From contig NC_043006.1 in NCBI RefSeq assembly GCF_006345805.1, forward strand, positions 105,828,737-105,892,736: a DNA stretch of 64,000 bases, read 5' to 3'. Both the position numbers and the translations under genes were made by a program. The notes beneath the pieces are model-generated. The model had not been told where the DNA came from and searched no databases. It saw only the letters and a list, made by a program, of their open reading frames with translations. Positions 1 through 64,000 of the stretch are shown piece by piece. Each line of letters starts with the position of its first letter. Position 1 is the first letter of the stretch. This DNA is from Octopus sinensis (Eukaryota).

Positions 1-25470: not shown

Positions 25471-26400
25471 TACAAATCAACAAGAGCACTTCTACCAATC
25501 AAAAAAAGTCTTCACAGACCATCAAGAGTATCTCTACAAACCAACAAAGTATCCCTACAATCCAAGAAGAGTCTCCACGAAGCAAAAGGAGATTCCCTAG
25601 AAACCAACAAGAGAGTCTCTACAAACCAAAAGAAATTTCACAAAAGCATCTCTACAAACCAGCAAAAGAGTGTCTACAAACCAACCAGAGATTCTCCATT
25701 TGCCTACAAGAGAGTCCCTACAAAGCAATAAGTGAATCTCTACGAACCAAAAGAGTTTCTATTGGGTTGTCCGGAAAGTTTGTGCCGATTTAACTTTCGA
25801 CTTATTTTAGAACATGGTTGAGTCCATAAAATAGGATTTGACTACACCTCCATTTAGAGCACAGTTTAAGCTATATTTCCGTGGAAGAAGGTTTATGTTC
25901 CTATAACCGGTGTTAATTATGTAACCCTTTAAAATGGAAGATAAGAAATTTCATTTTCGGCACTTGATGCTTTGGGAACCAGATAAAAATTGCTGCATCT
26001 CGGCTGGGATGTGTTACCTCACCCTCCATATTCACCAGATATTGCTCCTTCCGATTTCCACTTATTCAGGTCTTTGCAGAATAGTCTTAATTGTAAAAAT
26101 TTCAATTCCTTGGATGACGTAAAAAGATACCTTGATGAATTCTTTGCCATGAAACCACCTCAATTCTGAGAAGAGGATAATTTCAAGTTAAAGGAAAGAT
26201 GGAGATGCATGGTATAACAAAATGGTTCATATTTGGTTGATTGAAAATGTAATGGCAAGTATTTATTGACCTTTCTCTTTCCTTACAAAAATCGGCACGA
26301 ACTTTCCGGACAACTCAATATAAGCCAAACATTGTATCTCTACAAACCACACAGTCGCTACAAACCAACAATTGTATCTCTACAAAAAATAGCAAAACAG
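25465..26400. repeat. Degenerate CTCTACAAACC-motif minisatellite split by a mariner derivative
   Basis: Many spaced TCTACAAA(C/T)C motifs at 25468-25760 and 26335-26390. Confidence 0.7.
25762..26318 (+). mobile_element. Internally deleted mariner element (557 bp)
   Basis: ~30-bp TIRs TTGGGTTGTCCGGAAAGTTTGTGCCGATTT / AAATCGGCACGAACTTTCCGGACAACTCAA; TA on both sides; transposase start (MEDKKFHFRHLML) fused to its end (SPDIAPSDFHLFRSLQN). Confidence 0.9.
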
Positions 26401-26939
26401 TTTCTAGTTTCTAACCAGTTACACACCATATTGTCCCCCGAAATGGTACAAATAGCTGCAAATGGAACGATTTTGATCATAGGTTCTTAGCATCAGTGTC
26501 ATCTCAGGGTTCAATAACACAGCAACTATCACTAGCGAATTCCCTCAAACGATATGTGTGATTCCCTATGACGTCTATCAAACTGTCATAATGAGTTCTT
26601 GTTGGTTTTTTCCAACTGATTTACTGTATTTCACTGTCCAATCAGCAACTTCCATCTCGAACAACATTTACCACACATACACATCAACACAAATTCACAC
26701 ACTCACACACACAGTCAGCAACGTACATCTTCATTTATTCATCTTCTTACCGTTTTACAAGAGCTGTTTTATTATTTGTTTCCTTTTTATTTATTTTTTT
26801 GGCATTTTCTGATATTTGGTTATTTGGTTATTCCTGCATAAAATTTATTAACTTCTATTCCGGCTTCAGTCAAACTAGCAATACTAGGGAGAGTTGCATC
26901 TCGCCTCTCATCTCTCACATCTCGCACATCGGTTGTACG

Positions 26940-27194
26940 GACATCTGTGTCTATATATGTATGTATGTGTGTGTGTGCATGTGTGTGTGCTTGTGTGCGT
27001 GTGTACATGCTTTAGTGTATATAAATATGTTATGTGTGTGTACATATATTCGCATATATATGTATACATACAAATAAATTATTTTGATATATAAATATAT
27101 ATACATATGTATACACATATGTATATATATATATGTGTGTGTGTGAGAGTGTGTGTGTATGTTTACATATGCATATATATCTGTCATATGCATG

Positions 27195-27258
<64 letters not shown>

Positions 27259-27387
27259 TGTCTATGTGCATGTGTTTGCAAATATAAATATATAAATACA
27301 TTCTTATATAGATACCCCCGCCACACAAATATAATATATATACATAATAGATATATATATTATATATAATATATATATATATGTAGG

Positions 27388-27421
<34 letters not shown>

Positions 27422-27427
27422 AATATA

Positions 27428-27464
<37 letters not shown>

Positions 27465-28544
27465 CACACACACCACACACCCATATATATATATATATAG
27501 CACACACCCATATATATATATATAATATATGCATACATATACAAGCATGTATCAGTATGTGTGTGTGTGTGTGAGCGTGCGTGTTTATGTTTGTAGATAT
27601 GTATACGTGTATGTGCGCGTGTTCATCAATGCCTGTACGTATTCCAGTTCAGGGTTCGGTTCGTCCGATCAGCTAACGTACCTTACAGCTATGACACGAA
27701 ACGTCAAATTAAAAAAAAATATTCATAAAGAAAAAGAAAAATGGAGGAACAAATAGAGAAATAAAAAAACAATTATAAAAGCAAAACAAAAAAGAAAAAA
27801 AATAAAAAAGAGAGAACTGAGGAGCAGAGTGTGTAAAATGTAATGAATATAAAATACGATTGGAATACGTAATGAGAAACAAACAGGATCAGTAAGGCTG
27901 GGAAATGTTATGTGTATAAAGAATTATAAGTGTGTATGCGCTTGTGTCTGTATGTGTACGTGTGTGTGTGTGTGCGTGTGTGTGTGTGCGTGTGTGTGTG
28001 TGTGTGCGTGTGTGTGCGTGTGTGCATGTGTGTGTGTGCGTGTGTCGGTGTGTTCAGAGAGAAACAGAAAAAGAAGTATGTACATGTGCATATATACATA
28101 TGTGTATATACATATATTTATATTTATATACTGATATGTATGCCGCACATATGTATATATATATATATATATATTATATATAATACTATAATATTTATAT
28201 ATATATTATATGTATAATATATATATATAATACATGTATGTATATGTATATATGTATGTATATATAAATATATATATATACACACACACACGCACACATA
28301 TATATGTATATATGCATGTAAGAGAGAGTGTGTGGGGTGAGTAAGAGAATATATGTATGTTCTGGTAGTATATGGCATATATATATTCATTATGTATTGA
28401 TATACATACATATATAGGCATGCATATGTGTGTATGTCTGTACGTACGTACGTACGTATGTATGTATGTGTGTATGTATGTACGTATATGGGGGGAAGTG
28501 TCGGTATACATGTATGCGTGCAGATACTATTATATAGATACGTA
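26940..28544. repeat. (TA)n/(GT)n/(CA)n microsatellite mosaic
   Basis: Simple repeats with short unique spacers. Confidence 0.85.
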
Positions 28545-28644
28545 NNNNNNNNNNNNNNNNNNNNNNNNNNNNNNNNNNNNNNNNNNNNNNNNNNNNNNNN
28601 NNNNNNNNNNNNNNNNNNNNNNNNNNNNNNNNNNNNNNNNNNNN
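28545..28644. other. Assembly gap (100 N)
   Basis: Run of N. Confidence 1.
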
Positions 28645-29095
28645 CTACTGCAATATTCTGCTCAATACCACAGATTTGCTTGTCAGTTGTTTGACCTTAA
28701 CCATTGAGCATTCCCTTAGTGTGACGATATGGCATCTCTGATCACGAGCAGAAGTAGTGGGGGAGCATCATAGCCATGTGTTGAGAGGAATTCTTTGGGG
28801 TTTGGATAATTCCTCTCTGGAAACTAGGATGTTTTGTTCAACATCCTTAAACAACCCTTATTCAGGGACCTTTTGAGCTGGATGGGCTACTCAATCTGAA
28901 GAAAATTCTAACTGGGCCAACCTGCAAGGTCATGCACTGTTAATCTTGATATGAGATCACCATGTTGCACAAATATGGTTGTTTTGCATGAGCCAGGTGT
29001 ACCCTTATCGGACGGGTAATCATGATGTGCATACTAGGCTTCATATATTTTACCCCAGTGTCACTTTGATGGCATGAACTGCTCTCTCACTCAAT
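28645..29095 (+). mobile_element. ~540-bp non-coding interspersed repeat, copy 3
   Basis: Homologous to 12045-12527 and 14885-15420. Confidence 0.8.
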
Positions 29096-29109
29096 CATCA
29101 TCATCATCA

Positions 29110-29148
<39 letters not shown>

Positions 29149-29184
29149 TATTATTATTATTATTATAATAATAATAATTATATA

Positions 29185-29210
<26 letters not shown>

Positions 29211-29215
<5 letters not shown>

Positions 29216-30292
29216 TAACCACATAGGACTGCAAAAATATCTACTTCAGAAGGAAGGAAAACTGATACAATAGCGGCAAAACCGAGCAAAACAAAAAGCT
29301 GTTCTCAGTATTTAAGGAGCTGACAAATACAACAAGAAATCATACCACCTAATAAACATGAAGAAGAAGATGAAGAAACAACAAAGATATAAACAAATGA
29401 AATCCAAACTAAAATAGAACAGCCACGAACCATGATAAAACGATGGCAAGAAAAGCCCCCTTCATGGTAAATACTGGACTAACTAAACGCAAAAGAAATA
29501 GACAAAGAAAAATCCCAGCATGGTTGAGAAGCTCAGGACTCAAGCAGAAACAGAGGGATTTTTAATTGCAGCACAAGACCAAAGCCTCCCCACCAGAAAT
29601 TACCAAAAGATGTAATGAAAAGAAATATTACAAGTAACTGCAGAATATGTGGAGATGGACAAGAAACAATAAATCATATTATCTCTAGCTGCCCAGTCCT
29701 GGCTAAGAAGGAATATATTCACAGACATGACAGAGTTGGAACCTACATACATTGGAAGCTATGCCAACATTATGGAATAACAACAGAAAAAAGATGGTAT
29801 AGGCACACACCGAAAAGGTCACAGAAAACGAGAAAAGCACCCATACTCTGGGATATGCCGGTACACACAGATAGAGAAATTAAGGCCAACAGACCAGATA
29901 TAGTTGTCAGAGATCATAGAAAAGAAAAACAATGCTTTCTAATTGATGTATCATACCGGCTGATGACAAGGTGTCTCTAAAGAAAAGGAGAAACTCTCAA
30001 AATACAAAGACCTGGAAATAGAGGTAACTAGAATGTGGAATCTGAAACAGAAACAATTCCTATCATAGTAGGTGCATTAGGCATGATAAAAAAATATTCA
30101 GACAATACATAACAAAACACCAGGACTTACAAACACATATAACATACAGAAATTGCACTACTAGGCAGTGCACACATCCTACGCAGAACGCTTTCCATAC
30201 AATAACCATCAGAGCATCACAGCACATACCCAAGGCACACAGAGCTGTGCTCGGTAGTGAAGGGAAAGCACGCTATAAAAATAAAACTACTG
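29211..30292 (+). mobile_element. Second 5'-truncated R4/Dong-clade copy in (TAA)n
   Basis: Highly similar to the reverse complement of 16127-17255; CRICGDGQETINHIISSC, RHD, RPDIVV; ends AAAACTACTG(AAT)n. Confidence 0.9.
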
Positions 30293-30619
30293 AATAATAA
30301 TAATAATAATAATAATTTTGGTGCAAGGCTAGTAATTGTAGAAGTAACTCTATTACATCGACACCTGTGCTTCACTGATACTTATTTATGAACACCGAAG
30401 AGATGACAGCATACCAGATTTCAAACCTCTAATATTTTTTTTTACATTTTATTTATCTGCAATCTGTGGTCATATTATATAAAAACTAAAATATTCTGAG
30501 CACAGTTTATTCTATCGACATAAAAAGACTTGGAAATACTGATCCTTGTCATGCAATTTTAGTTTAGATCTCACTTTAAAATTATATAGTAAACGCAAAC
30601 ATTCAGGCATGTTATATAT

Positions 30620-30830
30620 ATAGTCAATCCAACCATGAAAAATCAAGAAAAAGCAACAACGCAGGGACGTGGAATAAGCACAGTGTTATTGGACGCTCAG
30701 GAAAAGAAAGAAAAGAAAGAGGACTTCACGTTTCGAGCGGAACTCTTAATCAGAAATACAGGAAAAGTCCAAAGAAAGGAAGACGGACAAAAAAAATCGC
30801 CAACGATGCACCCCCGGTCACATATTGAAA
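30620..30830 (-). mobile_element. Penelope-type terminal-repeat fragment with decayed minimal hammerhead (30723-30757)
   Basis: Minus strand ATTT-CTGATTA-A-GAGT(TCC)GCTC-GAAA-CGT-G-AAGT; homologous to 41553-41760; (TA)n flanks. Confidence 0.65.
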
Positions 30831-30847
30831 ATATATACATATACATA

Positions 30848-30904
<57 letters not shown>

Positions 30905-30967
30905 CATATATATGTATATATATATATATATATAGATATATATATATATATATATATATCTATATAC

Positions 30968-31013
<46 letters not shown>

Positions 31014-31027
31014 ATATATGATGTATA

Positions 31028-31069
<42 letters not shown>

Positions 31070-31103
31070 ATATATATCTATATATTATATATACTACACC
31101 ACA

Positions 31104-31369
31104 AATTGCAGCGTGGAAGGTGTTTGTAAGCCATTTAAGAAACACACAAAAGCCGTTCGATTCACTTCAACATTTAAGTTTAATTTGTCAAAATATTTTC
31201 GTCGCTAAAATCCGCGACCTGTTCACTGCCAAAATCCGTGCTGCATCTCAGATGCAGCACGGATTTTTGTCAGTGAACAGGTCGCGGATTTTAGCGACGA
31301 AAATATTTTGAATCGAACGGCTTTTGTGTGTTTCTTAAATGGCTTACAAACACCTTCCACGCTGCAATT
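31104..31369. repeat. Near-perfect palindrome centred at 31249; each arm carries a G3-C8 variant hammerhead (31184-31233 minus, 31266-31311 plus)
   Basis: Arms are reverse complements except a 26-nt segment missing from the right arm; motif TTTG(T/G)CA-GTGAACA-G-GTCGC(GGATTTTA)GCGAC-GAAA-ATATTT-TGACAAA. Confidence 0.85.
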
Positions 31370-31447
31370 GTTTTTGTTTCAGCACACGATCTCAGATCAA
31401 ATCACTTGCTATGCGAGTACATCTCCGTAATATATATATATATATAT

Positions 31448-33261
31448 ATAAAATTAATTAAGGGTAGAAATTGATATTTATCAATTAAGACTAGTGGTCT
31501 AGCATATTAAAAAAAGAATCCGAAGATTAAAATATTTATATATACCAATTAAGGACTGAACACGAAAAGTGGACAGTCAACATGCTAGATATAGACGTCA
31601 AATCGCCATTCACCACAAAAGATTATGTTCTCAGATCAAACTCAACACAAAACCATAGCAATAAACAGTGAAAAATATACGAAATAAAATAATTACCCAT
31701 GTACTAAATTAGTTTCAGCTGTTATTTTCCGCAAGGAAACTGCAGCCATCATCAGCATGGTCCGTTATAAATGTAATTTGCTGGACTAGATGCAAACACG
31801 ATACCGAAATATCGCGTGCATGGAGTTCAGCCTATTACATTTGAATATATCTTTCAAATGCCTTTACTTTGGCGCGTTGGAACCCGAGAAAACTAGCCTG
31901 CAGCTAATAATTAGCAGCAGTTAATTTATCGGTTAGAGAACATATTTATTTATATAAAATTAATTAAGCACGCGATATTTCGGTATCGTGTTTGCATCTA
32001 GTCCAGCAAATTATATTTATAACGGACCATGCTGATGATGGCTGCAGTTTTCCTTGCGGAAAATAACAGCTGAAACTAATTTAGTACATGGGTAATTATT
32101 TTATTTCGTATATTTTTCACTTGTTTATTGCTATGGTTTTGTGTTGAGTTTGATCTGAGAACATAATCTTTTGTGGTGAATGGCGATTTGACGTCTATAT
32201 CTAGCATGTTGACTGTCCACTTTTCGTGTTCAGTCCTTAATTGGTATATATGAATATTTTTAATCTTCGGATTCTTTTTTTAATATGCTAGACCACTGGT
32301 CTTATTGATAAATATCAATTTCTAACCCTTAATTAATTTTATATAAATAAATATGTTCTCTAACCGATAAATTAACTGCTGCTAATTATTAGCTGCAGGC
32401 TAGTTTTCTCGGGTTCCAACGCGCCAAAGTAAAGGCATTTGAAAGATATATTCAAATGTATATAGCTGAACTCCATGCACGCGATATTTCGGTATCGTGT
32501 TTGCATCTAGTCCAGCAAATTACATTTATAACGGACCATGCTGATGATGGCTGCAGTTTTCCTTGCGGAAAATAACAGCTGAAACTAATTTAGTACATGG
32601 GTAATTATTTTATTTCGTATATTTTTCACTTGTTTATTGCTATGGTTTTGTGTTGAGTTTGATCTGAAACATAATCTTTTGTGGTGAATGGCGATTTGAC
32701 GTCTATATCTAGCATGTTGACTGTCCACTTTTCGTGTTCAGTCCTTAATTGGTATATATGAATATTTTAATCTTCGGATTCTTTTTTTAATATGCTAGAC
32801 CACTGGTCTTAATTGATAAATATCAATTTCTACCCTTAATTAATTTTATATAAATAAATATGTTCTCTAACCGATAAATTAACTGCTGCTAATTATTAGC
32901 TGCAGGCTAGTTTTCTCGGGTTCCAACGCGCCAAAGTAAAGGCATTTGAAAGATATATTCAAATGTAATAGGCTGAACTCCATGCACGCGATATTTCGGT
33001 ATCGTGTTTGCATCTAGTCCAGCAAATTACATTTATAACGGACCATGCTGATGATGGCTGCAGTTTTCCTTGCGGAAAATAACAGCTGAAACTAATTTAG
33101 TACATGGGTAATTATTTTATTTCGTATATTTTTCACTTGTTTATTGCTATGGTTTTGTGTTGAGTTTGATCTGAGAACATAATCTTTTGTGGTGAATGGC
33201 GATTTGACGTCTATATCTAGCATTTTGACTGTCCACTTTTCGTGGTCAGTCCTTAATTGGT

Positions 33262-33265
<4 letters not shown>
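31448..33265. mobile_element. Hammerhead tandem array 1 (retrozyme-like): ~508-bp unit, one inverted copy plus ~2.5 direct copies
   Basis: HHRs at 31697-31760 (-), 32027-32091, 32536-32600, 33043-33107 (+): CCATG-CTGATGA-T-GGCTG...CAGCT-GAAA-CTA(ATT)TAG-TA-CATGG; inversion junction at 31968/31969. Confidence 0.9.
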
Positions 33266-33317
<52 letters not shown>

Positions 33318-33369
33318 CCTCTTAACATATTATCCCGTATATGTCAAGTAAATACATATTTGTACGAAA

Positions 33370-33520
33370 ATATACGTTCACTGCACTCATTTTTGCCAGC
33401 TGAGTGAACCGGAGCAATGTGAAATAAAGTGTCTTGCTCAAGGACACAACGCGTCACCGGGAATTGAACTTACGATCTTCAAATCGTGAGCCGAATACCC
33501 TAACCACTAAGGCATGCGCC
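33370..33520 (-). mobile_element. SINE family D, 5' part
   Basis: Reverse complement of GGCGCATG..TAGTGGTTAGGG...GTAAGTTCAATTCCCGG...CTTGAGCAAGACACTTTATTTCAC. Confidence 0.65.
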
Positions 33521-33565
33521 TTCACCAGACACACACACACACGCATACACACACATGGAGATATG

Positions 33566-33613
<48 letters not shown>

Positions 33614-33753
33614 ATATAATATATATAACTATATATATTTATTTAAAATTGAGGATAAAATCTTTATAAGAAATTATCAGTAGTTAGCGTGAAAACCTCG
33701 TAAGAGAAAAAATCCGTAAATTTTTCCACTTTGAAAATGTTTAATTATATTAT

Positions 33754-34218
33754 ATAGAGGGTACTACTATTCATAGATACCGCACGCTATGAGGGACCCT
33801 TGCGGTCAAAACTACTAAAATAAACAAATTGTACCGAATGCAAAACTTCAAACCAAGTCATTTAAAAAAGGAATTTAGTTACATATCACCTGTGATTTCG
33901 CAATTAATGCAGAATATGCATTCTATGCTCATCAGTGCAACAAACTCAAGACATAACAAAAAACATAACATTACAAACCCGACAGCCAACCGTAGAATTC
34001 GTCGTAGCATGTACGAATGTTTATCTTTACATATCTATGAAAATGGCGGGCTTATTCGCAATGCACTGCGGTAACAAATTGCTTACTGGGAACAAAAATT
34101 CAGTATCGAACTATTCCGGTGAAAAATATATTTAAATTATAAATTTGTTTATTTTAGTAGTTTTGACTGCAATGGTCCCTCCTAGCGTGCGGTATCTATG
34201 ACTAGTAGTACCCTCTAT
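33754..34218. mobile_element. MITE with ~80-bp terminal inverted repeats in TA context
   Basis: 33747-33830 and 34142-34224 are reverse complements with 4 mismatches; ~310-bp non-coding interior. Confidence 0.75.
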
Positions 34219-34222
34219 ATAA

Positions 34223-34311
<89 letters not shown>

Positions 34312-34320
34312 GTGTGTGTC

Positions 34321-34352
<32 letters not shown>

Positions 34353-34626
34353 AAAAGTAACAAACATCCAATTCACTGGTACGTCAGTTGAATACCCTAT
34401 AAATATTGGTTTAATGTAATTATAAGATAAATTAAATGTAGAGGTCTATATAAGGGAACTCTTATTATGTATGTATACCAGAAAAAAAATATATACAAGT
34501 CGAAACCATTTGTTGGCATCTTATGCTTTTAATAAATGTTTATGTTATATATCATTATGTTATGTGATATTATATTCATAGTATATCATGTGATATACTA
34601 TAAATGAATTATTGGATTGTCAATAA

Positions 34627-34669
<43 letters not shown>

Positions 34670-34721
34670 ATATATATATATATATATAATATATATATAT
34701 ATATATAATATATATATATAT

Positions 34722-37700
34722 ATCAACAATCAAGGAACGGCCATAATAGGCCATTCACCCACTAGAAATAACAGCCAAAGCTTCAACCGCAATAAAATTA
34801 ATTCCGTAAACCAGGAGAAAATTTAAAAAACATTTACCCTGTAATTTCTTATACGATGCACCGTTTCATCTGCTGTTTAATGGTAAACTAACCTGATTAA
34901 ATTAAATCAAACCAATCTTCCATAAGCCCTCAGATTCTTCAGTAAGAAATAGCCCAAGTCGGAACAGATATTTTCACGAGGCATTTCCGACCCTGCCAAG
35001 TAATATCTGACCTAAAATTTTCAAATCGTCGCACTCGCGCCAAATTTATCGGCAGCAAATAAATATAAGCCGTCGATTCCATTACGGAATTAACCAGAAA
35101 ATTCATAATTAATCAATATAGGGTGGCAAAAAAATTTTGTAGAATTTTTTTGCCACCAGCGGCCTAGAGGGAAAAAATTAAATAGTCATAGACCATTTTT
35201 AAGTTCAACATCAACAATCAAGGAACGGCCATAATAGGCCATTCACCCACTAGAAATAACAGCCAAAGCTTCAACCGCAAATAAAAATTAATTCCGTAAA
35301 CCAGGAGAAAATTTAAAAAACATTTACCCTGTAATTTCTTATACGATGCACCGTTTCATCTGCTGTTTAATGGTAAACTAACCTGATTAAATTAAATCAA
35401 ACCAATCTTCCATAAGCCCTCAGATTCTTCAGTAAGAAATAGCCCAAGTCGGAACAGATATTTTCACGAGGCATTTCCGACCCTGCCAAGGTAATATCTG
35501 ACCTAAAATTTTCAAATCGTCGCACTCGCGCCAAATTTATCGGCAGCAAATAAATATAAGCCGTCGATTCCATTACGGAATTAACCAGAAAATTCATAAT
35601 TAATCAATATAGGGTGGCAAAAAAAAATTTTGTAGAATTTTTTTGCCACCAGCGGCCTAGAGGGAAAAAATTAAATAGTCATAGACCATTTTTAAGTTCA
35701 ACATCAAAAATCAAGGAACGGCCATAATAGGCCATTCACCCACTAGAAATAACAGCCAAAGCTTCAACCGCAAATAAAAATAATTCCGTAAACCAGGAGA
35801 AAATTTAAAAAACATTTAACCTGTAATTTCTTATACGATGCACCGTTTCATCTGCTGTTTAATGGTAAACTAACCTGATTAAATTAAATCAAGCCAATCT
35901 TCCATAGGCCCTCAGATTCTTCAGTAAGAAATAGCCCAAGTCGGAACAGATATTTTCACGAGGCATTTCCGACCCTGCCAAGGTAATATCTGACCTAAAA
36001 TTTTCAAATCGTCGCTGGTGGCAAAAAAATTCTACAAAATTTTTTTTTGCCACCCTATATTGATTAATTATGAATTTTCTGGTTAATTCCGTAATGGAAT
36101 CGACGGCTTATATTTATTTGCTGCCGATAAATTTGGCGCGAGTGCGACGATTTGAAAATTTTAGGTCAGATATTACCTTGGCAGGGTCGGAAATGCCTCG
36201 TGAAAATATCTGTTCCGACTTGGGCTATTTCTTACTGAAGAATCTGAGGGCCTATGGAAGATTGGCTTGATTTAATTTAATCAGGTTAGTTTACCATTAA
36301 ACAGCAGATAAAACGGTGCATCGTATAAAAATTACAGGGTAAATGTTTTTTAAATTTTCTCCTGGTTTACGGAATTAATTTTTATTTGCGGTTGAAGCTT
36401 TGGCTGTTATTTCTAGTGGGTGAATGGCCTATTATGGCCGTTCCTTGATTGTTGATGTTGAACTTAAAAATGGTCTATGACTATTTAATTTTTTCCCACT
36501 AGGCCGCGGGTGGCAAAAAAATTCTACAAAATTTTTTTTGCCACCCTATATTGATTAATTATGAATTTTCTGGTTAATTCCGTAATGGAATCGACGGCTT
36601 ATATTTATTTGCTGCCGATAAATTTGGCGCGAGTGCGACGATTTGAAAATTTTAGGTCAGATATTACCTTGGCAGGGTCGGAAATGCCTCGTGAAAATAT
36701 CTGTTCCGACTTGGGCTATTTCTTACTGAAGAATCTGAGGGCCTATGGAAGATTGGCTTGATTTAATTTAATCAGGTTAGTTTACCATTAAACAGCAGAT
36801 GAAACGGTGCATCGTATAAGAATTACAGGGTAAATGTTTTTTAAATTTTCTCCTGGTTTACGGAATTAATTTTTATTTGCGTTTGAAGCTTTGGCTGTTA
36901 TTTCTAGTGGGTGAATGGCCTATTATGGCCGTTCCTTGATTGTTTATGTTGAACTTAAAAATGGTCTATGATATTTAATTTTTTCCCACTAGGCCGCTGG
37001 TGGCAAAAAAATTCTACAAAATTTTTTTTGCCACCCTATATTGATTAATTATGAATTTTCTGGTTAATTCCGTAATGGAATCGACGGCTTATATTTATTT
37101 GCTGCCGATAAATTTGGCGCGAGTGCGACGATTTGAAAATTTTAGGTCAGATATTACCTTGGCAGGGTCGGAAATGCCTCGTGAAAATATCTGTTCCGAC
37201 TTGGGCTATTTCTTACTGAAGAATCTGAGGGCCTATGGAAGATTGGCTTGATTTAATTTAATCAGGTTAGTTTACCATTAAACAGCAGATGAAACGGTGC
37301 ATCGTATAAGAAATTACAGGGTAAATGTTTTTTTAATTTTTCTCCTGGTTTACGGAATTAATTTTTATTTGCGTTTGAAGCTTTGGCTGTTATTTCTAGT
37401 GGGTGAATGGCCTATTATGGCCGTTCCTTGATTGTTGATGTTGAACTTAAAAATGGTCTATGACTATATAATTTTTTCCCACTAGGCCGCTGGTGGCAAA
37501 AAAATTCTACAAAATTTTTTTGCCACCCTATATTGATTAATTATGAATTTTCTGGTAATTCCGTAATGGAATCGACGGCTTATATTTATTTGCTGCCGAT
37601 AAATTTGGCGCGAGTGCGACGATTTGAAAATTTTAGGTCAGATATTACCTTGGCAGGGTCGGAAATGCCTCGTGAAAATATCTGTTCCGACTTGGGCTAT

Positions 37701-40700
37701 TTCTTACTGTAGAATCTGAGGGCCTATGGAAGATTGGCTTGATTTAATTTAATCAGGTAGTTTACCATTAAACAGCAGATGAAACGGTGCATCGTATAAG
37801 AAATTACAGGGTAAATGTTTTTTTAATTTTCTCCTGGTTTACGGAATTATTTTTATTTGCGGTTGAAGCTTTGGCTGTTATTTCTAGTGGGTGAATGGCC
37901 TATTATGGCCGTTCCTTGATTGTTGATGTTGAACTTAAAAATGGTCTATGACTATTTAATTTTTTCCCACTAGGCCGCTGGTGGCAAAAAAAATCTACAA
38001 AATTTTTTTTTTTTTTTTGCCACCCTTTATTAATTAATTATGAATTTTCTGGTTAATTCCGTAATGGAATCGACGGCTTATATTTATTTGCTGCCGATAA
38101 ATTTGGCGCGAGTGCGACGATTTGAAAATTTTAGGTCAGATATTACCTTGGCAGGGTCGGAAATGCCTCGTGAAAATATCTGTTCCGACTTGGGCTATTT
38201 CTTACTGAAGAATCTGAGGGCCTATGGAAGATTGGCTTGATTTAATTTAATCAGGTTAGTTTACCATTAAACAGCAGATGAAACGGTGCATCGTATAAGA
38301 AATTACAGGGTAAATGTTTTTTAAATTTTCTCCTGGTTTACGGAATTAATTTTTATTTGCGGTTGAAGCTTTGGCTGTTATTTCTAGTGGGTGAATGGCC
38401 TATTATGGCCGTTCCGTGATTGTTGATGTTGAACTTAAAAATGGTCTATGACTATTTAATTTTTTTCCACTAGGCCGCTGGTGGCAAAAAAATTCTACAA
38501 AATTTTTTTTTACCACCCTATATTGATTAATTATGAATTTTCTGGTTAATTCCGTAATGGAATCGACGGCTTATATTTATTTGCTGCCGATAAATTTGGC
38601 GCGAGTGCGACGATTTGAAAATTTTAGGTCAGATATTACCTTGGCAGGGTCGGAAATGCCTCGTGAAAATATCTGTTCCGACTTGGGCTATTTCTTACTG
38701 AAGAATCTGAGGGCCTATGGAAGATTGGCTTGATTTAATTTAATCAGGTTAGTTTACCATTAAACAGCAGATGAAACGGTGCATCGTATAAGAAATTACA
38801 GGGTAAATGTTTTATAAATTTTCTCCTGTTTACGGAATTAATTTTTATTTGCGGTTGAAGCTTTGGCTGTTATTTCTAGTGGGTGAATGGCCTATTATGG
38901 CCGTTCCTTGATTGTTGATGTTGAACTTAAAAATGGTCTATGACTATTTAATTTTTTCCCACTAGGCCGCTGGTGGCAAAAAATTTCTACAAAATTTTTT
39001 TTTGCGACCCTATATTGATTAATTATGAATTTTCTGGTTAATTCCGTAATGGAATCGACGGCTTATATTTATTTGCTGCCGATAAATTTGGCGCGAGTGC
39101 GACGATTTGAAAATTTTAGGTCAGATATTACCTTGGCAGGGTCGGAAATGCCTCGTGAAAATATCTGTTCCGACTTGGTCTATTTCTTACTGAAGAATCT
39201 GAGGGCCTATGGAAGATTGGCTTGATTTAATTTAATCAGGTTAGTTTACCATTAAACAGCAGATGAAACGGTGCATCGTATAAGAAATTACAGGGTAAAT
39301 GTTTTTTTAATTTTTTCCTGGTTTACGGAATTAATTTTTATTTGCGGTTGAAGCTTTGGCTGTTATTTCTAGTGGGTGAATGACCTATTATGGCCGTTCC
39401 TTGATTGTTGATGTTGAACTTAAAAATGGTCTATGACTATTTAATTTTTTCCCACTAGGCCGCTGGTGGCAAAAAAATTCTACAAAATTTTTTTTTGCGA
39501 CCCTATATTGATTAATTATGAATTTTCTGGTTAATTCCGTAATGGAATCGACGGCTTATATTTATTTGCTGCCGATAAATTTGGCGCGAGTGCGACGATT
39601 TGAAAATTTTAGGTCAGATATTACCTTGGCAGGGTCGGAAATGCCTCGTGAAAATATCTGTTCCGACTTGGGCTATTTCTTACTGAAGAATCTGAGGGCC
39701 TATGGAAGATTGGCTTGATTTAATTTAATCAGGTTAGTTTACCATTAAACAGCAGATGAAACGGTGCATCGTATAAGAAATTACAGGGTAAATGTTTTTT
39801 AAATTTTCTCCTGGTTTACGGAATTAATTTTTATTTGCGGTTGAAGCTTTGGCTGTTATTTCTAGTGGTGAATGGCCTATTATGGCCGTTCCTTGATTGT
39901 TGATGTTGAACTTAAAAATGGTCTATGACTATTTAATTTTTTCCCACTAGGCCGCTGGTGGCAAAAAAATTCTACAAAATTTTTTTTTGCCACCCTATAT
40001 TGATTAATTATGAATTTTCTGGTTAATTCCGTATTGGAATCGACGGCTTATATTTATCTGCTGCCGATAAATTTGGCGCGAGTGCGACGATTTGAAAATT
40101 TTAGGTCAGATATTACCTTGGCAGGGTCGGAAATGCCTCGTGAAAATATCTGTTCCGACTTGGGCTATTTCTTACTGAAGAATCTGAGGGCCTATGGAAG
40201 ATTGGCTTGATTTAATTTAATCAGGTTAGTTTACCATTAAACAGCAGATGAAACGGTGCATCGTATAAGAAATTACAGGTAAATGTTTTTTAAATTTTCT
40301 CCTGTTTACGGAATTAATTTTTATTTGCGGTTGAAGCTTTGGCTGTTATTTCTAGTGGGTGAATGGCCTATTATGGCCGTTCCGTGATTGTTGATGTTGA
40401 ACTTAAAAATGGTCTATGACTATTTAATTTTTTCCCACTAGGCCGCTGGTGGCAAAAAAATTCTACAAAATTTTTTTTTGCCACCCTATATTGATTAATT
40501 ATGAATTTTCTGGTTAATTCCGTAATGGAATCGACGGCTTATATTATTTGCTGCCGATAATTTGGCGCGAGTGCGACGATTTGAAAATTTTAGGTCAGAT
40601 ATTACCTTGGCAGGGTCGGAAATGCCTCGTGAAAATATCTGTTCCGACTTGGGCTATTTCTTACTGAAGAATCTGAGGGCCTATGGAAGATTGGCTTGAT

Positions 40701-41476
40701 TTAATTTAATCAGGTTAGTTTACCATTAAACAGCAGATGAAACGGTGCATCGTATAAGAAATTACAGGGTAAATGTTTTTTAAATTTTCTCCTGGTTTAC
40801 GGAATTAATTTTTATTTGCGGTTGAAGCTTTGGCTGTTATTTCTAGTGGGTGAATGGCCTATTATGGCCGTTCCTTGATTGTTGATGTTGAACTTAAAAA
40901 TGGTCTATGACTATTTAATTTTTTCCCACTAGGCCGCTGGTGGCAAAAAATTTCTACAAAATTTTTTTTTGCGACCCTATATTGATTAATTATGAATTTT
41001 CTGGTTAATTCCGTAATGGAATCGACGGCTTATATTTATTTGCTGCCGATAAATTTGGCGCGAGTGCGACGATTTGAAAATTTTAGGTCAGATATTACCT
41101 TGGCAGGGTCGGAAATGCCTCGTGAAAATATCTGTTCCGACTTGGGCTATTTCTTACTGAAGAATCTGAGGGCCTATGGAAGATTGGCTTGATTTAATTT
41201 AATCAGGTTAGTTTACCATTAAACAGCAGATGAAACGGTGCATCGTATAAGAAATTACAGGGTAAATGTTTTTTAAATTTTCTCCTGGTTTACGGAATTA
41301 ATTTTTATTTGCGGTTGAAGCTTTGGCTGTTTTTTCTAGTGGTGAATGGCCTATTATGGCCGTTCCTTGATTGTTGATGTTGAACTTAAAAACGGTCTAT
41401 GACTATTTAATTTTTTCCCACTAGGCCGCTGGTGGCAAAAAATTCTACAAAATTTTTTTTTGCCACCCTATATTGA

Positions 41477-41484
<8 letters not shown>
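34722..41484. mobile_element. Hammerhead tandem array 2 (retrozyme-like): ~491-bp unit, ~2.6 minus-sense plus ~11 plus-sense copies
   Basis: Each unit has TTTCTTA-CTGAAGA-ATCTG...CAGAT-GAAA-CGGTGCATCG-TA-TAAGAAA; minus HHRs start at 34845, 35335, 35827; plus HHRs at 36228, 36719, 37209, 37700, 38198, 38691, 39183, 39676, 40168, 40657, 41150; junction at ~36013-36015. Confidence 0.95.
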
Positions 41485-41541
<57 letters not shown>

Positions 41542-41552
41542 TGTATATCTAT

Positions 41553-41760
41553 ATAGTTAATCCAAACATGAAAACACAAAGAGAAAACACAACAACGCGA
41601 GGACGTGGAACAAATATAGTATTATTGGACGCACAGGAAGGAAGGAAAGAAGGAGGGTTTAACGTTCCGAGCGGAGCTCTTCGTCAGAAACATAGGAAAA
41701 CGAAAGATTCGAAGAAGGAAAGATGGAGGAAAAAATCGCCAACGGTACACACGCGGATGA
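41553..41760 (-). mobile_element. Penelope-type terminal-repeat fragment with minimal hammerhead (41657-41691, one core change)
   Basis: Minus strand GTTT-CTGACGA-A-GAGC(TCC)GCTC-GGAA-CGT-T-AAAC; homologous to 30620-30830. Confidence 0.7.
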
Positions 41761-42414
41761 AAGTATATTCTCTCTCTTCATTTTCCATTTTTATTATTCC
41801 TTCCACTTTTTGCATAAACTTTCTCGTTTTAAGTTGCGATTTCTCTTGTACCTGTTTTTTTTTTATTACCCACAAGGGGCGAATTTCTCCTGTACCAGCA
41901 TCCTAATTTACGAATGAAATAGATCATGCGCTCAGAGCCTGAACACTGCTTAGAGACACAAGGTGTGTCATAAAAACCTGCCAAGACGCGTGTCTCCAAA
42001 GCAAGATGCTATTAGTAGCTCTTATTTTTATGCTGTGTAGATTAAACTGTGTGTGTGTGTGTGTGCATGGGCAAGGTTGTGTCAGTGTGTATGTATGTCT
42101 ACATGCACAATCGCCACACATGATGAATAAATAACTAAATAACGTTCAATATTTAAACATCGTGTGTTGCAACAATTATCTCTATTTCATACAAACAACC
42201 ATTTCCTGTGTAAACCAATGCATTTTTCTTATCTATTCGTAAATATCTCTTTTTTCCACCACTACAATTACTGCTGCTGAGACCACTGCTGCTGAGACCA
42301 CTGCTGTTGTTATTATTTTCCATTGATATCACGATCTTCATCATCATCACCATCACCATCATCACCATCACCATCATCACCATCACCATCATCATCATCA
42401 TCATCATCAGATAT

Positions 42415-45400
42415 TAGAATGGCGCTTAGGCAGAATTATTAACCCGCCGATCAAAATGGTTAGCAGTATTCCTTCCGGCTTTACGTTCTGAGTTCAAATT
42501 CCACTGAGTTCTACTTTGCTTTCAGTGCGCATAAAATAAGTACAAGTTAAGCACTGTAGTCGATGTAATCGAATGGTCCCCTCAATATTTCGGGCCGTGT
42601 GCCTATAAGAGAAACAATAACCATAGCTTCTAGTACCAACATCATTATCTCTGCAGTTATTACCTCCGCCTTATAGAAGGCGGAGGTATTGTTTTCAGTC
42701 GTGTTTGTCTGTGGACAAGATATCTCAAGAACCGCCGGATAGATTTGGATGGAACTTTCAGGGATGTTTGACCTCGTGACTGGCCCGAACGGATTAGATT
42801 CTGGGATCGATCTGGTACCGGACAAGGATTCTGGTTACTACTGTTATCATTACCTGGCGGAAGAAAGGCGGTGAGCTTGCAGAATCGTTAGTGTACAAAA
42901 TACCTAATGCCATTTCTTCCGGCTTTACTCTCGGATTTCAAATACCGCCGAGGTCGTCTTTACCTTTCATCCTTTTGATGTCGATGAAATAAATTCCAGT
43001 TAAGCACGGGGATCGATGTTATTGACTTCGTCCTCCCACTAAAAAAATCTATGTCAATACTAGAAAAGATTAGATAGTGAGAGAGTAGTGACTTGAGGTA
43101 ATCATTAGAGTATCGAATAAAATATGTTGTGGTGTATATACTGTCTCTATATTTTGAGCTCAAATTTCACCAAAGCGAACTTTGCCTTTCATCCTTACCA
43201 GTAGTCATGTGTTTGTCTCAAAGCTTAACCCTGTGAGCCCGTAACACCGCTTTACCGGTAGATGGCTTATTTTTCTCTATACCATAGCACCGATCTATAC
43301 CGTATCACCAGTAGAGTGCCAGGTATATGGTCAAATAAGGTTCTGGAGGCCAGGGCTCAAAGGGTTAAGTCAGTTGAATCAATTAACTTCGTTCTCATCC
43401 AAATTTGTGACCTCCCAATTATATTTCTTTCTACTATAGGCACAACATAAAGTCGACCTCGGTAGAACTTGAAATCAGAATGTGAAATGAAATTATGAAT
43501 GACCGCTGAACGTTTTGTCATTGTGTCCGGATCGATAACGATTCTGCCAGCTCGCCGCTTTGTCTTCTACTTATCTTCTTTCTACTTTAGGCACAATGCC
43601 TGAAATTTTATGGGTGGCGTAAAGTCATTTTCATCGATACCCAGTGCTTGACAGATATTTATTTTATCGACCTCCGAAAAGATGAATAGTGTAGTCGACC
43701 TCGGCGGAATTCGAACTCGGAAAGCAAAACCGGAAAAAAATACCGCTAAGCAATTTTCCTTACGATGAAACGATTCTGCCAGCCCACCGCTGTCTTCCAC
43801 TTCAATTGATTTCTAATTCTGGCACAAGGTCAGCAATTTCAGGGGAATGTGTAAGTCGATTATATCGACTCCAGTAATCAACTGGTACTTATTATATCGA
43901 ATCCGAAAAAAATGTCAGACGAAATGCCGTTAAGAAATTTGTTCGGCATTCTAACGATTCGTTTCTACTCTAGGAACAAGGCCCGAAATTTTGGGGGAGG
44001 CGGTCAATCGATTAGATTGACCCCAGTACGCAACTGGTACTTAATTTATCGACCCCTAAAGGCTGAAAGGCAAAGTCAACCGCGGCGGAATTTGAACTCA
44101 GAACGTAAAGACAGACGAAATAACGCTAAGCATTTCGCCCGGCGTTCTAACGTTTCTGCCAGCTCGCCGCCTTCCCCCTGGCAAAATATGGGTTTCAAAT
44201 TTCGGCGCAAGGCCAGTAATTTCAGGCGAGAGAATAATATGATTACATCAACACCCCCACCACTGTTTAACTGGTACTTATTTTATCATCCCAGAAAAGA
44301 TGAAAGGCAAAGTCGACCTCACCGGAGTGTAAAGACGGATGAAATGTAGCTAAGCAATTTTTCCGGCATGCTAACGATTCTGCTAGCTCACTGCTCCTTC
44401 AATGTCAGAAAATTATAAATTGTTATTACATTGATCTAGTTGACGAGCTAGATAGTTAGCGTGTGGGACAAAATGCTTAGCATTTCATTATGTTCTGAGT
44501 TCAAATGCCGCGGAGGTCGACTTTACTTATCACCTCTTTAAGGTTCATTATATAAGTCGCAATCAAGTTCTATAATCGATATAATCTACATTGGCCCTAC
44601 CTCTCAAAAATTGCTGATCTTTTGCCAAAATATTAAAACTATCGTTAATATTGGTTTCAAATTTTGACACTAGGCCAGCCATTTCGGGACAGAGAATAAG
44701 TCGATTATATCGACCCCAGTGCTCAACTGGTACTTATTTTATCGCCCGTGAAAGGGTGGAAGGCAAAGTCGACCTCGGCAGAATTTCAATTCCGAACGTA
44801 AAACCATCATTAACATTAGCTCCAGGTTTTCCCTGGTGCACCATGTCTACGATAAATGGCATTTCATTCGTAACCTTCCCGTTTCTTTCCGTGCGTCAGC
44901 GGTACCAGGAAGGACAAAATCTTTTTTGTCTTTTGGCTTGGTTTTGTAGCGGTGGTGGGTGGTCTGCTTCTGAAACAGCTGGTGTTTGCTCAGAGGGAGA
45001 TTCGACTGCTTTATCTAGCAACCCAGATCAATCACATATGAGCTTCCTCAAACAATGTTATTTTTGCTGTTATTATTTCTTATTGTTAAGGTGGCGTGCT
45101 AGCAGAATCGTTAGGACGGCGGACGAAATCCTTAGTGATATTTCGTCTGCCGCTACGTTCTGAGTTCAAATTCTGCCAAGGTCGACTTTGCCTTTCATCC
45201 TTCCGGGGTCGATTAAATAAGTACCAGTTACGGACTGGTGTCGATATAATCGACTTAATCCGTTTGTCTGTCCTTGTTTGTCCTTTCTGTGATTAGCCCC
45301 TTGTGGGTAGTGAAAAAATAGGTATTTCGTCTGCCGATACGTTCTGAGTTCAAATTCCGCCGAGGGCGACTTTGCCTTTCATCCTTTCGGGGTCGATAAA

Positions 45401-45850
45401 TTAAGTACCAGTTACGCACTGGGGTCGCTGTAATCGACTTAATCCCTTTATCTATCTTTGTTTGTCCCCTCTGTTTAGTCCCTTGTGGGCAATAAAGAAA
45501 TAAGAATCGTTAAGACGCCGGGTAGAATGCTTAGTGGCAATTCGTCCGCCTTTACATTCTGAGTGCAAACTACATCGAGGCCGACTTTACTTTCGGAGTC
45601 GATAAATAAAGCACCAGTAAAACACTGAGGTTGATGTAATCGACTAGTCCCCACCCCCAAATTTCAGGCCTTGCAGAATCGTTAACACGCCGGGCAAAAT
45701 TTGTAGCGACATTTCGTCCGTCTTACCGTTCTGACTTCAAATTCCCCTGAGGTCGATTATTCTTTCGAGGTCGATGTAATCGACTAGTGCCCCCACCCAC
45801 AGAATTTGAAACCTTGTGCCTATAGCAGAAAGTATCATTTCTTAGAGTTA
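42415..45850. mobile_element. Dense cluster of SINE family B copies in both orientations, with a HINE-like fragment at 42660-42860
   Basis: More than ten recurrences of GAGTTCAAATT..GAGGTCGAC..GCCTTTCATCC or its reverse complement. Confidence 0.8.
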
Positions 45851-46670
45851 TTATTGTTTATTGTCTTTTTGAAACTGTTTGTTTAGTGGTCGGTTAGGCT
45901 ATCCGTTAGCGTTTTCGTTTCTGTATATAATTTTAAGGTAACACAAGTATATCTGTTTTAATCGAAGATATCAAATAAATAGATACTTCCAAATAGAAGC
46001 TAAGCAAGGCCGGAAATAAGCTGTTTCGATCTCAACAACAATAATAGGAATCAAATATTTTTGATTTTTTTTTATCTTCTCATCATTTGTTTCTTATTTA
46101 CGTTTTATGTAGGTAGAAGGAAATTCATCTCTTTTCTTCTTTTTATTGGCTTACATTAAATTTGAGTATTTTTATATAATACTTCTTTTATTTATTTTGC
46201 AGGACATTTTTTCCTGTTAGCTCTGGGGCTGGGTTTTGTTTTATTGTTTACCAAAGGAAATTTAGCTTTAAAACCCTAGTTCTATCTATCTTAGAATCTT
46301 TACTTTTATTATTTACCTTTTTTCTTCTTATATTTTTTAGTTTTTGTTACTTTTCTTCTTACGTACTTTAGCTTTTGTTTCTTTCATATTTGAAAGGAAT
46401 AATTTTTCATAATTTCCTATGAAGAGAAGATGTATCGTAATGTTTTCTTAGGAAATGTACAGAGGAAATATCAAAATAACGGTATATACATATATATTTA
46501 CATACACGCACACATGCACACACACACACACACACATGCACACAGTCATATATACATATCTATAAATGTAATTATATATATATATATATATATATATACA
46601 TACACACATATATATATATAGTTCATTAAAATTTAGATTCAGATTATTTTGATATATATATGTTTATATC

Positions 46671-46716
<46 letters not shown>

Positions 46717-46728
46717 GTGTGTGTGTGT

Positions 46729-46766
<38 letters not shown>

Positions 46767-46767
<1 letters not shown>

Positions 46768-49700
46768 ATTATTCAGTTTATTTCAAGATTTCTTGCCAAT
46801 AAAGAGCCGGTTTCTAACCTAGATCCAAGGCTCCTTCAATGGAATTTCAACATCAACAACAGGGTATTTTTGTTCGTCTGTCTGTCTGTCCGTATGTCTG
46901 TATGTATGCATACATGTATGTATGTATGTATGTATGTATGTATGTATGTATGTATGTGCAGATTTGTATGTTTTATGTATGTATTCTCATGCATATAGTT
47001 ACATATCTAGACATGCTCATATATATTTAAATGATAAACTTCTGGAAAGTTATTACAGATTTTTACAGTTCCAGTGATGGATTGGATATGTAGACTTCGA
47101 ATTAGCTTTCTACTTTCTGGTTTTGAGAGGCCTAATTTCTCAATATTGGTATTTAGGCAGTGTGTTACATATACCAGGGTCCCAATAATTACAGGTATAA
47201 TCCTGAAGTTGTAACCTAGATAGAGTAACTGTAGATTTTTCAATAGTTCAGCATAGGTGTTCTCTTTTTCACTGATCTTCAGTTTTATGTCAACATCCGC
47301 TGGGCAGCTAATTTCCACAACTGTGCACAGTTTCTATTCTCTATCCCAGATCATTATATCAGGTCTGTTTTACTTACATTTTATTGAGGTCTACACTGGA
47401 ACATTCCAACAGTATTCCTTTTTATTATGAGTGGCTATGGCTTCTACCATATTGTGTGTTCTTATTTCTTTGTCCTCGGAATTATCCTTCCGACGGATTT
47501 CATTATATGGTGTCCTAGCTACAACATCATGTAGATAAAACCGTGATGACATTTTCAGACAACTGCTTATGATGTGGATGATATCTTCGATGTTAACCCC
47601 AGAAAGCCTTCATCGTTTGTCACATTTTATTGCTTCCCTGCATCTCTATCCCTTTTGTGCATCAGGTACTAGGTTTATATTTCCTGTTCCTGGATTGCAA
47701 ACGCATACCCCTCAAAGTAGGAGGTAGTATTGGTCTATGATATACTGCTTTGATGATCGATGTTACTATCATCAGGGAGCTTTCAACTAACATATCCATG
47801 CTGAGTCTTCTGCTCATATAGGCTCATCCTTCATCTGATGATACGTTGCCGTAGAGTCGTGAGACTACTTTGGACATGTATTCTAGGTTATCAAAAGATG
47901 TTGCCCAAGGAGGTGCCTTCCAAGTCTTAAGATATTTTCAGCCTCGTATGCAAACTTGGTCAAGGGATGCACTTCGATACTTGGTGGTTAAAATATGTTG
48001 CCGAGGGGATATGATGCGACATTCAAAGGCATTTGGGGTCGATGTTAAGCCTCTGCCGTTTTGTTTTCGTTTTAGGGAGATGTGCTCTACGTCACTATTT
48101 ATGTAGAAATTATGTGTGCTTGTTAGAAAATCCGAAAACGGATTTTCACATCAATAGCTCGGATTTCATCAAGCGTCAATCAAGAAGCCCAGATGCTGGT
48201 ATGAGTACTGGCACTGCAAACACATTGTGGGCCACTGTTTTATTGAATGCAGAGAGTTCTGAGGTCCAAATTTTCTTTATTCGACTGTAATATTTTTTAG
48301 TGACACGTGTTTTGTTACAGGTGCCATTGTAAGATATATTTTCATCTACCCCTAGATACCTGTAACATTACTCTCAGATACATGGGAAACAGTCAAATCA
48401 TAGATGGAGATGTTACTAGTTTGGTTTATAGTTTTCCCCCTTTTCACAACCATATAACAACATTTATCCTGACCAAACTCCAACCCCACATCTTTTGAGA
48501 ATGTTGTAACTAGATCAAGGCTCTTTTTCATCTCATGCGTATTTTTTGCATAAAGTTTTAAGTCATCTACAAAGAAACAGTGTGTAATTTTGGTATTTCG
48601 GTTTCCTTGTGAACCAGGGAGATATCCTTCAGAATTCCTTAACATGAATGACAAGGGGTTTACAGAAAGTATAAACAACATCACAGAGAGGCTGTCTCCT
48701 TGCAATATGCCTTTGCGATACTGTATTCTATCGGTGATAATACAGTCACTCTTTGTGTTTAATTTCAAGATAGAGACCCACGATGAAGTCAGGTCAGCTA
48801 TGGCTTTAACTATTGTCACTGGAACTTTAGAAAGTTGAATGGCTTCAAGCATCTATGAGTGGGGAACAGAGTCAAAGGCTTTCTTGTAGTCTAGCCACAT
48901 TGAAACTATGTTCCACCTACGCTCGCGCACCTTTCACATCACAGTTTTTGTTAATTAATAATTTCTCGGCATATCCACAAACTCCCTTCCTCCCAAATGC
49001 TTGTTCTGCCGTGATAATATTGGTTTCACAATGGCCCTGGAGGAAGAGGTTTAAACATACTGTATATATCTTGTACATTAATTTCTGGCATGCAATTGGC
49101 CGGTAGTGTTTTTGCCATGCGGGTGTTTCTGCATCAGTGGATCAATTTTGTCTCTGTCAGAGCTAACCAGTGTGGTATGCAATTGTTCCCAATGAAAGCT
49201 TGCTGGTACAGATTGATAAGATAGGGTCGGTAGAATGTTAGCTTCTTGTACCAATATCCAACAATCAAGTCTCTTCCGCGTGCTTTTCCATCCTGGAGTT
49301 TCTGGATCACAGTTGCAAGAGTTTCACCATGAATGTTGTATGTCTTGGATGTAACGCAGGAGCAATACCTTTTTCGAATTTCTTCCAGCCACTGAGCATC
49401 TTGGTTAAATTCCTTCTCTTCAATCCAGATTTTCCTCCAGAAGGAGTCTATGTCTTCTCGTGAAGGAGCTTCCATGATATTCACTGCTCCTCCTCTCATG
49501 TCTCTGTGTACTGCTGCCTGCGGTTAAATTTTTTGTTTATTGTTCTTCTCTCTGTTATTCTCTTCTGATGTCGGAGTTTTTCACTGACAGTTTTTAGCTC
49601 CTGCTTGAGGATGATCTGTTTGCAAGTGAGTGTCCTCTTTTGCTCTCTCCAAGCATCTCTATCTCCTTTACTTTCTATTGGTCGGATGTATAGTGATTTG

Positions 49701-50030
49701 CTTGTTTGCATGCAATAAGCATTATTACATGACTGATGGTGTCCCTAAAACCTGTATTCGTTTTCTCTGCCATCAGAACCCATGATGGTACTTTCCTCGT
49801 TGCTTCGATTTCATTTACTTTTTGAATATCATTCATGGACTGTTTTACTGTAGTAGCCAGAGTATATAGGCAGGCGTTAATCTGCCAGTATGTGCGTTCA
49901 TCACACTGTTGTAAATACTCATCACCGATTTCGTTAACAGCTTTTAATGCCGTATCTGGCGATTTTTTTACTTACTTTGGTAGAGAATACTCGCTCCATG
50001 AAAGAGTACTTCAAAGCTAAAGTTGTATTT
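46767..50030 (-). mobile_element. Long decayed R4/NeSL-type non-LTR retrotransposon (RT, RLE, 3' UTR)
   Basis: RT: KGILQGDSLSVMLFILSVNPL, ITHCFFVDDLKLYAK (48352-48852); KARGRDLIVGYWYKKL (49134-49499); RLE EISCPAD...KENTY...PVIIGTL (47007-47318). Confidence 0.88.
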
Positions 50031-50145
50031 ATCCATTTATCTAAGTGTTTGTGTGAAGAGGGGGAAGAATATATACGTATAATGATTGAGGTAATTTATA
50101 AGCGAGGATAAAGGTGTTCAATATATGTATATCTGTAGAGTGTGC

Positions 50146-50189
<44 letters not shown>

Positions 50190-50431
50190 ATATATATATA
50201 TGTTAGCAGACGAGGAAATAGCCCGAAACCAGGCTGGTCTGCGGATCCCGTTGCTAGAAGGTGGTAGGGGTTCGCTCCCCTGCTCGTAATATCTCGGATG
50301 TAGCTGTGCATCGTTGACCAGCTAGAGGAGATGTCTTCTTGGGGTTAAAAAAATCGCAGTAAAGTCCGTTCGAACGGACAGTCATGTTGAAGTGGCTACG
50401 AGCATTTCTTGTGTGTGTGTGCGTGTGTGTG

Positions 50432-50474
<43 letters not shown>

Positions 50475-51080
50475 GTGTGTGTGTGCGCGTGCGTGTGTGT
50501 GTGTGTGTGTGTGTATCTCCTAATTTAAATGTTCACACAATCATGCGTACATATACAAACGCACATACACACGCACGCATACATTATCTTATTCCTTTTT
50601 CATTACATGTGTCCGACATTGGAATGTAGCAATCTTGAGACAGCTGTCGAATGACCAGTATTTATTTTTCACCTACTTCTAATGTACCTCTAAGTGACTC
50701 CGACAGGGACAAACACAAAGCCACTCTCCCCCTCTCTCTCCCTATCTCTCTTTCCCTTTTAAATAGGTACCCTGGAGGTACATCGGTGAAGAAATAGCAA
50801 CCAAACATCCATCAAATTATATGACTAACATTTTAAAAATGAAGGGTCCGACCAAAAATTGTAGACTTCGATACAGTATGTTTTATCTTTTATCATTCAC
50901 TTGGTTCAGTCATTATACTGTGGCCATGTTGGGGCACCGCCTTCAAGAATGAATCCCAGTACTTATTTTTTAAGCCTGGTATTTACTCTACCGGTCTCTT
51001 GTGCTGAACTTACGCTAAGTTACGGGGACGCAAACACACCAACACCGTCTGTCAAGTGATGATGGAGACAATCGCACACA

Positions 51081-51121
<41 letters not shown>

Positions 51122-51177
51122 GAAACAAGCCTGTCGTGAATATATATATGTATAATATATGTATATATATATATATG

Positions 51178-51252
<75 letters not shown>

Positions 51253-51294
51253 TGATATATATATATATTATATATATATATAATATATATATAT

Positions 51295-64000: not shown

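What the first reader, a model, noticed from the sequence alone, without database searches (positions are those of the whole stretch)
34722..41484. 6.8-kb array of ~491-bp units, each with a type I hammerhead ribozyme: candidate retrozyme/circRNA family
Seen: every unit has stem I TTTCTTA/TAAGAAA (7 bp), core CUGAAGA, stem II ATCTG/CAGAT, GAAA, stem III and a GUA triplet; 12 of 14 copies have intact cores. Predicted plus-strand cuts after 36816, 37306, 38295, 38788, 39280, 39773, 40265, 40754 and 41247 give ~489-493-nt monomers between adjacent intact sites. Established: tandem genomic repeats with one type I HHR per unit define non-LTR retrozymes, whose transcripts self-cleave to monomers that circularise. 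Inference: this apparent satellite is a self-processing RNA element, with a longer unit than the few-hundred-nt animal retrozymes I know and near-identical copies suggesting recent origin.
Basis: partly seen in the sequence, partly recalled or inferred. Interest (0 to 1): 0.93.

Follow-up and report, generated by a model that had tools for sequence, protein, structure and literature searches.

The report
Tandem repeat carrying hammerhead ribozymes
A 6.8-kb tandem repeat in an animal genome carries a complete self-cutting hammerhead RNA motif in each ~491-bp unit; it looks like a new family of the already known 'retrozyme' mobile elements, sitting in a TA microsatellite next to other elements of the same kind.

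Summary
Window 34722-41484 is a ~492-bp tandem array with 14 copies of a type I hammerhead (HHR) motif. A relaxed HHR descriptor found only these copies in the real window and gave 1 hit in 11.4 Mb of shuffled sequence, so chance is excluded.

- The array is two head-to-head arms: 2.6 units on the minus strand and 11.1 on the plus strand, joined at 36013-36015. Both 3' ends abut (TA)n.
- Helix II carries a 57-nt insert and its first pair is A-U. Rfam hammerhead models give no hit, even at E<=10.
- The window holds three more HHR-like loci. One is a second, unrelated 509-bp tandem family (31445-33267) with the same head-to-head, (TA)n-flanked layout.

This layout matches published Penelope-like element (PLE) insertions. 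It fits a non-LTR retrozyme: transcripts self-cleave to ~492-nt monomers, circularise, and are copied back by a PLE reverse transcriptase.

Cleavage, circles and mobility are inferred, not shown. No relatives were found in the searchable collections. Unit length is within the published range (51-972 bp). Verdict: a new member of a known kind, of moderate interest.

The parts
36013..41484 (+). Plus arm of the 491-bp family: 11.1 head-to-tail units. It runs from unit position 180 (5'-truncated) to unit position 238, where it meets (TA)n.
   Evidence: TRF period 492, 98% matches; end mapping; unit alignment.
34722..36015 (-). Minus arm: 2.6 inverted units. In RNA sense it runs from unit position 311 at window 36015 down to unit position 131 at window 34722, where it meets (TA)n.
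   Evidence: TRF row with reverse-complement consensus; GC/AT skew flips sign; sequence; end mapping.
36013..36015 (.). Head-to-head junction of the two 5'-truncated arms, with a 3-nt CGC overlap (microhomology).
38691..38795 (+). Representative intact type I HHR (105 nt). Stem I is UUUCUUA/UAAGAAA (8 bp with the flanking A-U) and the core is CUGAAGA. Helix II is AUCUG/CAGAU plus a 57-nt insert folding as internal loop, 4 bp, 14 bp and a hexaloop. Then GAA, helix III ACGG[UGCA]UCGU, and the cut after A17 at 38788. Other intact + copies: 36719-36823, 37209-37313, 38198-38302, 39183-39287, 39676-39780, 40168-40272, 40657-40761, 41150-41254.
35827..35931 (-). Intact HHR on the minus arm. The other two are at 35335-35439 and 34845-34949. 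Those two carry C->U at helix II position 41, opposite G60 (pairing kept as G-U), and C->U in an internal loop.
36228..36332 (+). Inactivated HHR copy: G12->A (GAAA->AAAA) and G->A in the 3' strand of stem I.
37700..37803 (+). Inactivated HHR copy: A6->U (CUGUAGA) and a 1-nt deletion in helix II. Cleavage at its neighbours would release a 989-nt dimer, 37307-38295.
34663..34723 (.). (TA)n microsatellite abutting the 3' end of the minus arm (...TTGAT|ATATAT on the RNA-sense strand).
41482..41555 (.). (TA)n/(TATG)n microsatellite abutting the 3' end of the plus arm (...TTAATTAT|ATATAT).
31445..33267 (.). Second, unrelated HHR-bearing tandem family with a 509-bp unit and the same layout. The minus arm is 31445-31968 (about 1.03 units) and the plus arm 31968-33267 (2.55 units). 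The arms are joined head to head, and both 3' ends abut (TA)n. HHR-like motifs lie at 32027-32091, 32536-32600 and 33043-33107 (+) and 31697-31760 (-).
   Evidence: self-BLAST; sequence; motif scan; ends; coordinates
33746..34226 (-). A ~480-bp element with 85-bp terminal inverted repeats (33746-33830 / 34142-34226). It reads as a short inverted 3' fragment plus one copy. An HHR-like motif lies at 33878-33941 (-): GUUGCA-CUGAUGA-GCA...UGC-GAA-AUCA[CAGG]UGAU-A|UGUAAC.
20722..20885 (+). A 164-bp block between two (TA)n tracts with a compact 43-nt type I HHR-like motif at 20750-20792: CCAC-CUGAAGA-UUGUC[GAUCAA]GACAA-GAA-AC[GAUU]GU-A|GUGG.

Best explanation
The array is a non-LTR retrozyme, that is, a non-autonomous retroelement that carries a hammerhead ribozyme.

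Proposed mechanism:
1. Each arm is transcribed on its HHR strand (+ for 36013-41484, - for 34722-36015), giving a multimeric RNA.
2. In each unit the two stem I strands, 98 nt apart, pair around a canonical hammerhead core with a long helix II arm and a 4-bp helix III hairpin.
3. The RNA cuts itself after the A of GUA. This releases 489-493-nt monomers with 5'-OH and 2',3'-cyclic phosphate ends.
4. A host RNA ligase of the RtcB type closes the monomers into compact circular RNAs.
5. Circles or multimers serve as templates for a reverse transcriptase supplied in trans by a Penelope-like element. That element's endonuclease targets (TA)n.
6. Priming on both sides of the break gives two 5'-truncated multimeric arms, joined head to head, with their 3' ends facing outward into the microsatellite.

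Shown here: the motif, its statistical significance, its compatibility with the predicted fold, the tandem organisation and the insertion geometry.

Inferred: transcription, cleavage, circularisation and PLE-mediated mobilisation.
For: - Complete HHR. All invariant positions are present (C3 U4 G5 A6 N7 G8 A9, G12 A13 A14, A15.1-U16.1, H17=A), with helix I open (type I), in 12 of 14 copies.
- Not chance. Shuffles gave 1 relaxed-descriptor hit in about 11.4 Mb, and the real window has none outside the array.
- Fold. The HHR-constrained fold is -30.1 kcal/mol against an MFE of -31.6, and the MFE already contains stems I and II. The 109-nt region has z=-4.4.
- One polarity only. No HHR is found on the opposite strand of the unit, and no other ribozyme class is found by Rfam.
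- Retrozyme features. The array is a head-to-tail tandem with 35.8% GC. The circular monomer MFE is -132.9 kcal/mol (z=-4.1), and the HHR strand is G+U-rich and folds far better than its complement at -93.3. The only recurring ORF (66 aa) has no homologue among 5.8 billion proteins.
- Insertion signature. The arms are 5'-truncated and head to head with a 3-nt microhomology, and both 3' ends lie in (TA)n. The unrelated 509-bp HHR family 3 kb upstream has the same layout.
- Match to published PLE insertions: partial tandems, an inverted 5'-truncated copy at the 5' end, and (TA)n targets for some clades (PMC8557442). Retrozyme-PLE links are reported in PMC7229834 and the 2026 preprint 10.64898/2026.07.22.740005.
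- HHR enrichment. Three further independent HHR-like loci lie in the 57-kb background, against 0.235 expected. Two pass the stricter I>=5/III>=4 test, against 0.025 expected.
- The 509-family minus arm spans the cut site and is 1.03 units long, so its template was circular or multimeric.
Against: - No Rfam hammerhead model matches, at gathering score or at E<=10.
- The 10.1-11.1 pair is A-U, not the highly conserved G-C. PMC3088659 calls it the most conserved pair after 15.1-16.1.
- Helix II carries a 57-nt insert, so the usual loop 1-loop 2 tertiary contacts cannot be recognised.
- Copies within the array show no HHR-specific conservation (p=0.32). Only one structure-preserving change was seen.
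- No relatives were found in the metagenome or viral collections, so there is no covariation test.
- No PLE ORF was found among the window ORFs tested.
- There are no expression data.
- Units differ by 3-21 positions, and some variants are shared by units 3-4 apart. Part of the array may therefore have grown by DNA-level unequal exchange.
Confidence: 0.7

Rival explanations
1. It is now an ordinary satellite. The repeat may descend from a retrozyme or a PLE pseudo-LTR, but at this locus it is maintained and expanded only by DNA-level unequal crossing-over. The HHR is an untranscribed or inactive relic that looks intact only because the copies are young.
For: - The HHR is no better conserved than the rest of the unit (p=0.32).
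- Copies are 98% identical, so 12 of 14 intact cores is close to the neutral expectation.
- Variants shared by non-adjacent units suggest block duplication.
- Rfam is negative and the 10.1-11.1 pair is non-consensus.
Against: - All invariant core positions and all three helices are intact in the family consensus.
- The head-to-head 5'-truncated arms with outward 3' ends in (TA)n are a retrotransposition signature, not one of unequal exchange. The same signature recurs in an unrelated HHR family.
- Wherever metazoan HHR tandem repeats were tested, they were transcribed and circularised (PMC7229834).
Confidence: 0.2
2. It is the tandem pseudo-LTR part of an autonomous Penelope-like element, not an independent non-autonomous retrozyme. 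The HHR would then be the PLE's own pLTR ribozyme.
For: PLE pLTRs carry HHRs and form tandem or inverted structures. In Xenopus, retrozymes cluster with PLE pLTRs.
Against: - There is no RT or GIY-YIG ORF in or next to the array. Both ends run directly into (TA)n.
- The array has 11 full units rather than a partial tandem.
- PLE HHRs are described as minimal variants, whereas this one has a 4-bp helix III and a long helix II.
Confidence: 0.06
3. The hammerhead resemblance is a chance match inside an AT-rich satellite.
For: Rfam models do not score it.
Against: Three other HHR-like motifs lie in similar (TA)n-flanked blocks.
Confidence: 0.02

Closest known systems
Metazoan non-LTR retrozymes (Cervera & de la Pena 2020, PMC7229834: coral, mussel, axolotl)
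   Same: One type I HHR per unit. Head-to-tail tandem repeats from dimers to large multimers. Low GC. Non-coding. Strongly self-paired monomers. A proposed link to PLEs.
   Different: Helix II is about 24 bp long with a 57-nt insert, instead of a short capped stem. The 10.1-11.1 pair is A-U. The unit (491 bp) is above the 170-400 nt circles of that paper, but inside the 51-972 bp range of the 2026 preprint. The head-to-head arms and (TA)n target documented here are not mentioned in that paper's main text (a term search found no occurrence of 'inverted' or 'microsatellite').
pDo500 satellite of Dolichopoda cave crickets (PMC2837043)
   Same: A satellite with a ~500-bp unit, one hammerhead per unit, and transcripts processed by the HHR.
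   Different: The pDo500 HHR is a compact 49-nt motif with a C1.1-G2.1 pair next to the core and a G10.1-C11.1 pair. Here the equivalents are U1.1-A2.1 and A10.1-U11.1, and the motif is 105 nt. It is not the same family.
Penelope-like element insertions (Craig et al. 2021, PMC8557442)
   Same: Partial or multiple tandems, an inverted 5'-truncated copy at the 5' end, and insertion into (TA)n microsatellites.
   Different: There is no RT/GIY-YIG ORF, so the element would have to be mobilised in trans. It has many full units rather than one pLTR.
Newt satellite 2 and Schistosoma SM-alpha hammerhead repeats
   Same: Type I HHRs in dispersed or tandem repeats a few hundred bp long in animal genomes.
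   Different: Amphibian HHRs have a 1-2-bp helix III and work as dimers. This one has a 4-bp helix III and should be able to act as a single motif. That last point is an inference.
Plant LTR retrozymes (PMC4918200)
   Same: Non-autonomous retroelements whose transcripts are cut by HHRs and circularised.
   Different: Plant elements use type III HHRs within LTRs, have a PBS and PPT, are GC-rich, and rely on Gypsy-type mobilisation.

Membership tests
Hammerhead ribozyme, type I | Invariant core C3 U4 G5 A6 N7 G8 A9 / G12 A13 A14 / A15.1-U16.1 / H17 | tested here: met
   CUGAAGA ... GAA ... A-U closing helix III, GUA|U; present in 12 of 14 copies.
Hammerhead ribozyme, type I | Three helices around the core, with helix I open and helices II and III closed | tested here: met
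   Stem I is 7-8 bp, helix II is 5 bp plus an extended arm, helix III is 4 bp with a UGCA loop. The constrained fold lies within 1.5 kcal/mol of the MFE.
Hammerhead ribozyme, type I | Conserved G10.1-C11.1 pair at the base of helix II | tested here: not met
   The pair is A10.1-U11.1: a Watson-Crick pair but not the consensus. PMC3088659 reports natural active variants at this pair.
Hammerhead ribozyme, type I | Match to the curated covariance models (Rfam hammerhead families) | tested here: not met
   No hit at gathering score or at E<=10 on the 7.4-kb region. The likely cause is the 57-nt helix II insert, but that cause was not tested.
Hammerhead ribozyme, type I | Loop 1-loop 2 tertiary contacts or a pseudoknot that stabilise the active fold | tested here: inconclusive
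   Internal loops exist 5 bp into helix II and about 8 bp into stem I (a UAC bulge), but no recognisable contact could be assigned.
Hammerhead ribozyme, type I | Site-specific self-cleavage | not testable with these tools
   Needs in vitro transcription and a Mg2+ assay.
Metazoan non-LTR retrozyme | Head-to-tail tandem repeats with one type I HHR per unit | tested here: met
   11.1 + 2.6 units, period 489-493 bp, one HHR each.
Metazoan non-LTR retrozyme | Unit of a few hundred bp and low GC (<45-50%) | tested here: met
   The unit is 492 bp with 35.8% GC. The published range is 51-972 bp.
Metazoan non-LTR retrozyme | Non-coding; no LTR, PBS or PPT | tested here: met
   The only recurring ORF is 66 aa and has no homologues. 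The ends run straight into (TA)n. PBS and PPT were not searched for specifically.
Metazoan non-LTR retrozyme | Monomer RNA highly self-paired | tested here: met
   Circular MFE is -132.9 kcal/mol, z=-4.1 against dinucleotide shuffles, with 58% of bases paired.
Metazoan non-LTR retrozyme | Expressed as linear and circular monomer RNAs | not testable with these tools
   No transcriptome of the source organism is available here.
Metazoan non-LTR retrozyme | Co-occurrence with Penelope-like elements in the genome | tested here: inconclusive
   Ten window ORFs gave only LINE-type endonuclease and RT domains and no GIY-YIG. A 64-kb window cannot show absence from the genome.
PLE-type insertion architecture | Tandem copies with an inverted 5'-truncated copy at the 5' end, in a microsatellite target | tested here: met
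   Arms start at unit positions 180 and 311 and are joined head to head with a CGC overlap. Both 3' ends lie in (TA)n. The 509-bp family has the same layout.
pDo500 cave-cricket HHR satellite | Compact 49-nt HHR with C1.1-G2.1 and G10.1-C11.1 | tested here: not met
   Here the motif is 105 nt with U1.1-A2.1 and A10.1-U11.1 (one search compared).

The most novel reading that the evidence does not exclude
A ~21-kb stretch of this window (20.7-41.6 kb) records three or four independent insertions of unrelated hammerhead-bearing elements into TA microsatellites. Two of them are multimers built as head-to-head, 5'-truncated arms with outward-facing 3' ends, and one arm spans the ribozyme cut site. 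Read together, this would be direct structural evidence that animal retrozymes integrate by a Penelope-type, double-primed reverse transcription of circular or multimeric RNA at (TA)n. It would also mean that hammerheads with very long helix II arms, invisible to Rfam models, make such elements under-counted. A read-through transcript across the head-to-head junction would fold into a ~1.3-kb hairpin dsRNA. That could feed small-RNA silencing of the family.
Probability: 0.35. Interest if true: 0.6.

Novelty: new member of a known kind. Interest (0 to 1): 0.45.

Why it matters
Retrozymes are a recently recognised source of abundant ribozyme-made circular RNAs in animals, and how they integrate is still argued by correlation with Penelope-like elements.

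- This locus adds a family whose hammerhead escapes the standard covariance models. Surveys based on Rfam will therefore miss relatives.
- It shows insertion geometry that matches PLE-type integration: (TA)n target, head-to-head 5'-truncated arms, and a template spanning the cut site. That turns the PLE hypothesis into something testable genome-wide in the source species.
- The two naturally inactivated copies (G12A and A6U) are ready-made negative controls for a cleavage assay.

It does not change the known picture of what such elements are.

Tried and rejected
- Rfam scans. I ran the whole window at gathering score and E<=10 scans over the array, the compact motif and 31.4-34.4 kb. There was no hammerhead or other ribozyme hit, only microsatellite-driven miRNA look-alikes.
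- Pattern scans of public collections. CTGAAGAATCTG-N40-70-CAGATGAAAC gave 31 metagenome and 2 viral hits. All are unrelated, apparently protein-coding, sequences, none completes an HHR, and I count them as chance matches. No relatives were obtained, so no covariation test was possible.
- The 66-aa ORF repeated in each unit. It has no homologue, so the coding reading was dropped.
- Organism identification. A LINE ORF gave a best unnamed hit at 82% and named hits (crustaceans, cod) at only 45-48%. The contig and cluster look-ups gave no names. My impression that the abundant tRNA-like SINE resembles cephalopod SINEs is memory only and untested.
- Global alignment of the 491- and 509-bp units. 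It is not convincing, so I treat the families as unrelated apart from the HHR core.
- Within-array conservation test. The HHR is not specifically conserved, so this cannot be used as evidence of selection.
- pDo500 identity was rejected on HHR features.
- The bacterial promoter/terminator scan is irrelevant for a eukaryotic locus.

Full report

Yes. Tandem Repeats Finder reports a 492-bp period with 98% matches. It comes as two adjoining rows, 34722-36015 (2.6 copies) and 36013-41484 (11.1 copies), whose consensus units are reverse complements of each other. GC and AT skew change sign at the boundary.

It occurs 14 times, 11 on the + strand and 3 on the - strand.

Twelve copies are intact. The copy at 36228-36332 has G12->A and a G->A in stem I. 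The copy at 37700-37803 has A6->U and a 1-nt deletion in helix II.

Spacings between adjacent sites are 489-493 nt.

The "array" is two arms joined head to head.

**2. Is it more than chance?**

I wrote a deliberately relaxed type I descriptor:
- stem I of at least 5 bp
- CUGANGA
- helix II of at least 4 bp with up to about 80 nt enclosed
- GAAA
- helix III of at least 3 bp closed by A-U
- H17, with G-U pairs allowed

In the real window it finds only the 12 intact copies. In 100 dinucleotide-preserving shuffles of the 57-kb non-array background, on both strands (about 11.4 Mb), it finds one. The observed motif is stronger than those thresholds, with stem lengths of 8, 5 and 4 bp. A chance origin is excluded for practical purposes.

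**3. Anatomy of the ribozyme**

In standard numbering the motif reads:
- Stem I 5' strand: U2.7-A2.1.
- Core: C3 U4 G5 A6 A7 G8 A9.
- Helix II: A10.1 UCUG ... CAGA U11.1.
- Core: G12 A13 A14.
- Helix III: A15.1 CGG [UGCA] UCG U16.1.
- Cleavage: after A17.
- Stem I 3' strand: U1.1 AAGAAA.

Every invariant position is present. Helix I is the open one, so the motif is type I.

RNAfold's unconstrained MFE for the 116-nt region already contains stem I and helix II. Forcing the complete hammerhead costs only 1.5 kcal/mol (-30.1 against -31.6). The 109-nt region folds with z=-4.4 against shuffles.

Three features are unusual.

- First, helix II is not a short capped stem. After 5 bp comes an internal loop, then 4 bp, then a 14-bp hairpin, for a 57-nt insert.
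- Second, the 10.1-11.1 pair is A-U rather than G-C. Perreault et al. describe it as the most conserved pair after 15.1-16.1, though natural active variants exist (PMC3088659).
- Third, no Rfam hammerhead model scores the motif, at gathering threshold or at E<=10 on the 7.4-kb region.

I attribute the Rfam failure to the long insert, but I could not test that. It remains evidence against, or at least an absence of support.

Only one polarity carries a ribozyme, and Rfam detects no other ribozyme class.

**4. The unit as an RNA**

The cut-to-cut monomer is 492 nt with 35.8% GC. Folded as a circle, it has an MFE of -132.9 kcal/mol (z=-4.1).

The HHR strand is G+U-rich and folds much better than its complement (-93.3 kcal/mol), as expected if this strand is the functional RNA.

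Each unit has a 66-aa ATG ORF, but it has no homologue among 5.8 billion proteins. I treat the unit as non-coding.

The HHR strand contains runs of up to nine T. From general knowledge these would terminate Pol III, so multimeric transcripts would have to come from Pol II or read-through. That is an inference.

**5. Architecture and surroundings**

Mapping the ends on a cut-to-cut unit gives:

| Arm | 5' start (RNA sense) | 3' end |
|---|---|---|
| Plus | unit position 180, window 36013 | unit position 238, window 41484 |
| Minus | unit position 311, window 36015 | unit position 131, window 34722 |

The two 5'-truncated arms overlap by 3 nt (CGC). Both 3' ends run straight into (TA)n tracts, as ...TTAATTAT|ATAT and ...TTGAT|ATAT.

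Self-BLAST of the left flank revealed a second tandem family that TRF missed because its period is 509 bp. It spans 31445-33267 and has the same layout:
- a ~1.03-unit inverted arm, 31445-31968
- a 2.55-unit direct arm, 31968-33267
- a head-to-head junction
- both 3' ends in (TA)n

This family is not alignable to the 491-bp unit. Even so, each copy carries CCAUG-CUGAUGA-U-GGCUG...CAGCU-GAA-ACUA[AUU]UAGU-A|CAUGG. That is a hammerhead-like motif with an extra U after A9, a G-U first pair and, again, a long helix II.

Its inverted arm runs from unit position 242 through the cut site to position 259. Its template was therefore circular or multimeric, not a cleaved linear monomer.

Two further HHR-like motifs turned up:
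- A compact 43-nt motif at 20750-20792, inside a 164-bp block between two (TA)n tracts.
- A motif at 33878-33941 (-), inside a ~480-bp element whose 85-bp terminal inverted repeats read as a short inverted 3' fragment plus one copy.

With a loose descriptor (I>=4, III>=2, helix II not tested), shuffles give 0.235 hits per background, and the real background has three independent loci. At I>=5/III>=4 the expectation is 0.025 and two loci are observed.

Seven of the eight ends of these four elements directly abut (TA)n.

**6. What this matches**

Craig et al. 2021 describe Penelope-like element insertions as follows. They are highly 5'-truncated and organised in partial tandems. [quoted passage not shown] (TA)n is the preferred target for the Naiad and Hydra clades (PMC8557442).

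Cervera & de la Pena 2020 define metazoan non-LTR retrozymes. They are type I HHRs in low-GC tandem repeats of 150-450 bp, from dimers to large multimers. They are transcribed, self-cleaved, ligated (RtcB in vitro) into highly self-paired circRNAs, and co-occur with PLEs (PMC7229834).

A 2026 preprint reports retrozyme consensus lengths of 51-972 bp and sequence relatedness to PLE pseudo-LTRs.

The present array meets every sequence-level criterion of a retrozyme and shows PLE-type insertion geometry. It lacks any RT or GIY-YIG ORF, and the window ORFs tested are LINE-type. It would therefore be mobilised in trans.

**7. Mechanism proposed (confidence about 0.7)**

1. Transcription of an arm on its HHR strand.
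2. Folding of each hammerhead.
3. Cleavage after GUA.
4. Release of ~492-nt monomers, or a 989-nt dimer across the dead 37700 copy.
5. Ligation to circles.
6. Reverse transcription by a PLE enzyme primed at a cleaved (TA)n target, on both sides of the break.
7. The result is multimeric, 5'-truncated, head-to-head arms.

Shown: the motif, the statistics, fold compatibility, the tandem organisation and the geometry. Inferred: every RNA-level step and the identity of the mobilising enzyme.

**8. Caveats and rivals**

Within the array the HHR is not more conserved than the rest of the unit (7+5 differences in 1498 cells against 62 in 5396, p=0.32). The 3' 200 columns as a whole vary four times less than the 5' 300 (p=5e-7), partly because homopolymer indels concentrate in the 5' part.

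Only one substitution event is informative. C->U opposite G in helix II keeps a G-U pair on the HHR strand.

Units differ by 3-21 positions, and some variants recur 3-4 units apart. DNA-level exchange has therefore also shaped the array.

The rivals are:
- A "relic satellite" reading (about 0.2), which cannot be dismissed without RNA data.
- A PLE pseudo-LTR reading (about 0.06), weakened by the absence of any ORF and by both ends lying in (TA)n.
- Chance (about 0.02).

**9. Searches that gave nothing**

A pattern scan for the core plus helix II base found 31 metagenome and 2 viral loci. All are unrelated, apparently protein-coding, sequences, none completes an HHR, and I count them as chance matches. 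No orthologous or paralogous copies were available, and covariation could not be tested.

The source organism could not be named.

The cricket pDo500 satellite, the closest match by unit length, has a different, compact HHR.

**10. Verdict**

The element belongs to a known kind, and its unit length is not exceptional.

Three results go beyond the finding:
- the Rfam-invisible long-helix-II hammerhead
- the head-to-head, (TA)n-targeted architecture
- the clustering of several unrelated HHR elements in one microsatellite-rich stretch

Interest is 0.45. Novelty: a new member of a known kind.

Noticed in passing
window 31445-33267: A second tandem family (509-bp unit, about 98% identity between copies) that TRF missed because its period exceeds 500. 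It is built like the reported array: an inverted ~1-unit arm plus 2.55 direct units, flanked by (TA)n. Each copy carries a hammerhead-like motif with an extra U after A9 and a G-U first pair in helix II.
   Followed up: yes
window 20722-20885 (motif 20750-20792, +): A 164-bp block between two (TA)n tracts containing a compact 43-nt type I hammerhead-like motif, with a 4-bp stem I, 5-bp helix II and 2-bp helix III. Rfam gives no hit even in a 301-nt search.
   Followed up: partly
window 33746-34226 (motif 33878-33941, -): A ~480-bp element with 85-bp terminal inverted repeats (95% identical). It carries a CUGAUGA...GAAA hammerhead-like motif with G10.1-C11.1, a 4-bp helix III and a 6-bp stem I. 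It could be a MITE, or an inverted 3' fragment plus one retrozyme-like copy.
   Followed up: partly
window 31097-31375: A near-perfect ~270-bp palindrome lying between (AT)n at 30831-31093 and (TA)n at about 31431. No hammerhead motif was found in it. It might be another head-to-head insertion product.
   Followed up: no
units of the 491- and 509-bp families: The two otherwise unalignable families share the 12-mer GTGGTGAATGGC at almost the same distance from the cut site (unit positions 92 and 87). Three of the four arm 3' ends have CCTTRATT 6-9 nt before the junction with (TA)n. This could be a cis signal for the mobilising enzyme, or coincidence.
   Followed up: partly
window 36070-36270 and the same frame in most units: A 66-aa ATG ORF recurs in the least variable half of the unit and overlaps the 5' part of the hammerhead. 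It has no homologue in the protein collection.
   Followed up: yes
window 42430-45760, also about 3830-4210, 12580-12830, 14530-14770, 18430-19100, 53120-53280, 54630-55680: More than 20 copies (about 70-88% identity) of a ~150-180-bp SINE-like repeat, some in tandem (45139-45489, period 184). A tRNA-like sequence lies at 33386-33525 (-).
   Followed up: no
window 5319-5930, 7384-7953, 16223-17037, 29615-29980, 48352-48852: Fragments of LINE-type retrotransposons (Exo_endo_phos_2, RVT_1 and zf-RVT domains). A CENP-B_N/pogo-like fragment lies at 61017-61424. No GIY-YIG or PLE domain was found among the ORFs tested.
   Followed up: partly
window 30609-30817 and 41541-41756: Two same-strand copies (76% identity) of a ~215-bp repeat. 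One sits just left of the (AT)n at 30831 and the other just right of the (TA)n at 41555, so they bracket the whole microsatellite and HHR-element cluster.
   Followed up: no
window 15419-16126, 17585-17834, 18206-18428, 56577-57790: Very long (ATT)n/(TTA)n trinucleotide microsatellites, up to 404 repeats. Overall the window is extremely dense in microsatellites.
   Followed up: no
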